Source of the DNA: Deferrisomatales bacterium
GTDB taxonomy: Bacteria > Desulfobacterota > Deferrisomatia > Deferrisomatales > JACRMM01
Assembly (NCBI GenBank): GCA_033551855.1
Contig: JAWSUI010000007.1
Location: 1-64,000, forward strand
Reading direction: 5' to 3'
Length of the DNA stretch: 64,000 bases
Both the position numbers and the translations under genes were made by a program. Positions within the stretch are counted from its first letter, which is position 1. Each line of letters starts with the position of its first letter. Positions 1 through 64,000 of this stretch are shown here, piece by piece. Under the pieces are notes generated by a model, which saw only the letters and a list, made by a program, of their open reading frames with translations, ran no database searches and had not been told where the DNA came from.

Positions 1-86
1 TCCCCCTGTCTCAAACCTGAACAGGACGTTTCGCGGAGGCAGCGGGAATTGCTGCTGTTGAGAGAGCCCGTGTCGATCTGGATCGA

Positions 87-830
87 GTGCTCAACGCCTT
101 TCGGCATCGAAGATCGTGTCAGTGTGTCGGGACGAATGGCGGGAGAGTCTGTCTCGGTGCTCAACGCCTTTCGGCATCGAAGATCGTGTCAGTTTCGCAG
201 CCGCCGGACTTCGTGCTCCGAAACGAGTGCTCAACGCCTTTCGGCATCGAAGATCGTGTCAGCTGACCGGGGCGGACGACTCCACAGCCGCAGGGGAGTG
301 CTCAACGCCTTTCGGCATCGAAGATCGTGTCAGGGGGGCTGGGTGGCGGCGCCGGAATCTCTGTTTCGTGCTCAACGCCTTTCGGCATCGAAGATCGTGT
401 CAGCGATCCCCCTGGTTGATGGCTACGCGGTTCCTGAGTGCTCAACGCCTTTCGGCATCGAAGATCGTGTCAGGGGGTCTACTGGCACGCTCTCCGTGGT
501 GCTCGACGAGTGCTCAACGCCTTTCGGCATCGAAGATCGTGTCAGCCGGCGATCCCGGCCATGCCCCGTGTCCCCGCTCGGTGCTCAACGCCTTTCGGCA
601 TCGAAGATCGTGTCAGTCACCCGAGGGCCCGGCCAACTGATCCAGATTTTCGTGCTCAACGCCTTTCGGCATCGAAGATCGTGTCAGTTCCCCCGAAGGT
701 CCGCCGCCTGGTCCGCCTCGGCGTGCTCAACGCCTTTCGGCATCGAAGATCGTGTCAGTGCGCGGAGAGGGACGATGACGCCGAACCGAATCATGTGCTC
801 AACGCCTTTCGGCATCGAAGATCGTGTCAG
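87..830 (-). CRISPR. CRISPR array, 11 identical 36-bp repeats and 10 spacers of 34-36 bp
   Basis: Plus-strand repeat GTGCTCAACGCCTTTCGGCATCGAAGATCGTGTCAG starts at 87, 157, 227, 298, 368, 438, 510, 581, 652, 723 and 795. The minus-strand form ends ...GATGCCGAAAGGCGTTGAGCAC (hairpin with GAAA loop), like MYXAN/I-B2 repeats, and lies downstream of cas2. Confidence 0.99.
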
Positions 831-1068
831 CCTGCGGGCCGGAGCCCGCCTCCCGACTGGGGAAAGTCGGGGGAGAATCATGCACCTGGGCTCTGTTGCA
901 CGCAACTCGGGAAGCGCTGCGGCCCGGGCGACGCAGCACCCTGAAAAAACGAGGGTTTTCAGCATCAAGCGTCGCCCCGCGGGGATATGGGCCGGAAAGC
1001 CGCTCGGAGACTGCGTCTTCCATCGCCGCGGGAACCGGTGCGGCGTTGGAGCTAGGGGGGTCCATGCA
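831..1068 (-). promoter_or_regulatory. CRISPR leader
   Basis: Non-coding interval between the cas2 stop and the first repeat. Contains an A-tract and an imperfect palindrome at 926-977. Confidence 0.8.
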
Positions 1069-1362
1069 TCAGAAGACCTCGAAGGTCGGGGGTGGCTTCT
1101 TCCACTCGTCTTCTCCTCGGCTGTCGATGACCCGCTGGGCGCAGCCGGGGCAGAGGCGCACCACCATCAGGTCGTCCTCGTCCGCCATGACCCTTCCCAG
1201 CTCCCATCGCAGCTCCTCCAACTGGGTCCGGGTCATCTGGATCCGAAAGATCGAGTACTGCACGCGGTCGCCCCGGCCCTTGAGGATCTTGTACGCGCGG
1301 CGCCAGCGCTTGTCGTCGCGGATGTCGTAGCACACGAGGTGCCAGTGCCGCTCGTCGCCCAC
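1069..1362 (-). CDS. cas2: CRISPR-associated endonuclease Cas2
   Basis: 97 aa; LVCYDIRDDKRWRR and G.RVQYSIF motifs; adjacent to cas1 and the array. Confidence 0.97.
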   Translation of the reverse strand: MGDERHWHLVCYDIRDDKRWRRAYKILKGRGDRVQYSIFRIQMTRTQLEELRWELGRVMADEDDLMVVRLCPGCAQRVIDSRGEDEWKKPPPTFEVF

Positions 1363-1363
1363 G

Positions 1364-3103
1364 TCAGCGCAGCCTCAACTTCGCAAACAGCGAAGGCTCG
1401 CCGGTCCACTCCTTCTCGAGGAGCCGCGCCTCGAGCTCGATGGTGCGGGCATAGCTCAAGGAGTAGTCGAGCACCGGGTGCTTCCACTTCTCCTGCTTGC
1501 GGGCCTCGTAGAGCTGGATCGCCTTGCGGCGGCCGTCGGGATTGAGCCAAACCTGGCCGGACGTGACCTCGAAGTCCGGCTTGGCCCACTGTCTGCGGTT
1601 CACGGAACCGATCAGGGGCATGTCCCACAGGATGAGCCGGAAGAGCTCCATCAGATCGAGCGCCAGGGGGTAGGCGGCCGAGCGCGGCGTGTGGAGGATT
1701 CCGAGGGCGGGCTCGAGGCCCACGGCCAGGAGGCCGGCGACGCAGTCCCGGTACAGGAGCGCGTACCCGAAGGAGAGGAGTGCGTTGAAAGGGTCTTTGG
1801 GCGGCCGCCGATTCCGGCCGGAGAAGTGCAGAAAGTCGCCCTCCGCCAGGTTGAGGAGCCGCGGCAGCAGGGCGAAGTACTCGCGGCCCGCGGCTCCCTC
1901 GTGCCCACGGACCGCGTCGATGCAGCGCGTCACCTCCACCTCAAGGCCGTCGGCCCCGGGCTCGAGGCTTGCGATCTCGCCGCCCAGGCGAGCGACGCTC
2001 GCCACCTCCTCGCGCAGCCTCTCCACGCCCCTCTGCACCGCCGCGTCCCGCGGCCCTGCGGCTTCCCCCCGGGTGGCCCGCAGCACGTACCGGAGCTGGT
2101 TCTCCACCTTGGCCTGGGCGATCCTCGCGGCGAGTCCCCCGCGAAGCCTCGGGTCGCGAAGCGCGCCGTACTGGCGGTTGCGGCGCTGCACGCCCCCGGC
2201 GCCCGCAGACAGCGCTCCAACGTAGTGGCCGCCGTAAGAGAGCCAGTGCACGCCGATCTCGCGGGCCGCGCAGTAGTGTACGGCCTGGGTGGAGATCTGC
2301 ACGTTCCCGTGGAGGACGAGGGCCGCCACGGTCCGGCCGGGGAGGGGCTTCTTGGTGCCGTCGGGAAGGTACACCACGAGCTGCTCCCCATCCTTTCGGA
2401 TGCCCGCGCCCTGCTCCACCACGTGGACGATGCGCCGGTCCTCGTCGGCAGGAAACAGGCGCTGGGGTTTGTCGCCGCCGTCGGCGGCGAACCGCTCTTC
2501 TTCGGGGAGGCAGACGGGAGCCAGGGAGCAGGTGCGGCAAAGCTTCTCGGACACGGCCACCGGCGGCCGATCGGCGGCGCTGCGAAGCTCCCGGGCCCTC
2601 GCCACGGCCGCCAAGACCTGGGCTTCGGCCGCGGCCCGGTCTACGGGCAGCCGGATCGTCTTTCGGTCGGCGTGGTAGCGGACTACGGCCTCGGGGACGT
2701 CTTCGCCCCGATGCTCGGACAAGAGCAGGGCGTAGGCGAGCACCTGGAGCCGGTCGCTCGGCCAGGCTTCCGTGCCGTTTCGCGACCGGCCCTTCTTGTG
2801 CTCGGTGACCACGAGCCGGCCGTCCTCGCGCCGGGCGGCGTCGAGCTTTCCCCGGATGCCGAGGCGCTCGCTCCCGAGCTCCAGGGTGTACACCTCGGGT
2901 CCCTTGTCGATCTCGTCGTGCACGCGCCTGCCGGCGTACACGTTGGCATCGGCTACCCGGATCTCCTCCACTTCCTCCAAGTAGAAGAGCCGCTCGCAGT
3001 AAGCCAGCGCATGGAGGGCCATGACCCGGACCAGGGGCTCGTCGGTTGTCTTCTCCGCCTGGTGGTGCGAGCGGAAGGCGTCTTCGAAGTCGGGGTCGGC
3101 CAT
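1364..3103 (-). CDS. cas1: Cas4-Cas1 fusion (MYXAN type)
   Basis: N-terminal Cas4 (YCERLFY, EHKKG, CRTCSLAPVC) followed by Cas1 (RGHEG, RNRRPPKDPFNALLSFGY, LALDLMELFR). Start taken at ATG 3103, 5 bp after the vapC stop. Confidence 0.95.
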   Translation of the reverse strand: MADPDFEDAFRSHHQAEKTTDEPLVRVMALHALAYCERLFYLEEVEEIRVADANVYAGRRVHDEIDKGPEVYTLELGSERLGIRGKLDAARREDGRLVVTEHKKGRSRNGTEAWPSDRLQVLAYALLLSEHRGEDVPEAVVRYHADRKTIRLPVDRAAAEAQVLAAVARARELRSAADRPPVAVSEKLCRTCSLAPVCLPEEERFAADGGDKPQRLFPADEDRRIVHVVEQGAGIRKDGEQLVVYLPDGTKKPLPGRTVAALVLHGNVQISTQAVHYCAAREIGVHWLSYGGHYVGALSAGAGGVQRRNRQYGALRDPRLRGGLAARIAQAKVENQLRYVLRATRGEAAGPRDAAVQRGVERLREEVASVARLGGEIASLEPGADGLEVEVTRCIDAVRGHEGAAGREYFALLPRLLNLAEGDFLHFSGRNRRPPKDPFNALLSFGYALLYRDCVAGLLAVGLEPALGILHTPRSAAYPLALDLMELFRLILWDMPLIGSVNRRQWAKPDFEVTSGQVWLNPDGRRKAIQLYEARKQEKWKHPVLDYSLSYARTIELEARLLEKEWTGEPSLFAKLRLR

Positions 3104-3108
3104 CGGCT

Positions 3109-3504
3109 TCAGACAACGTGGTCGATGTGTGGGTACGAGAGGATCTTCCCATCGACGGTCACCAGGGGGCACCCCAAAATGCGGGCCGTGGCGACGATGA
3201 GCTGGTCGGCCGGATCCCGGTGAAACTTCCCGGGTAGACGCGCGGATTCGGCGGCTATGGCCGCGGTGAGGGGAAGGAGGCAGACGCCGGGGTACGCCAG
3301 CGCCAGCGCCAGCCACTCTTCTACTGGACAGGGGAGCTTGATCTTACCAAGTTCCACCCCCTTGGCGATCTCCCACAGAGAAATGGCGCAGACGCCGAGG
3401 CCGCCGCCTGTCTCCTCGGCCGCCATGCGCGCCTGCTGCGAGGGCGAGAGCTTTGCCACATCCTGCACCCACCAGAGCCAGGCGTGGGTGTCCAGTACGA
3501 TCAC
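3109..3504 (-). CDS. vapC: PIN-domain toxin (VapC family)
   Basis: MIVLDTHAWLWW, SLWEI and HRDPADQLIVATA PIN motifs; start overlaps the stop of the upstream small gene. Confidence 0.92.
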   Translation of the reverse strand: MIVLDTHAWLWWVQDVAKLSPSQQARMAAEETGGGLGVCAISLWEIAKGVELGKIKLPCPVEEWLALALAYPGVCLLPLTAAIAAESARLPGKFHRDPADQLIVATARILGCPLVTVDGKILSYPHIDHVV

Positions 3505-3719
3505 TTCAGTGCCTCCCAGTCCTCCAAGGCAACCGGTTCGGTCGGGTCGTCGTAACGGTACGGCTTCCCCCGCAAGGGATACCGTTCCTCGGCCTCGTGC
3601 GCCAAAGGGGGGCGCTCGATCACGATGACTTCGACCGGCTCACCCTCCACGAACGGAACCCGGTCCAGCACGATCCGCCCCCCCTTCGCCACGGTGGTTT
3701 CCACCCGATAGGCCTGCAT
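3501..3719 (-). CDS. Putative antitoxin cognate to the PIN toxin
   Basis: 72 aa; GGAGGTG Shine-Dalgarno; GTGA overlap with vapC; acidic tail DDPTEPVALEDWEA. Confidence 0.75.
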   Translation of the reverse strand: MQAYRVETTVAKGGRIVLDRVPFVEGEPVEVIVIERPPLAHEAEERYPLRGKPYRYDDPTEPVALEDWEALK

Positions 3720-3764
3720 GGAAGTTCACCTCCCTTCGTCAGTTCGCTCCGCCACTGCAAAGCA

Positions 3765-4031
3765 CTACGGCCTCGGCCGCCGCCAGAGCGCTCGATGTCC
3801 CACCCCGTCCACTTTGACCACCTCGTCACCGGATTCCTCCAGAATCTGCTCCACCGTGCCCATGTCCTGGGCGGTGAGCAGAAAAAGCTGCACCGCCTCG
3901 GCGAGAGCCCTTCGCGCTCCGTCCACGGTGGGCCCCGCGCTCATGACGTCCAGCGGAAGCGCGTGGGCCACGAACTGCTCCCATTCTTTCCAGATCTGGA
4001 CGGTGTATTCAATGTCGAAGATTCGGTTCAC
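3765..4031 (-). CDS. HicB-family antitoxin-like protein, no HicA partner; C-terminus possibly degraded
   Basis: VQIWKE...FVAHALPLDVMSAGPTVDGARRALAEAVQLFL fits the HicB N-domain; AAGGAG SD 7 nt before GTG. Confidence 0.72.
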   Translation of the reverse strand: MNRIFDIEYTVQIWKEWEQFVAHALPLDVMSAGPTVDGARRALAEAVQLFLLTAQDMGTVEQILEESGDEVVKVDGVGHRALWRRPRP

Positions 4032-4069
4032 GGGTCATCTCCTTGGGGCGGTATCCACCCCTGCGCCAA

Positions 4070-4393
4070 TCACACGATCCGTTGGCCCGTGCGTACGATC
4101 TTCCGAACCATCGGACCTTGGTCCTCCCAATCCTTGCGCCCGAACGCGCGGGGTTCGATCCGAAGGTCGATCCCGCGGCGGAGCCGGGTGAGGCGGACGC
4201 CTTCGTCGAAGATGTCCACCTCGTCCCGATCGAGGGGCACGACGAGGTCGATGTCGCTGTCCGCGTCCGGTGCTCCGTTGGCGTAGGAGCCGAACAGGTA
4301 GACCTGCCAGATGGCGACGTTGTTCTCCCGCAGGCGCCGCACGTACTGCCGGACTTTCTGAACGGCTAGGTCGCGATCAACTGGAGCAGCCAT
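4070..4393 (-). CDS. Minimal nucleotidyltransferase (MNT) antitoxin
   Basis: YLFGSYANG...DSDIDL (GSx10DxD) motif; overlaps the HEPN gene end. Confidence 0.9.
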   Translation of the reverse strand: MAAPVDRDLAVQKVRQYVRRLRENNVAIWQVYLFGSYANGAPDADSDIDLVVPLDRDEVDIFDEGVRLTRLRRGIDLRIEPRAFGRKDWEDQGPMVRKIVRTGQRIV

Positions 4394-4757
4394 TGGCGGG
4401 CCTCTCGGATGCGATCCAGATGGTGTGCGGTGAACTCGCGTGTGGCCTTCTTTCGAAACTGACCCTTGTAGTCCGGATATCGTGCCTCGATGTTCAACCG
4501 TGTGACAACCTCCAGCAACTTTTCCTGGTCGCCCGTAAGCGCAAGCCCGGCCCGGCTCGCCAGGTGCGGGAGTCGTGGACCCGCGGCACATTCTCATCCA
4601 CGAGCTTGACGTAGACCGCCTTCAGAAGCTTCTCGATGACAAGATGGCCCAGGAACAGAGCCCAGGCGTCGTGTCCGTTCTGGAACAGGCTCTCCGACGC
4701 GCGCAGGTCCTCGTCGGCGCTGGCAAGCCAGTAGTCGATCAGTTGTTCTCTCGTCAT
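4366..4757 (-). pseudogene. HEPN-domain protein with a 1-bp deletion frameshift near 4572
   Basis: Frame 1 gives MTREQLIDYWLASADEDL...HLVIEKLLKA...PRVHD. A shifted frame continues LPHLASRAGL...NIEARYPD...WLLQLIAT to TAG at 4366-4368. The span is 392 nt, one short of a multiple of three. Confidence 0.85.
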
Positions 4758-4803
4758 GCGGTCCTCGTGCGGCCGTCCAACCACAGCATATCGCGGTCGA
4801 GAG

Positions 4804-5460
4804 TCAGGCAGGGTTCTCTACCATGATCCATCGGGCATCGTCTGGGGTGGGAGTCCGCGCGAATCCTTCCTCGAAGTGGAACTGCCTCCAAATGGTGCCC
4901 TTTGACCCCACGTGGTCCACCCATACCGGGAGGGGCAGATCTCCCTCCGGGTTCGGTACGAGCCAGCGGCACGCGACGCCATCGAGGGGCGGATTCCACC
5001 AGACGTCGTTGACCAGGTCGCGGCTCTCGCCGAGGCTCAGGCCGCCGAAGCGCTGCACATTGCCCGGAGACGTCGCCGCCAGGTGGAGACGGTCGGCGAG
5101 TGGACCGGCATCGACCCACACCGCGAGGTCTACCCCTGTGAGCATCTCCTGGAAGTCCGGCCGCCGGTTCGTCCCGACGCCCGGTGGCTGGGGGCGCCCC
5201 GTTTTCTTGTCCTTGAGGTCCTTTACCCGCCAGACCGTGCGGAGCACGGTGGACACCTCGGGTTGCGCGAGGAGCGCGTAGGCGAGCCTGGTCCCGAGGT
5301 AGGCGCGCCGGTCCTCCTCGCCCACCAGAGAGAGAAGGAAGCCATAGACCGTCGAGGGCGGAGGGACCTCCTCGGTCTCCAGGTACTCGCGCGCATACCC
5401 CTTGCGGAAGCTGCAGATCGGGGCCGTGACCCGAAGGGAGACGGCTGCGGACTGGCTCAT
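4804..5460 (-). CDS. cas5: Cas5 (DevS/MYXAN type)
   Basis: APICSFRKGYAREYLET..VPPPSTVYGFLLSLVGE; RFGGLSLGESRDLVN. Confidence 0.93.
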   Translation of the reverse strand: MSQSAAVSLRVTAPICSFRKGYAREYLETEEVPPPSTVYGFLLSLVGEEDRRAYLGTRLAYALLAQPEVSTVLRTVWRVKDLKDKKTGRPQPPGVGTNRRPDFQEMLTGVDLAVWVDAGPLADRLHLAATSPGNVQRFGGLSLGESRDLVNDVWWNPPLDGVACRWLVPNPEGDLPLPVWVDHVGSKGTIWRQFHFEEGFARTPTPDDARWIMVENPA

Positions 5461-5482
5461 GTGAACTCCCCTGGTTCCTCCG

Positions 5483-6343
5483 CTAGGTGCGAAGCGCGGC
5501 CTTGGCCTTCTCGACGGCAGACTTGACGCCCCTCTCACAGACCTTGGCTCCGAGAGCCTTGATTGCCGGCACGTCGGCGATGAGGCCGCCGATGTACAAT
5601 TCCTGCGGGTCGATGTCCTTCGCCTCAACCTTTTCGATGAGCTCCGGGCCGCTCACCTTCCCGTCTTCCTCCGAGAAGCAGTACAGGATACGGGGCGCGG
5701 GGTCCTGGGTGATGCGAAGCACGATCGACTCCGGCGAGAAGTCGAAGAGGAAGCGGCTGTGGTTGCCCGCGACCTCGCCCAGGTTCGCCAGTCCGTCCAC
5801 GACGTCGATCGCACGAGAAGGGACGCGCAGGCGCTCGGGGGTCAGGGCAAAACCGTACTGGTAGCGCGTGGCGTGCATCTCGGTGCCATAGAGGGAGGTG
5901 CGGTCCTTCTCGCCGCTCTTCGCGTTGAAGGAGATGTCGCCCGAGAACGGCGTGGTCGAGATGGCCCGGGCCACTTCGAGAACGCCCCGGCGCTTCGTGG
6001 TCGTGCCCTTCTCACCCTCGGCCTTTCCGCCCTCCGCCTTCATGAAACCGAGTACGTCGTCGTCGATGAACGTCTCCCCCTTCTCCTTGGCCCAGCCGGA
6101 CCAGGTCGGGTCCTTCCAAGTGTGGTCGTCCCTCTCGTCGTCCCACTGCCAGTTCACCGACTGGCCGGCCCTCTGCCAGTAGTACCGAAGTGCCCACCGG
6201 ATCGCCTCCGCCGAGACGGTCGTGTGCACCTGCCCCTTCCAGAGGAGCTTCTGCAGCGTGGTGATGTTCCCCTCGGTCTCGCCCCGGTTGTTGGCGGCAC
6301 AGCCGTAGCCCGTGACGATGGCCCCGAACACGTGAAGGCTCAT
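5483..6343 (-). CDS. cas7: Cas7 (DevR/Cst2 type)
   Basis: AANNRGETEGNITTLQK, TTVSAEAIRWALR, FIDDDVLGFM, VAGNHSRFLFDFSP. Confidence 0.95.
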   Translation of the reverse strand: MSLHVFGAIVTGYGCAANNRGETEGNITTLQKLLWKGQVHTTVSAEAIRWALRYYWQRAGQSVNWQWDDERDDHTWKDPTWSGWAKEKGETFIDDDVLGFMKAEGGKAEGEKGTTTKRRGVLEVARAISTTPFSGDISFNAKSGEKDRTSLYGTEMHATRYQYGFALTPERLRVPSRAIDVVDGLANLGEVAGNHSRFLFDFSPESIVLRITQDPAPRILYCFSEEDGKVSGPELIEKVEAKDIDPQELYIGGLIADVPAIKALGAKVCERGVKSAVEKAKAALRT

Positions 6344-6735
6344 ACCTCTTCCTCCTCATCGGTCTGTTGGTCGGTCGTTTCAATCTCCTCGACGCCCTTG
6401 CCCGCATAGGACGCGAGCCCGAGCAATGCCAGATCCCTTGCTCGCTGCCAGTCAGGCCCCGTGAAAAGCCCCAACACCTTCTCCCAGCCTCCCTGGAGCA
6501 CCTTGTTGATGCCGCTGCGGGCGAAGAGGTCGGCGATCTCGGCCCGGAGCGTCTCCCGGTTCTTCGCGCGCATGAGCGAGGTCCGGATGCGCTCGAACTC
6601 CCGCCCGAACTGCGGGGTCTCCCCCCTCGCCTTGGCGCGGCCGGCCAAAGCGCCGTACCGGTTGCGCAGGGCGTCGTGAACGGCCTCGACAAACAGCTTG
6701 TCTTCTTCGTTGGGCCACGGTGTCTGCTGGACCAT
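6340..6735 (-). CDS. cas11: Predicted Cas11 small subunit from an internal in-frame start in cas8
   Basis: AAGGGG (6745-6750, minus strand) lies 9 nt upstream of in-frame ATG 6735 in RKGLNDM; would give a 131-aa helical C-terminal product. Confidence 0.65.
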   Translation of the reverse strand: MVQQTPWPNEEDKLFVEAVHDALRNRYGALAGRAKARGETPQFGREFERIRTSLMRAKNRETLRAEIADLFARSGINKVLQGGWEKVLGLFTGPDWQRARDLALLGLASYAGKGVEEIETTDQQTDEEEEV

Positions 6736-7875
6736 GTCGTTCAACCCCTTTCGGTCGAAGGAGAGAAGGCCTGCCGTCTTCTTGCTCTGCATCAGTGTCC
6801 AGAACTGCGCGAACCACGGCTTCCCGGCCGCGATGTTGTCGGCGATCAGCCCACGGCTGGGGCTTGTGGCCACCCAGTACCCGCCGTCGCCCTTCACCAC
6901 CACTCGGTTGTCCAAGAGGCGGATCGAGGTTTCGAAGAGCCGCAGCCGTTGGCGGTCCACGCGCCGGAGGTGTGCAACCGCCGTTCGGGTCTTCTGCTGC
7001 TTGGACCAGACCACGGTGCCGAGCGAGAGGACCGTGCAGGAGTCCACCGAGAGTGCGTCGGCCGCTCGCCCGCCGCCGAGAAGGTCGAGGGATGCGAGAC
7101 CAAGCAGGCCCGCGTCGCCGAGACTGCTCGCATAGAGACGCCGGGCGGGCGACTCGAGGTATCGCGTAAAGCCCTCGGCATACTTGCGAAGGTTCGTGAT
7201 GTGAGGAAGCACGAGCGCCGCTGTCCGCCTCTTGTCGAACTTGCCATCGACCGTCCGCCGCGAGACCAGGAAGTACAGCGACGCAGCAGGCGCGAAGAGA
7301 AGAGAGAGAAACCCGTTGTGCTGCGCGACCAACGTCGTGTCGGTGCTGTAGGCGACGTGCCGCACACTTCCGCCGGGGAGTGCCCAGCCAGCCACCTTGA
7401 TCTGCGGCTTGAGGTCCCCCTTGTCCGTCACGAGGTTCGAGAGCTGTTGGTGCTGATACGACTGGACGGGCCGGAATCGGTGGGTGACCTGCTTGTCGTC
7501 GAAGGCCAGGGAAAGGCTCGCGTCTGAACCTGCAAGCGTCCGAGTCTTGCCGTGCTGCAGGAAGGTGCCGAGCACCGCTGAGCTGACGAGGAGCCTGGCG
7601 AGTTGCCCCATCGGGTGACGCCGATGAGCGACAAACTGGATGGCACCCTCCGGGCTGATGCCGAATGCCTCGGCCAGCAGGGGTTCGAACAGGGCCTTGG
7701 GCTTTCCGGTCCATCGCAGGTGGACCCGGGTGGGTTCCAGGGCCCACGACCCGTGCTCGGCATACTTCTTCGGGTCCAGCCGCTCCAGGGTCATGTACAG
7801 CCCGGCCAGCCCCACCCGATGCAGGTGGGTCATGCCCGGGTCAAATAATCCAAGGGTCAAGCTCTTGTCGGCCAT
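6340..7875 (-). CDS. cas8: Cas8 large subunit (MYXAN Cas8a1/Csx13-like)
   Basis: LFDPGMTHLHRVGLAGLYMTL, TFLQH, WSKQQKTR and ARDLALLGLASY; lies between cas3 and cas7. Confidence 0.88.
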   Translation of the reverse strand: MADKSLTLGLFDPGMTHLHRVGLAGLYMTLERLDPKKYAEHGSWALEPTRVHLRWTGKPKALFEPLLAEAFGISPEGAIQFVAHRRHPMGQLARLLVSSAVLGTFLQHGKTRTLAGSDASLSLAFDDKQVTHRFRPVQSYQHQQLSNLVTDKGDLKPQIKVAGWALPGGSVRHVAYSTDTTLVAQHNGFLSLLFAPAASLYFLVSRRTVDGKFDKRRTAALVLPHITNLRKYAEGFTRYLESPARRLYASSLGDAGLLGLASLDLLGGGRAADALSVDSCTVLSLGTVVWSKQQKTRTAVAHLRRVDRQRLRLFETSIRLLDNRVVVKGDGGYWVATSPSRGLIADNIAAGKPWFAQFWTLMQSKKTAGLLSFDRKGLNDMVQQTPWPNEEDKLFVEAVHDALRNRYGALAGRAKARGETPQFGREFERIRTSLMRAKNRETLRAEIADLFARSGINKVLQGGWEKVLGLFTGPDWQRARDLALLGLASYAGKGVEEIETTDQQTDEEEEV

Positions 7876-10087
7876 AGGCAGCTCCCCACAGGGGGTCGTA
7901 GTAGATGGTTCCGGCTGGCGCCACGAGGTAGCGGCCCCGGGTCTCCCAGTTCTGCCAGCTCCGGCCCTTCGGGAAGGGCATGGGGATGGCGAGTTCAGCG
8001 AGGACGCCGTCGGCGTCTTCCTCCCTCACCATCTCCACGGTGTAGCCCGGCTCCATCAAAGGCTCTTTGTCCGTCTGGGAGAGCCAGGGGTCTTCGATCC
8101 AGTGGCAGCGAAAGTCGCTCACTCCGGCTTCGCCTTCTTCCTCCGGAAGAGCGAGGAAGGCGTCGGCCAGCTCTCGCTGGGATCTTGGCTCGCCGTCCGC
8201 AACCTGGACTAGCCAAGCTTCGACCCGGGCACAGAAACGCTCGGCGTCGGCCTTGGTGTTGGCATAGGGACGCGCGTCTTCGGGTCGAACGAGGAGGGCC
8301 AGCTTGGCTTCGGCCGGTGCGTCGTCGCGGCGGTTGAGGCGCCCCAGCCGCTGGATCAGGGACGGCACAGGCGCGAGCTCTGACACCAGCAGGTCGGCCG
8401 AGAGGTCCAGGGACACCTCCGCCACCTGGGTCGTTACAGCGAGGAGGCCGGGGCACTCGGGGCAGAAGCCGTCGACGACGCGCCTCTGGCGCGTGAGCCG
8501 GTCCCGGTACCGGTACCGACTGTGAAACGGCTCCACGGGAAGACACTCGTCGGCGCCCCGGCGGCCCACCCCGACAGCCCGGGCCACCGTGTTGCAGACC
8601 CACAGCACCTTGCCTCCCCCGCGGACCACCCGGGCTGCCTCGACCCAAGCCGCCTCGTCCGTCGCCTCCCTGAGCGTGTAGCGCTTTGCGGCTTCCCTCT
8701 CCGCGGGGCCGTCGACTTCCTCGATGCTGCCCCGCCTGGCGCACGCCGCTCCGAGCGCCCTGCGCCTTTCCGGCGGCAACGTTGCTGTCATCAAGAGGAC
8801 AGGTGCGGTCGGGAAGATCTCCAGGAAACGCAGCAGGTGTTGGAAGAGCTTGGGAGAATAGGCGTGTATCTCATCAAAGACAAAGGCCGCCCGCGCAATG
8901 GCCGGCCACGCGTATAGGCCCCGGCGGACGTTCTGAAGGAGGCCCAGAACGGTGTGCGCGGTGCACACGGCCGCCGGAATGGGCCACGTCTCGATGGCCT
9001 CGATCTGCAACATCCGGAGCTCGCGCTCTGACCTCGTTGGTTCAGGCATGTTCTCCAGGAGACGGTAGTCCACACGCGAGCGGGAGTGGATGAGCACGGC
9101 CTCGAAGTCAGGGTCTTGGAGGTACCCGGCGAAGCCTTCGGACGCAGTTGCCGTAGTTGGGTAGCAGAGGAAGAGGCGGCGCCCCTCCGCGTGCTCGGCC
9201 GCCCAGAGATAGGCTGCCGCCGTCTTGCCGGAGCCGCATCCGGCCGTGAGAAGGGCCGTCGCCGATTCGGTGCGGCGCACGGCCTCTTGGAACGGGCGCG
9301 GAGACTTGCCCCGGAGGCGCTGCCTTACCACGGCTTCCAACCCCTCTCGGGTGAGCGTGGTAGAGAGGCGGTCGCGGAGCCACGACCCGAGAGGCTTGTC
9401 CGATGGGAGTGCCGACCCCGCGGTGTCCGCGCAAAGCAGCGCCGCCTTGAGGCACGCCACGAAGAGGCGCTGGTTCCTGAGTTCCTCGGTGTCGAGCTCT
9501 CGGCGGATCGCGCCGGCCCTCGCGTTCACTCCGTCGAACGAGTCGAGGGGGAACGCGGTGTCCGAGACTGCCGGCGGCCGGGGTAAGCCAAAGCGCCGGG
9601 ACCCGAGGGCCAAGTAGTCTTCGAGGTCTGGGTGCGCGCCCAGAAAACGCACTTCCATTCCCTGACGTCTCTTCGTGTCCGGAAACTTCAGGTGATGACC
9701 GCTCACGGTGGCCAGGACAGCGGGGAGAAACCAATCCGGCCGTCCCGACCAGCCGGCGGTCAGCCAGTCCCACAGAACGTCGCGGGCCACCACGAGCCCC
9801 AGGACCTCGTGCCGAATTCCTTGACGGGGTTGCACTTTGCGGACCGCCCCTTGGAAGTGGTCGTTCGCCTTGCCGAGATCGTGAAGCCAGGCGGCCAGGA
9901 ATAGGGCATCCCGCCAAAGCTCTGCCTGTTCCCCTCCGCAGAGCAGTCGCTCCATGTCCTTGGCGAGCACCTCCCCGAAGACCTCCGCGGCGCTCAGCAC
10001 GCGTGCGGTGTGGCCAAGCAGCGTCGCCTCCTCGGGCGGCGCTCTGGGGTCTGGGGCGGACTTCGCCAGCAGGCGTCGGAACTTCAC
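7841..10087 (-). CDS. cas3: Cas3 HD nuclease-helicase
   Basis: LHDLGKAND (HD), AGCGSGKT, FDEIH, MTATLP, QRLGRLNR; GTG 10087 overlaps the cas6 stop. Confidence 0.96.
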   Translation of the reverse strand: MKFRRLLAKSAPDPRAPPEEATLLGHTARVLSAAEVFGEVLAKDMERLLCGGEQAELWRDALFLAAWLHDLGKANDHFQGAVRKVQPRQGIRHEVLGLVVARDVLWDWLTAGWSGRPDWFLPAVLATVSGHHLKFPDTKRRQGMEVRFLGAHPDLEDYLALGSRRFGLPRPPAVSDTAFPLDSFDGVNARAGAIRRELDTEELRNQRLFVACLKAALLCADTAGSALPSDKPLGSWLRDRLSTTLTREGLEAVVRQRLRGKSPRPFQEAVRRTESATALLTAGCGSGKTAAAYLWAAEHAEGRRLFLCYPTTATASEGFAGYLQDPDFEAVLIHSRSRVDYRLLENMPEPTRSERELRMLQIEAIETWPIPAAVCTAHTVLGLLQNVRRGLYAWPAIARAAFVFDEIHAYSPKLFQHLLRFLEIFPTAPVLLMTATLPPERRRALGAACARRGSIEEVDGPAEREAAKRYTLREATDEAAWVEAARVVRGGGKVLWVCNTVARAVGVGRRGADECLPVEPFHSRYRYRDRLTRQRRVVDGFCPECPGLLAVTTQVAEVSLDLSADLLVSELAPVPSLIQRLGRLNRRDDAPAEAKLALLVRPEDARPYANTKADAERFCARVEAWLVQVADGEPRSQRELADAFLALPEEEGEAGVSDFRCHWIEDPWLSQTDKEPLMEPGYTVEMVREEDADGVLAELAIPMPFPKGRSWQNWETRGRYLVAPAGTIYYDPLWGAAYGRQELDPWII

Positions 10088-10674
10088 GCGTCTCTCGTCT
10101 CGAAGAACCCGCCCCCCATCTTCCTTCGCCCCCCCAGCCCGTGCTCCTGGAGGGCGATCGACTCCTCGGCCGTGAGCTCGCTTGCGAGCACCGAGTAGCC
10201 CACCACCTGCTTGCCGTGGACGCCGAAGGTGCGGCGCTCGCCCACGGTGAGCCTGCCCTTCACGCCCAGGGCGCCCGCCTGGCGGCGGATCTCGTCGGCG
10301 AACCGGGCCGAGTCTTGGCCGTTCCTGGTGGTGACGAGGTGGGCGTAGAGGGTTGCTGCGGGCACCAGGGCCCGGGTTTGGGGCACCCCCAGGCGCAGGC
10401 GGTGGCCGTCGACCTCGAGGGTCTTCCCGGCCAGGGGCAGGTAGGCGCGAATCCTTCCGGCAGGAAGGCGCAGGACGAGCTCGGTGTGGGGGGTGAGATC
10501 GAGGAGTCCGTTGCCCACGTAGCGGCCCCGCACCAGCCCCATGGCGAGGTCGGACGCCTCGTGGTGGGCGGGGAGCAGCCGGCACAGCGCCCCGTAGAGT
10601 CCGTAGCCGTGGTCGATGGGCAGCGTTCGGCCCGCCGCGTGGAACGCCAGGTCCACCTTGGGTTGCGCTGTCAT
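10084..10674 (-). CDS. cas6: Cas6 endoribonuclease (MYXAN type)
   Basis: VDLAF...LPIDHGYGLYGAL; C-terminal glycine loop GLGGRRKMGGGFF. Confidence 0.93.
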   Translation of the reverse strand: MTAQPKVDLAFHAAGRTLPIDHGYGLYGALCRLLPAHHEASDLAMGLVRGRYVGNGLLDLTPHTELVLRLPAGRIRAYLPLAGKTLEVDGHRLRLGVPQTRALVPAATLYAHLVTTRNGQDSARFADEIRRQAGALGVKGRLTVGERRTFGVHGKQVVGYSVLASELTAEESIALQEHGLGGRRKMGGGFFETRDA

Positions 10675-10743
10675 GGCAGCCGGTCTCCTCTGCGCCTCTT
10701 CCTGCCGGCACCGCCCCCCCTTCTCCTTCTCCGGGGCCTTGGT

Positions 10744-10795
10744 CGTCACTCGACGGGCATCATAGCAACAACGAGTGACAGATCGCGTCACTCGA
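10744..10795 (-). promoter_or_regulatory. Putative cas operon promoter (extended -10 TGCTATGAT) flanked by GTCACTCG operator half-sites
   Basis: TATGAT at 10759-10764 on the minus strand; GTCACTCG at 10745 and 10787; inverted copy CGAGTGAC at 10772. Confidence 0.55.
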
Positions 10796-11174
10796 GATTG
10801 TTCGGGTTGGGGCCGTCCCGGGGGGTAGCACCGCCCCGGCGGATAGCCAGTCCGACGCTCATCATAGCCGGGTAACTCCCCGGGGCACATCACCCGAAGG
10901 AGGCAAACTGCTTTGCCTCGGACGCGGGAGGCACCCTACGGCGTCACGTGGGTGCATTGATCGGGCAAGACGCTCGCAGGCTTCATATAGTCCTGCCGAA
11001 AATGCGTGGGGGGACTGCTTCGACGGGCGGAGCGCGGCCGTGGGTTCTCCGCGCGCCAGACGGGTACAACCGGCGAAGGCGGTCTGGCTCTCGGAAGTGC
11101 GTACGGCGCAGCAGCCGGCACCCCCGAGCGCCTTCGGCCTTTTCCTCTCCAGCCCGCCCTGCCCGCGAGAGAGG

Positions 11175-11780
11175 TCAGCCCGAAGCCAGCCTCCGCCCCG
11201 CGGCACGGGCGGGGCGCAGCACCCGTTCGGGCACCGCGGGGTGCTCCTCGTCCCCGAGGAGGCCGGCGAAGACCGAGGCCACCGGGCGGGCCCCCAGGGT
11301 CTTCGCCATGGCCCGCAAGGCCCGGGGCGAACCGGTGGCCAGGGGGATGAGGAAGCCCGGCATGGCCGCGGTCGTGACGAGCACCGCCCGCGTGCCCCGG
11401 TCCTTCACCCGCATGACCGGACCCCCGCCGCTCTTCCAGGGCCAGTAGGCGAAGCACACGAGCCGTTCCAGGAACCGCCGGGTGAGGGCGTTGACGTTGT
11501 AGAAGTTCACGGGCGCCCCGAGAACGAGCCCGTCGGCCTGCCGGCAGAGGTCCAGGAGCTCCCCCAGGTCGTCGTCGTGGACGCACCGGCCCGGCTCGGG
11601 GCCGGGCTCCTGGGCGCACCGGCGGCAGTTCGTGCAGAACTCGATACGCGTGTCGAGGAGGTACTCCTTGGCTGCCTGCGCTCCGGCGTCCTCTGCCCCG
11701 CGCAGCACCTCCCCCACGAGGGCATCGACCGCGCCCCCCTTGCGGTAGCTCCCCACGATTCCGAGGACCTTCCTGGACAC
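11175..11780 (-). CDS. Flavodoxin-family / iron-sulfur flavoprotein
   Basis: KVLGIVGSYRKGG, CTNCRRC...C...DD, DGLVLGAPVNF; AGGAAGGAG SD. Confidence 0.85.
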   Translation of the reverse strand: MSRKVLGIVGSYRKGGAVDALVGEVLRGAEDAGAQAAKEYLLDTRIEFCTNCRRCAQEPGPEPGRCVHDDDLGELLDLCRQADGLVLGAPVNFYNVNALTRRFLERLVCFAYWPWKSGGGPVMRVKDRGTRAVLVTTAAMPGFLIPLATGSPRALRAMAKTLGARPVASVFAGLLGDEEHPAVPERVLRPARAAGRRLASG

Positions 11781-11908
11781 GGTCGCACTCCTTCCTGGTC
11801 GGCCACGGCCCGGGCGTGACCCGACGTCCCTCCGCAGGCGTTCCTTCCCTCCTGCCCCTCTCGGCGGAGCGGGGCAGTGCCCGGGGAACCGTCCCCGTCG
11901 GTCTCTCG

Positions 11909-12472
11909 TCAGGAGACTCCCCCCGCCACACTCCCCACGCTCCGGCGCACCTGCTCCACCAGTTCCTCGAGCAGCGCCCCCGCCCGGGGGCGGGACAGCA
12001 CGTGCAGCTCGCAGTCGGGGCGGAGCTTCACCTCCTCTATGAGTCCCGAGCCCTTCTCGGCCACCGTGGCGACGACCGCGGCGGGGCCGTCGAGCCAGTG
12101 GTGGACGAGGCCGCGGAACGTGGGGCTCGCGCACTCCATCTTGCCGATTTCGTCCACGAGGAGCACCGGGCGGCCGCGGGTGTCGAGATTCCGGAGGAAG
12201 GCGTCGAAGGCGCGCACATCGACCCCGTAGCGCCCGACCCGGCGCGGGAGGGGGAGATCCACGTGGGCGAGCACCGCCTCGGTTCCGTCGAGGCCCACCA
12301 GGCGAAACCCGGTGCGCCGCCCCTCCCGGCGGATCTCCGCGGTGTAGAAGCCGCCGGGGCGCAGGTCCCGCAGGCGCTCGGCCAGGCGCTCCATCAGGGT
12401 GGTCTTGCCCTCCCCGGAGGGCGCAGTAACGAGGATGTTGGCTCCGGGCTCCGAGACGGCGCTTGCGCTCAT
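11909..12472 (-). CDS. THEP1-like nucleoside triphosphatase
   Basis: SGEGKTT Walker A, GGFYTAEIR, VGRYGV, LVDEIGKME. Confidence 0.88.
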   Translation of the reverse strand: MSASAVSEPGANILVTAPSGEGKTTLMERLAERLRDLRPGGFYTAEIRREGRRTGFRLVGLDGTEAVLAHVDLPLPRRVGRYGVDVRAFDAFLRNLDTRGRPVLLVDEIGKMECASPTFRGLVHHWLDGPAAVVATVAEKGSGLIEEVKLRPDCELHVLSRPRAGALLEELVEQVRRSVGSVAGGVS

Positions 12473-12583
12473 GGGGTTCTCCTGGGCCGGCTCGCCTAGG
12501 CCGCAGAGAGGGCCCCCAGGGTAGCACAAGGGCGCCGGGTCCTCGACCGCCTCTGGGTCGGCGAAGGCGGTCTCGCCCCCCAC

Positions 12584-12611
12584 TTGACAGTTCCCCGGGC
12601 CCATCTACCCT
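12584..12611 (+). promoter_or_regulatory. Sigma70-like promoter
   Basis: TTGACA-N16-TACCCT upstream of the 12647 operon. Confidence 0.5.
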
Positions 12612-12646
12612 TGCCCGCAGCGCATCGATACGTTGGAGGCAGCGCC

Positions 12647-12964
12647 GTGGCCATCCTCGAAATCAGCGTGGTCCCCCTGGGGACCGGGACCCCGAGCCTG
12701 AGTACCCACCTGGCGGAGATCCCCCGGGTCCTCGCGGAGAGCGGGCTGCGCCACCAGACACACCCCATGGGTACGGTGGTGGAGGGCCCCGCAGCGGAGC
12801 TCCTGGCCCTGGCGGGAAGGCTGCACGAAGCGGGCTTCGCCGGGGGGGCCCAGCGGGTCTCCACTCACTTCATCTTGGACGACCGGCGCGACGTGAGCCG
12901 GCCCATGGAGGAGAAAGTGAGGAGTCTGGAGCGCGCCGGACGGGTTCGAGCGGGGGCGTTGTGA
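12647..12964 (+). CDS. MTH1187/YkoF-family thiamine-binding protein
   Basis: AILEISVVPLGTG, HPMGTVVEG, DDRRD...MEEKVRS. Confidence 0.85.
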   Translation: MAILEISVVPLGTGTPSLSTHLAEIPRVLAESGLRHQTHPMGTVVEGPAAELLALAGRLHEAGFAGGAQRVSTHFILDDRRDVSRPMEEKVRSLERAGRVRAGAL

Positions 12965-13431
12965 TCGAGATCCCGATCCCGGGCGGCGAACCCCTGCGCC
13001 TGGCCGCCCTCCTGCTGGACATGAACGGCACCCTGTCCACGGACGGGCGGGTCGCGCCGGGGGTCCTCGAGAGGCTCCGGCGCCTGGGCCGGCAGGTACG
13101 GGTGGTGGTAGCCACCGCCGACACCTTCGGCACCGCGCGGAAAGCCTTGGCGGTGGGAGGGGTGGAGCTCCGGGTGCTCCATGCCGGAAGCCAAGCGGCC
13201 CAGAAGGAGCGGATCCTGGAGGAGCTCGGCGTCGAGACGACAGCGGCGGTGGGAAACGGGCACAACGACCGCCGCATGGTGGCCCGGGCCGCGATCGGGG
13301 TCGCCGTCCTCGGACGGGAAGGCGCAGCCGGGGAGACCCTCCGCCGGGCCCGGGTGGTGGCGGCCTCCCCAGAGGACGCCCTCGACCTCTTCCTGGAGCC
13401 CCGGCGCCTCACGGCGACCCTGCGGGACTGA
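12961..13431 (+). CDS. HAD-family hydrolase (soluble P-type ATPase-like)
   Basis: LLDMNGTL, TADTFG, VGNGHND; C-terminal P.RL.ATLR. Confidence 0.85.
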   Translation: MIEIPIPGGEPLRLAALLLDMNGTLSTDGRVAPGVLERLRRLGRQVRVVVATADTFGTARKALAVGGVELRVLHAGSQAAQKERILEELGVETTAAVGNGHNDRRMVARAAIGVAVLGREGAAGETLRRARVVAASPEDALDLFLEPRRLTATLRD

Positions 13432-13445
13432 AGCGCGAGGACGAG

Positions 13446-14501
13446 ATGGCCCTCTCCCATCCCGACGCCGCCTGCGAACGAGACGCCATCCTCTGGGAGC
13501 CGCTGGAGGACAAGGCGGTACACTGCGGGCTCTGTGCCCACGGCTGTCGGATCCCCGAAGGCGCCACCGGGCTGTGCGGCGTTCGCCAGAACCGCGGGGG
13601 CACCCTGCGCACCCTCGTGTACGGGCGCCTGGTGTTCAGCAACGTGGACCCCATCGAGAAGAAGCCCTTCTTCCACGTCCGGCCGGGATCCCTCTCCTAC
13701 TCGATCGCCACGGCCGGCTGCAATTTCCGCTGCTCCCACTGCCAGAACTACGAGATCAGCCAGGTCCAGCGGGAAAAGGACAGCCTGCCGGGCCGGTTCA
13801 CGCCGCCCCAAGCCGTGGTAGCCGCTGCCCGGGAATCCGGGTGCGCAAGCATCGCCTACACCTACACCGAGCCGACCATCTTCTTCGAGTACGCCCTGGA
13901 CTGCATGCGGCTCGCCCGTCGGGAAGGTCTTCTGAACGTCTTCGTGACCAACGGGTACGAGAGCCCGGCCTGCGTCGAGACGGCCGCCCCGTATCTGGAC
14001 GGGGCCAACGTAGACCTCAAGGCGATGACCGACGAGTTCTACCGGAAGGTGTGCGGGGCCCGCCTCGAGCCGGTGCTGCGCACCATCCGGGACCTGTGGG
14101 GAAGGGGGGTGTGGGTGGAAGTGACGACCCTCGTCATCCCCCACCACAACGACCGCCCGGAGGAGCTCAGGGAAATCGTCCGCTTCCTCCTCTCCGTGAG
14201 CCCGGACCTGCCCTGGCACGTGACCGGCTTCTACCCCACCTACCGCCTCACCTCAGAACCGCCGACCCCCGCATCCTCATTGGACACGGCGCGCCGGATC
14301 GGTCTCGAGGAGGGGCTCCGCTACGTCTACTCCGGCAACCGGCCGGGCAGGGGCGGCGAGGACACCCTCTGCCCCTCCTGCCGCCGGCCGGTGGTCCGGC
14401 GCCTGGGGTTTGCCGTGCTGGACAACGCCCTGGGACCCGGCGGGCGCTGCCCGGGGTGCAACCGGGCCATCGCAGGTCTCACCATGGGAGGTGCCGCATG
14501 A
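13446..14501 (+). CDS. amrS: AmmeMemoRadiSam system radical SAM enzyme
   Basis: DPIEKKPFFH, GCNFRCSHCQNYEISQ, IAYTYTEP, N- and C-terminal Cys clusters. Confidence 0.88.
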   Translation: MALSHPDAACERDAILWEPLEDKAVHCGLCAHGCRIPEGATGLCGVRQNRGGTLRTLVYGRLVFSNVDPIEKKPFFHVRPGSLSYSIATAGCNFRCSHCQNYEISQVQREKDSLPGRFTPPQAVVAAARESGCASIAYTYTEPTIFFEYALDCMRLARREGLLNVFVTNGYESPACVETAAPYLDGANVDLKAMTDEFYRKVCGARLEPVLRTIRDLWGRGVWVEVTTLVIPHHNDRPEELREIVRFLLSVSPDLPWHVTGFYPTYRLTSEPPTPASSLDTARRIGLEEGLRYVYSGNRPGRGGEDTLCPSCRRPVVRRLGFAVLDNALGPGGRCPGCNRAIAGLTMGGAA

Positions 14502-14959
14502 GTTACCGGAAGATCCTGATTCCCCTGGACGGTTCGGAGCTGGCGGAGGCGGCGGTGGACGCCGCCGCTCCCCTGGCCAAGGCCTTCGGCGGGGAGATCT
14601 TGCTCCTCGGCGTCCTGGACCTCACCGCCGGGATGTACGACGTGTACTCCGAGGCCTTCAGCCCCGTGGACCTGCGGGCCCAACTCGAGAAATTCATCGA
14701 AAACGCGCTGGACCGGGCCGAAGGGCGGGTGCAGGCCGAGGGCCTTCCGGCGAGGCGCTTCCTCGAGGTCGGCGTACCCCACGAGGAAATCTCGGCGCTC
14801 GCCCGCCGAGAGGGCGCGGAGCTGATCGTCATGACCACCCACGGCCGCAAGGGCCTCACCCACCTGCTCCTCGGGAGCGTGACCGAGAAGCTGATCCGGA
14901 CCGCGCCCTGCCCGGTACTGGTGGTGCCGCCGCCCCCGGCCCAGCAAGGCACCCCTTGA
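14498..14959 (+). CDS. Universal stress protein
   Basis: YRKILIPLDGS, LIVMTTHGRKG...LLGSVTEKLIRTAPCPVLVV. Confidence 0.93.
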   Translation: MSYRKILIPLDGSELAEAAVDAAAPLAKAFGGEILLLGVLDLTAGMYDVYSEAFSPVDLRAQLEKFIENALDRAEGRVQAEGLPARRFLEVGVPHEEISALARREGAELIVMTTHGRKGLTHLLLGSVTEKLIRTAPCPVLVVPPPPAQQGTP

Positions 14960-15002
14960 CAGGTGGTGGCGGGCGTGGGATAGGCAACTTCGGAGGTCAG
15001 CA

Positions 15003-15434
15003 ATGATCATCACCCGCGCCACCGAGTACTCCCTGCGGGCCATGCTCCACCTGGCCCACTCGTACCCGGCCCCCGTGGTCTCCAAACAGGAGATCTGCGA
15101 GGCCGAGGGCGTCACGCCGGCGTTCCTCACCAAGATCCTGCAACCTCTCATCCGCTCGGGGCTGGTGCGCTCGAAGCGGGGGGTCTCCGGGGGTTTCGCG
15201 CTCGCCAGGAACCCGGCCCGCGTCACCGTCCTGGACGTGATGCAGGCCGTGGACGAGCCCCTCACCCTGAACCTGTGCCTGCTGGAGGGAAGCCCCTGCG
15301 AGCGCGCCTGCACCTGTCCGGTCCACGACCTGTGGGTTGAGGCCCGGAACAAGCTGGAAGAGATCTTCGGCGCCCGCAGCCTGGCCGACCTCGCCGCGGA
15401 GCGTTCGCGAAGGTCGTCACTCCCCGGCAGCTGA
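15003..15434 (+). CDS. Rrf2-family transcriptional regulator, likely Fe-S binding
   Basis: TRATEYSLRA, SKRGVSGGF, LCLLEGSPCERACTCPVH. Confidence 0.9.
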   Translation: MIITRATEYSLRAMLHLAHSYPAPVVSKQEICEAEGVTPAFLTKILQPLIRSGLVRSKRGVSGGFALARNPARVTVLDVMQAVDEPLTLNLCLLEGSPCERACTCPVHDLWVEARNKLEEIFGARSLADLAAERSRRSSLPGS

Positions 15435-15781
15435 CGAGGCCCGGGCCCCGGAGAACCACCCGACGGCCGTGCCCCCCGCCCACCGTGTCGCCGACTCCAC
15501 CGGGAACCGGTGAGAACCGGCGCAAGGGGTCTTGCGCCGCCGCGCCCTCGGATCGCCGCAGTTGGGTGGGTGCAGCACCGGAGGTTCCGGACCGTGTTCG
15601 CATCCCCCGGTGAAGGCTCGCGGAGGCCCAGAATCCACCACCCCGTCGTGAGCCGGAGTCCGGGAGCCCCGGAGAGCGGAACCGCGCCGCATCGACCGAC
15701 CCGCCTCTTCCGGCGCACCGGGGCCTGCTGGGACGTCCCTTCGAATCGCCGCGGCCTACCGGGCGGAACGTAGGGGCCCCC

Positions 15782-15810
15782 TTGACGGACGGGCCTCCCC
15801 CCGGTAGGTT
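15782..15810 (+). promoter_or_regulatory. Sigma70-like promoter of the nqr-like operon
   Basis: TTGACG-N17-TAGGTT ending 45 bp before the ATG at 15856. Confidence 0.65.
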
Positions 15811-15855
15811 CGCTCCCCGTCCCACCCCTACCGCGAAGGGTTCCCAGAGCGCCCG

Positions 15856-16833
15856 ATGGCACCCCAGAAGCCCCCCCCCTCCGACGCACCGCGCGTGCCA
15901 CTGGTTCGCTGGCAGGCCAACATGACTGCGGTCCTGACAGCCCTGGCGCCGGCGGCGCTCACGGCGCTGTACTTCTACGGGTGGAGGGCCGTAGCGGTCC
16001 TCGCCGTGACGAACGCCGCCGCCTTCGCCACGGAGCGCTACTTCACCCGCCAACGGAAGGAACCGGTGACCTCTGCGGTCTTCGTCACCGGGAGCCTCCT
16101 CGCCCTGTCCCTGCCGCCGGCGACGCCGTTCTGGATGTGCGCCCTGGGGGCGGTGGTGGGGGTAACTTTCGGCAAGGAGCTCTTCGGGGGGATGGGGCGC
16201 AACGTCTTCAACCCGGCCCTGGTGGGACGTGCCTTCCTCTTCGTGACCTTCCCCACCCACGTGACGGCGGGCTGGCTCGAGCCCCTCCGGGGCGGCCCGG
16301 CGGGGCTCACCGCTTGGCTCCCCCCCGACGCCGTGAGCGCCGCCACCCCCCTGCCGACCCTGGCCCAGGGGGAGCCGGTCTCCGCGCTTCTCCTGTTCCT
16401 GGGGGCCGTTCCGGGGAGCCTGGGGGAGACCTGCAAGGCGGCAATCCTCCTGGGGGCCGCGTACCTGCTATGGAAGAAGGTCGCTTCCTGGGAGATCATG
16501 ACCTCCACGGTGGGCGTCTACCTCCTGACCACGGCGGCCTTCCGCCTCCTGGGGTGGGGCGCAGGACCGGACCCCCTTCACGGGGTGCTGGCCGGGGGGC
16601 TTCTCTATGGGGCCGTCTTCATGGCCACCGACCCCGTGAGCGCCAACCGGACCCGTCCTGGGAAGGTGGCCTACGGGGCGGTCATCGGGCTGGTCACCGC
16701 TTTGATCCGAGATCTGGGCAACTTCCCGGAGGGGATGATGTTCGCCATCCTGCTGGGCAACATGTTCGGCCCCATCATGGAGGAAGGCCTGGGCGCCTGG
16801 AAGACCTGGCGGGCAAAGGAAGAGCCCTCGTGA
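15856..16833 (+). CDS. NqrB/RnfD-family membrane subunit
   Basis: KELFGGMGRNVFNPALVGRAFL, FMN site DAVSAATPL, PGSLGET, FMATDPVS, PEGMMFAILLGN. Confidence 0.9.
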   Translation: MAPQKPPPSDAPRVPLVRWQANMTAVLTALAPAALTALYFYGWRAVAVLAVTNAAAFATERYFTRQRKEPVTSAVFVTGSLLALSLPPATPFWMCALGAVVGVTFGKELFGGMGRNVFNPALVGRAFLFVTFPTHVTAGWLEPLRGGPAGLTAWLPPDAVSAATPLPTLAQGEPVSALLLFLGAVPGSLGETCKAAILLGAAYLLWKKVASWEIMTSTVGVYLLTTAAFRLLGWGAGPDPLHGVLAGGLLYGAVFMATDPVSANRTRPGKVAYGAVIGLVTALIRDLGNFPEGMMFAILLGNMFGPIMEEGLGAWKTWRAKEEPS

Positions 16834-17456
16834 AGGACACCCTCTATCCGATCCTCTTCATGGCGGTCCTGGCGTCCTTCTTCGGGGCGGTGGTGAGTTC
16901 CCTGGCCCTGATTACCCGGGACCGGGTGGTGGCCGGGGAGAGGGCCCAGTTTCGCCAGCACGTCCTGGCGGCGTTCCACATCCAGGTCCCCCTCGAACCG
17001 GAGGCGGTCGCCCGGACCTGGGAGGAGCGAATCCAGGTGCGGGAAGACGCCGAGGGAGAGTACTACCTGGCCCGGGCCGAGGACGGCTCGGTGCTCGGCT
17101 ACGGCTTCCGGTTCACGGGACCCGGCTTCTGGGGACCCATCAGCGGCCTCCTGGCCGTGAAACCCGGCGGCGAGGAGTTGCTGGGCCTGTCCTTCACCCG
17201 GCACCAGGAGACCCCCGGCCTGGGGGGGCGCATCACCGAGAAGTGGTTCCGAGACCAGTTCGAGGGCAAGCCGCTCCTGCCTCTCCCGGACGACGCCCCC
17301 GCCCTCTCCTTCGTGTTCCGGGAGCCGCGGGTCCCCCGGGAGGTGGAGGCGATTACCGGGGCCACCCAGACCATTACGCGACTGGAAGAGTTCTTGAACC
17401 GCTTCCTGGCCGACGTCGCCCGCAGACCGGTCCTGGAGGGAGGCTCGCCCCGATGA
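16830..17456 (+). CDS. NqrC/RnfG-family FMN-binding subunit
   Basis: N-terminal TM helix, GPGFWGPI, ETPGLGGRI, EAITGAT. Confidence 0.88.
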   Translation: MKDTLYPILFMAVLASFFGAVVSSLALITRDRVVAGERAQFRQHVLAAFHIQVPLEPEAVARTWEERIQVREDAEGEYYLARAEDGSVLGYGFRFTGPGFWGPISGLLAVKPGGEELLGLSFTRHQETPGLGGRITEKWFRDQFEGKPLLPLPDDAPALSFVFREPRVPREVEAITGATQTITRLEEFLNRFLADVARRPVLEGGSPR

Positions 17457-18091
17457 TGAAGCCGATCCTCTGGCTGCGCCGCAGTCTGGGATTTTCCACC
17501 GTGCGCCGCGGGGTGTGGGACGACAACCCCATCTATCGGCAGATCCTGGGCATCTGCTCCGCCTTGGCCGTGACCAACCTCCTGGTCAACACAGCCGTGA
17601 TGTCCGCCGGCCTCGTCTTCGTTACAGCCATGTCGAGCTTCACGGTGAGTTGCCTGCGCAACGTCACCCCGAAGCGGGTGCGGATGATGGGCCAGGTGCT
17701 CATCATCGCCTCCTACGTCATCATGGTAGACATCACCATCAAGGCGTACCTGCCGGACATCAGCGAGGCCCTGGGGCCCTACGTGGGCCTCATCATCACC
17801 AACTGCATCATCATGGGCCGATGCGAGGGGTTCGCCTCCAAGAACCCCCCGCTCCTGTCTTTCCTCGACGGGGTGGGGTGCGGCCTCGGGTACAGCCTGG
17901 TGCTCCTCTCGATCGCCTTCGCCCGCGAGCTTCTGGGCTTCGGCACGCTGTTCGGCGTGGCGGTCCTCCCCGACGACGCCACCCGCTGGATCATCATGGT
18001 CATGCCCCCCGGGGCCTTCTTCATGCTGGGCCTGGTGATGTGGCTGCTCCGGGCCGTCCAGGGGGCCCAGCCCCCCGCGGAAGGAGGGTAG
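17453..18091 (+). CDS. NqrD/RnfE-family subunit
   Basis: QILGICSALAVT, YVGLIITNCIIMGR, PPGAFF. Confidence 0.9.
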   Translation: MMKPILWLRRSLGFSTVRRGVWDDNPIYRQILGICSALAVTNLLVNTAVMSAGLVFVTAMSSFTVSCLRNVTPKRVRMMGQVLIIASYVIMVDITIKAYLPDISEALGPYVGLIITNCIIMGRCEGFASKNPPLLSFLDGVGCGLGYSLVLLSIAFARELLGFGTLFGVAVLPDDATRWIIMVMPPGAFFMLGLVMWLLRAVQGAQPPAEGG

Positions 18092-18092
18092 C

Positions 18093-18680
18093 GTGGAAGC
18101 CCCCGGCGCCCTCACCATCTTCATCGCCTCGATCTTCATCAACAACATCCTGCTGACCAATTTCCTGGGGATGTGCTCGTTCATCGCCGTTTCGAGGGAG
18201 ATCAAGACGGCGTTGGGGCTGGGGTCGGCCGTCATCTTCGTGATGACCTTGACCTCCGGGATCAACTATTTCGTCTATGCGCTGCTCCTGGAACCGCTGG
18301 GATTGGAATACCTGCGGTTCATCGCCTTCATCATCGTCATCGCCGCCACGGTGCAGTTGGTGGAGATGGTGGTCGAGAGGGTCAGCCCGGTGCTCTACTA
18401 CTCCCTGGGGATCTTCCTGCCCCTCATCACCGTCAACTGCGCCATCCTGGGGGTGAGCCTGTTCCTCATCATCCGGGAGTACACCTTCCTCCAGTCCCTG
18501 GCCTACGGCGCGGGGGGCGGCGCGGGCTGGGCCCTGGCCATCCTCTCCATGGCGGGGCTGCGCCAGAAGATGAAGCGCTCCCGGGTCCACCCGGCCCTGC
18601 AGGGGCCGGCCATCACCATGATCATCACGGGGATCATGGCCTTGGCGTTCATCGGGTTCTCGGGCATGGTGCCGATGTGA
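18093..18680 (+). CDS. NqrE/RnfA-family subunit
   Basis: FLGMCSFIAVS, GIFLPLITVNCAILG, MALAFIGFSG. Confidence 0.9.
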   Translation: MEAPGALTIFIASIFINNILLTNFLGMCSFIAVSREIKTALGLGSAVIFVMTLTSGINYFVYALLLEPLGLEYLRFIAFIIVIAATVQLVEMVVERVSPVLYYSLGIFLPLITVNCAILGVSLFLIIREYTFLQSLAYGAGGGAGWALAILSMAGLRQKMKRSRVHPALQGPAITMIITGIMALAFIGFSGMVPM

Positions 18681-18726
18681 GGGGGCCGGGGACGGGGCGG
18701 CGATCCGCCGGAAGCGGGGAAGGCCC

Positions 18727-19827
18727 ATGGCGGGCGTGATCTGGGCCGTGGTGGTGTTGGCGGGCCTCGGCGTTTTCCTGGCCCTGCTGCTCGTCCTGGC
18801 GGAGCGGAAGTTCACCCTCTCCGGTCCGGCCCAGCTCAAGATCAACGAAAACGAGCCCGTCGAGGTGGCGGGGGGAGAGGCACTCCTCTCGGTGCTCAAA
18901 AGCAGGGACATCTTCATCCCTTCCGCGTGCGGAGGGCGGGGGAGCTGCGGCCTCTGCAAGGTCCGGATCCTCAAAGGGGGCGGGCCGCTCCTGCCCACCG
19001 AGACCCCCCACCTCTCGGAGGAAGAGAGGGAGGGGCAGGTGCGGCTCTCCTGCCAGGTGAAGGTGCGGGAGGACCTGGAGATCCAGATCCCGGAATCGTT
19101 CCTGGAGATCGAGGAGTACCCCGTCCGGGTCGACGCGATCCGCGAATGCACCTACGACACGAAGAAAGTGCGCCTGTCGTTCCTGGGCGACGTAGAGTTC
19201 TCCTTCCGCGCCGGCCAGTACGTCCAGGTGGAAACCCCCATATACGACGGTCTCGCCGAGCCCGTGTACCGCGCCTACTCCATCTCTTCGCCCCCCTCGG
19301 AGAAGCGTTTCGTCGAGCTCATCGTGCGCAAGGTGCCCCGGGGCATCTGCACCACCTACGTCCACGAGCTCCTCCTCGTGGGGGACCAGCTGAAGATCAA
19401 CGGCCCCTATGGGGACTTCTACCTGCGGGAGACCGAGGCGGAGGCGGTCTTCATCGCCGGAGGGTCGGGCCTCGCCCCCTTCGAGGCGATCCTCGCCGAG
19501 ATGGCCGAGCGGGAGATCGAAAAGAAGGTGACCCTGTTCTTCGGGACCGTGAGTCGCCGGGACCTCTACGACCAGGAGCTGCTGCGGGAATTCGAGGGTA
19601 AGGCCCAGGGGTTTCGGGCGGTGCCTGCCCTGTCCAATCCCGCGCCCGACGACGACTGGGACGGGGAGAGGGGACTGATCACCGAGGTGGTGGCCCGCCA
19701 CTACGGCGACATGTCGAACATGGAGGGGTACCTGTGCGGAAGCCCGGGGATGATCGACGCCTGCATCAAGGTGCTCACCGACAAGGGCCTGCCCGAGGAC
19801 AAGATCTACTTCGACAAGTTCACGTGA
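18727..19827 (+). CDS. NqrF-like 2Fe-2S/FAD/NAD oxidoreductase subunit
   Basis: N-terminal TM, SACGGRGSCGLC...RLSCQ, RAYSISS, GPYG, GGSGLAP, YLCGSPGM, FDKF end. Confidence 0.9.
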   Translation: MAGVIWAVVVLAGLGVFLALLLVLAERKFTLSGPAQLKINENEPVEVAGGEALLSVLKSRDIFIPSACGGRGSCGLCKVRILKGGGPLLPTETPHLSEEEREGQVRLSCQVKVREDLEIQIPESFLEIEEYPVRVDAIRECTYDTKKVRLSFLGDVEFSFRAGQYVQVETPIYDGLAEPVYRAYSISSPPSEKRFVELIVRKVPRGICTTYVHELLLVGDQLKINGPYGDFYLRETEAEAVFIAGGSGLAPFEAILAEMAEREIEKKVTLFFGTVSRRDLYDQELLREFEGKAQGFRAVPALSNPAPDDDWDGERGLITEVVARHYGDMSNMEGYLCGSPGMIDACIKVLTDKGLPEDKIYFDKFT

Positions 19828-19860
19828 GGCCTTGCCTCATCAACCGCGGAGCCCCCGATC

Positions 19861-20328
19861 ATGAAGCAGCCGCCGCACCTGGTGCGGGCCCAGGCCCGCA
19901 TGGCGCCGGGAGTGCTCACCATGGACGGGTTCCTGGGGACCGACCCTCGGGACCTCGTCGAGATCCTCGAGGACGACGAGGGCGCCGTGCGACGGCTGGG
20001 CCTGCGGCACGACCAGCTGGCTGCGGCGCTCCAGGGCTTGACGGCGAAGGCGGTGGGGGGCTTCGGAGCCCCCGTCCGGGAAGGGGTGTTCCTCCTCTGC
20101 GCCCAGGAGGCCATGGGCGTGCTGCCCTGTCCCTTCGGTGAGCCGGGGCTCCACCCCAAGGCCGTGGTCGAAGCGACCCGGTCCGACACCGGGGAGCGTC
20201 TGAGCTGGACCGCCCTCCAGGTCCACCTCATCGGGCAACACGGCTTCTACGAGGGCCGAGGCAGCCCCTACCGACTGGAGCCCGCCACCCTCGCCCGCTT
20301 CCTGGAAGTGGAGCCCGAGCAGCCGTGA
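19861..20328 (+). CDS. Uncharacterised protein following nqrF
   Basis: 155 aa, co-oriented 33 bp after nqrF, host-like codon usage; DGFLG, LPCPFG and HLIGQHGFYEG motifs. Confidence 0.75.
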   Translation: MKQPPHLVRAQARMAPGVLTMDGFLGTDPRDLVEILEDDEGAVRRLGLRHDQLAAALQGLTAKAVGGFGAPVREGVFLLCAQEAMGVLPCPFGEPGLHPKAVVEATRSDTGERLSWTALQVHLIGQHGFYEGRGSPYRLEPATLARFLEVEPEQP

Positions 20329-20473
20329 GAGCCCGCGAACGAATCGTCGACAGCTGGCCGACAGCGCAAAGCGCGCGGGGGCAGACCACCAGACCTGTCG
20401 ACGAGATGGGCGAGGGGTGCGCGACCGGGCAACGCCGCATTCCGGCCTCGCCGCAGATGGATTCACGGGCTCT
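20328..20473. repeat. Structured intergenic element with terminal inverted repeats (MITE/REP-like)
   Basis: Ends AGAGCCCGCGAA / TTCACGGGCTCT (11 of 12 match); internal TCGTCGACAG...CTGTCGACGA and GGCGAGG...CCTCGCC stems. Confidence 0.5.
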
Positions 20474-20491
20474 GCGGGAAGGCCGCGGTCT

Positions 20492-21769
20492 TCAGCCCGC
20501 CGGGGCGGGCCGCCGCCGGCTGCGCGGGCGCCGGCGGCGGCTACGGCCCTTCGGCCCCGGGGGATTCTCCTGCCCGCCCAGGTACGCCTCCCAATAGGAG
20601 ACGACCTCGTCCAGGCCCCCTGCCAGGCGGGCCCAGGCCGTGAAGAGGGCCCACGCTTCCGGGAACTCGGCCTTCCGGACGAACCTTCCCTTCGTCCGAT
20701 AGGAGCGGCCCCGGGCGATCCGATAACAGGACAGGAGCAGGTCGGCCGCCAGGTGCCGCAGGTGGGCCGAGATCTGGTAGCGGTGGGTCAGGGACTCGGT
20801 GAGGGGAGAGATGACCTCCTGGGCAGGCTCCAGCTCGGCGCCCGGCGTCAGGGGGCAGCGGGCCGCCACTGTGGGCAGGAGCAAGGCTGCCAGGTAGCGC
20901 GACTCGTCGGGCCGCCACCCCGAGGCCACCCGGTCGTCGAGGGCGTCGATCAGGGGGAAGACCCCTTCCACCTCCTGGACTTCGGGCAGGAGGTGACCGA
21001 AGAGCTCGTGCCGATGGGCCTCGGCCAGGACGCCGGCCACGATCCCTCGCTGCTGCATCTGGCGCAGCTCCTCCCGCAGGCGCGCCGGCGAGGCTTCCCC
21101 GATGCGGGCCGCGTTTCTCCGGATCCCCGCCCGGGTTCCCTCCTCGATCCGGAAGCCCAGACGAACGGCGAACTCCAGCGCCCGGAGCATCCGGACGGGA
21201 TCCTCCCGGAAGCGCTCGTCCGGGTCCCCGATTACCCGGATGAGGCCCCGCTCCAAGTCCCGCAGCCCCCCTACGTGGTCTACGACCGAGAAATCTTCCA
21301 GATTGTAGAAGAGGGCGTTGACCGTGAAATCGCGGCGCCAGGCGTCCTCGTCGGGGGTGCCGAAGACCGTACCCTCGAGATCCAGGTCCTCGGGCGGCAG
21401 GAGCGCCCCCCCCGGCTCCCCCTCGGTGAGCTGGCGCAGGCTTCGGAAGGTGCTCACCTCCACGATCTTCTCGGGCTCGGCCTTTCGCCGAAAGTAGACG
21501 TGGGCCAGCCGGAACCGGCGGCCGATGAGGCGGCAATTCCGGAACAGCCGGCGGATCTCGCTCGGCCGGGCATTGGTGGCGACGTCGAAGTCCTTGGGCT
21601 CCCGCCCCAGGAGCAGGTCCCGCACCGCACCCCCCACCAGGTATGCCAGGTACCCCTCACGGCGCAACCGTTGCAGGATCCACAGGGCGTCCGGGTCGAT
21701 GAGCTTCCGGCTGATCGGGTGTTCCGGGCGGGGCAGGATGACCGGTGGCTCGGGTCTGTGCTCTTCCAT
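20492..21769 (-). CDS. pcnB: Poly(A) polymerase I
   Basis: VGGAVRDLL..PKDFDVAT, PAP signature LIGRRFRLAHV, RRDFTVNAL, EDPVRMLRA, Arg-rich tail. Confidence 0.9.
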   Translation of the reverse strand: MEEHRPEPPVILPRPEHPISRKLIDPDALWILQRLRREGYLAYLVGGAVRDLLLGREPKDFDVATNARPSEIRRLFRNCRLIGRRFRLAHVYFRRKAEPEKIVEVSTFRSLRQLTEGEPGGALLPPEDLDLEGTVFGTPDEDAWRRDFTVNALFYNLEDFSVVDHVGGLRDLERGLIRVIGDPDERFREDPVRMLRALEFAVRLGFRIEEGTRAGIRRNAARIGEASPARLREELRQMQQRGIVAGVLAEAHRHELFGHLLPEVQEVEGVFPLIDALDDRVASGWRPDESRYLAALLLPTVAARCPLTPGAELEPAQEVISPLTESLTHRYQISAHLRHLAADLLLSCYRIARGRSYRTKGRFVRKAEFPEAWALFTAWARLAGGLDEVVSYWEAYLGGQENPPGPKGRSRRRRPRSRRRPAPAG

Positions 21770-22270
21770 CCGTCGTCGGTCTTCCGGGGTTGGGCGTGCG
21801 GGGGTTCCAGGGCCGCCCCCTTCTAGCACCGTCGCCGCTCTCTGCAAAGGAAAAATGCGACAGGGGAAATGTGGTTCTTCCGGCAAACGACCGGGTCGGC
21901 TCGGCCACGCAGGCGGACGGCCGCTCGACGGGAGCAGCCCCTTCGAGAGCAGCGATGCCGCGAGGATTCCGGATGCGGCGCGGGAGCGCACCTACCGTAC
22001 AGTCCGGCATCGTCCGCCGGACGGGGCGGGCCCACCCGGTCGTCCCTGGACACGAGTACCCGGTCATTTCCCGGATGAACCGAACATGTGCAGGGTTAGC
22101 CCCGTGTCCCCGCCGGTGGGTGCAGGGAAGAGGATCCGAAGGGACCGGCACCTCGCGCGGCCGGTTTGGCTTGCCCCCCCGCGCGGCCTCCTCTACTCTA
22201 CAATTTCGGCCCACATCCCACCAGGCGCCGGCCGAAGGTGCCGCCCACGAGAGGACAGGAGGACGTTTCG

Positions 22271-23155
22271 GTGAAGAGAGTGTTGTTGTTCGTGGTCACC
22301 AACCTTGCGATCGTGTTCGTTCTCAGCATCGTGCTCAGCCTGCTCGGGGTGGGCCGGATCCTGGACGAGCAGGGGGTCGCCCTGGATCTGTACAACCTGG
22401 TCGTGTTCGCGGCGGTCTTCGGTTTCGGGGGCTCGCTGATCTCCCTGGCCCTGTCCAAGTGGACCGCCAAGCGCCTCACCGGCGCCCGCACGATCGAGAC
22501 CCCGCGGGGGGAGCTCGAGACCTGGCTCGTGGAAACCGTGCAGCGCCAGGCCGCGGAGGCCGGTATCGGGATGCCCGAAGTGGCCGTGTACGACTCCCCC
22601 GACGTCAACGCCTTCGCTACGGGGATGCGCCGGAACAACTCGCTGGTGGCGGTGAGTACCGGCCTGCTTCGATCCATGACACGGGACGAGGCCGAGGCGG
22701 TGCTCGGTCACGAGGTCAGCCACGTGGCCAACGGAGACATGGTCACCCTGGCCCTGATCCAAGGAGTCGTCAACACCTTCGTGATCGTGGCCTCGCGGGT
22801 GGTGGGCCACTTGGTGGACCGGGTGGTGTTCAAGACGGAGAGGGGGCACGGGCCGGCCTTCTACGTCACCGCCATCCTGGCACAGCTGGTGTTCGGCGTC
22901 CTGGCCAGCGTCATCGTGTTCTGGTTTAGTCGGCAGCGGGAGTTTCGAGCGGACGCCGGCGGCGCGCGTCTGGCCGGGCGCGAACGCATGGTGGCCGCCC
23001 TCGAGCGCTTGCGGCGCAGCGCGGCGCAGCCCCACCTGCCGGACCAGATGGCCGCCTTCGGCATATCCGGCTCCATGGGCCAGGGGCTCAAGCGGTTGTT
23101 CATGACCCACCCCCCCCTGGAGGAGCGCATCGCCGCCCTCAAGCAGACCCGCTGA
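22271..23155 (+). CDS. htpX: Membrane zinc protease HtpX
   Basis: [48 protein letters not shown]. Confidence 0.95.
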
Positions 23156-23247
23156 CCGCCGGATTCCGTGCTGGACGAACCAACCCGGGTCCTCTCCCTC
23201 CCCCGGGCCCGGTCGGTTTAGGGGCGCCGCGCTCGAGACCGCCGGCC

Positions 23248-24414
23248 CTAGCCTGCGGGACCGGATGCGGGCAGGAAGACGCGAAACGTGGCTCCCGCCG
23301 GGGAGGGCTCGGCGAGGACGCGTCCCCGGCACTTTTGCGTCAGGAGGCGCACCCCGTGGAGTCCCAGCCCGGAACCCTCCTGGGCGCCTGCGTTCGAACC
23401 CCTGCACCCGGGAGCGAAAACCGCCTCCTCCTCTCCCGGCGGGATTCCGATGCCGTTGTCCTGCAGCTCGATCTCCACCTCGCCCCCGTGCATCCTGGCG
23501 CGCAGGTCGATGTGGAGCTGGCGGCCCGGGTGGCGGTACTTGACAGAGTTCGTGACGAGACCCCACAGGAGGTTCCACAGGGCGGAGGGGCTCGTCCGTA
23601 GACCGACCCCCGACGCCTCGACGCTCCAGGCGAAGCCCACCTGGGAATGGGCCACCTGCAGGGCGATCAGCAGCCGGGTGCCGAAGGCCCCCAGGTCGAG
23701 GAACTCGGCCTCCGCCGGTCTCCGGCGGGGATTGTCGATCAGGAGCTCGGTGAGGGTGGTGAGGCGGGTGCCGATCTCCAGCGCGCGGCTGACGTGCTCG
23801 CGGGCGCCGGGACCGAGGGCGGAGGGCTCGAGCAGCGAGAGGCTCAGAAAGCCCGTGAGCGCAGCGAGGGACGAGCGCACATCGTGGGCCACGGACCGGG
23901 CGGCGGACTCCCACTCGTCCCGCTCCGCCCGGAGCGCATCCAGTGCCCGGCACAGGTGCTGGAGCCGCTCCCCGTGGGCCGTGACGTTCCGCGCGGTGAC
24001 CAGAAAGATCCTGTCCCGGGCGGGGTGGGGAGCAATCCGCAGGGAGACGGTCGAGGCTTCCGCCGAGTCCCCCTCGGCGGAAGCCAGGGTCACTTCCGCG
24101 GTGCGTGCCTGCCCGTCGCCCCGCACCTCCTCGAACAAGCGCAGCAAGCAGCGCCCGAGGGCCGGTGGACCGACCTCGTGGAGCCGTCTGGCAGGCCGGG
24201 GGCCCAGGAGGGTGAACGGGGGAGGCAGCGGGCTCCGATGTTCCAGGATCTCGCCCCCACGGCCGGCCGCCAGCACCGCACCGCCCAGAAGGAGGTCCCG
24301 GACGGGCTCGGCGCCCTCTCTCCCCTCTTGACGGGCCGGCCCCGTTGAGGCCCCGCTGGACGGGCTGAACCCATCCGCCCGTTCCAACACGACAGCGCGC
24401 GCACGCACCCACAT
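23248..24414 (-). CDS. Orphan cytoplasmic sensor histidine kinase (start uncertain)
   Basis: AHDVRSSL H-box, NSVKY, DNGIGIP, GSGLGL. Confidence 0.8.
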   Translation of the reverse strand: MWVRARAVVLERADGFSPSSGASTGPARQEGREGAEPVRDLLLGGAVLAAGRGGEILEHRSPLPPPFTLLGPRPARRLHEVGPPALGRCLLRLFEEVRGDGQARTAEVTLASAEGDSAEASTVSLRIAPHPARDRIFLVTARNVTAHGERLQHLCRALDALRAERDEWESAARSVAHDVRSSLAALTGFLSLSLLEPSALGPGAREHVSRALEIGTRLTTLTELLIDNPRRRPAEAEFLDLGAFGTRLLIALQVAHSQVGFAWSVEASGVGLRTSPSALWNLLWGLVTNSVKYRHPGRQLHIDLRARMHGGEVEIELQDNGIGIPPGEEEAVFAPGCRGSNAGAQEGSGLGLHGVRLLTQKCRGRVLAEPSPAGATFRVFLPASGPAG

Positions 24415-24680
24415 TCCTCCGGCAGGGGGTGTACTGCCCTCGGGGGCCGCCGGCGGCGACACGCCCTCTGTGCAGGATGGGCTTCTCATCGGCCCAGAGC
24501 CGTGCCAGGTTTACTCTCTCTGCGCCGGGGCATGAACCCAGCTCTCCGCGACACCCTGCTCTCCGCTTCCGGTTCGCGGCGTTGCGCTCCCGCTCGCTCC
24601 TCTCCGGGCCGCACGGCCGCGCAGAGCGAAGGTCGGCGACAACGCGTCATGTTCGCGGGCGGCGTTTTCCCCACGGGCCC

Positions 24681-27161
24681 TCAGGCTCCCTCGGGCCCCG
24701 GGGGCATGGGCGGGGGCTGGTCGCCGCCCGCTTCCCGCTCCACCTCTTTCACCCTCTCTTTCTCCTTGCCCCCGTTGCGCTCCCGCAGGCTCTCGTCGAG
24801 CCGCGCCAGGGCCGCGTCCACCAAGCCCATCACAGTGCCCTCCTCCCCGGGCGCCCCGGCGGGCATGCCGGTGAGAACCTCCATGCCCTGCTCCACGCGG
24901 GCCACCGGGTAGAGGTGGAACTCCCCCCGTCCCACCGCCTCGACCACCTCGGGGTGCAGGACCAGGTGCCGCACGTTGGCCTCGGGGATCAGGACGCCCT
25001 GGCGGCCGTTGAGGCCCACCGCGCGGCAGACCCGAAAGAAGCCCTCTACCTTCTCGTTCACGCCCCCGATGGCCTGGATCTCCCCCATCTGGTTGACCGA
25101 GCCGGTGACCGCGATGTCCTGGCGCAGGGGGATCTCGCCCAGGCGGGACAGGAGCGCGTAGAGCTCGGTGGAAGAGGCGCTGTCGCCGTCGATCCCGGAG
25201 TAGGACTGCTCGAACGCCAGGGAGGCGGAGAACGAAAGCGGGCGCGAACGGCCGAAGGTGTTGCGCAGGTAGCCCGACAGGATCAGGACCCCCTTGTCGT
25301 GGGTGGCCCCCGACAGGCGCGCCTCCCGCTCGATGTTGAGGATGCCGCTGCTCCCGAGCCCCAGGCTCGCGGTCACCCGGGAGGGGCGCCCGAAGGCGTA
25401 CTCCCCCATGGACAACACGGCCAGCCCGTTGACCTGGCCCACCTTGGCGCCCTCCACGTCCACGAGGAGGGTTCCCTCCCGGATGAGCTGCCGCACCTTC
25501 TCCTCGACCCGGTTCCAGCGGAACTGCCGATCGTCCAGGGCTCTGCGCACGTGCTCCGCTCGAACCCGATCGGCCCCGTCCTCCCAGGCGAAGAAGGCCG
25601 CCTCCCGCACCAGGTCGTCGAGTTGCTCCAGGAGCGCGACGAGCTTCTCCTTGTGTTCCACCTGCCGGGAGCCGAAGCGCACCACCTCCGCCACGGCCTC
25701 CCGGTCGAAGGGCGGGAGCCCCTCCGCGCTGGCCAGGTGGGCAATGCGCTGGGCATAGGCGAGCACGCCGTCCCCGTCCCGGTCCGTTTCGTAGTCGAAG
25801 TCCGCGACCACCTTGAAGTACTCGGCGAAGTCCGGGTCCCAGTAGCGCAGGACGTGGAACAGGAGGCGGCTCCCGTAGACCACGAGGCGCGTGTTCACCG
25901 GCACCGGCTCGGGCAGGAGGCCCGCCACTTGCAGGAAGCTCAGGGGCTGGTAGCTCTCGATCTCCACGAGACCGCTTCGGAGCACCCGTTTGAGGCTCTT
26001 CCAGACGAAGGGCTCGGTGATGGCGTCCTCGAGGTTGAAGATGAGGTAGCCCCCGGAGGCCCGCATCAGGGCGCCCGACTTGATCCGGGTGAAGTTGGTC
26101 ACCAGCTTGCCCGTCTCGTCCACCACCTTCTCGATGGCGCCGAACAGGTTCCGGTACGTCGGGCTCTCCTCCACCAGCAGAGGGGGCTTCCCGTCGTCCG
26201 AGTTGTCCACCAGCACGTTCACCCGGTACTCCAGGAAGCGGTCCCCGTCGCCGGCCCGCAGGAAGGGCATGGGGAACGGCAGGGAGGGCTGCTCCCCGCC
26301 TTCCTTGAACTTCTCCAGGTTCTCCAGGGTGTGGTCTCGCAGAGCGGCCAGGTACTCCGCCACCCGGGGGTTCTCGTAGCGCTTGCCGATGTCCTCCAGC
26401 AGGGGGTCCACGATGCGGCCGGCGTAGACCTTCACGATCTGCTCCACTTCCCGGCCCATCTCCTCCATGAGAGCCTTCTGCTTCTTGAACATCTCGCGGG
26501 CCTCCCGGCCCAGGCTCTCCTGGTTCTCGCCCAACCGGCGCTTCTCCTCGTCGGCCAGAGCCTCGAACTGGGCAGGCTCTTCGATCGGCTTGCCGTCGAT
26601 CATGGGGATGAACATGAGCTGGCCCTGGCCGGGGGAGTGCACGTGGAGGCTCTTCTCCTGGGCGGAGGCCTCGAACTGCTCCTTGAGGGCCTTGCTCTGG
26701 GCGTCGTACTTCCGGGAAAGGGCCTCCTTTTCGTTCTCGAAGGTCTCCTGGCGGAACGCCTCGGGGATCTTGCGCTTGAGGGTCTCCACCAGACGGTCCA
26801 TCTCCCTCCGGAGCTCGCAAGCCTGGCCGGCTTCGAGCCGCACCGCCCGAGGCCGGTCGGGGTCCCGGAAGTTGAAGAGGTAGATCCAGTCCGACGGGGG
26901 CGGCAACTCCGGCGAGGCCTCGGCCACGAACTGCCGGAGCATGGCCTCCTTGCGGTTCCCGGTGAGCCCGGCGACGTACACGTTGTACCCCGGCGCCCGC
27001 ATCCGCACCCCCAGGCGGATCGACCGCAGGGCACGCTCCTGGCCCAGGGGGTTCCCCAGGGGTTCCACGTCCGCGGTGGTCTCGAAGGGAAACGCCGCGG
27101 TGTCGATGACGGGGCCCAGGTCGGCAGGACCGAGCTCCCGGGGAGCTCTCGTCTGGCTCAT
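24681..27161 (-). CDS. LonC-like S16 protease with AAA-like domain
   Basis: LGQERA, GALMRASGGYL, FEQSYSGIDGDSAS, TGSVNQMGEIQAIGGVNEKVEGF; ATGA overlap with the hsp20 stop. Confidence 0.9.
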   Translation of the reverse strand: MSQTRAPRELGPADLGPVIDTAAFPFETTADVEPLGNPLGQERALRSIRLGVRMRAPGYNVYVAGLTGNRKEAMLRQFVAEASPELPPPSDWIYLFNFRDPDRPRAVRLEAGQACELRREMDRLVETLKRKIPEAFRQETFENEKEALSRKYDAQSKALKEQFEASAQEKSLHVHSPGQGQLMFIPMIDGKPIEEPAQFEALADEEKRRLGENQESLGREAREMFKKQKALMEEMGREVEQIVKVYAGRIVDPLLEDIGKRYENPRVAEYLAALRDHTLENLEKFKEGGEQPSLPFPMPFLRAGDGDRFLEYRVNVLVDNSDDGKPPLLVEESPTYRNLFGAIEKVVDETGKLVTNFTRIKSGALMRASGGYLIFNLEDAITEPFVWKSLKRVLRSGLVEIESYQPLSFLQVAGLLPEPVPVNTRLVVYGSRLLFHVLRYWDPDFAEYFKVVADFDYETDRDGDGVLAYAQRIAHLASAEGLPPFDREAVAEVVRFGSRQVEHKEKLVALLEQLDDLVREAAFFAWEDGADRVRAEHVRRALDDRQFRWNRVEEKVRQLIREGTLLVDVEGAKVGQVNGLAVLSMGEYAFGRPSRVTASLGLGSSGILNIEREARLSGATHDKGVLILSGYLRNTFGRSRPLSFSASLAFEQSYSGIDGDSASSTELYALLSRLGEIPLRQDIAVTGSVNQMGEIQAIGGVNEKVEGFFRVCRAVGLNGRQGVLIPEANVRHLVLHPEVVEAVGRGEFHLYPVARVEQGMEVLTGMPAGAPGEEGTVMGLVDAALARLDESLRERNGGKEKERVKEVEREAGGDQPPPMPPGPEGA

Positions 27162-27565
27162 CTCTCGCTCCTGTTCTCCCTCCTCGGGATCTCCAGGGTC
27201 AGCACCCCCTCCTCCAGCCGAGCGTGAATTCCCCCCGGGTCCGCATCCGCCGGGAGTTGGAACGTCCGCACGAAGCGCCCGCACGTGCGCTCCATCACGT
27301 GGTGGTACTCCGTATCCCTGCGGCGGGCCTTCTGCCGCACCCCCTCCACCCGCAGGGTTCTCCCTTCGGCCGTGATCGAGAGATCTGCCGTCCGGACCCC
27401 CGGGAGATCGAGCTCGATGGCGTACCGGTCCGGCGCCTCCACGACGTCGCACGCCGGTTTCCAGGGGGTGGCCTCCCGGCACCCTCCCCAGGCAGTGTGC
27501 ACCAGGGTGTCGAAGAGGCGGTCGATCTCGTGGCGAAAAGAGGGGAGGAAGGGTTCTCGCGACAT
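27158..27565 (-). CDS. Hsp20/alpha-crystallin small heat-shock protein
   Basis: WKPACDVVE, LDLPGV, ERTCGRFVRTFQLP, ARLEEGVLTLEIP. Confidence 0.92.
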   Translation of the reverse strand: MSREPFLPSFRHEIDRLFDTLVHTAWGGCREATPWKPACDVVEAPDRYAIELDLPGVRTADLSITAEGRTLRVEGVRQKARRRDTEYHHVMERTCGRFVRTFQLPADADPGGIHARLEEGVLTLEIPRRENRSER

Positions 27566-27839
27566 GGCTCGCTCCGCTTGTCGGGTCCCCCCGAGGGCTA
27601 CCCCGCAAGGCTACCAGGGGCCCGATGACCGGTCAAAGTGCCGCGCGCCGGCGCGAACGGGTGACATCGGCCCAGCGGGTATCCGGGTGCTCGGCCCTCC
27701 CGGATGGACGCAGAGGGCGCGGCGCAGTGCAAGGACGCACCGTCCTCCGACGCCGGGAGTCCAGCGCCTGAGCGACCCGGAAGGGCTTGCCGCGGCGGGG
27801 CGGCATTGAGTACCCTCGATCGATGGCCGAGGGAACACG

Positions 27840-29222
27840 ATGAGCGCATGGGAGGTCTGGGGACTCGTCGTCCAGTATCTGGGCAACGTCCTCTCGGTCG
27901 TACTGATCCTGGCCATCTTGTCGGGGCGCAAGGAGGCCCGTGCCACCCTGGGTTGGGTGATCCTCGTCGTGTTCCTGCCGTACTTCGGCGCGGTGGCCTA
28001 CCTGGTGTTCGGCCGCCGCATGCCCATCCACCTCCCCCCGGAGCCCTCCGACACCCCCGTCTGCCCTCTCCCGCCCGAGGGGCTGAGCGAGCCCATGGAA
28101 CGCACGGCCAAGCTGACCTCGCTCGCTCCGGCCCGGTGCCGCCGCCTGGAGCTGTTGCCCGACGCCTCGGAGAAGTACCGCCGCCTTGTGGCGGACATCG
28201 CTGCGGCCAAAGAGCGGGTGTACCTGTGCTACTACGTCTTTCGCCGCGACCGCTCCGGCCGGCGGCTCCTGGAGGCCCTGGCTCAACAGGCCGCGAAGGG
28301 GGTGGACGTGCGCCTTCTGTACGACGGCTGGGGGGCGTTCGGTTTGGAGCTGCCCGGGTTTCTCGCCCCATACCGCCGACAGGGGGTGCAGGCGCGGGCC
28401 TTCCACCCGGTGACCGACCCCCTCCAGATGTCCCGTATCAACTTTCGCAACCACCGGAAGATCGCGGTGATCGACGGGGCGGTGGGCTACACGGGCTCGA
28501 CCAACGTGGGGGATGAATACTTGGGACTCAACCCCCGCTTCGGCCCATGGAAGGACGTGCACCTGCGGCTCGAGGGCGCGGCGGCCGGCGCGTTGGAGCA
28601 GGTCTTCCGCGAGGACTGGCGGATCGCCACCGGCGAAGCCCTGGCCCCGACCCCGACCCCTGCGGACCCGGGAGACACCTGGGTGCAGGTCATCCCCTCG
28701 GGCCCCAACCAGCGCCACGACAACCTCCTGCCCTTGCTCTTCGCCCAGTTCGCGGCGGCCCGGGAGACCCTCGATCTGCTCACCCCCTACCTGGTGCCGG
28801 ACTACGGCCTCGTCGCGGCCCTGCGCATCGCCGCCCGCCAGGGCGTGCGGGTGAGGATCATCGTGCCGGGGAAGAGCAACCACCCCATGGTGGCCGCAGC
28901 CGGGAGATCGTACTACGATGAGCTCCTGGAGGGCGGGGTGGAGTTGTACGAGACCCGCCGAGGGATGCTCCACGCCAAGGGAGTGCTCGTAGACGGTCGT
29001 TGGGCGATGGTGGGCTCCGCCAACCTGGACAACCGGTCCTTCCACCTGAACTTCGAGCTCAACCTTGCCACGTCCGATCCCTCCTTCTGCGGCGCCCTGG
29101 GGCACCTCGTCGACACCTGGCTCGGCGAGGCCGTGCCGGTTACCGCCGAGGAGTTGGGCCGGAGGTCCCTGCCACGCCGCCTCCTGGAGGGAGCGTGCCG
29201 AACCCTTTCGCCCGTGCTGTGA
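27840..29222 (+). CDS. cls: Cardiolipin synthase
   Basis: Two N-terminal TMs and two HKD motifs (RNHRKIAVIDG, LHAKGVLVDG). Confidence 0.92.
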   Translation: MSAWEVWGLVVQYLGNVLSVVLILAILSGRKEARATLGWVILVVFLPYFGAVAYLVFGRRMPIHLPPEPSDTPVCPLPPEGLSEPMERTAKLTSLAPARCRRLELLPDASEKYRRLVADIAAAKERVYLCYYVFRRDRSGRRLLEALAQQAAKGVDVRLLYDGWGAFGLELPGFLAPYRRQGVQARAFHPVTDPLQMSRINFRNHRKIAVIDGAVGYTGSTNVGDEYLGLNPRFGPWKDVHLRLEGAAAGALEQVFREDWRIATGEALAPTPTPADPGDTWVQVIPSGPNQRHDNLLPLLFAQFAAARETLDLLTPYLVPDYGLVAALRIAARQGVRVRIIVPGKSNHPMVAAAGRSYYDELLEGGVELYETRRGMLHAKGVLVDGRWAMVGSANLDNRSFHLNFELNLATSDPSFCGALGHLVDTWLGEAVPVTAEELGRRSLPRRLLEGACRTLSPVL

Positions 29223-29269
29223 ACCCAACCCGGAAGCCGCAACGCCAACCCGACGCGGAGGAAGTCACC

Positions 29270-30076
29270 ATGCCCCTAGTCCTTGCAGCCCTCGCCGCCG
29301 CGTGTCTCCTCTTCGCAACCCACGTGCCCGGGGCCCTGGCCTTCCCGGAGACCCAGGGCTCCTCCCGCAAGTGCACCGACTGCCACAATTTGACGACCCA
29401 GGAGGCCGCCGAGCTCTTGCGTCCCCTGGTGGACGCGGTGCTGGACGTGCGACCGAGCCGGCTTCCCGGCTTCTGGGACGTCGACGTGGAGCGGCAGGGG
29501 CAAAAACTCCCCGTCTCCCTCGACTACGGCAGGCGGTTCCTGGTCACGGGCGACGTCATCGATCTGCAGACCATGGAGAGCGTGACCCGCGAACGGATGG
29601 TGGACCTCCATCGGGTCGACGTCTCCCGCATCCCCCTGGATGACGCCATCGTGATCGGCGACCCCAAGGCGCCTGTGAAGATCGTGGTGTTCGACGACCC
29701 CGAGTGCCCCTTCTGCCAGAAGATCCACCCGGAGATGAAGAAGGCGGCGGCGCAGAGGCCCGAGGTGGCGTTCTTCATCAAGATGTTCCCGCTCAAGATG
29801 CACCCGGACGCCGCCCGCAAGGCCCGGTCGATCATCTGCTCCGGGTCGGCCCAGATGCTCGAGGACAGCCTGGCCGGCCGGCCGATCCCCGACCCGACCT
29901 GCGAGACGGACCAGGTGGAGAAGAACGAGGCCCTGGCCCGGGAGTTGGGCATCTCGTCCACGCCGACCCTGGTGTTTCCGGACGGCCGCGTGCTGCCCGG
30001 CTACAAGACCGCGGAACGGATCCTGGCCCTCCTGGACGGGGGACAGCGCGACGCTCCGCACAAGACCGGGAGGTAG
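29270..30076 (+). CDS. DsbC-like thiol:disulfide isomerase with N-terminal CXXCH
   Basis: Signal peptide, CTDCH, DPECPFC, STPTLVFPDG. Confidence 0.85.
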   Translation: MPLVLAALAAACLLFATHVPGALAFPETQGSSRKCTDCHNLTTQEAAELLRPLVDAVLDVRPSRLPGFWDVDVERQGQKLPVSLDYGRRFLVTGDVIDLQTMESVTRERMVDLHRVDVSRIPLDDAIVIGDPKAPVKIVVFDDPECPFCQKIHPEMKKAAAQRPEVAFFIKMFPLKMHPDAARKARSIICSGSAQMLEDSLAGRPIPDPTCETDQVEKNEALARELGISSTPTLVFPDGRVLPGYKTAERILALLDGGQRDAPHKTGR

Positions 30077-30127
30077 GGGCATCGCTCGAGCCCGGCGGCT
30101 GGGACCGTACACAGAGGGAGGGCTAGC

Positions 30128-30868
30128 GTGGTGCAAAGGCAGCTTGTGACGGCGGTGGCTTGTTGCGCCCTCCTGGCCTCCGCCGCCTCGGCCAGTATCT
30201 GGGACACCCTGAAGCAGGCGGTTGGAGGCCTTGGGGGCCAGAGCGGCGCGCCGGGCCCGACAGGTCTGACCTCGGAAGAGGTGGCCGCAGGACTGCGAGA
30301 AGCGCTCCGGGTGGGAGCCGAGCGGGCCGTGGGCCTCGCTTCCCGGCCTGGGGGGTTCCTCGACGACCCGTCCATCCGGATCCCGCTCCCGGACCGGCTC
30401 CAGACCGTCGGCCGGATGCTGCGCAGCCTCGGCATGGGCTCCGAGGTCGATGCCTTCGAGGAAACCCTCAACCGCGCCGCCGAGCGGGCCGCCGGCAAGG
30501 CACTGCCGATCTTCGGCGACGCGGTGTCGGCCCTGACATTCGAGGACGTGCACCGGATCTGGAGGGGTGAGGACGACGCGGCCACCCAGCACTTGGACCG
30601 GACCACCCGCCCGCGCCTTGCCGCCGAGTTCGAGCCGGTCGTGCGCGCAGCGGCCCAGGAGGTGGGCGTGACCCAGGCCTATCAGGGCCTCACGCGCCGT
30701 CCCGAGGTCTCGGCCTTGGTGGCCGGGACCGACCTCGACCTGGATCACTACGTGACCGGCAGGGCCCTGGACGGCGTCTTCGCACTCCTGGCCGCGGAGG
30801 AGCGGAGAATCCGCACGGAGCCGGCGGCCCGGACCACTGAGCTTCTGAGGAAGATCTTCCAGCGGTAG
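30128..30868 (+). CDS. DUF4197-family exported protein
   Basis: Signal peptide; GLREAL.VG, LNRAAE, ALDGVF..LAAEE..IR..PAARTT.LL. Confidence 0.82.
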   Translation: MVQRQLVTAVACCALLASAASASIWDTLKQAVGGLGGQSGAPGPTGLTSEEVAAGLREALRVGAERAVGLASRPGGFLDDPSIRIPLPDRLQTVGRMLRSLGMGSEVDAFEETLNRAAERAAGKALPIFGDAVSALTFEDVHRIWRGEDDAATQHLDRTTRPRLAAEFEPVVRAAAQEVGVTQAYQGLTRRPEVSALVAGTDLDLDHYVTGRALDGVFALLAAEERRIRTEPAARTTELLRKIFQR

Positions 30869-31010
30869 CGGGAAGGTCCGCCGCCCCGCCGCTTCCAGGG
30901 CCCCACGACCCTTCCTCGTGTTCGGGCCTCGTCCCCTCGGCGGACCGGGCGGGACCCCGCCCCCGGCGGCGCCTCCCGGAGCGCCGCTGCGACGCCTCGA
31001 GGTGAGACCC

Positions 31011-33224
31011 ATGCCGCACGCTCTTTCCCGCTGGTTCGCAGACCGACCCATCCGCCAGAAGCTGTTTCTCGTTTACGCCGGAGCGTTCTCCCTGCTGCTA
31101 GCCGCCGGGGGGGCGCTCACCTACTCCCTGGTCCGTACCTCCCTGGAGGAGAGCATCGAGAGCGAGCTGCAGGATTCCACCTCTGCCATCCTCAACCTGG
31201 TCAAGACATCCGTGCGCGGCTCCATTCGAAACTACCTCCGGGCCGTGGCCGACCGGAATCTGGAGCTCGCGGGGCACTTCCACGACCGCTACCACAGCGG
31301 CGAGCTCACGGAGGAGCAGGCGCAGCAGGCCGCGGCCGCTGTGATGCTCGCCCAGCGCATCGGAAGGACCGGTTACCTGTGTGTCCTCGACAGCGCGGGC
31401 CGCATGCTCATCCACCCGAGCCCGGGGGTGGTCTTCCGCGACCTTTCCGAGTACGCCTTCGTCCGGGAGCTGAGCACCCGCCGGGATGGGTACATGGAGT
31501 ACGAGTGGCAGAACCCGGGCGAGCCGGGGCCCCGACCCAAGGCCATGTACATGGCCTATTTCGAGCCCTGGGACTGGATCATCCTGGCCGCTGCCTACCG
31601 GGACGAGTTCCCCGAGCTCCTCCAGGTGGAGGACTTTCGGGACGCGGTCCTGTCCCTGAAGTTCGGGCAGAGCGGGTACTCCTACGTCGTGGACCTGGAG
31701 GGCACCGTGGTGCTGCACCCCTCCCTCCAGGGGGAGAACATCTTCGACCAGCAGGACCTGCCGACGGCCTTCTTCGACGAGATGAGGCGAGACCGGTCGG
31801 GAAGGGTCCTGTACTCCTGGCGGAACCCGGGGGAGCCCGCTTCTCGGAAGAAGCTGGTCATCTACGACACCATCCCCGAGACGGGCTGGATCGTCGCGTC
31901 CTCGGGCTACCTGGAGGAGATCTACGCGCCCCTGCGCACCGTGCGCACCCTGTTCCTGGTGGCCGCCCTGGGCTTCACGGTCCTGCTGCTGCCGCTCACC
32001 CTGCGGCTGAGCGCCTCCATCGCGAGCCCCTTGCGGGAGCTCATGACCCAGCTCAACCGGGGCGCCTCCGGGGACTTCTCCCTCCGGATGAGGCCCCGCA
32101 GTCGGGACGAGGTTGGCCAGCTTGCCGCCTATTTCAACTCCTTCATGGAACGGCTCGACGCCTACGGCAGGAGCCTTCGGGAAGAGATCGCCGAGAGGCG
32201 CCAGGCCGAGGAGGCCCTTCGCCGCTCCGAGGAGATGTTCTCCAAGGCGTTTCGCTCCAGCCCTGACGGCATCGCCATCCTCACCCTGGAGGACCGCCGT
32301 TTCCTGGACGTGAACGGGGCCTTCGTCCGCGTGACGGAACACGGGGCCCAAGAGGTCGCCGGCAGGACTTTGGAGGAGATCGGCTTCTTCGCAGAGCCGG
32401 CCGAGGGGGAGCAGCTCCTGGGGGAGCTCGAGCGGCAGGGGCACCTCAGGGGGCAGGAGGTCGCCTTCTTCACCCGATCGGGGGAGCGCCGCCTCGGCCT
32501 CATCTCCGCCGAGGTCATCGAGATCTGGGACCAGCCCCGGGTGTTGGCCACGGTCCAGGACGTGACCGAGTGGCGCCGCCTGGAGCGGGAGGTGATCGAG
32601 ACGGGAGACCGGGAGAGGACCAAGGTCGGCCAACAACTACACGACGACCTCGCGCCCCACCTGATCGGCATCAACGCCCTCGCGATGGTTCTGGCCAGGA
32701 AACTGCCGCCGGGCGGGGAGGAGGCCGCGTTTTCTGCGGAGATCCAGGAGTTGATCGGCGAGGCGATTCGCAAGACCCGCAGCCTGGCCCGGGGCCTGTG
32801 CCCGCTCCACCTGATCGACCGGGGGCTCACCCTCGCCCTGGAGGAGCTGGCGGCCAACACCGAGGCGCTCCACGGCATCCCCTGCGAGCTCATGACTCCC
32901 GAGGAGGTGCTTCTCGCCGACCCCTCCGCGGCGACCCAGCTCTACTACATCGCGGCAGAGGCGGTGCACAACGCGGTGAAACACGCCGAGGCAAGCCGGA
33001 TCACGATCGACGTGACCGAGGACGACGGCCGGATCCACCTCCGGGTCCGCGACGACGGCAAGGGCGTGGGCGACGAGGACCGGACGGACGGCATGGGCCT
33101 ACGCATCATGGAGTACCGGGCCCGGACCATCGGTACGGCCCTGACGTTTCACAGTCGGCCCGGGCAAGGGACGGAGGTATCGGTGGCCGTGCCCGGCCAC
33201 ACGGCCGGGGAGGAGGGGCGATGA
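31011..33224 (+). CDS. Cache-HAMP-PAS sensor histidine kinase (HisKA_3 type)
   Basis: Two TMs with Cache-like repeats, HAMP DEVGQLA, PAS, LHDDLAPHL, EAVHNAVKH, DDGKG, GMGL. Confidence 0.9.
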   Translation: MPHALSRWFADRPIRQKLFLVYAGAFSLLLAAGGALTYSLVRTSLEESIESELQDSTSAILNLVKTSVRGSIRNYLRAVADRNLELAGHFHDRYHSGELTEEQAQQAAAAVMLAQRIGRTGYLCVLDSAGRMLIHPSPGVVFRDLSEYAFVRELSTRRDGYMEYEWQNPGEPGPRPKAMYMAYFEPWDWIILAAAYRDEFPELLQVEDFRDAVLSLKFGQSGYSYVVDLEGTVVLHPSLQGENIFDQQDLPTAFFDEMRRDRSGRVLYSWRNPGEPASRKKLVIYDTIPETGWIVASSGYLEEIYAPLRTVRTLFLVAALGFTVLLLPLTLRLSASIASPLRELMTQLNRGASGDFSLRMRPRSRDEVGQLAAYFNSFMERLDAYGRSLREEIAERRQAEEALRRSEEMFSKAFRSSPDGIAILTLEDRRFLDVNGAFVRVTEHGAQEVAGRTLEEIGFFAEPAEGEQLLGELERQGHLRGQEVAFFTRSGERRLGLISAEVIEIWDQPRVLATVQDVTEWRRLEREVIETGDRERTKVGQQLHDDLAPHLIGINALAMVLARKLPPGGEEAAFSAEIQELIGEAIRKTRSLARGLCPLHLIDRGLTLALEELAANTEALHGIPCELMTPEEVLLADPSAATQLYYIAAEAVHNAVKHAEASRITIDVTEDDGRIHLRVRDDGKGVGDEDRTDGMGLRIMEYRARTIGTALTFHSRPGQGTEVSVAVPGHTAGEEGR

Positions 33225-33913
33225 CGAGGAGACGGGTTTTCCTGGTGGAGGATCACCCCGTGTTCCGCCGGGGGCTGCGAGAGATCATCGCCCAGGAGGA
33301 GGATCTGGAGGTCTGCGGGGAGGCCGACACCGTGACCAAGGCGTCCTGCGCCATCGCCCGGGACCAACCGGACCTGGTCATCGTGGACATCTGCCTCCAG
33401 GAACGCAGCGGCCTCGAGCTCATCAAGGAGCTCCGGGAGCGCCACCCGAAGCTTGTCGTGCTAGTGGTCTCCATGTACGACGAAAGCCTTTACGCGGAGC
33501 GCGCCCTCACCGCCGGGGCCCTGGGGTACGTGATGAAGCAGGAGGCCCCCGAGTCGATCGTCCGGGCGGCTCGATCCGTGCTGGAGGGCCGCCCTTATTT
33601 GAGCCAGAAGCTCACGGCCGCGCTGATCGGAAGGTTCGTGGGCGCGGGTACGCCCCAGGGACCCGCGCCCGAGGCGTCGCCCCACGAACGGCTTACGAGC
33701 CGGGAGCTCGAGGTGTTGCAGATGATCGGGCAGGGGCTGACCACGGGCGAGATCGCCGGCCGCCTCGCCATCAGCGTCAAGACCGTGGGCACCCACCGGG
33801 AAAAGCTCAAGGAGAAGCTCAACCTCAAGACCGCCAGCGAGCTGAACCGCTACGCCACCCTCTGGCACAACGCCGGGGGGGCCCGCCCCAAGGCCGATCC
33901 CTCGGATCGGTGA
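33221..33913 (+). CDS. NarL/LuxR-family response regulator
   Basis: LVEDHPV, IVDI, LTSRELEVLQMIGQGLTTGEIA. Confidence 0.93.
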   Translation: MTRRRVFLVEDHPVFRRGLREIIAQEEDLEVCGEADTVTKASCAIARDQPDLVIVDICLQERSGLELIKELRERHPKLVVLVVSMYDESLYAERALTAGALGYVMKQEAPESIVRAARSVLEGRPYLSQKLTAALIGRFVGAGTPQGPAPEASPHERLTSRELEVLQMIGQGLTTGEIAGRLAISVKTVGTHREKLKEKLNLKTASELNRYATLWHNAGGARPKADPSDR

Positions 33914-34166
33914 TTCACCTACCCCAGCATCCTCCCTCCGCTGAGCGTACAAACGGGGCGGCGCCGATTGTGGCAGCCGCCCCCGGCGCCTAACATCCCA
34001 AACACAGCAAATGGCGTTCTGAAAACTCGGCGAAGGCCGGGCGGACGGTACGCCTGCCCCCGGGACTTTCCGGAGCAGTTTCCCCAAGGGGGGCTGCGAA
34101 GACCCGGCCCCACCCAGCAGCGCCCTGCGAGCGGCAACAGCGTCTCCACAACAGGAGGGAACGAGG

Positions 34167-35735
34167 ATGACAACGACACTGGATCTGCCCGAACGCTTCA
34201 ACGCCGCCGACCACTTCATCGATCGCAACGTGCGGGCCGGCCGGGGGCAGAAGGTCGCGGTCCTCTGCGAGGACCGTTCCCTCACCTACGAACAGGTCCA
34301 GGCCGGCGTGAACCGCTTCGGGAACGCTCTGCGGTCCTTCGGGGTTCGCATGGAAGAGCGGGTGGCCCTGCTCCTCCTCGACACGGAGGTCTATCCCCAG
34401 GCCTTCTTCGGGGCCATCAAGATCGGGGCCGTTCCCGTCTGCCTGAACACCCTCCTGCGCCCCAAGGACTACCAGTACATGCTCAACGACAGCCGGGCCC
34501 GGGTGCTGGTGATCGACGCCGGCCTCCTGGAGTGCATCGAGCCCATTCGCGGCGCCCTGCAGTTCGTCGAGGCGGTGATCGTGGCCAACGGTGCCGCCCC
34601 GGCGGGCGACCGCAACCTGGCCGACGTCGTGGCCTCCCAGCCGGCACACCTCGACGCGGCGCCGACCACTCCGGACGACGCGTGCTTCTGGCTCTACAGC
34701 TCGGGGTCCACCGGAGACCCGAAGGGAACCGTGCACCGCCAGCGGGACATGGTGTTCGCCGCCGAGACCTACGGGAAGAAGGTTCTGGGCATCCAGCCGG
34801 AGGACGTGTGCTTCTCCGCCGCCAAGCTCTTCTTCGCCTACGGCCTGGGCAACGGCCTGTACTTCCCCTTCAGCGTGGGGGCCACCGCGGTCTACCTGCC
34901 GGGCCGTCCCACCCCCGCGGCCGTCTACGAGACGATCCGGCACCACCGGCCCACCCTGTACTTCGGCGTGCCCACCCTCTACGGCTATCTCCTCGAGGAG
35001 CCCGGCGACCTGGAGGGCGTGCGCCTGTGCGTCTCGGCCGGCGAGGCCCTCCCGGCGGACATCCTGAAGCGCTGGCGCGACCGCTTCGGCCTGGACATCC
35101 TGGACGGCATCGGTTCCACCGAGATGGCCCACATCTTCCTCTCCAACCGCCCCGGAGAGATCCGGCCCGGCTGCACCGGCCGCGTGGTCCCCGGCTACGA
35201 GGCCCGGATCGTGGACGAGAACCTCCGCGACGTGCCCGACGGTGAAGTGGGCACCCTCCTGGTGAAGGGGGAGAGCTCGGCCGCCTACTACTGGAACAAG
35301 CGCGAAAAGACCCAGCAGACCATGCTCGGCGCCTGGCTCAACACCGGTGACAAGTTCTTTCGGGACGAGGAGGGGTTCTACTACTACGCGGGCCGAACCG
35401 ACGACATGCTCAAGGTTGGGGGGATCTGGGTTTCACCCGTCGAGGTGGAAGGCGCGATCATCTCCCACCCCGCCGTCCTGGAGTGCGCCGTCGTCTCCGC
35501 AGTGGACGAAGAAGACCTGGTCAAGCCCAAGGCGTACGTGGTGCTCCAACCGGGTCGCGAGGCGTCGCCGGCCGTGGAGAGGGATATCAAGGAGTACGTG
35601 AAGAAGTCCCTGGCGCACTACAAGTACCCCCGGTGGATCGAGTTCGTGGGGGACCTTCCGAAGACGGCGACCGGGAAGCTCAAGCGCTTCGAACTGAGGG
35701 ACCGCACGTCCGAGCAGGAGGCCGCGGCCGCCTGA
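34167..35735 (+). CDS. Benzoate-CoA ligase family protein
   Basis: FWLYSSGSTGDPKG, AAKLFFAYGLGN, SAGEALP, LDGIGSTEMAHIFLSN, LPKTATGK. Confidence 0.9.
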   Translation: MTTTLDLPERFNAADHFIDRNVRAGRGQKVAVLCEDRSLTYEQVQAGVNRFGNALRSFGVRMEERVALLLLDTEVYPQAFFGAIKIGAVPVCLNTLLRPKDYQYMLNDSRARVLVIDAGLLECIEPIRGALQFVEAVIVANGAAPAGDRNLADVVASQPAHLDAAPTTPDDACFWLYSSGSTGDPKGTVHRQRDMVFAAETYGKKVLGIQPEDVCFSAAKLFFAYGLGNGLYFPFSVGATAVYLPGRPTPAAVYETIRHHRPTLYFGVPTLYGYLLEEPGDLEGVRLCVSAGEALPADILKRWRDRFGLDILDGIGSTEMAHIFLSNRPGEIRPGCTGRVVPGYEARIVDENLRDVPDGEVGTLLVKGESSAAYYWNKREKTQQTMLGAWLNTGDKFFRDEEGFYYYAGRTDDMLKVGGIWVSPVEVEGAIISHPAVLECAVVSAVDEEDLVKPKAYVVLQPGREASPAVERDIKEYVKKSLAHYKYPRWIEFVGDLPKTATGKLKRFELRDRTSEQEAAAA

Positions 35736-35790
35736 AAAACGCCCGGGGCGCCGTCTGGCGGCGCCCCCTGCCCCGAGCACAGGAGACGAT

Positions 35791-36108
35791 GTGAAGACGA
35801 AACCGCAATCCTCGTGGCGTGGCCTCTTCCTGCTGGCCTTCGCCGTCCTGACCCTGATGACCTGGTCCCCCCTGGGGTATGGGAGCTACGGCCCCCCCCA
35901 GAGGGTCTTCGGCGTGCCCGACTGGGTCGTCATCGCGCTTGCCGCAGGGGTGGTGCTCTTCGTGCTCCAGTGGATCTACCTCTTCCACAGCGGCCTCGCC
36001 CTGGGGGACGAGGACATGGAAAGAATCCTGTCCCGGCTGAAGGAGGACCAGGCAAGGGAACGGGCTGCCGCCCTCCAGGTAGTCGAGCGAGAGGCGGTGA
36101 ACTCATGA
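35791..36108 (+). CDS. Small two-TM partner of the symporter
   Basis: Two hydrophobic helices; ACAGGAG SD; ATGA-coupled to the symporter. Confidence 0.75.
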   Translation: MKTKPQSSWRGLFLLAFAVLTLMTWSPLGYGSYGPPQRVFGVPDWVVIALAAGVVLFVLQWIYLFHSGLALGDEDMERILSRLKEDQARERAAALQVVEREAVNS

Positions 36109-37592
36109 TGGCCTTTCTCATCATCATCACCCTGTGCCTCGTCTCCGCCTTCGCGGGGTACCTGGCCTACCGCCGGGGGTTCACCCGCACCGCGGACGAC
36201 TACTTCGTCGCCGGCTCGAGCCTGGGGTATTTCGTGCTGATCTTCAGCCTGCTGGCCTCGTTCCTCAGCGCGTTCTCCATGTTCGGGATGTCGAGTCTGG
36301 GGTACCGCACGGGCTTCGTGGCGCTCTTCGTGCTGTGCATCAATCTCGTGCCCCTGGGATATCTCTGGTACTTCATCCACCGGAAGACCTTCCTCCTGGG
36401 CAAGGCCCGGGGCTGGCAGTCGATGGGAGCCCCCTTCGGGGAGCGCTACGGCACCGGGATGCGCCTGCTTATCCCCGTGGTGACGATCCTCGCCTCGATC
36501 CCCTATCTCGTCGCCCAGATCCAGGGCATCGGCGTCATGATCGAGGCCATGACCGAGGGGCTTCTCCCCTACGGTTCCGGCCTGGTGTTCGTCCCCGCCT
36601 TCATCGCCCTGTATCTCATCATGGGCGGCATGAAGGGGGCGGCCTGGGCCAACACCATCCAGGGAATCTTCTTCTCCCTCATGGTCTTCGTGCTGTTCTT
36701 CGTGGTGATGGCGAAGAACGGGGGCTTCCTGGCCACCATGGACCTCGTCTTCGCGAAGCACCCCGAGCTCTTCGAGCTGGGGGCCAAGGGCGGCAAGGTG
36801 TGGAGCCTGCCCATGATCTTCGGTTTCGCCTCCGCCATGTGCCTGGGGTGCATCTGCTTCCCCCAGCCCTACATGCACGCCTACTCCAGCCGCTCTCCCA
36901 ACGGCTTCAAGGCGATGGTGCTGTCCTTCGGCGGCCTGTGCATCGTCCTGATCACCGCGACCACCCTAGTGGGCATCGCGTCCACCATCCTGGTTCCGGG
37001 CCTCATCGGCCTGGAAGCCGACAAGGTCTACGGGCTCACGGCCCGCCAGGTGCTACCCGACGCCCTGGCGGCCCTGGCGGTAGCGGGTGGGTTCACGGCG
37101 GCGATGTCCACGGTGAACGGGCTCGTCTTCGGCAACGCCATGAACATCGCCAACGACATGTACCGGTACTTCCGGCCCGCGGCCAAACCCGAGCACTTGG
37201 TGGGCATCGCGCGGTGGGCGGTGGCGGGGCTCCTGCTGATCTCGGTGATCATCGCGTGGAACCCGACGACCCCCGTGGCCGAGCTCTCGGTCATGGCCTT
37301 CGGGCTGATCGCGGTGACCCTGTTCCCCCTCTTGGGCGCCTACTTCTGGCAGCGGGCCACCCGCTGGGGCGCCATGGCCTCCACGGTGATCGGGGTGGGC
37401 CTGAACCTGGCCTTTTTCTTCGGCGCCGGTTCCCGGGCAGTGCTCAACCCGCTGCCCGCCTTCTGGAACCTCAACGGCTTCCTGGTCGCCTTCATCGGCG
37501 CCGGGGTGGCGTTCGTGGTCGTGAGCATGCTGACCCGCCCGGGGGAAGTGGAGAGGAACAGCCTGCCGGTCTTCTTCCACCCCGCCCTGTAG
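36105..37592 (+). CDS. Sodium:solute symporter family protein
   Basis: DDYFVAG, SAFS, GGMKGAAWANTIQ, AAMSTVNG; many TMs. Confidence 0.9.
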   Translation: MMAFLIIITLCLVSAFAGYLAYRRGFTRTADDYFVAGSSLGYFVLIFSLLASFLSAFSMFGMSSLGYRTGFVALFVLCINLVPLGYLWYFIHRKTFLLGKARGWQSMGAPFGERYGTGMRLLIPVVTILASIPYLVAQIQGIGVMIEAMTEGLLPYGSGLVFVPAFIALYLIMGGMKGAAWANTIQGIFFSLMVFVLFFVVMAKNGGFLATMDLVFAKHPELFELGAKGGKVWSLPMIFGFASAMCLGCICFPQPYMHAYSSRSPNGFKAMVLSFGGLCIVLITATTLVGIASTILVPGLIGLEADKVYGLTARQVLPDALAALAVAGGFTAAMSTVNGLVFGNAMNIANDMYRYFRPAAKPEHLVGIARWAVAGLLLISVIIAWNPTTPVAELSVMAFGLIAVTLFPLLGAYFWQRATRWGAMASTVIGVGLNLAFFFGAGSRAVLNPLPAFWNLNGFLVAFIGAGVAFVVVSMLTRPGEVERNSLPVFFHPAL

Positions 37593-37638
37593 CCCCGTGC
37601 GGGGGCGCGCCGCTCCCGCCCGCGCCGGCGCAGCGAAC

Positions 37639-37670
37639 GAAGCCGCCCCCCGTGCACGGGAGGCGGCTTC
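37639..37670. terminator. Hairpin between convergent genes
   Basis: GAAGCCGCC...GGCGGCTTC stem; no U-tract. Confidence 0.45.
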
Positions 37671-38526
37671 ATTCCAGGGGCAACCCCACCCAGAGGTAGT
37701 CCGCGTCGTCCGCCGTGACCCCCGCGCGGTCGAGGCGGTTGGGGATCTCGGGCACCACGATGCGCATGGGAAACGGGGCGATCCGCTGGACCTGGTCGGG
37801 GATCCCCCGCTTCCACGCGTGGCCGCTTCCCGCCAGGACCACCACGGTGTGGTCCGGGTTGTCTTCGAGGAAGCCCACCACGTGCACCGCCATCGCCGTG
37901 TCCCACAGGATCTGGGCCTCGCAGAAATTCCGGAAGGCGCGCCCCTCGTGGCCGTGCATCCCCAGGGCCCGGCGGATGAAGTCCTCGTAGGTCTCGTCGA
38001 CCTCGCAGCGCACCTCGGGCAACTCCCCGAGCTGCTCCTGGGTCAGGCTCTCGAACCCGTCCCGGGCCACCTGGCGGATGGTGTGCTGGGGTACGTTGAG
38101 ACCCACGAGGGGGATCCCGTGTTCCCGGGCGTACAGGAAGATGTCCCGGTAGTAGACCCACGGCATGCCCCAGTTCTCGTAGTAGATCGGCAGAAACTCC
38201 TCCAGGGAGAGGCTGCCCTCGACCCAACGGTCCAGCAGGTGCTGGTTCTCGGCGCGGAACATCTCCAGCCCCACGGCGACGGGCCGGTCGGCCTCGTGGA
38301 AAGCCCGTATGACCTGGATTTGGGCCGCGTGGTGGGACCGCTGGTCGTGGAGCTCGCCCACGAAGACGAGCCTGGCCCCGGCGAGATCGGGCATGGCTTG
38401 GGCCAGGGACAGGCGCGCGCCGTCCGCCACGCGGAGGAGCCCCTCCCACGTCCCGGTCCGAGGGGTCAGGACCGCGTGCAATACCAGAAGCGCCACCGCG
38501 GCGCTTACCCAGGCGTACTTCCTCAC
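37669..38526 (-). CDS. ChaN-family (heme/iron-uptake-like) exported protein
   Basis: VFVGELHD...HH, VGLEMF, AQILWDTAMA, LAGSGHA. Confidence 0.82.
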   Translation of the reverse strand: MRKYAWVSAAVALLVLHAVLTPRTGTWEGLLRVADGARLSLAQAMPDLAGARLVFVGELHDQRSHHAAQIQVIRAFHEADRPVAVGLEMFRAENQHLLDRWVEGSLSLEEFLPIYYENWGMPWVYYRDIFLYAREHGIPLVGLNVPQHTIRQVARDGFESLTQEQLGELPEVRCEVDETYEDFIRRALGMHGHEGRAFRNFCEAQILWDTAMAVHVVGFLEDNPDHTVVVLAGSGHAWKRGIPDQVQRIAPFPMRIVVPEIPNRLDRAGVTADDADYLWVGLPLE

Positions 38527-38582
38527 GAAGTATCCCTCCTAACGCCGCCCGGCCCCGGGGTGGCCTCGGTCCCAGCGGCCCC

Positions 38583-38741
38583 CTACAGCTCCGAGAGCCA
38601 CTCGGCGAGCTTGGCCGCGGCGACCGTGAGCAGGTAGAAGAGCGCGGTCCAGAAGGCGAGGTGGACCCACCAGCCGAGCCCGCGCCCGCCCAGGGGACCG
38701 AGACCCCCGCCACCGGGGGGCAAGGGCGTCTGGGAGCTCAC
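38583..38741 (-). CDS. Putative 52-aa single-TM protein
   Basis: GTGA overlap with the kinase stop, GAGGAGG SD, hydrophobic WWVHLAFWTALFYLLTVAAA. Confidence 0.5.
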   Translation of the reverse strand: MSSQTPLPPGGGGLGPLGGRGLGWWVHLAFWTALFYLLTVAAAKLAEWLSEL

Positions 38742-39751
38742 CGGGTTCCCTCCTCGCCGGCTTGTCCCCGGTTCCCTCCCACCGGCGCCGGAACCAGCGG
38801 GATCTCGGCCCAAAAGCAGCTCCCGCCCCCGGGCTCGTTGCGAGCTCCCACCCGGCCCCCGTGGAGGGCCACGATCTCACGACAGATGTGGAGCCCGAGC
38901 CCGAAACCCTTGGGCTCTCCCGCCCCCCCGGGGCGGCCCCCCGCAAACCGCTGAAAGAACAGCGGGAGAAGCCCCTCATCGAAACCGGGCCCCCGGTCCG
39001 CCACCTCCCAACGGATCACATCCCCCCGGAGGGCAACCCGAATCGAGACCTCCTTTCCCCGGGGCGAGAACTTGATGGCATTCTGCACGAGGTTTCCCAG
39101 GGCCTGCCGCAGGCGCTCGGGGTCGCATTCCGCTCCGGGAAACCCGGGGTCAAGCTCCAACCGGAGCGCCACCTCCTTCTGGCGGGCCTCCTCCCGGTGC
39201 ATCTCCACCAGGTCTTGGGCGAGCACTGCGAGACTGACCACCCGCGGCTCCAGGGAGAGCCGTCCCTCGTCCAGCCGGCGGACGGTGCGCAGATCCTCCA
39301 CCATGCGGTTCATCGTCCGAACGGCCTGAAGAATCCGGTCCACATACCCCTGCTGCCGCTCGTTCAGCCCGCCCGCGGCCAGCAGCAGCTGCGAAAACCC
39401 CTGGATCGCCACCAACGGGGTGCGAAGGTCGTGAGCCACGATCCCCAGGAGCTCGTCCTGCTGCCGCTGGAGCCGGGCCAACCGCCCGCCCAGGGCCGAG
39501 GCATCATGCCGTATCGAGCGCAGACGGCGGCGGCACTCCTCCAGGGTCTCGGCCGCGGCGGGCCCTTCCTCCCGGGCGGTTCCTGCCTCCTCTCCCTCTG
39601 TCGCCCCTCGTTCGGACAGGCGCTCCAGGAGCGCCGTCAGCAGGGCCTCCACCTCACTCCACGCCCCGAGCACCGGTTCGGCCTGCCAGCCGTCACCCTC
39701 GTTCTCCCCCGGCACCCCTTCCCCGCACTCTCCTCCCGGCCTCTCGACCAT
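38738..39751 (-). CDS. Orphan cytoplasmic histidine kinase
   Basis: AHDLRTPL, NLVQNAIKF, DRGPG, GFGLGL; GGAGGA SD. Confidence 0.88.
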   Translation of the reverse strand: MVERPGGECGEGVPGENEGDGWQAEPVLGAWSEVEALLTALLERLSERGATEGEEAGTAREEGPAAAETLEECRRRLRSIRHDASALGGRLARLQRQQDELLGIVAHDLRTPLVAIQGFSQLLLAAGGLNERQQGYVDRILQAVRTMNRMVEDLRTVRRLDEGRLSLEPRVVSLAVLAQDLVEMHREEARQKEVALRLELDPGFPGAECDPERLRQALGNLVQNAIKFSPRGKEVSIRVALRGDVIRWEVADRGPGFDEGLLPLFFQRFAGGRPGGAGEPKGFGLGLHICREIVALHGGRVGARNEPGGGSCFWAEIPLVPAPVGGNRGQAGEEGTR

Positions 39752-39996
39752 CGATCCTCCTTCCCAGACGAGGCAATCTAGCAGAAGTCGCACCCCCGGC
39801 AAAGACGGCCGGCCCCTCCCAGAATCCACCCTCACGTCCCGGGGCGGGGGCTGGGAGCCCCGGACAGCAGCCCCGTACCGCATCGACCGACCCGCCGGGA
39901 CTTTCCCCCTCCCCCCCACCGATAGTACCCTGGGCGCGTCCTGTTTCGCAGGAACCCCTTCCGGGCCCCTGCCCCAACCCACCGCGAGAGACAACC

Positions 39997-42954
39997 ATGG
40001 CGGAACTCGGTCTCCACGAGGGCGACAGCCTTCACGGCTTCCACATCCATCGGATCACCCCCCTCGAAGAGCTCAACGCGACCCTCGCACAGCTCGAGCA
40101 CGCCCCCACCGGCGCCCGCTGGCTGCACCTGGCCAGCGCCGACGACAACAACCTCTTCGCCGTGGGCTTCCGCACGCCGCCCCCTGACTCCACCGGCGCA
40201 CCCCACATCCTCGAGCACACGGTGCTGTGTGGGTCGCGGAAGTACCCCGTGCACGACCCGTTCTTCGCCATGCTTCGGCGCAGCCTGAGCACCTTCATGA
40301 ACGCCCTCACCGCGGACGACTGGACCCTCTACCCGTTCTCCACCCAGAACCGGAAGGACTTCTACAACCTGATGGCGGTCTACCTCGACGCGGCCTTCTT
40401 TCCCCTGTTGCGGGAGCGGGACTTCCGGCAGGAAGGACACCGGCTGGAGTTCGCCGACCCGGAGGCCCCGACAACGCCCCTGCAGATCAAAGGGGTCGTC
40501 TACAACGAGATGAAGGGCCACATGTCGGACCCCCGCTCCCTGCTGGGAACCCGGGTGGCCGAGGCGCTCTACCCGACCACCCCCTATGGGAAGAACGCCG
40601 GCGGCGAACCCCGCCACATCCCGGACCTCACCTGGGAAGGCCTCAAGGCCTTCCACGCCGCCTGTTACCACCCCAGCAACGCCTACTTCTTCAGCTATGG
40701 AGACCTCCCCCTGGAGCCCCACCTGGCCTTCGCGGCCCGGGAGGTCCTGGGGGCGTTCGGCCGGATCGACCCGGGCACCGCGGTCGGGGTCGAAGAGCGC
40801 TTCTCCAGTCCCCGCAAGGAGTCTGCCGGCTACCCCATCGATGCGGGGGAGCCGACCGCCGGGAAGGCGATGGTGCAGGTGGCCTGGCTCACCTGTCCCA
40901 TCACCGACCACACGGAGCGCCTCGGCCTGGACCTCCTCTCGGAGCTCCTCCTCGGCAACCCGGCGGCGCCGTTGCACAAGGCGCTCCTGGACTCGAAGCT
41001 TGGGGCGAACCTCGCGCCGGGGTCGGGGTTCCTGGGGGAGAACCGGGAGACCCACTTCGCCGCCGGACTCCAGGGGACCGAGCCCGAGCGGACCGAGGCC
41101 ATCGAGGCGCTGGTCCTCGAGACCCTGGAGGAGGCCTCCCGGACGGGGTTCACGCGGGAGCGCATCGAGGGGGCCATCCAGCAGGTGGAGCTCGCCCACC
41201 GGGAGGTGCGCGGCGACCACTATCCCTACGCCCTGTCCCTCCTCTCCCGGGTCATGGGCCCGTGGATCCACGGGGCCGAGCCCGCCGAAGCCCTGCGGGT
41301 GGCCGAGAGGCTCGCCGAGATCCGGGGGGCGGTGGCGGCGGGCCCCTATTTCGAAGAGCTCATTCACCGCCAACTCCTGGAGAACCCCCACCGGGTGACC
41401 CTCACCTTGCGGCCGGACCCGGACCTCAAGGCGCGCCAGGAGGCCGAGGAGGCAGCGCGGGTGGCTGCGGTGCGGGAGCGCCTGTCGGAGGCCGACCGGC
41501 AGGAGCTGGTGGAGCGCGCCCGAGAGCTCCGGGAGGCCCAGGAGGCGGAGGAGGACGTCTCGGTCCTGCCCTCGGTCGGACTCGAGGACATCCCCCGGGA
41601 GGAACGCCCCGTCTCCAGCGAGGTGGAGGACCGGGGAGCCGTGTCGCTCGGGTGGTTCGACCAGCCCACCAACGGCATCGGGTATTTCCTGGCGCACGTG
41701 GAGGCGGGCGGCGTCCGCAGCGACCTCTCCCCCTATCTTCCCTTCTTCTGCGCAGCCCTGCCCCTCGTGGGGGCGGCGGGTCAGCCCTACACGGCCATCG
41801 CCGAACGCATCGCCGCCGCCACCGGGGGGGTCGGCGCCGGGGTCGGGGTCCTCGACAACCCCGAGGGGGGGGGGGTCCGGGCCGTGCTGGAGGTTACCGG
41901 CAAGGCCCTCGTGCCGAATCTGGACAAGCTGTACGGAATCCTCGCGGACCTCCTTGGCTCCGCGGACTTCACGGACCGGGAGCGCCTCCACACCATCCTC
42001 AACCAGCTCCGGGTCAACCTGGAGAACTCGCTCCCCGCCATGGGGCATCGTTACGCCGCCCGGGCGGCGGCCGCCACCCTAACCCCCGGAGCCCAGCTCC
42101 GAGAGAGCTGGTCCGGGGTGGAGTACATCCGCTTCGTCCGCGGGCTCGCCGGGAAGCGCCCGGAGGAGCTCGGACCCGCGGCAGGACAGCTCGCGGCCAT
42201 CGCCGGCGCCCTGCCGTGCCGGGAGCGAATGGCCTGCGCCGTGACGGGCGAGGCGCGCGCGTTCCCGCAGGCCCGGGAAGCAGTCGCGCCCTTTCTCTCC
42301 GCCCTCCGGACCGGGAGCCCTCCCGCCCAGCCCGGTCCCCCGGCGCCCTGGCAGGAATCCCCCGCCCGCCTGGGCCTGGCGGCCTCCCTGCCGGTTTCCT
42401 ACGTGGCGCGGGTCTTCCGAGGGGTCCCCTACACCCATCCCGATGCCCCCGGCTTGACGGTGCTCGCCAAGCTCCTCAAGGCGGGCTACCTCCACCGGGA
42501 GATCCGGGAGCGGGGGGGTGCCTACGGCGGGATGGCCGGGTACGCCCCGGAGGCCGGCCTCTTCTCCCTCCTCTCTTACCGCGACCCCCACGTGGTGCGC
42601 ACCCTGAGGGTGTTCGCCGACGCCGCCCGGTGGGCCGCCGCAGGCCGCTTCAGCGCCCAGGATGTCAAGGAGGCCGTGCTCGGCGTGTTCAGCGACCTGG
42701 ACACCCCGCTCTCCCCCGCGGGAAAGGCGGCCCGGGAGTTCGCAAACCAGCGCCAGGGGCTGAGCCGGGAATTGCGCCAGAGATTCCGGGAGGGCTTGCT
42801 GGCCGCGTCCTCCCAGGGCCTCTCGTCCCTGGCGGAGCGGTACCTGGTGGCCGGGCGGCCGGGAAGCGCCGTGGCCGTTCTGGCAGGAGAAGAAGCCCTC
42901 CAGCGGGCCAACGAGGAGCTCGGGGACGAGGCACTGGAGATCCGGCGGGTGTGA
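39997..42954 (+). CDS. M16C insulinase-family (presequence protease-like) metallopeptidase
   Basis: PHILEHTVLCGS.KYP, KGVVYNEMKG, YHPSNA, IRERGGAYGG, SYRDP. Confidence 0.93.
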   Translation: MAELGLHEGDSLHGFHIHRITPLEELNATLAQLEHAPTGARWLHLASADDNNLFAVGFRTPPPDSTGAPHILEHTVLCGSRKYPVHDPFFAMLRRSLSTFMNALTADDWTLYPFSTQNRKDFYNLMAVYLDAAFFPLLRERDFRQEGHRLEFADPEAPTTPLQIKGVVYNEMKGHMSDPRSLLGTRVAEALYPTTPYGKNAGGEPRHIPDLTWEGLKAFHAACYHPSNAYFFSYGDLPLEPHLAFAAREVLGAFGRIDPGTAVGVEERFSSPRKESAGYPIDAGEPTAGKAMVQVAWLTCPITDHTERLGLDLLSELLLGNPAAPLHKALLDSKLGANLAPGSGFLGENRETHFAAGLQGTEPERTEAIEALVLETLEEASRTGFTRERIEGAIQQVELAHREVRGDHYPYALSLLSRVMGPWIHGAEPAEALRVAERLAEIRGAVAAGPYFEELIHRQLLENPHRVTLTLRPDPDLKARQEAEEAARVAAVRERLSEADRQELVERARELREAQEAEEDVSVLPSVGLEDIPREERPVSSEVEDRGAVSLGWFDQPTNGIGYFLAHVEAGGVRSDLSPYLPFFCAALPLVGAAGQPYTAIAERIAAATGGVGAGVGVLDNPEGGGVRAVLEVTGKALVPNLDKLYGILADLLGSADFTDRERLHTILNQLRVNLENSLPAMGHRYAARAAAATLTPGAQLRESWSGVEYIRFVRGLAGKRPEELGPAAGQLAAIAGALPCRERMACAVTGEARAFPQAREAVAPFLSALRTGSPPAQPGPPAPWQESPARLGLAASLPVSYVARVFRGVPYTHPDAPGLTVLAKLLKAGYLHREIRERGGAYGGMAGYAPEAGLFSLLSYRDPHVVRTLRVFADAARWAAAGRFSAQDVKEAVLGVFSDLDTPLSPAGKAAREFANQRQGLSRELRQRFREGLLAASSQGLSSLAERYLVAGRPGSAVAVLAGEEALQRANEELGDEALEIRRV

Positions 42955-43124
42955 CGGGACGGACGGGTCCCCCACGTCGCCTAGGCCAGGGCAGGACCCT
43001 CCTAACCTCGGAGGGCGATTGGCCGGTCTTAGGAGAGACCTCTGTGTGCAACCGCGGTTCGAGGCGCGAGTCGGGCAGCAGCAACCGTCGCGATCGCCTG
43101 GGTTCTCGTCTGGACCGGGACGGC

Positions 43125-43730
43125 TCACATCACACGAAACACCGGCAAATGCAGGCCCCGGCGGATCGCGAGCACCCGAAGCGCCACCACGGTCAGGAAC
43201 CCAGCCCCGAACGCGACAGGGTCTTGCAACCCCGCGACCTGCAACGCCAGGCACAGGACGATCCCAGCGATCGCCGCCGTAGCGTAGATCTCCTTCTGGA
43301 GGACGAGCGGCACCCGCGCCGTGATGACGTCTCGCAAGATGCCGCCGGTTACGCCGGTCATGGTGCCCATGATCACCACGATGAGGGGGGAGTGCTGGGC
43401 CGACAACGCCAACTTGGCGCCGGACATCGCGAAGAGCGCCAATCCCAGCGCATCGGCCACCAAGAACGAGATCCCCGGCAGTGGCCGGCAGCGCAGATAG
43501 GCGACCGTTGCCGCCGTGGACGCGAGGATGACCGTCAGGTACCAGGTGTCGATGACCCAGAAGATGGGATGCCGGTTCAGCAGGAGGTCCCGGAGCGTCC
43601 CGCCTCCGATCGCCGTCAGCACGGCGACGATGGCGATTCCGAACAGATCCAGATTCCGATCACGGGCAGCCATCACGCCGCTGGCGGCGAATACCGCCAC
43701 GCCGGCAAGATCCAGATAGTACAAAGGCAC
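43125..43730 (-). CDS. TRIC/YadS-family membrane protein
   Basis: DLAGVAVFAASG, TAIGGGTLRDLLL, DALGLALF, GGILRDV, EIYATAA. Confidence 0.88.
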   Translation of the reverse strand: MPLYYLDLAGVAVFAASGVMAARDRNLDLFGIAIVAVLTAIGGGTLRDLLLNRHPIFWVIDTWYLTVILASTAATVAYLRCRPLPGISFLVADALGLALFAMSGAKLALSAQHSPLIVVIMGTMTGVTGGILRDVITARVPLVLQKEIYATAAIAGIVLCLALQVAGLQDPVAFGAGFLTVVALRVLAIRRGLHLPVFRVM

Positions 43731-43937
43731 GTGCGCTCCTCGCGTCACACGGAAGAACGGGCCGCCTCCGGCCCACGGGCCGGCCTGCACACCCGGGTTC
43801 GCGTTTCCCTTCGAGCTATGGCTCGGAAGGCGTGCCTTCCCGCACCACCTTGGCCGCGCGGATCGCTTCGAAAACCTGAAAGACAAGCCTGTGCCGGATG
43901 ACGATGGACTCTCACCGCGCCCCGAGGCGGCGCCGCC

Positions 43938-45542
43938 CTACAGCGCCGTCTCCCGGAACGGGACCTTCGGGTGCTTCTCGGCCAGCCAGTTCATCGACCA
44001 CTGGCTCTTGAAGAGCACCACGGGCCGGCCCGCCTTGTCCTCGCACCACATCGTGCTCGCGTCCCGGTCCACGGCCCGGGGGTCGAGGCCGGGGCCCTCG
44101 GCGGGGGCCTCCACCCAGCGGGCGAGCTCGAAGGGCATCCGCTCGAGCTGCACGGTGACGCCGTACTCCCCCTCGAGGCGGTACTTCAGGACCTCGAACT
44201 GGAGCACCCCGACCGCCCCCACCACCGGGTCCTTGTCCCCGTATGGCTGGCGGAAGACCTGGATCGCCCCCTCCTCGCTGAGCTGCTCCAAACCCTTCTG
44301 AAGCTGCTTCTGCTTGAGCGCGTTCTTGATCCGCACCCGGGAGAAGTGCTCCGGGGAGAAGTGCGGCACCCCCTCGAAGCGCAGGTCCCGCCCCTCGGCC
44401 AGGGTGTCGCCGATGTGGAGGTTCCCGCGGTCGTGGAGGCCCACGACGTCCCCCGGGAAGGCCTCCTCCACGAGCACCCGCTCCTGGGCCAGGAACTGGA
44501 GCGGCAGGGCCAGGGTGAGCTCCCGGCCGAGACGGCTGTGACGGGCCTTCATCCCCTTGCGGAAGTGCCCGGAGCACACCCGCACGAAGGCCACCCGGTC
44601 CCGGTGCTGCGGGTCCATGTTGGCCTGGATCTTGAACACGAAACCGGAGAACCGGGGATCGTCCGGAACCACCTCCCCCTGGTCGGAGAGCCGGGGCCCC
44701 GGCGGGGGCGCCATCCCCAGGAACTCCTGGAGGAAGGGCTCCACTCCGAAGTTGGTCATGGCGCTCCCGAAGAACACCGGGGTCAGCCGGCCGGCGGCGA
44801 CCCGCGCCGGGTCAAGCTCCTCCCCGGCGCCCTCCAGCAGCTCCACCTCGCCCCGGAAGGCCGCGTAGTCCTCGGCGCTCATGACCTGGGCGATCGCCGG
44901 GTCGTCGGGGCCGGCGACCCGGGACGAGACCCGCTTCTGTCCGTGGGCCTCGGCGTCGAAGAGGCGCACCAGCCGCCCCCGCAGGTCGTAGACCCCCCGG
45001 AACCGCTTGCCCATGCCCAGGGGCCAGTTCACCGGGCAGGCGGAGATGCCGAGCACGTCTTCGATCTCGGTGAGGAGCTCCAGGGGGGGACGGCCCTCCC
45101 GGTCGAGCTTGTTCACGAAGGTGAAGATCGGGATGCCCCGCGCCGCACAGACCTTGAACAGCTTGATGGTCTGGACCTCGACCCCCTTGGCGCAGTCCAT
45201 GAGCATCACGGCCGAGTCGGCCGCGGTCAGGGTCCGGTAGGTATCCTCGGAAAAGTCCTGGTGCCCCGGGGTGTCGAGAATGTTGATCCGGGCCCCGCCG
45301 TACTCGAACTGGAGCACGCTCGAGGTCACGGAGATGCCCCGCTGTTTCTCGATTTCCATCCAGTCGGACGTGGCGTGCCGGGCGGCGCGCCGGGCCTTGA
45401 CCGCCCCGGCCAAGTGGATCGCCCCGCCGTACAGGAGGAGCTTCTCGGTCAGGGTGGTCTTGCCCGCGTCCGGGTGGGAGATGATGGCGAAAGTGCGGCG
45501 CCGGCGGGTCTCTTCCCGCAGCCGGCTCGGGGACAGGTCCAT
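43938..45542 (-). CDS. prfC: Peptide chain release factor 3
   Basis: RRTFAIISHPDAGKTTLTEKLL, DTPGHQDFSEDTYR, NKLD, FKIQANMDP.HRDR. Confidence 0.97.
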   Translation of the reverse strand: MDLSPSRLREETRRRRTFAIISHPDAGKTTLTEKLLLYGGAIHLAGAVKARRAARHATSDWMEIEKQRGISVTSSVLQFEYGGARINILDTPGHQDFSEDTYRTLTAADSAVMLMDCAKGVEVQTIKLFKVCAARGIPIFTFVNKLDREGRPPLELLTEIEDVLGISACPVNWPLGMGKRFRGVYDLRGRLVRLFDAEAHGQKRVSSRVAGPDDPAIAQVMSAEDYAAFRGEVELLEGAGEELDPARVAAGRLTPVFFGSAMTNFGVEPFLQEFLGMAPPPGPRLSDQGEVVPDDPRFSGFVFKIQANMDPQHRDRVAFVRVCSGHFRKGMKARHSRLGRELTLALPLQFLAQERVLVEEAFPGDVVGLHDRGNLHIGDTLAEGRDLRFEGVPHFSPEHFSRVRIKNALKQKQLQKGLEQLSEEGAIQVFRQPYGDKDPVVGAVGVLQFEVLKYRLEGEYGVTVQLERMPFELARWVEAPAEGPGLDPRAVDRDASTMWCEDKAGRPVVLFKSQWSMNWLAEKHPKVPFRETAL

Positions 45543-45666
45543 GGGTGGTCGGCCCTCCGGAACAAGGGCCCTATAGGCTACGGAACCCGCGGCGGTACGT
45601 CCAGACCTTTGTGCGCGGCTGGCTTCCCACGGCCGGGTGGCGAGCGGGGTCCGGGAGGGCGAGGGC

Positions 45667-46734
45667 TCAGGCGGGTTTCACCGCGTCCCGGGTGGTCTCC
45701 TTGACGCGGTACATGGCCTGGTCGGCGTGGCGGATCAAGGCCAGCTTGGTCTGGGCGTCCTCGGGGTACGAGGCGACGCCGAAGCTCGCGGTAACCCGGA
45801 TCCGGTACCCCTGCTCCGAGAGGAAGTAGTGCTCCCTGACCTTCTGGCGCAGGTTGGAAGCGACCGTGACTGCGCCCTTCTTGTCCGTGTTGGGCAGTAC
45901 GAGCACGAACTCGTCGCCCCCGTACCGCGCGGCCACGTCGGAGGAGCGCACGCACCCGCGGATCAGCCGGCCCATCTCCGTGAGCACGCGGCTGCCCACC
46001 AGGTGCCCGTGGGTGTCGTTCACGCCCTTGAAGTAGTCCACATCGAAGAACACCAGGGACAGGGGCGTCCCGTACCGGTGGGCGCGATCGACCTCGTGGT
46101 CCAGGTACTCCAGAAGGTGCCGAGCGTTGTACAAGCCCGTGAGGTCGTCGGTGATCACGAGCTCGCGCACCCTCTCGAAGTAGCGCGCGTTCTCTATGGC
46201 GATGGCGGCGAAGTCGGCGATGGTCGAGAGAATCTTGAGGTCGGCCTCGGAGAACTCTCCCTCGTCCATGTTGTTGATCAGCTCCACCACCCCCAGGATC
46301 CGGTTCCTGCACCGGAGGGGCACGCACACGATGGAACGGGTGGAGAAATCGCTCGCCTCGTCCACCGCCGGGGCAAAGCGGGTGTCTCCCCGCACGTCCG
46401 GAATCAGGAGGGACTCCCCGTGCAGGGCCACCCAGCCGGCGATGCCCTCCCCCTTATTCAAGCGGAGCCCCTTGAGCCGCTCTGCGGCGGGGGACACCGC
46501 AATCTCGAAGACGAGGTCTCCGCTAGCCTCGTCCAGAAGCAAGAGGGACCAGTTCTTCGGGCGGAGCAGCAGGCTCACCTTCTCCATGATGGCGCCCAGG
46601 ACCTCCCGCAGGTCCAGGGTGGAGGTGAGCGCCTTGCCGATATCGACGAAGGTCTCGAGCTCTTCGCTACGCCGCTCCAGCAGGGCGAGGAGCTCCTGCT
46701 CCTCGCAGGCGCTGCGGCTGGCCTTTGTGCCCAT
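45667..46734 (-). CDS. GAF-GGDEF dinucleotide cyclase with Hypr-type signature
   Basis: GAF (GEGIAGWV, DTRF, ELIN); DVDYFKGVNDTHGHLVGS; RSSD I-site; RYGGDEF. Confidence 0.88.
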   Translation of the reverse strand: MGTKASRSACEEQELLALLERRSEELETFVDIGKALTSTLDLREVLGAIMEKVSLLLRPKNWSLLLLDEASGDLVFEIAVSPAAERLKGLRLNKGEGIAGWVALHGESLLIPDVRGDTRFAPAVDEASDFSTRSIVCVPLRCRNRILGVVELINNMDEGEFSEADLKILSTIADFAAIAIENARYFERVRELVITDDLTGLYNARHLLEYLDHEVDRAHRYGTPLSLVFFDVDYFKGVNDTHGHLVGSRVLTEMGRLIRGCVRSSDVAARYGGDEFVLVLPNTDKKGAVTVASNLRQKVREHYFLSEQGYRIRVTASFGVASYPEDAQTKLALIRHADQAMYRVKETTRDAVKPA

Positions 46735-46891
46735 CGTTGTTCTCGCTGCCTCCGGGCCCGTAAGGCCCACGACGTGCCCCGGGGGAAGCCCCGGGATCAC
46801 CCCCCGCCGCACCAAGGAACGGGCGGCGGCGCCGGAGGAATCCTGGCTCCTCGCGACCGCCCCGCCGGGAGATCCGAGGGAATCCACTGCC

Positions 46892-46920
46892 TTGCACGCG
46901 CATATCTCTTCGGATAGTAT
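46892..46920 (+). promoter_or_regulatory. Sigma70-like promoter
   Basis: TTGCAC-N17-TAGTAT, followed by TGCCA-N15-TGGCA over the start site. Confidence 0.6.
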
Positions 46921-46966
46921 GCCAAAAATATTGAGAATCTGGCACAAAAAGGTCTCCGAGGACGCC

Positions 46967-48100
46967 ATGCGGATCTCGTGCCCCCGTTGCAAGAGCCAGT
47001 ACGACGTTCCGGACGAGCGGCTCGCCCGGGGTGCGGTCAAGATCCGTTGCGCTGCGTGTCAGCACGCCTTCGCCGTTCGCGCGCGCCCCGCTGACACCCC
47101 GCAGACGCCGCCGGGCCCTGCTCCGCTCCGCGAAGGGCGGGCAGCCGGGGAAATGCCCTCGACCCCGCCTCCGGAGGCCCGCTTCGAGGACGTTGACCTG
47201 GACTTGGCCGCGGAACGGCTGCTCCGGGTAACCGAGCAGCCCGGCCCCCAGGGCGGGTCTGACGAGGGGTCCTGGGGAGCGGGGGAGGGACCGAGCGACA
47301 CCCTCGAGTCCCTGGGGGATCTCGACCTGGGAGACCTGGGCGCCCTGGATCGGGACTTCGACCTTCGCGGGGAACCCCTCGCCCCCGGCTCCATCCCGCA
47401 AGAGCCGGCGGAGCGGGTGCGGGAAGACGAGCTCCTGTCGCCGCGAACCCGGACTACGCCCTCGCTGGAGGGCGCTGTCGCGCCCCGGCGGGTCGACCTC
47501 CAGCCGGGATCCCGTCACACCAAGCAGCGCGCCCGGCCCTCGCCTCTCGCCGCCAAGGACCGGGGGCGGTCGCCCCTCTTCTGGGCCGTGGCGGCGGCGG
47601 CCCTCGCCACCCTGGCGTACACGGGATACAACCTGCAACGCCACCCCGACGCCTTCACTTTCCTGAGCCCGGCCAAGGTCCGCAGCCTCTGGCAGAGCCG
47701 GCAGATCGAAGCCGTTCTCGGCGTGGAGGGGCTCACCGGGTACTACCGCGACCTGCAAGGAGACCGTCGGGCGTTCGTGATCCGGGGAGAGGTGATCAAC
47801 CGCTCGTCCGGGAACCAGAGCCTCATCCGGGTCCAGGGAAGCCTGTTCGGCAAGGACGGCAGGCAACTGGCCGTCCAGGAGGTGTTCTGCGGCAACGTCG
47901 TCTCGGATGCCGAGCTCGACACCCTTTCGCCCTCCGACGTGGAGGCCCGACTCCAGAACGAGGTGGGCGACGCCATGCAGAACTTGGAGGTCGCCCCAGG
48001 GGGCCGCGTCCCCTTCACGGTGGTGTTCTTGCCACCCCCCGCGGGAGTGGACTCCTTCAGCGTGCGCCCGGTGGGCGCGCGGGCCGAGCCCGGCACCTGA
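46967..48100 (+). CDS. Zinc-ribbon (MJ0042-like) membrane protein with DUF3426-like C-terminal domain
   Basis: CPRC...CAAC N-terminus, acidic linker, single TM, VIRGEVIN...FCGN...VPFTVVF. Confidence 0.8.
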   Translation: MRISCPRCKSQYDVPDERLARGAVKIRCAACQHAFAVRARPADTPQTPPGPAPLREGRAAGEMPSTPPPEARFEDVDLDLAAERLLRVTEQPGPQGGSDEGSWGAGEGPSDTLESLGDLDLGDLGALDRDFDLRGEPLAPGSIPQEPAERVREDELLSPRTRTTPSLEGAVAPRRVDLQPGSRHTKQRARPSPLAAKDRGRSPLFWAVAAAALATLAYTGYNLQRHPDAFTFLSPAKVRSLWQSRQIEAVLGVEGLTGYYRDLQGDRRAFVIRGEVINRSSGNQSLIRVQGSLFGKDGRQLAVQEVFCGNVVSDAELDTLSPSDVEARLQNEVGDAMQNLEVAPGGRVPFTVVFLPPPAGVDSFSVRPVGARAEPGT

Positions 48101-49854
48101 GCCCCGAGGGTTCCATCGGTCGCTTCGCCCCCCTCGCCCCCTACCTGCGGCCCCATCTTACCGCTTTCTTCCTGGGGTCCGGCAGCCTGACCCTCGGCAG
48201 CGCGTTCCAGCTCGCCGGGCCGTGGGTGCTGCGCGACGCCATCGACTCCCTGAGGGATCCGGCGGCCGCCGGCCTGCTGGCCCGCTACACCTTGGTCTTC
48301 GTCGCACTGGCTGTTGGCCAAGGGCTCTTCAAGTTCCTGTCTCGCCGCCTCTTTCTCGGGGGCGCCCGCCGGGTGGAGCACGATCTGCGCGGGTCGTACT
48401 TCGGACGCTTGATCCGGCTGCCGGCCGCTCGCCTCCAGCGGGGCCGGAGAGGGGACTTCGTCAGCCGCGCCACCCACGATCTGCAGGACATCCGGCTGTT
48501 CCTCGGTGCCGGCGCACTGAACTTCCTGCAGACCGTAATCCTCATCTCATCGGCTACGGTGCTCCTGTGGCGGATTCACCCTTTGCTTACATTCGTGGCC
48601 CTCCTTCCCTTCCCGGTGGTCTCTGTGCTGGTGCACCGGTATTCCCCCCGACTCCACCGCCGCTACCTGAAGGCGAACGAGCAGCAAGGGGAGCTCTCGG
48701 CGATGGTGCAGGAAGCCTTGGCCGGGGTTCGCGTCGTCAGGGCCTACCACCGAGAGGCCTGGCAGCAGGACCGGTTTGAAGACGCCAACCGCGCCGTGCG
48801 GGAAACACAGGCCGCCGTGGTGCGGGCCTGGGCCCTGCTCTTTCCGATGGTGGGCATGGTGGCGGGGCTGGGGCACATCGCGGTGCTGGGTCTGGGCGGC
48901 GCGTGGCTCGCGCGGGGGTCCCTCACCCTGGGGGACTTCGTTGCGTTCAATGCCTATCTGGCCATGCTCACGTGGCCAATGGTAGCGCTGGGGTGGACCC
49001 TGAGCCTGGTCCAGCGGGGAGCGGCGGCCCTGGATCGCCTCCGGGAGGTCCTGCAGTGGCCCTTCGAAGCCAGGGGCAACCGGGTTCCCCTTCCCGATGA
49101 GGCCCCGCGCCTGACGGCCCACGGCGTGTCCTTCGCCTACGAGGAATCCCCCACCCGGGTTCTCCGGGACGTGGACCTGGACCTCCCCGCGGGCTCCTTC
49201 CGCGGCCTGGTGGGGGCGACGGGCTCGGGGAAATCGACCCTGGTCGGCCTTCTCGCACGACTGCGGCAGCCGGACGCAGGATCCATCCTCCTGCACGACG
49301 TGCCCATGGGGCAGGTGGAGGAGCGGGCCTTGCGGGACCTCGTCGCGCTGGTGCCTCAGGAGGACTTCTTCTTCGCGGACTCCGTGGCCCACAACGTCTG
49401 CCTGGGCCGCCCCCGGGAAGCCGCGGGCCTGTCCTGGGCCCTGGAGACGGCAGGCCTCGCCGTGGAGGTCGCCGAGATGCCCCAGGGAGCGGACTCCCTG
49501 GTGGGGGAGGGTGGAATCACCCTCTCCGGAGGTCAGCGCCAGCGCCTGGCGATCGCCCGCGCGCTTTACGGGCGCCCTCGGTTCCTTCTCCTCGACTCGG
49601 CCCTCTCCAGTCTCGACACCGGGACGTCCCGGCGGGTTCTCTCGAGCATACGTCGGGCCCTGCCGGAGGCGGCGTTGCTCGTCGTGTCCCATCGGGGCGC
49701 GGAGGTGGACGAGGCCGAAGAGGTGGCCTTCCTCAGCGGGGGGACCATCGTCGCCCGGGGACGCCACCGCGATCTCTTGGAAACCCACCCCGGATATCTG
49801 CGCTTGTATCGGGAGGAAGAGCTCCGCCGGGAGTTGGCGGAGGCACCCCCGTGA
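48097..49854 (+). CDS. ABC exporter half-transporter with degenerate NBD; start probably non-canonical CTG
   Basis: GATGSGKST, LSGGQRQR, Walker B LLLDS. The frame is open and TM1-like upstream of GTG 48226. Confidence 0.8.
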   Translation: MSPEGSIGRFAPLAPYLRPHLTAFFLGSGSLTLGSAFQLAGPWVLRDAIDSLRDPAAAGLLARYTLVFVALAVGQGLFKFLSRRLFLGGARRVEHDLRGSYFGRLIRLPAARLQRGRRGDFVSRATHDLQDIRLFLGAGALNFLQTVILISSATVLLWRIHPLLTFVALLPFPVVSVLVHRYSPRLHRRYLKANEQQGELSAMVQEALAGVRVVRAYHREAWQQDRFEDANRAVRETQAAVVRAWALLFPMVGMVAGLGHIAVLGLGGAWLARGSLTLGDFVAFNAYLAMLTWPMVALGWTLSLVQRGAAALDRLREVLQWPFEARGNRVPLPDEAPRLTAHGVSFAYEESPTRVLRDVDLDLPAGSFRGLVGATGSGKSTLVGLLARLRQPDAGSILLHDVPMGQVEERALRDLVALVPQEDFFFADSVAHNVCLGRPREAAGLSWALETAGLAVEVAEMPQGADSLVGEGGITLSGGQRQRLAIARALYGRPRFLLLDSALSSLDTGTSRRVLSSIRRALPEAALLVVSHRGAEVDEAEEVAFLSGGTIVARGRHRDLLETHPGYLRLYREEELRRELAEAPP

Positions 49855-51644
49855 GCCGCGGCGGATGGGCCCACGACGGAGGGGGGCAGCCGTTGGACTG
49901 GCGCCTGCTGCGGCGGCTGTGGCCCTTCGTGAGGCCCCACGGCGTGGCGTTTGCGCTGGGCATCGGCGTGATGGGACTTGCCTCGGTGGCCAAGCTCGCG
50001 GGTCCCTACCTGCTCAAGCTCGCCATCGACGGACCCATCGCCCGAGGCAACCCGCGGGGGGTCATACCCTATGCCGTCCTGTTCTTGGCGGCCCAACTCC
50101 TCGAGGGGGTGCTGGAGGCGGCCCAGGCGATGCTGGTCCGGATCCGGGGGGAGGACGTGCTGCGCTCCCTGCGCTCCGCCCTTTTCGCCAAGGCCCAGAG
50201 GCTTCCGGCGGCCTACCTGGACGCCACGCCCAGCGGCCGCATCCTGTCGCGCATCACGGCGGACGTGGCGGTGCTCTCCGATCTGTTCAGCTCGGGGGTG
50301 GCGGCCCTGGTGGGCGACATCCTCCTCCTGGTTGGCATCCTCGCGGCCATGGCCCACCTCGACCCCTATCTGGCGCTGCTGGCCTACGGCAGCCTCCCCG
50401 TGCTGCTGGTATCCTCGGAAGTCTTTCGCCGCCGCCTGCGTTCCGTGTACCGGGCCACTCGCGAGAAGACCGCCCGCCTCACCGGCAGGCTCCAGGAGCT
50501 CTTGCGGGGGGTGAACGTCCTCCGGATCTTTGCCGCCGAGCGCTGGGCCGACGCCGAGCTCGGAAAGGCCAACGCCGAGCACCGGGATGCCTTTCTCCGG
50601 TCGGTCACCCTCTACGCCCTCTTCTTCCCGCTGGTGGAGCTCGTCTCCGCCCTGACCGTTGCCCTCCTCCTGTGGCAGGGGGGGGGCGCCGTGGTGCGCG
50701 AGGCGGTGACCTTCGGGGTGCTGGTGGCCTTCCTCGAGTACCTCCAGAAGTTCTTTCGGCCCGTTCGGGATCTCAGCGAGAAATACAACGTGCTCCAGGC
50801 TTCTATGGCGGCCGCGGAGCGCATCACCGATTTCCTGGACCTTCCGGAGGAGCCCGCGGGGGGAAAGGCGCGGATTCCCCTGGCGGGCTCGCTGGAGCTC
50901 GACCGGGTGGGGTTCGCCTACGACGGCGGCCCACCTGTGCTCCGGGAGGTGTCCTTCTCCCTGGCTCCCGGGGAGGTGGTCGCCCTGGTGGGCCCCACCG
51001 GGTCGGGCAAGTCCACCCTCGTGAGCCTCTTGCTGGGATTTCGCCGCCCGTGCTCGGGGACCGTTCGGATGGACGGCCGGGAGCTGGGAGAGTTGGACCC
51101 GGGGGCCCTGCGCGAGCAGATGGCCCTGGTGCCCCAGGAGGTCTTCCTCTTCCAGGGGAGCGTGCTGGACAACATCACCCTGGGCCGGCCGGGCATCGGC
51201 CGTGACGCGGCGGAGGCCGCCGCCCGGGCCGTGGGCCTCCACGACGCCGTGGCCTCCCTCCCCCAGGGCTACGACACCCAGGTGCTGGAGGAAGGAGCCC
51301 TCCTGAGCGCGGGCCAGAGGCAGCTCGTCGCCTTCGCCCGCGCCCTGGCCGGCAACCCTCGCCTGCTGATCCTGGACGAGGCAACATCGGAGATCGACCA
51401 GGCCACCGAGGCGGCGATCGAGTCGGCCTTGGTGACCTTGCTCCGGGGCCGGACCAGCCTGGTGGTGGCCCACCGCCTGGCCACCGTCCGCCGCGCCGAC
51501 CGAGTGGTCGTCCTGGCCCGAGGGCAGGTGGCCGAGCAGGGCACCCACCGGGAGCTCCTCAGCCGCCCCGGTCTGTACCGCACCCTGTACGAGCTGCAGT
51601 TCCGCCGCACGGAGTCCGGAGAGCCTGTCGGGAACTCGCCGTGA
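49851..51644 (+). CDS. ABC exporter half-transporter with consensus NBD
   Basis: GPTGSGKST, LSAGQRQ, ILDEATS, VAHRL. Confidence 0.92.
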   Translation: MSRGGWAHDGGGQPLDWRLLRRLWPFVRPHGVAFALGIGVMGLASVAKLAGPYLLKLAIDGPIARGNPRGVIPYAVLFLAAQLLEGVLEAAQAMLVRIRGEDVLRSLRSALFAKAQRLPAAYLDATPSGRILSRITADVAVLSDLFSSGVAALVGDILLLVGILAAMAHLDPYLALLAYGSLPVLLVSSEVFRRRLRSVYRATREKTARLTGRLQELLRGVNVLRIFAAERWADAELGKANAEHRDAFLRSVTLYALFFPLVELVSALTVALLLWQGGGAVVREAVTFGVLVAFLEYLQKFFRPVRDLSEKYNVLQASMAAAERITDFLDLPEEPAGGKARIPLAGSLELDRVGFAYDGGPPVLREVSFSLAPGEVVALVGPTGSGKSTLVSLLLGFRRPCSGTVRMDGRELGELDPGALREQMALVPQEVFLFQGSVLDNITLGRPGIGRDAAEAAARAVGLHDAVASLPQGYDTQVLEEGALLSAGQRQLVAFARALAGNPRLLILDEATSEIDQATEAAIESALVTLLRGRTSLVVAHRLATVRRADRVVVLARGQVAEQGTHRELLSRPGLYRTLYELQFRRTESGEPVGNSP

Positions 51645-51793
51645 GAGGGCCGAAGTGCACGGCGCGCCCGGGCAAACGACGAGACACGACCCAGCAGATC
51701 GGCGAGTGAGCGCGCGCCCAACGCCGCAGCCGAGCGCGCGACAGAGTGGTTCAAAGCTTTGAGACCGCGACAGCCACCCGCGAGGACCGCACC

Positions 51794-53119
51794 ATGGGAG
51801 ACACCCTGCCCACCGACCACCTGCCCGAGCTTCTGGGCCTCCTGGCCGTGCTGCTCCTGCTCTCGGCCTTCTTCTCGGGGTCCGAGACCGCACTGCTCGG
51901 CACCGACTGGCTCAAGATGCGCTACCTGGCACGCAAAGGGAACCGGCGCGCCCGCATCCACCAAGGTCTCATGGAGCGCAGGGACCTCCTCCTGGGCACC
52001 ATCCTGGTGGGGAACAACCTGGTCAACATCGCCGCCTCCGCCATCGCCACCGCCTTGGCCTTGTCAGCCTTCGGCGAGCGGGGCATCGCGGTGGCCACCG
52101 GAGCCATGACGCTGCTCCTCCTGGTCTTCGGCGAGATCGCTCCCAAGACCTTCGCGAGCCAGCGCGCCGAGCCCGTGGCTCTCGCCGTGGCGCCCGTGTT
52201 CGCCCTCCTGGGCCGCCTGCTATACCCCGCCGTGGTGGCGGTGACCTTCCTGTCCAATGGGCTCCTGCGGCTGTTCGGAGCTCGGCCCGAGGCCGCTCTG
52301 CGCCCGAGCCTCTCCGAGGACGAGATCCGGACCCTGCTCACGGAAGGGGGCGCGGGTGCGGCGGTGGCCGAGAGCAAACGGCGCATGCTCCACGGGATCT
52401 TCCAGATGGGACGCCAGACTGTGCGCGAAGTCATGGTCCCCCGCACCCGGGTGCGGGCGTTGGACGTGGCCACGACGGTCCCGGAGGCCGCGGAGAATTT
52501 CGTCACCTCCGGGTACACCCGCCTGCCCGTCTACCGGGAGAGCCTCGACGAGATCGTCGGGATCGCCCATGCCCGGGATGCCCTGGCCCTTTTGGGCAGG
52601 GGCACTGCCGGAACCCTCGCGGCCATCGCGCGGGAACCCCTCTTCGTCCCGGAGTCCAAGGACCTGGAGAGCATGCTCTACGAGTTCCAGACGCGCCGCA
52701 CCCACATGGCCGTGGTGGTGGACGAGTACGGGGGGGTCGAGGGGATCGTTACCCTGGAAGACGTCCTGGAGGAGATCGTGGGAGAGATCCGCGACGAGCA
52801 CGACGTGGAGGCGGACTCCATCCGCTTCCTTCCCGGGGGAGAGGTGCTTGTGCACGGGGGCGTATCGCTGCGGGAGCTGAACCAGCGTCTGAAGCTGCGG
52901 CTTCCCACCGATACGGACGTCACCCTAGGCGGGTTCGTGATGACCCGCTTGGGCCACATTCCCGAGGTCGGGGAGTGCGTGCGCCACGGAAGCTCGGAGC
53001 TTCGGGTCGAGCGCACCGGGCGGCACCGGGTCCTCCTGGTCCGGGTTACCCCCCTGCCTCTTCCCGTCTCGGGGAGGGCGAATACCCCCGGCGGGGACGT
53101 GCCCCCGAAGGGTGGCTGA
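51794..53119 (+). CDS. HlyC/CorC (CNNM-CBS) transporter
   Basis: [54 protein letters not shown]. Confidence 0.92.
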
Positions 53120-53260
53120 AGCACCGCCGCCCCGGGGGCTTCCAGCCCCCGGCACAGGACCCCGACGCCGTCCCCGGAGGACCTCTCGCGCTCGATCCTG
53201 CCCCACTCGCCACCACTTCAAAAACTTCCTGAAAAGACCGGTAGTTTTTGTGCTCGAGCC

Positions 53261-53289
53261 TTGACAGGCCCCTGGGCGGTTTGTATAGT
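53261..53289 (+). promoter_or_regulatory. Sigma70 promoter of the dcw cluster
   Basis: TTGACA-N17-TATAGT. Confidence 0.85.
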
Positions 53290-53299
53290 CACGCCCATT

Positions 53300-53324
53300 G
53301 TGGGGCGAAGTGGGATAAAGTGGG
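53300..53324 (+). promoter_or_regulatory. MraZ-binding direct repeats
   Basis: GTGGG at 53300, 53310 and 53320 (10-bp period), matching known MraZ boxes. Confidence 0.85.
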
Positions 53325-53346
53325 TGAAGAGCCCAGGGGAGCATGG

Positions 53347-53787
53347 ATGTTCCGCGGGTGCTACGAGCACACCATCGACGACAAGGGACGCCTGAGCATC
53401 CCTTCGCGCCTGCGCGAGGCGCTCGACGCGGCGTTTTCCGGCCCTCTGTTTCTCACCCGCAAGGACGACTGCTTGGTGGCCTACCCGGCGGACGAGTGGC
53501 GCTCCCTCGAGGCCAAGGTCAATGCCCTGCCCTCCTTCGACCCAAAAGTGGTTGCGTTCCGACGGTTCTTCGTGGCCCCCGCCCAGGAGTGCCCCCTGGA
53601 CAAAGCGGGCCGGATCTTGATCCCTCCGCACCTGCGGTCCTTCGCCGCCTTGGAGCGCGAGGTCGTGCTGGCCGGGATGGGGAATCATCTGGAGATCTGG
53701 TCCAGGGATCGCCACGATGCCGCGATGCAGGCGGCCCAGGCCGACTTCGCCCAACTGGCCCAGGCCATGGGGGCTTTGGGCCTGTGA
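53347..53787 (+). CDS. mraZ: Transcriptional regulator MraZ
   Basis: MFRG.YEHTIDDKGRLSIP, LDKAGRILIP, LEIWS. Confidence 0.96.
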   Translation: MFRGCYEHTIDDKGRLSIPSRLREALDAAFSGPLFLTRKDDCLVAYPADEWRSLEAKVNALPSFDPKVVAFRRFFVAPAQECPLDKAGRILIPPHLRSFAALEREVVLAGMGNHLEIWSRDRHDAAMQAAQADFAQLAQAMGALGL

Positions 53788-54116
53788 CGGCCATCGTTAG
53801 GGGCACCCGCAGGGGCGTCGCCGTGCTCCGTCCGGTCGGCGAGGTGGGCCGCGACGAGGGAGAGACGCTCTGCCGGGCGGTGAGCGCAGCCTTGGGGGCC
53901 ACGGGGGGCGGCGTTCTCGTCGATCTGCGATCCACCCGGCACATCCACTTTAGGGTGGCTGGCGCCCTGGCCAGGATCGGTCGGGGCCAGCGGCGGCTCG
54001 GGCTCGTGGGTCCCACGCCCTACGTGCGGCAGATCCTGCGGGTGGCCGGCGCCCTGGAAGGAGAACTGCCCGTGTACCGGACCTTTCGCGAGGCGGCCGG
54101 AGACCGGACGGCGTGA
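53784..54116 (+). CDS. STAS-domain (anti-sigma antagonist-like) protein
   Basis: VLRPVGEV, VLVDLRSTRHI, LVGPTPYVRQILRVAG; GTGA overlaps at both ends. Confidence 0.78.
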   Translation: MTAIVRGTRRGVAVLRPVGEVGRDEGETLCRAVSAALGATGGGVLVDLRSTRHIHFRVAGALARIGRGQRRLGLVGPTPYVRQILRVAGALEGELPVYRTFREAAGDRTA

Positions 54117-55069
54117 CGGCCCCCTACCACGTGCCCGTGCTCCTGGAGGAGGCCCTGGGCCTGCTCCTCACGGACACCAACGGGACCTACGTGGACGGGA
54201 CCCTAGGGGGCGGGGGGCACGCTCGGGGGCTCCTGGCTCGGCTCGGGCCCCGGGGGCTCCTGCTGGGTGTGGACCGGGATCCCGAGGCCCTGGCCTCCGC
54301 GGCGCCCCTGGCGGCCCAGTTCCCCGGCAGGTTTCACCTCGTCCGGGGAGATTTCGGGAACCTGGGAGAGATCCTGGCGGCCGAGGGATGGGGGCGCGTC
54401 CAGGGCATTCTCCTGGACCTGGGGGTGTCCTCGCGGCAACTGGACGAGGGCGCGCGAGGCTTCAGCTTCTTGCGGGACGGCCCGCTGGACATGCGCATGG
54501 ACCCGACGGCGGGCGCACCCGCCTCGGACCTGGTCAACACCCTCGACGAGAAGGCCTTGGCCCACCTCTTCCGGGAGTACGGGGAGGAGCCGAGGGCGGG
54601 CCGGGTCGCCCGGGCCGTGACGCGCGCGCGCACCCGCCGCCCCTTCGCCACGACGGGAGAGCTGGCGCGGGTGGTGGAGGAGGCCCTGGGGCGCCGGGGC
54701 GGCAAACACCCCGCAACCCGCGTCTTCCAGGCCCTGCGCATCGCAGTGAACCAAGAACTGGCCTCCCTGGATCGCTTTCTGGGGGCTCTCCCGTCCCTGC
54801 TGAAGCCCGGGGGACGAGTGGTGGTGATCGCCTACCATTCCCTGGAGGACCGCCGGGTGAAGCAGGTGCTGCGGTCTCTTGCCCCCCAGTGCCGCTGTGC
54901 CCCGGAAGCCCTTCGGTGCTCCTGCGGCTCGCCGGGCCTGCTCCGGCCCCTGGGCCGCAAGGCATGGAAGGCGGGGATGGAGGAAGTGCGGGTCAACCCG
55001 CGGGCGAGGAGCGCCCGGCTCCGAGCCGCCGAGCGGCTCCCGGATCCCCCCCGAGGAGGAGCGCGATGA
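54113..55069 (+). CDS. rsmH: 16S rRNA m4C1402 methyltransferase
   Basis: HVPVLL, DGTLGGGGH, DLGVSS.QLD, LDMRMD, HSLEDR, NPRARSARLR. Confidence 0.96.
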   Translation: MTAPYHVPVLLEEALGLLLTDTNGTYVDGTLGGGGHARGLLARLGPRGLLLGVDRDPEALASAAPLAAQFPGRFHLVRGDFGNLGEILAAEGWGRVQGILLDLGVSSRQLDEGARGFSFLRDGPLDMRMDPTAGAPASDLVNTLDEKALAHLFREYGEEPRAGRVARAVTRARTRRPFATTGELARVVEEALGRRGGKHPATRVFQALRIAVNQELASLDRFLGALPSLLKPGGRVVVIAYHSLEDRRVKQVLRSLAPQCRCAPEALRCSCGSPGLLRPLGRKAWKAGMEEVRVNPRARSARLRAAERLPDPPRGGAR

Positions 55070-55392
55070 GCGTCACCAAGCCTGCCCGCGCCTTGGCCCT
55101 GCCGGCCCCGCCCTGGTCCCTCCCCGCGCTGGGACGCTGGGGGGTGCGGGCAGGGGTCTTCGCGCTGTGCCTCTTCTCGGCACTCCTCCTCACCGCCGCC
55201 CGGCTGGAGATCACGAGGCTCCACTACGACCTGAGCGACCTCTACCGCCAGAAGGAGGCCGTGGGTGCAGAGGTCTCGCGGCTGGAGGTGGAGGCTGCGA
55301 CCCTGTCTTCCTCGCGGCGCATCGAGGAGTTGGCCAAGACCCAGGGCTTCGTGTACCCGGACCGGAACAGCGTCATCGTCCTCGATGAGTAG
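55066..55392 (+). CDS. ftsL: Cell division protein FtsL
   Basis: Single TM plus coiled coil (RIEELAK); sits between rsmH and ftsI. Confidence 0.82.
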   Translation: MSVTKPARALALPAPPWSLPALGRWGVRAGVFALCLFSALLLTAARLEITRLHYDLSDLYRQKEAVGAEVSRLEVEAATLSSSRRIEELAKTQGFVYPDRNSVIVLDE

Positions 55393-57352
55393 GAGAAGGG
55401 CGGAAGGGCACCGGGCGGGCCGGGCCGCCCGGTGGCGGATCCGCGTGATCGCCGGTTGCGTGATGGTGCTCTTCGCCCTGGCTGCCCTCCGAGCCGTGCA
55501 GCTTCAGGTCTTCGACGCCCCGGAGCTGCTGGCTCGCACCGAGGATCAGCGTCGCCAGCGCCTGGAGCTGCTCCCGGCACGGGGGGCGATCCTCGACCGC
55601 CACGGGCGGGAGCTCGCCAAGAGCATCCCGGGAGCGAGTGTCTTCGTCGACCCCTCGAGCCTGCTGGGAGCCCAGGAGGATCTCGAGCGCCTCTGCGCAG
55701 CCCTCGGCTTGAAGGTGCGGGAGGCCCGCCAGGCACTCGAGCGAGGGGGGGCGCGCTTCGCCTGGCTCAAGCGCCGGATCACCCCCCGGGAAGAGGAGGC
55801 GGTCCGTTCCCTGGGGATTTCCGGGGTCGGCATCGCCCGGGAGCCCCACCGCACCTACCCCAAGAAGACCCTGGCGGGCCAGGTGGTGGGCTTCGTGGGG
55901 ATTGACGGCCGGGGGCTGGGAGGCCTGGAGTACCGCTTCGACGGGCTCCTGAGAGGCAAGCCCCGCACCGTGCAGGCCGAGCGGGATGCCCGGGGCTGGC
56001 TGCTTCTGACGAGCGCCCCGGACACCGCCGAGGGGAGCGGCAGAAGCCTCGTCCTCACCTTGGACGAAACCATTCAGCACGTGGTGGAGGAGGAGCTCGC
56101 CCGGGCGGTGGACCGGAGCAAGGCTCGGGGCGGTATCGCGGTGGCGATGGATCCCGTGACCGGGGAGATTCTGGCCCTGGCGCAGGTCCCCCTCTTCAAC
56201 CCGAACGCGGTCGCGGACAGCCGGTCCGAGGATCGGAAGGTGCGGGCAGTGGTGGAGGTGTACGAACCGGGCAGCACGTTCAAGGCTCCTTTTCTCGGGA
56301 TCCTGTTCGACCAGAGGCTGGCCCGCCCGTCGGACATCGTCTACTGCGAGAACGGCCGATGGCCCGTCCACCGGCGCGCGATCCACGACACCAAGCCCCA
56401 CGGGTGGCTCTCCGTGGCAGACGTCCTGAAGGTGTCGAGCAACATCGGGGTGGCCAAGCTCTCGGAGAAGCTTTCTCCGCAGGCTCTCTACGACGGCTTG
56501 GGGCGCTTCGGCCTGGGGACTCCGACCGGGGTGGAGCTGGGGGGCGAGTCCGGAGGAATCCTCCCGCCCCCGGCGAGATGGTCCAAGCTCACCCCCAAGA
56601 CCGTCTCGTACGGCCAGGGCGTCTCCGCCACGGCGCTCCAGGTGGTCACCGCAATCGCCGCGCTGGGCAACGGAGGGGTTCGGATGAAGCCGCATCTGCT
56701 GCGGGCCGTCCTGGACGAGGGAGGCAGGGAGGTGGACCAGGTCCAGCCCGAGGTGGCCGGGAGGGCCATCGGGGCGGACGCCGCCGCCTCCCTGGTGCGG
56801 ATCATGGAGCAGGTCGTCTCGGGGCAGGACGGGACCGGTGCCCAGGCGGCCGTGCCGGGGTACCGCGTGGCGGGCAAGACCGGGACCTCGTGGAAGCCGG
56901 ACCTGGTCAAGGGGGGCTATCAGCGCGACAAGGTCGTGGTGAGCTTCGCCGGGTTCGTCCCGTCTCGGGCGCCCCGCCTCGCCCTGCTGGTTGCCGTGGA
57001 CGAGCCGACCCAGGGCTCCCGTTACGGAAGCACCGTGGCTGCTCCCGCCTTTCGGGAGATGGCCAGGCGGATCCTGGGCTACCTCAAGGTCCCGCCGGAG
57101 CCGGGTGGCGAGACGTCGGGACCGGCCGTCGCCCGGAGGCCCCAACGGGGCGACGCAGAGACGCCCATGGGTACCATGCCCGACGTCCAGGGCCTGACCA
57201 TGCGGGAGGTGCTCCGGCGCCTCGAGGCCGCGGGGGTCAGCCTGCGGGTGAGCCTGATGGGGTCCGGCGTGGCCGCCACCCAGGACCCGGCCCCCGGAAC
57301 TCCCCTTGACGGGGGACAGGCGTGCCGGATCGTCTTCCGGCCCCTGTTGTAA
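55385..57352 (+). CDS. ftsI: PBP3/FtsI transpeptidase with PASTA domain
   Basis: RGAILDR, EPGSTFK, SSN, KTGT. Confidence 0.93.
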   Translation: MSRRRAEGHRAGRAARWRIRVIAGCVMVLFALAALRAVQLQVFDAPELLARTEDQRRQRLELLPARGAILDRHGRELAKSIPGASVFVDPSSLLGAQEDLERLCAALGLKVREARQALERGGARFAWLKRRITPREEEAVRSLGISGVGIAREPHRTYPKKTLAGQVVGFVGIDGRGLGGLEYRFDGLLRGKPRTVQAERDARGWLLLTSAPDTAEGSGRSLVLTLDETIQHVVEEELARAVDRSKARGGIAVAMDPVTGEILALAQVPLFNPNAVADSRSEDRKVRAVVEVYEPGSTFKAPFLGILFDQRLARPSDIVYCENGRWPVHRRAIHDTKPHGWLSVADVLKVSSNIGVAKLSEKLSPQALYDGLGRFGLGTPTGVELGGESGGILPPPARWSKLTPKTVSYGQGVSATALQVVTAIAALGNGGVRMKPHLLRAVLDEGGREVDQVQPEVAGRAIGADAAASLVRIMEQVVSGQDGTGAQAAVPGYRVAGKTGTSWKPDLVKGGYQRDKVVVSFAGFVPSRAPRLALLVAVDEPTQGSRYGSTVAAPAFREMARRILGYLKVPPEPGGETSGPAVARRPQRGDAETPMGTMPDVQGLTMREVLRRLEAAGVSLRVSLMGSGVAATQDPAPGTPLDGGQACRIVFRPLL

Positions 57353-57392
57353 ACGGACGCGCGCTTCGGGCCCGGCCCGGAGGAGACAGAGC

Positions 57393-58886
57393 TTGCGCCT
57401 CTCCCGACTCCTGCAGGGCATGCCTGTCGAGCACCTGGACCCCGGCGACCCGGAGGTGGCTGGGGTGGCTTGCGACTCGCGCGCCGTGGGCCCCGGCGGC
57501 CTCTTCGTCGCCCTTCGGGGAAGCCGAGCCGACGGCCACGACCACCTGGAGACCGCCGCCCGTGCCGGGGCGGTCGCCTGCCTCATCCAGGACCCGCGCC
57601 CCGGCTTCGGGATGGTCCGGGTCCGGGTCCCCGACCCGGAGGCGGCCCTGGGTCGGACAGCGTCGGCATTCTACGGGCACCCCTCGCGGGCGCTCCGACT
57701 GGTGGGGATCACCGGCACCAACGGGAAGACCACGACCGCCTATCTGATCCAACACCTCTTGGAGGCGTCCAGGGTCCGCACCGGCCGACTCGGGACCGTG
57801 TCGTACGCATTCCCCCGGGGAGAAGAGCCGGCCCCCCTCACGACCCCTGACGCCCCCACGCTCCAGGCGGCGCTGGCCCGGATGAGGGACGAGGGCGCAG
57901 CGGCCGTGGTGATGGAAGTGAGCTCCCACGCCCTGGTGCGCCGGCGGGTGGAGGGGTGTGCGTTCGCGTGCGCGGTGTTCACCAACCTGAGCCAGGATCA
58001 CCTGGACTTCCACGGGTCCATGGAAGCCTATTTCGAGAGCAAGCGGCTGCTCTTCAGCCGGTACGCGCCCGAGGCCCCCGCCGTGCTCAACGCCGAGGAT
58101 CCCTACGGCCGACGCCTCCTGGCCGATGCCTCCGCACGGGTTGTGACCTATGGCCTCAGGGCCGGGGAGGTGCGCTTCGAGCTGGAGGAGTTGGGGCCGC
58201 GGACCCTGCGGGGGACCGTGTGCTACCCCGGGGGCCGGGCGGCGGTGCAGGCCCCCATGGTGGGGGAGCTGAACGCCTGGAACGTCGCCTGCGCCCTGGC
58301 GACGACCCATGCGCTGGGCCTGGACGTGGCGGCGGCGGCGGCGGCCCTGGAGAACGCTCCCCCCATCCCGGGGCGCCTCGAGCTCGTGGACGGCGGCGGC
58401 GGGCTTTCCGTGTTCGTCGACTACGCCCACACCCCCGACGCGCTGGAGAGGGCGCTCACGGCCCTGCGAGGCTTTGGGGGCCGCCGGGTCCTGTGCGTGT
58501 TCGGGTGTGGGGGGGACCGGGACCGGGCCAAGCGGCCCCTCATGGCCCGGGCGGCCGCCAGCTGGAGCGACGCCCTGGTCCTCACGGCGGACAACTCCCG
58601 CTCCGAATCGACCGAGGCGATCTTGGATGCGGTCGAGGACGGCCTCCCCCCGGAGTGGCGCCCGGCGGCGTCCCCCCGGGAGCTGGCCGCCGCCGACCGG
58701 AGCTTCGCCCGGGTCCCCGACCGCGCCGAGGCCATCCGCTGGGCCATCCGGGCCGCCAGGCCGGGAGATGTGGTGCTGATCGCAGGAAAGGGCCACGAGA
58801 CGACCCAGGCCCTGGGGGATCGGGTGCTTCCCTTCGACGACCGGCTCGTGGCCCGGGCGATGCTGCGGGAGGGGGCGGGGCCGTGA
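57393..58886 (+). CDS. murE: UDP-MurNAc-tripeptide synthetase
   Basis: [44 protein letters not shown] start after GGAGGAG. Confidence 0.94.
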   Translation: MRLSRLLQGMPVEHLDPGDPEVAGVACDSRAVGPGGLFVALRGSRADGHDHLETAARAGAVACLIQDPRPGFGMVRVRVPDPEAALGRTASAFYGHPSRALRLVGITGTNGKTTTAYLIQHLLEASRVRTGRLGTVSYAFPRGEEPAPLTTPDAPTLQAALARMRDEGAAAVVMEVSSHALVRRRVEGCAFACAVFTNLSQDHLDFHGSMEAYFESKRLLFSRYAPEAPAVLNAEDPYGRRLLADASARVVTYGLRAGEVRFELEELGPRTLRGTVCYPGGRAAVQAPMVGELNAWNVACALATTHALGLDVAAAAAALENAPPIPGRLELVDGGGGLSVFVDYAHTPDALERALTALRGFGGRRVLCVFGCGGDRDRAKRPLMARAAASWSDALVLTADNSRSESTEAILDAVEDGLPPEWRPAASPRELAAADRSFARVPDRAEAIRWAIRAARPGDVVLIAGKGHETTQALGDRVLPFDDRLVARAMLREGAGP

Positions 58887-60241
58887 GGCTGCGCCTGGAG
58901 GAGGTGGCGCAAGCCACCCAGGGCCTTCCCGAAGGCCCCCCGGAACTGGTCTTCCAGGGGGTCTCCACAGACTCCCGCACCACGGCACCGGGAACCCTGT
59001 TCATTGCCCTGGCAGGTCCTCGCCACGACGGCCACGATCACCTTGCCGAAGCGGTGGAACGGGGGGCCACAGGCGTTCTCATCCACCGGGGGACCCCACC
59101 GCCGGGTGCGGCCGCGGTCCGGGTCGTCGATACCCTGGTGGGACTGGGCCGGCTCGGGCGCCACGTGCGGCGCCGCCTGGGCCTGCAGGTACTGGCGGTA
59201 ACGGGAAGCGTGGGCAAGACCACCACCAAGGAGCTCGCCGCCGCGCTCCTGCGCGCCGCGGGGCTGAGCACCCTTCAGACGCCGGGAAACTGGAACAACC
59301 GGGTGGGGCTGCCCCTCACCCTGCTCGGCGCTACCGGGGAGGAGCAGGCTGCCGTCTTGGAGCTGGGGATCAGCGAGCCGGGGGAGATGGCCGACCTGAC
59401 CGGGATCTGCGAGCCCGACGTCGCCTTGATCACCGCCGTCGCAGAGTGCCACTGTGAGGGGCTCGGCACCCTCGAGGACATCGCTCGGGAGAAGCTCTCG
59501 GTGGTGCGGGGCCTGGCGCCTGGAGGCACCCTGGTACTGCCCCACGGGGCCCCGCTGCTGCCTCCGCCCCCCGGGGTGAAGACCCTCACCTTCGGGTGGG
59601 AAGGGGGGGCCGACGTGCGGGGCACGGACGTGTCCTGCACCGCGGAGGGCGGAACCACGTTCCGGGTAGAGGGCCGGGAGCTCCGCCTCGCCCTCCCGGG
59701 CCGCCACAATGCTTCGAACGCCTTGGCAGCCCTGGCTGCGGCGCGCGCCCTGGGGGTCCCCTGGGACAACGCCGCCGACGCCCTCGCCGGCGTCCGTCCC
59801 GCCCCCCTGCGGGGCGAGGTGCGCACCGCCCCCGGCGGCGCCCACCTCCTGGTGGACTGCTACAACGCAAACCCCGCTGCGGTAGAGGCCGCCCTGGAGA
59901 CCCTGGGGGAGCTGGCGGGCCCCTCGCGCAAGCTCGCTGTCCTGGGGGAAATGCGAGAGCTCGGCCCCCTCAGCCGGGACGGCCACGCCCGGGTCGGGCG
60001 CGCGGCCGCCGCCCTCCCGGTGGAAGAGCTCCACCTGCTCGGCGACGAGACCGTCCCAGCTCGGGATGCGGCCGTCGCGGCAGGCCTGCCGGCAGACCGC
60101 GTCCGGATCTACGCAAACCAGGAAACCCTGGCCGCCGCCGTGCTCGCCCGTCTGGAGGGCGGTGACTGGATCCTTGTGAAAGGCAGCCGAGCCCTGGGGC
60201 TCGAAGCGGTGGCCGACGCGCTGGCCGCCTGGAAGGGATGA
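58883..60241 (+). CDS. murF: UDP-MurNAc-pentapeptide synthetase
   Basis: [39 protein letters not shown]. Confidence 0.94.
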
Positions 60242-60293
60242 CCGTGGACCGCTCCCCGTGCCGCAGCTCCGTGAGCCCCTGGGGGGGGCACGC

Positions 60294-61370
60294 ATGATCT
60301 ATCGCCTGTTCTATGCGTTCCAGGAGACGTTCAGCGCACTCAACGTCTTTCGGTACATCACCTTCCGCTCGGTGGTGGGAATGCTCACCGCCCTGCTCTT
60401 GGCGCTCGTGCTGGGCCCCCGGGTGATCCGGGCGCTGCGCCGGCTGAAGATGGGCCAGGCCGTGCGGGACGACGGCCCCCAGACCCACCTGGCGAAGGAG
60501 GGGACGCCCACCATGGGCGGCATCCTGATCCTACTCGCCCTGGGGATCTCTACCTTGGCCTGGGCCGACCCCGCAACCCCCTCGGTGTGGATCGTGCTGG
60601 GGGTCACCCTGGGCTTCGGGGCCGTGGGCTTCGCCGACGACTATCTCAAGGTGGCCCGGCGCAACCCCAAGGGCCTCTCGGCCCGGACCAAGCTGTGGTT
60701 TCTGGTGGCGATTGCCACCGCCGGCTGCCTGGCCCTCTGGTCCACCCCGGGCTTCGACACCCGCCTGGCGGTCCCCTTCTTCAAGGACCTGCGGCCGGAC
60801 CTCGGGTGGCTCTACCTGCCCTTCGCCGTCTTCGTGGTGGTCGGTGCGGGCAACGCCGTCAACCTCACCGACGGCCTGGACGGTCTCGCCATCGGCCCGG
60901 TCATCACGGCGAGCGTCACCTACCTGCTGTTCTCCTACGCCGCAGGCCACGCAGGGATCGCCGAGTACCTCCAGATCCCCTTCGTCTCGGGGGCCGGGGA
61001 GCTCAGCGTCTTCTGCGCGGCCATGGCCGGCGCCGCGCTGGGCTTCCTCTGGTACAACGCCTACCCGGCCCAGGTCTTCATGGGTGACGTGGGGGCCCTC
61101 GCCCTGGGTGGGGCCCTGGGCATGGTGGCGGTAGTGACCAAATTCGAGATCGTGCTCGCCCTGGTGGGGGGCGTCTTTGTCCTGGAGACGGGCAGCGTGA
61201 TGCTGCAAGTGGCCTCCTACAAGATTCGGCGCAAGAGGATCTTTCGCATGGCCCCCCTCCACCACCACTTCGAGCTCAAGGGCTGGGCCGAGCCCAAGAT
61301 CATCGTGCGGTTCTGGATCATCTCGATCATCCTGGCCCTGCTCGGCCTCTCCACCCTGAAGCTGAGGTGA
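60294..61370 (+). CDS. mraY: Phospho-MurNAc-pentapeptide transferase
   Basis: [36 protein letters not shown]. Confidence 0.96.
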
Positions 61371-62755
61371 CGATGGGAACGGGCGGCGGCAGGGCGGTGG
61401 TCTTGGGTGCCGGGGTGAGCGGCCGGGCGGCTGCCCGCTTCCTGCTCTCCCGGGGATGGGCCGTAGACATCCACGACGACGCCCCCAGCGCGGGCCTCCA
61501 CCCGGGCACGGAGGGCCTGCAGCGAGAGGGTGCGCTGCTGCTGGCAGGAGGGGTCGCGCTCGATCCGACCCGGTACGACCTGGCCGTGTTGAGCCCGGGC
61601 ATCTCGGTCCACGCCCCCCGAGTCAGGGCGCTGGCGGAGGCCGGGGTGGAGGTGACCGGGGAGGTGGAGCTCGCCGCCCGGCACCTCTCCGCTCCGGTGC
61701 TCGCCGTCACCGGCACCAACGGCAAGACCACCGTCACCGAGCTCCTGGGGGAGATCCTGCGGGCCCAGGGGAAGAGGGTGTTCGTGGGGGGAAATCTGGG
61801 AACCCCCCTGGTGGAGGCCGTGGGGGGCGACTGGGACTTTCTGGTGGCGGAGGTCTCGAGCTTCCAGCTGGAGACCATCTCCCGGTTTCGGCCCCGCGTC
61901 GCGGTGCTCCTCAACGTTACCGACGATCACTTCGACCGCCACGGCGACCTCGCCGGGTACGCCCGGGCCAAGGAACGCGTCTTCGAGAATCAGGGCCCGG
62001 GGGACGCCGCGGTCGTCAACCGGGAGGACCCGGTGGCCTGGGAGGCGGCGCGGCGAGCCCGCTCGGCCGTGCTCCCCTTCTCCGTGAGCCGCATCCTCCC
62101 GGTCGGCGCCTGGCTGGAGGGAGACGACGCGGTCTTCCTGCTGCCGGGCCACGACGGCGTGCGGGTGCCCGCGACCTCCCTGCAACTCCCCGGTCGCTTC
62201 AACCGAGGGAACGCCCTGGCTGCGTGTCTCGCCGCCGCCTGGGTCGGGGTCTCCCCCCAAGGGGCATGGGAGGCCGCCCGGGGCTTCTCCGGGCGGCCCC
62301 ACCGCCTCGAGCCGTTCCTCTACTGGGAGGGCATACGGTTCGTGGACGACTCGAAGGCCACCAACGTCGGCGCGGTGGTCGCGGCACTGGACAGCGTCGA
62401 GGGTCCGGTGGTTCTGGTGGCCGGCGGAGTGGACAAGGGCGGGGACTACTCGGCCCTCGCCCCCCCCTTGACGAGCCGGGCACGGGAGGTAGTGCTCGTG
62501 GGCGCTGCCGCCCCGCAGATGGCCGACGCCTTGGCCGGCGGCCTGGCCGGGCGGGTTCCGGTGGGCGTTTTCCCGGACTGGCCCTCCGCGGTGCGCCGGG
62601 CGGTGGCTGCCGCGCGCCCCGGCGACACCGTCCTCCTCTCGCCGGCCTGCTCGAGCTTCGATGTCTTTCAGGACTACGCCGAACGGGGCGACACCTTCCA
62701 GCGCCTGTGCCGCGAAGAGACAGCCCGGCTCACGGAGAGGTCGGGAGATGACTGA
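61367..62755 (+). CDS. murD: UDP-MurNAc-L-Ala:D-Glu ligase
   Basis: [33 protein letters not shown]. Confidence 0.95.
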
Positions 62756-63851
62756 CGGGGGCCGGACCGACTGGGTGGTGCTCGGCGCCGCCTTCCTGCT
62801 CACCGCGGTGGGGCTCGTGCTGGTGTACTCCACGTCGTCCCCCCTCGCCTTTGGCCGGGAGGGCGCGGACACGGCGTCCTACCTCAAGCGCTCCCTGGCC
62901 TTCGCCGGCCTCGGGGCCGTGGCGGCCTGCGCGGCTGCCCGCGTCCCCACGACCTGGCTCCGCCGGGCCGCCTACCCGGCCCTGGCTGCGGCCACCGTGC
63001 TCCTGGTCCTGCCCTGGGTTCCCTCCGTGGGACAGGCGGTGAACGGAGCCCACCGGTGGGTGCGGGTCGGGGGGTTCGGCTTCCAGCCTTCCGAGCTGGC
63101 GAAGCTGGCCCTGATCCTCTTCCTGGCCCACAGCCTGGCCAAGCGGGGAGACGGGGTGCAGTCCTTCGCCTACGGGTACCTGCCCCACGTCGTCCTGCCG
63201 GCGATTCCGATCGGGCTGGTCTTGGCCGGCCCGGACCTGGGGACGGCCATCCTCCTCGCCGCGGTCGTGGGGGTGACGGCTTTCAGCGGGGGAGTGCGGC
63301 TTCGCCACCTGGGCGCCGGGCTGCTCCCCCTTGTTCCTCTGGCCGTCTACCTGCTCTGGTTCGTCTCCTTCCGACGGGACCGCATCCTCGCGTTCCTCGA
63401 CCCCTGGAGCCACGCCCAGGGGGCCGGTTTTCAACTCGTCCAGAGCCTCCTGGCCTTCGGCGCAGGCGGTATCTGGGGTGTCGGGCTCGGGGCCGGCCGC
63501 CAGAAGCTCTACTACCTGCCGGAGGCCCACACGGATTTCATCCTGAGCGTCTGGGCCGAGGAGCGCGGCCTCGTGGGGATTCTCCTCGTACTGCTCCTGG
63601 TCGCCGTCCTGGTCTGGCGGGGCTACCGGATCGCCCTTCGCCAGGAAGACCCCTTTCGCCGTCTGCTGGCGACGGGGATCAGCACGTGGCTCGGCTTCCA
63701 AGCGGCGCTCAACGCCCTCGTGGTCACGGGGTGCCTGCCCACGAAGGGCCTCCCCTTTCCCTTCCTCTCCTACGGCGGGACCGGCCTGGTGGTGTGCCTC
63801 ACCGGGGCCGGGCTCCTGGCCGGGCTCGCCCGGCAGGAGCAGCAGGCATGA
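62748..63851 (+). CDS. ftsW: SEDS peptidoglycan polymerase FtsW
   Basis: NGAHRW, FQPSELAK, PDLGT, LPEAHTDFI, PTKG.PFPFLSYGG. Confidence 0.94.
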   Translation: MTDGGRTDWVVLGAAFLLTAVGLVLVYSTSSPLAFGREGADTASYLKRSLAFAGLGAVAACAAARVPTTWLRRAAYPALAAATVLLVLPWVPSVGQAVNGAHRWVRVGGFGFQPSELAKLALILFLAHSLAKRGDGVQSFAYGYLPHVVLPAIPIGLVLAGPDLGTAILLAAVVGVTAFSGGVRLRHLGAGLLPLVPLAVYLLWFVSFRRDRILAFLDPWSHAQGAGFQLVQSLLAFGAGGIWGVGLGAGRQKLYYLPEAHTDFILSVWAEERGLVGILLVLLLVAVLVWRGYRIALRQEDPFRRLLATGISTWLGFQAALNALVVTGCLPTKGLPFPFLSYGGTGLVVCLTGAGLLAGLARQEQQA

Positions 63852-64000
63852 GGCTCTTGATCGCCGGGGGCGGCACCGGGGGCCACCTCTTCCCGGGGAT
63901 TGCGGTAGCCGAGGAGCTCCTGTCCCGGGGGAAGGAACACGCCGTGCTCTTCGCCGGAACGGACCGGGGGCTCGAGGCCCGGGTGCTCCCCCCCCTGGGG
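63848..64000 (+). CDS. murG: MurG glycosyltransferase (5' part, runs off the window)
   Basis: MRLLIAGGGTGGHLFPGIAVA...GTDRGLE. Confidence 0.92.
   Translation, partial: MRLLIAGGGTGGHLFPGIAVAEELLSRGKEHAVLFAGTDRGLEARVLPPLG

Follow-up and report, generated by a model that had tools for sequence, protein, structure and literature searches.

The junction between cas5 and the cas4/cas1 fusion of type I-MYXAN CRISPR-Cas loci is a real and recurrent slot for toxin–antitoxin (TA) genes. The cas5–cas4 gap exceeded 300 bp in eight of the 53 dereplicated loci in which it could be measured, and in all eight the insert consisted of TA genes; at five other cas junctions, none of 222 measurements exceeded that length. 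We lean towards the view that this junction is an insertion-tolerant seam between modules which selfish TA pairs have colonised serially, and that any addiction they cause is a by-product.

The window, by which we mean the whole 64,000-nucleotide stretch analysed here, opens with a type I-MYXAN locus encoded by the minus strand, in the order cas6, cas3, cas8a1/Cmx1, cas7, cas5, insert, cas4/cas1, cas2 and array. Models for Cmx6, Cas8a1/Cmx1 or Cmx8, DevR, DevS and Cas1-MYXAN, all over cut-off, place it in this type (TIGR02807, TIGR03485/6, TIGR02585, TIGR02586, TIGR03983). The upstream anchor of the insert is cas5 (Cmx5/DevS; 4804..5460, minus strand; TIGR02586, 135 bits, over cut-off), the last gene of a Cas8a1/Cmx1-type effector module, and the downstream anchor is cas4/cas1 (1364..3103, minus strand; TIGR03983, 434 bits), the first gene of the adaptation module, which continues with cas2 (1069..1362, minus strand; TIGR01573). 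Within the window, the CRISPR array (87..830) comprises 11 repeats, each 36 nt long, and three more stand at the end of contig C10. The remainder of the operon, cas7, cas8a1/Cmx1, cas3 and cas6 (5483..10662, minus strand), is joined throughout by tight junctions of −35 to +22 bp. Between the anchors lie 1,700 bp with five genes, all on the minus strand like the cas genes in the list of open reading frames (ORFs). The insert is closely fitted, with 46 bp from the cas5 stop (4804) to the HEPN start (4757) and 5 bp from the vapC stop (3109) to the cas4/cas1 ATG (3103), before which there is no evident Shine-Dalgarno sequence in the junction. Its GC content, 0.61–0.67, is near the values of the cas genes. 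An earlier note on this DNA had described five TA genes co-oriented with the cas genes at this place and no visible transposase; the ORFs, the two gaps and the Pfam matches agree with that description, and no transposase ORF is present at the block.

The gene states within the block amount to one intact pair and two remnants, which upholds the earlier impression that only VapBC is complete: the VapC residues are intact, HEPN is frameshifted, and HicB is truncated and lacks hicA. VapC, a PIN toxin of 131 aa (3109..3504, minus strand; PF01850, E = 5.9e-15), keeps all five acidic residues that are invariant in an alignment of 81 sequences (D5, E45, D97, D100 and D118). It shares a 4-nt overlap with a gene (3501..3719, minus strand) whose 72-aa product, from an unnamed family, is a putative VapB-type antitoxin. 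The 72-aa protein has 113 homologues, and its gene stands upstream of VapC in unrelated contexts (genomes, plasmids, L024 and L122–L124); on the cyanobacterial plasmid NZ_CP063798, the same vapBC family follows parA-parG without cas genes. A PIN toxin with its acidic residues and a small, overlapping upstream gene that travels with it are the marks of a type II VapBC pair. In this genome the 72-aa gene is single-copy, and a search found no second copy. The complex predicted for the two proteins, with partner pLDDT of at least 70, scored a weak 0.52 against 0.00 for the best control, and the runs agreed on at least 96% of contacts; of 157 solved pairs, 116 reached the mark for this score, as did 2 of 215 mismatched ones, with 18 solved pairs and both mismatches at 0.60 or below. 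The monomer model of the 72-aa protein had a pTM of 0.35. There was no Pfam family common to its 79 aligned members, no PDB sequence match and no fold match at Z ≥ 2, so that a DNA-binding fold was not recognised; an AbrB/AF2212-like fold is a guess to which one low-scoring row of the atlas points. In comparison with the orthologues in L024, dN/dS was 0.23 and 0.21 for vapBC (vapC 0.21) and 0.14–0.18 for the cas genes, and dS was 1.2–1.8 for vapBC, similar to the 1.15 of cas4/1. These rates indicate that vapBC has long stood beside cas4/1 and that purifying selection has acted on it.

The two remnants lie upstream of this pair. The HEPN-T gene (4366..4757, minus strand) is broken by a frameshift near 4571–4575, and both halves align to PF05168 proteins of 125–132 aa (E = 1.6e-9 and 8e-3), the first at 56–70% identity to its relatives. 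It belongs to the HEPN-T/PF05168 family, with R-Y-x-D and an upstream His, and does not have the Rx4-6H motif by which HepT/MntA (type VII, DUF86-type RNase) is recognised. HEPN-T proteins, which lack Rx4-6H, may use another histidine (PMC3710099, with Table 1), so an RNase role for this HEPN is putative only. Where the earlier note spoke of RNase-type TA families, the HEPN, MNT and PIN identities hold and the RNase label is no more than putative for HEPN, an HEPN-T without Rx4-6H. The minimal nucleotidyltransferase MNT (107 aa; 4070..4393, minus strand; PF01909, E = 2.6e-9) overlaps the HEPN end; its GS-x10-DxD motif, read from the sequence, is intact, and its match to NF047752 MntA is below cut-off. 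PADLOC matched MNT weakly to its PDC-S09, M05A and M63A models and returned nothing for the other genes of the block. What is present of a HEPN-MNT module is therefore two adjacent genes and the MNT motif, with the HEPN frame broken. The HicB-like antitoxin gene (3765..4031, minus strand) was identified from ESM-Atlas neighbours and from relatives 58–65% identical that lie upstream of hicA. Its residues 1–71 match a 93-aa family, most members of which are followed by hicA, and its tail is foreign and unrelated; with neither a full-length hicB nor a hicA beside it, the block has no HicAB pair. No Pfam or NCBIfam model matched the HicB-like or the 72-aa gene.

The genome is in 132 contigs with 4.16% contamination, and 24 of its 51 TA clusters are near contig ends, as might be seen if the block were an assembly artefact or a chimera of the metagenome bin. 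We give this explanation almost no credence. A separate assembly from run X1 covers 2900–4877 in one contig with three differences and overlaps the next contig into cas5; one contig of run X2, from another study, bridges vapC and cas4 with 21 differences in 268 nt; and orthologous vapBC genes occupy the same junction in L024–L026. The HEPN frameshift is present in the X1 contigs too, but X1 is probably the source sample, so this is no independent confirmation. An X2 contig has one more base at the frameshift site and an intact HEPN frame.

MYXAN loci were gathered by Cas5 similarity from two genomes, the best 80 of 319 metagenome matches and further genome searches, which biases the sample towards relatives of the window. 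This gave 94 loci; 88 with a whole cas5 formed 79 clusters, and 53 of these had a measurable cas5–cas4 gap. One locus (L053), whose cas5 runs off the locus, was excluded before the junctions were counted; its 554 bp between cas6 and cas3 hold repeat-like sequence and, by eye, no TA gene. By their Pfam and NCBIfam labels, seven TA families occupy the slot across MYXAN loci. Besides the block described here, which is one of the eight, orthologous vapBC genes (65% and 56%) are found in L024–L026, TIGR02574-ParE in G010, higBA on the opposite strand in L031, DUF4258 with a YgiT/MqsA-like gene and an orphan TumA-like gene in L041, a broken DUF4258 with an MqsA-like gene in L027, TumA-like with TumE in L029, where tumE and cas4 share an ATGA overlap, and TumA-like with a broken TumE in L042. 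In addition, L117 has TumA-like and TumE genes before cas4 on a contig without cas5, and in L028, L039 and L040 TA-type genes follow cas5 on contigs that stop short of a cas4. Six of the eight insert loci retain one intact pair or more; L027 and L042 retain antitoxins only. These loci show that the block is not unique to this strain.

A quick tree of 43 Cas4/1 proteins places all eight TA rows in one clade of 18 rows (SH-aLRT 100) and none among the 25 outside. The TA label needs four changes on this tree, which might still accommodate a single origin of the occupied state. By the gap count, 8 of the 20 clade loci (four of them, which are short, being placed by identity) have inserts, against 0 of 33 outside; these loci are kin, so the contrast permits no statistical test. 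An annotated cyanobacterial locus has cas5 and then cas1. The Cas5 of the window was not found in 60 related genomes, the genomes of G051's order yielded no further locus, and no Cas5 relatives were found among viral contigs.

The content of the slot turns over. Three loci whose flanking cas genes are ~90% identical (L027, L041 and L042) differ in what the slot holds. Two X2 contigs run upstream through vapBC; they are short, and contiguity is established only within each contig. In one of them MNT adjoins the 72-aa gene and the hicB stretch is missing; the loose end of the other resembles, by eye, the C-terminus of a Cmx8-type Cas5. These branches suggest that vapBC likely came first, HEPN-MNT next and hicB(A) last. 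The loci with differing content and the X2 branches sustain the earlier suggestion of serial TA replacement at this junction. Toxin genes decay first, namely HEPN and hicA in the window, DUF4258 in L027 and TumE in L041/L042.

The same point is a breakpoint of module exchange. Compared with the window, G010 has cas6, cas4, cas1 and cas2 at 72–83% identity and a Cmx8-type effector at ~30%, and 3' scars of Cmx8-type cas5 lie behind the new cas5 in L024–L026, L030, L031 and L033 (E < 1e-9; 83 loci tested). The available part of PMC6452270 describes how effectors are exchanged in situ around cas6 and cas1/2/4, and the difference between the window and G010 is such an exchange, with TA genes at its breakpoint. 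The 46-bp spacer after the cas5 of the window was considered as a further scar; a 13-nt likeness to the end of a Cmx8-type cas5 was seen by eye, but the profile gave it no score and we do not count it as one. Nor do the scars establish that a swap has to leave the TA pair untouched: among the Cmx1-type loci of this clade their number is too small (two, plus one weak, of seven TA-bearing loci and none of seven TA-free loci).

The pattern may extend beyond the MYXAN type. This genome (G000) has three cas1 genes, and a TA-like pair lies directly upstream of each. The I-E cas1 (contig C39) is preceded by TIGR02574-ParE, after cas6e, and the I-C cas1 (C20) by a reversed DUF4160-DUF2442 pair, which we take to be a TA pair. 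Among 14 I-E loci of the phylum, six have cargo before cas1e, TA-like in four, and the other junctions are tight by eye. The cargo comprises ParDE; DUF433-DUF5615, beside a cas1 97% identical to that of this genome; YhcG behind a cas6 scar at the seam in G004; RhuM with reversed hicAB; DUF559 with HTH-Fic; and BRO-N. Among 29 I-C loci, small cargo (23S-IVP-like, BRO-N, RhuM) precedes cas4 or cas1 in 14 and is TA-like in two, both of this genus; these were counted by eye at this position alone, with Pfam checks on eight ORFs. The genome itself is very rich in TA genes, with 85 matches to seven TA-associated families (40 PIN, 19 NTP_transf_2, 10 ParE, 8 HicA, 3 PemK, 3 DUF2442 and 2 DUF433), or 82 in 51 clusters after three matches in long proteins were dropped. 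Several of these clusters are stacks like the block in the window, without cas genes. All three cas1 genes have a cluster beside them, three of the 51, which far exceeds a uniform expectation; this figure overstates the excess because TA and CRISPR genes both gather in variable regions; the flanks of the locus looked TA-free by eye. It would be tempting to regard the front of cas4/cas1 as a general TA-collecting site in type I loci, with the pairs acting as a ratchet that would kill recombinants losing the adaptation genes and array and would permit effector swaps just upstream. We hold this broader idea only tentatively and think it rather unlikely.

Across the slots, no shared flanking repeat or element, IS or attC was found as an insertion route; attC-like patterns numbered zero in seven of eight slots, with one palindromic match in L029 and none at the window block. 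The attC sites, integrase, transposase and terminal repeats that define an integron cassette array or an IS-borne passenger are thus missing, and the block is not bounded by signs of a mobile element.

A different possibility is regulatory capture, in which cas4/1-cas2 would be driven from the promoter and operator of the TA genes, or through translational coupling to the toxin gene, so that stress which degrades the antitoxin brings more spacer acquisition and the toxin slows growth and buys time. A relaxed scan found a −10-like hexamer at 4786..4791 (minus strand), with 4/6 consensus positions, 34 nt before the HEPN start and no recognisable −35; it is possibly the block's own promoter, and a similar stretch precedes the HEPN of the relative in run X2, by eye. 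Such boxes also precede the first TA gene in L024, L029, L039, L040 and L109; the palindrome between divergent higB and cas4 in L031, and the start of cas4/1 5 nt past the vapC stop with no evident Shine-Dalgarno sequence, fit this explanation as well. However, similar boxes precede cas4 in five of nine TA-free loci, a strict sigma70 scan found no promoter in the window, the divergence of reversed genes is forced by geometry, and the putative VapB has no recognised DNA-binding fold. We regard regulatory capture as improbable. A weak terminator-like hairpin lies at 3903–3891, from a scan that gave five on both strands against 1.6 ± 1.4 in shuffles.

Still less probable, to the point that we would be surprised by it, is a direct coupling of the CreTA, CRISIS or CCTA kind, in which Cascade would use a crRNA-like RNA to repress the toxin promoter, or toxin or antitoxin would be the binding partner of a Cas protein or crRNA. 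The location within a cas operon is like that of CRISIS, as far as bioRxiv 2024.12.27.630466 was available, and the orphan HicB recalls Cas13a-HicB in the accessible part of PMC13448076. Yet no repeat-like unit was found in 836–12000, where the best match was 20–21 of 36 positions inside coding sequence (the scan was ungapped, and a very degenerate unit could escape it), and none of 12 spacers has a full seed match or an ATG PAM in the block. With no solitary repeat-like unit and no spacer guiding to the toxin promoter by PAM, the block is not a member of CreTA or CRISIS. Moreover, the HicB is truncated, and seven unrelated families would each require their own Cas interface. The Cascade link proposed earlier on the model of CreTA is therefore not sustained: besides the missing repeat and spacer match, pairs are reversed in L031 (higBA), L152 (hicAB) and C20 (DUF4160-DUF2442), the families are promiscuous and often decayed, non-TA passengers occur in I-E and I-C loci, and the vapBC family also exists without cas genes.

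The strongest competitor is a safeguard selected in the host, which is the idea of the earlier note minus the specific Cascade link: the host would keep an intact TA pair in the cas transcript, and loss, replacement or transcriptional shut-off of the locus, as might happen in an infection, would deplete the antitoxin and arrest the cell. The TA families would then be interchangeable because any pair with a labile antitoxin suffices. The long-lived vapBC–cas4 linkage under purifying selection, the single-copy antitoxin and the TA-like pairs at all three cas1 genes speak for it, as does the finding that no −10-like box lies within 150 nt before the MNT, hicB, 72-aa or cas4 starts. After the effector swap in L024 and L031, the TA pair is still in place behind the scar of the old cas5. 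A role of this kind has been proposed for vapBC pairs in Sulfolobales cas cassettes (PMC3119797 and PMC4390879, as available in part). Against it, the insert is absent from 12 of the 20 clade loci and all 33 outside, L027 and L042 keep antitoxins only, reversed pairs share no cas transcript, and non-toxic passengers (BRO-N, RhuM, YhcG and 23S-IVP-like) take the same position in I-E and I-C loci. We consider such a safeguard unlikely, though by no means negligible.

Serial colonisation by selfish pairs would account for these features as follows. The point upstream of cas4/cas1 would be a seam between a swappable effector module and a fixed adaptation module with its array, which accepts insertions and is probably remodelled by recombination. 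A seam both tolerant and recombining would be colonised repeatedly, in TA-rich hosts, by type II and type VII pairs from the mobile pool. In the window, vapBC would be the oldest resident, kept intact, and HEPN-MNT and hicB(-hicA) would have arrived later, upstream of it, and lost their toxins. A live VapBC would act as an ordinary addiction module: once the stretch is lost or silenced, the single-copy antitoxin would decay and free the VapC RNase, and the pair, if toxic, would incidentally stabilise the adjacent cas4/1-cas2-array. Several observations weigh against regarding the pairs as selfish passengers, namely the old, purifying-selected linkage of vapBC to cas4/1 together with the intact pair in most insert loci, the TA-like pair at every cas1 gene of a genome whose locus flanks look TA-free, the tight coupling to cas genes in the window and in L029, and a search of the slots that yielded no insertion mechanism. 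The long linkage, the three cas1 genes and the tight coupling each fit host-level selection too.

TA pairs in cas cassettes are already in print. In Sulfolobales, vapBC pairs are interspersed in cas/cmr cassettes and a maintenance role has been proposed (PMC3119797; PMC4390879, section 8); as here, type II pairs, sometimes several, lie inside cas cassettes. Those pairs are archaeal and VapBC only, with no fixed position described in the available parts of these papers, whereas in the clade of the window seven families share one junction of a bacterial I-MYXAN locus and are tied to effector-swap scars. In Pectobacterium I-E loci, varied TA families (HicAB, PemK, RelE/ParE, HigB) likewise occupy a variable site within a type I locus among related strains, but between cas3 and cse1 or beyond cas2 rather than at the seam between effector and adaptation modules, and the account, in the part available, is descriptive (PMC6963963). 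As in PMC6452270, replacement between the window and G010 affects cas3-cas8-cas7-cas5 and spares cas6, the adaptation genes and the array; the part of that paper available mentions no TA or other cargo at the breakpoint. Functional coupling of CRISPR and toxins is known from crlRNA systems (bioRxiv 2024.12.27.630466) and from Cas13a-HicAB (PMC13448076), again from parts of these sources. CreTA, CreR and CRISIS, in which crlRNAs repress toxins or defence genes in cas operons, resemble the block in having toxic genes in a type I cas operon, with addiction or abortive infection possible, and differ in depending on a lone repeat whose spacer-like guide is directed at the toxin promoter, as their available text describes (bioRxiv 2024.01.05.574328; bioRxiv 2024.12.27.630466); in the window no such repeat was found, and the antitoxins are proteins. 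CCTA, which is HicAB with Cas13a, also has a HicB-type gene beside cas genes and a type II pair tied to CRISPR, but is type VI with an intact HicB carrying an RHH domain and with hicA present, according to the part of PMC13448076 available, unlike the truncated HicB without hicA in a type I locus here. In gene order, sizes, overlaps and catalytic residues the block is like plasmid-type VapBC and HEPN-T/MNT modules (PMC3710099, in part); it departs from them in a 72-aa partner outside Pfam and NCBIfam families and in a broken HEPN-T gene. The available part of PMC12737573 has nothing on type II pairs in operons. Our literature search found no report of a fixed, multi-family TA slot at the MYXAN cas5–cas4/1 junction, although the supplements on CRISIS, CCTA and repeat elements may list such loci.

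It has long been asked whether the TA genes found close to CRISPR loci act as partners or ride along as passengers. A fixed slot, with natural loci that have or lack pairs and with differing TA families in loci 90–97% alike, lends itself to testing with matched controls. Should the pairs not act as a ratchet, the slot would still mark a place to look for small defence-type genes that await characterisation, the unnamed 72-aa antitoxin family among them. If they do, they would link TA addiction to the modular evolution of CRISPR-Cas systems, help to account for the fixity of adaptation modules while effectors are exchanged in situ, and represent a family-agnostic, protein-only safeguard of immune memory.

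The genus of the window genome carries toxin-antitoxin (TA)-like genes next to cas1 in other CRISPR-cas systems as well. On contig C39 of the window genome, a complete type I-E locus (L147) has a TIGR02574-ParE pair separating cas6e from cas1e (positions 4269-4804), and in a genome of the same genus (G001) this position is occupied by DUF433-DUF5615. In the type I-C locus on contig C20, cas1 is preceded by a DUF4160-DUF2442 pair in reverse orientation, together with a cas5 fragment (58500-59586; 6520-7587 of locus L008), and no cas4 was seen there; in G001, the DUF4160-DUF2442 pair of the type I-C locus sits between cas4 and cas1. A 190-aa gene resembling the 23S-rRNA intervening-sequence protein (IVP), of the four-helix bundle type, recurs immediately 5' of cas4 or cas1 in type I-C loci L176, L177, L181, L183, L188, L189, L192 and L194. 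Genes for BRO-N and RhuM are found repeatedly ahead of cas1, in type I-C as well as type I-E loci.

TA genes are also abundant away from cas genes. Six contigs of the window genome (C24, C77, C99, C101, C48 and C42) hold crowded TA stacks lacking cas genes, with up to seven family hits per cluster, and PIN genes number 40 in the 4.2-Mb genome. The 72-aa putative antitoxin of the window (3501-3719) represents a widespread family that has neither a name nor a Pfam model and sits upstream of one VapC subfamily; homologues of the protein number 113, and atlas clusters reach 1,965 members.

Two features of the window locus recall insertion sequences (IS). Its array is divided between contig C10 (locus L007) and the window's own contig, C7. 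Reading by eye shows, at the end of C10 and in window positions 1-86 alike, ~50 bases that are not part of the array and contain a 12-bp inverted repeat, which resembles the outcome of an IS insertion within a repeat. Furthermore, a 57-nt contig of run X1, probably the source sample of the genome, fuses a cas5 stretch (4848-4877) to the end of a multi-copy element, and this element end is present at five of the genome's contig ends. This junction possibly reflects an IS insertion in a fraction of the population, although the depths are inconsistent.

Among MYXAN loci, L009, L054, L056, L060, L071, L072 and L075 have the array directly after cas5 and lack the adaptation module; in L009, a RelE-like fragment and phd-vapC lie immediately beyond the array. 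The 554-bp cas6-cas3 gap of L053 (598-1153) contains degenerate CRISPR-repeat-like sequences, a candidate solitary repeat or crRNA-like regulator. In L042 (1570-1800), a deletion joins the broken tumE to cas4. Because it also takes away the cas4 start, decay at the junction of the effector and adaptation modules can harm the adaptation module.
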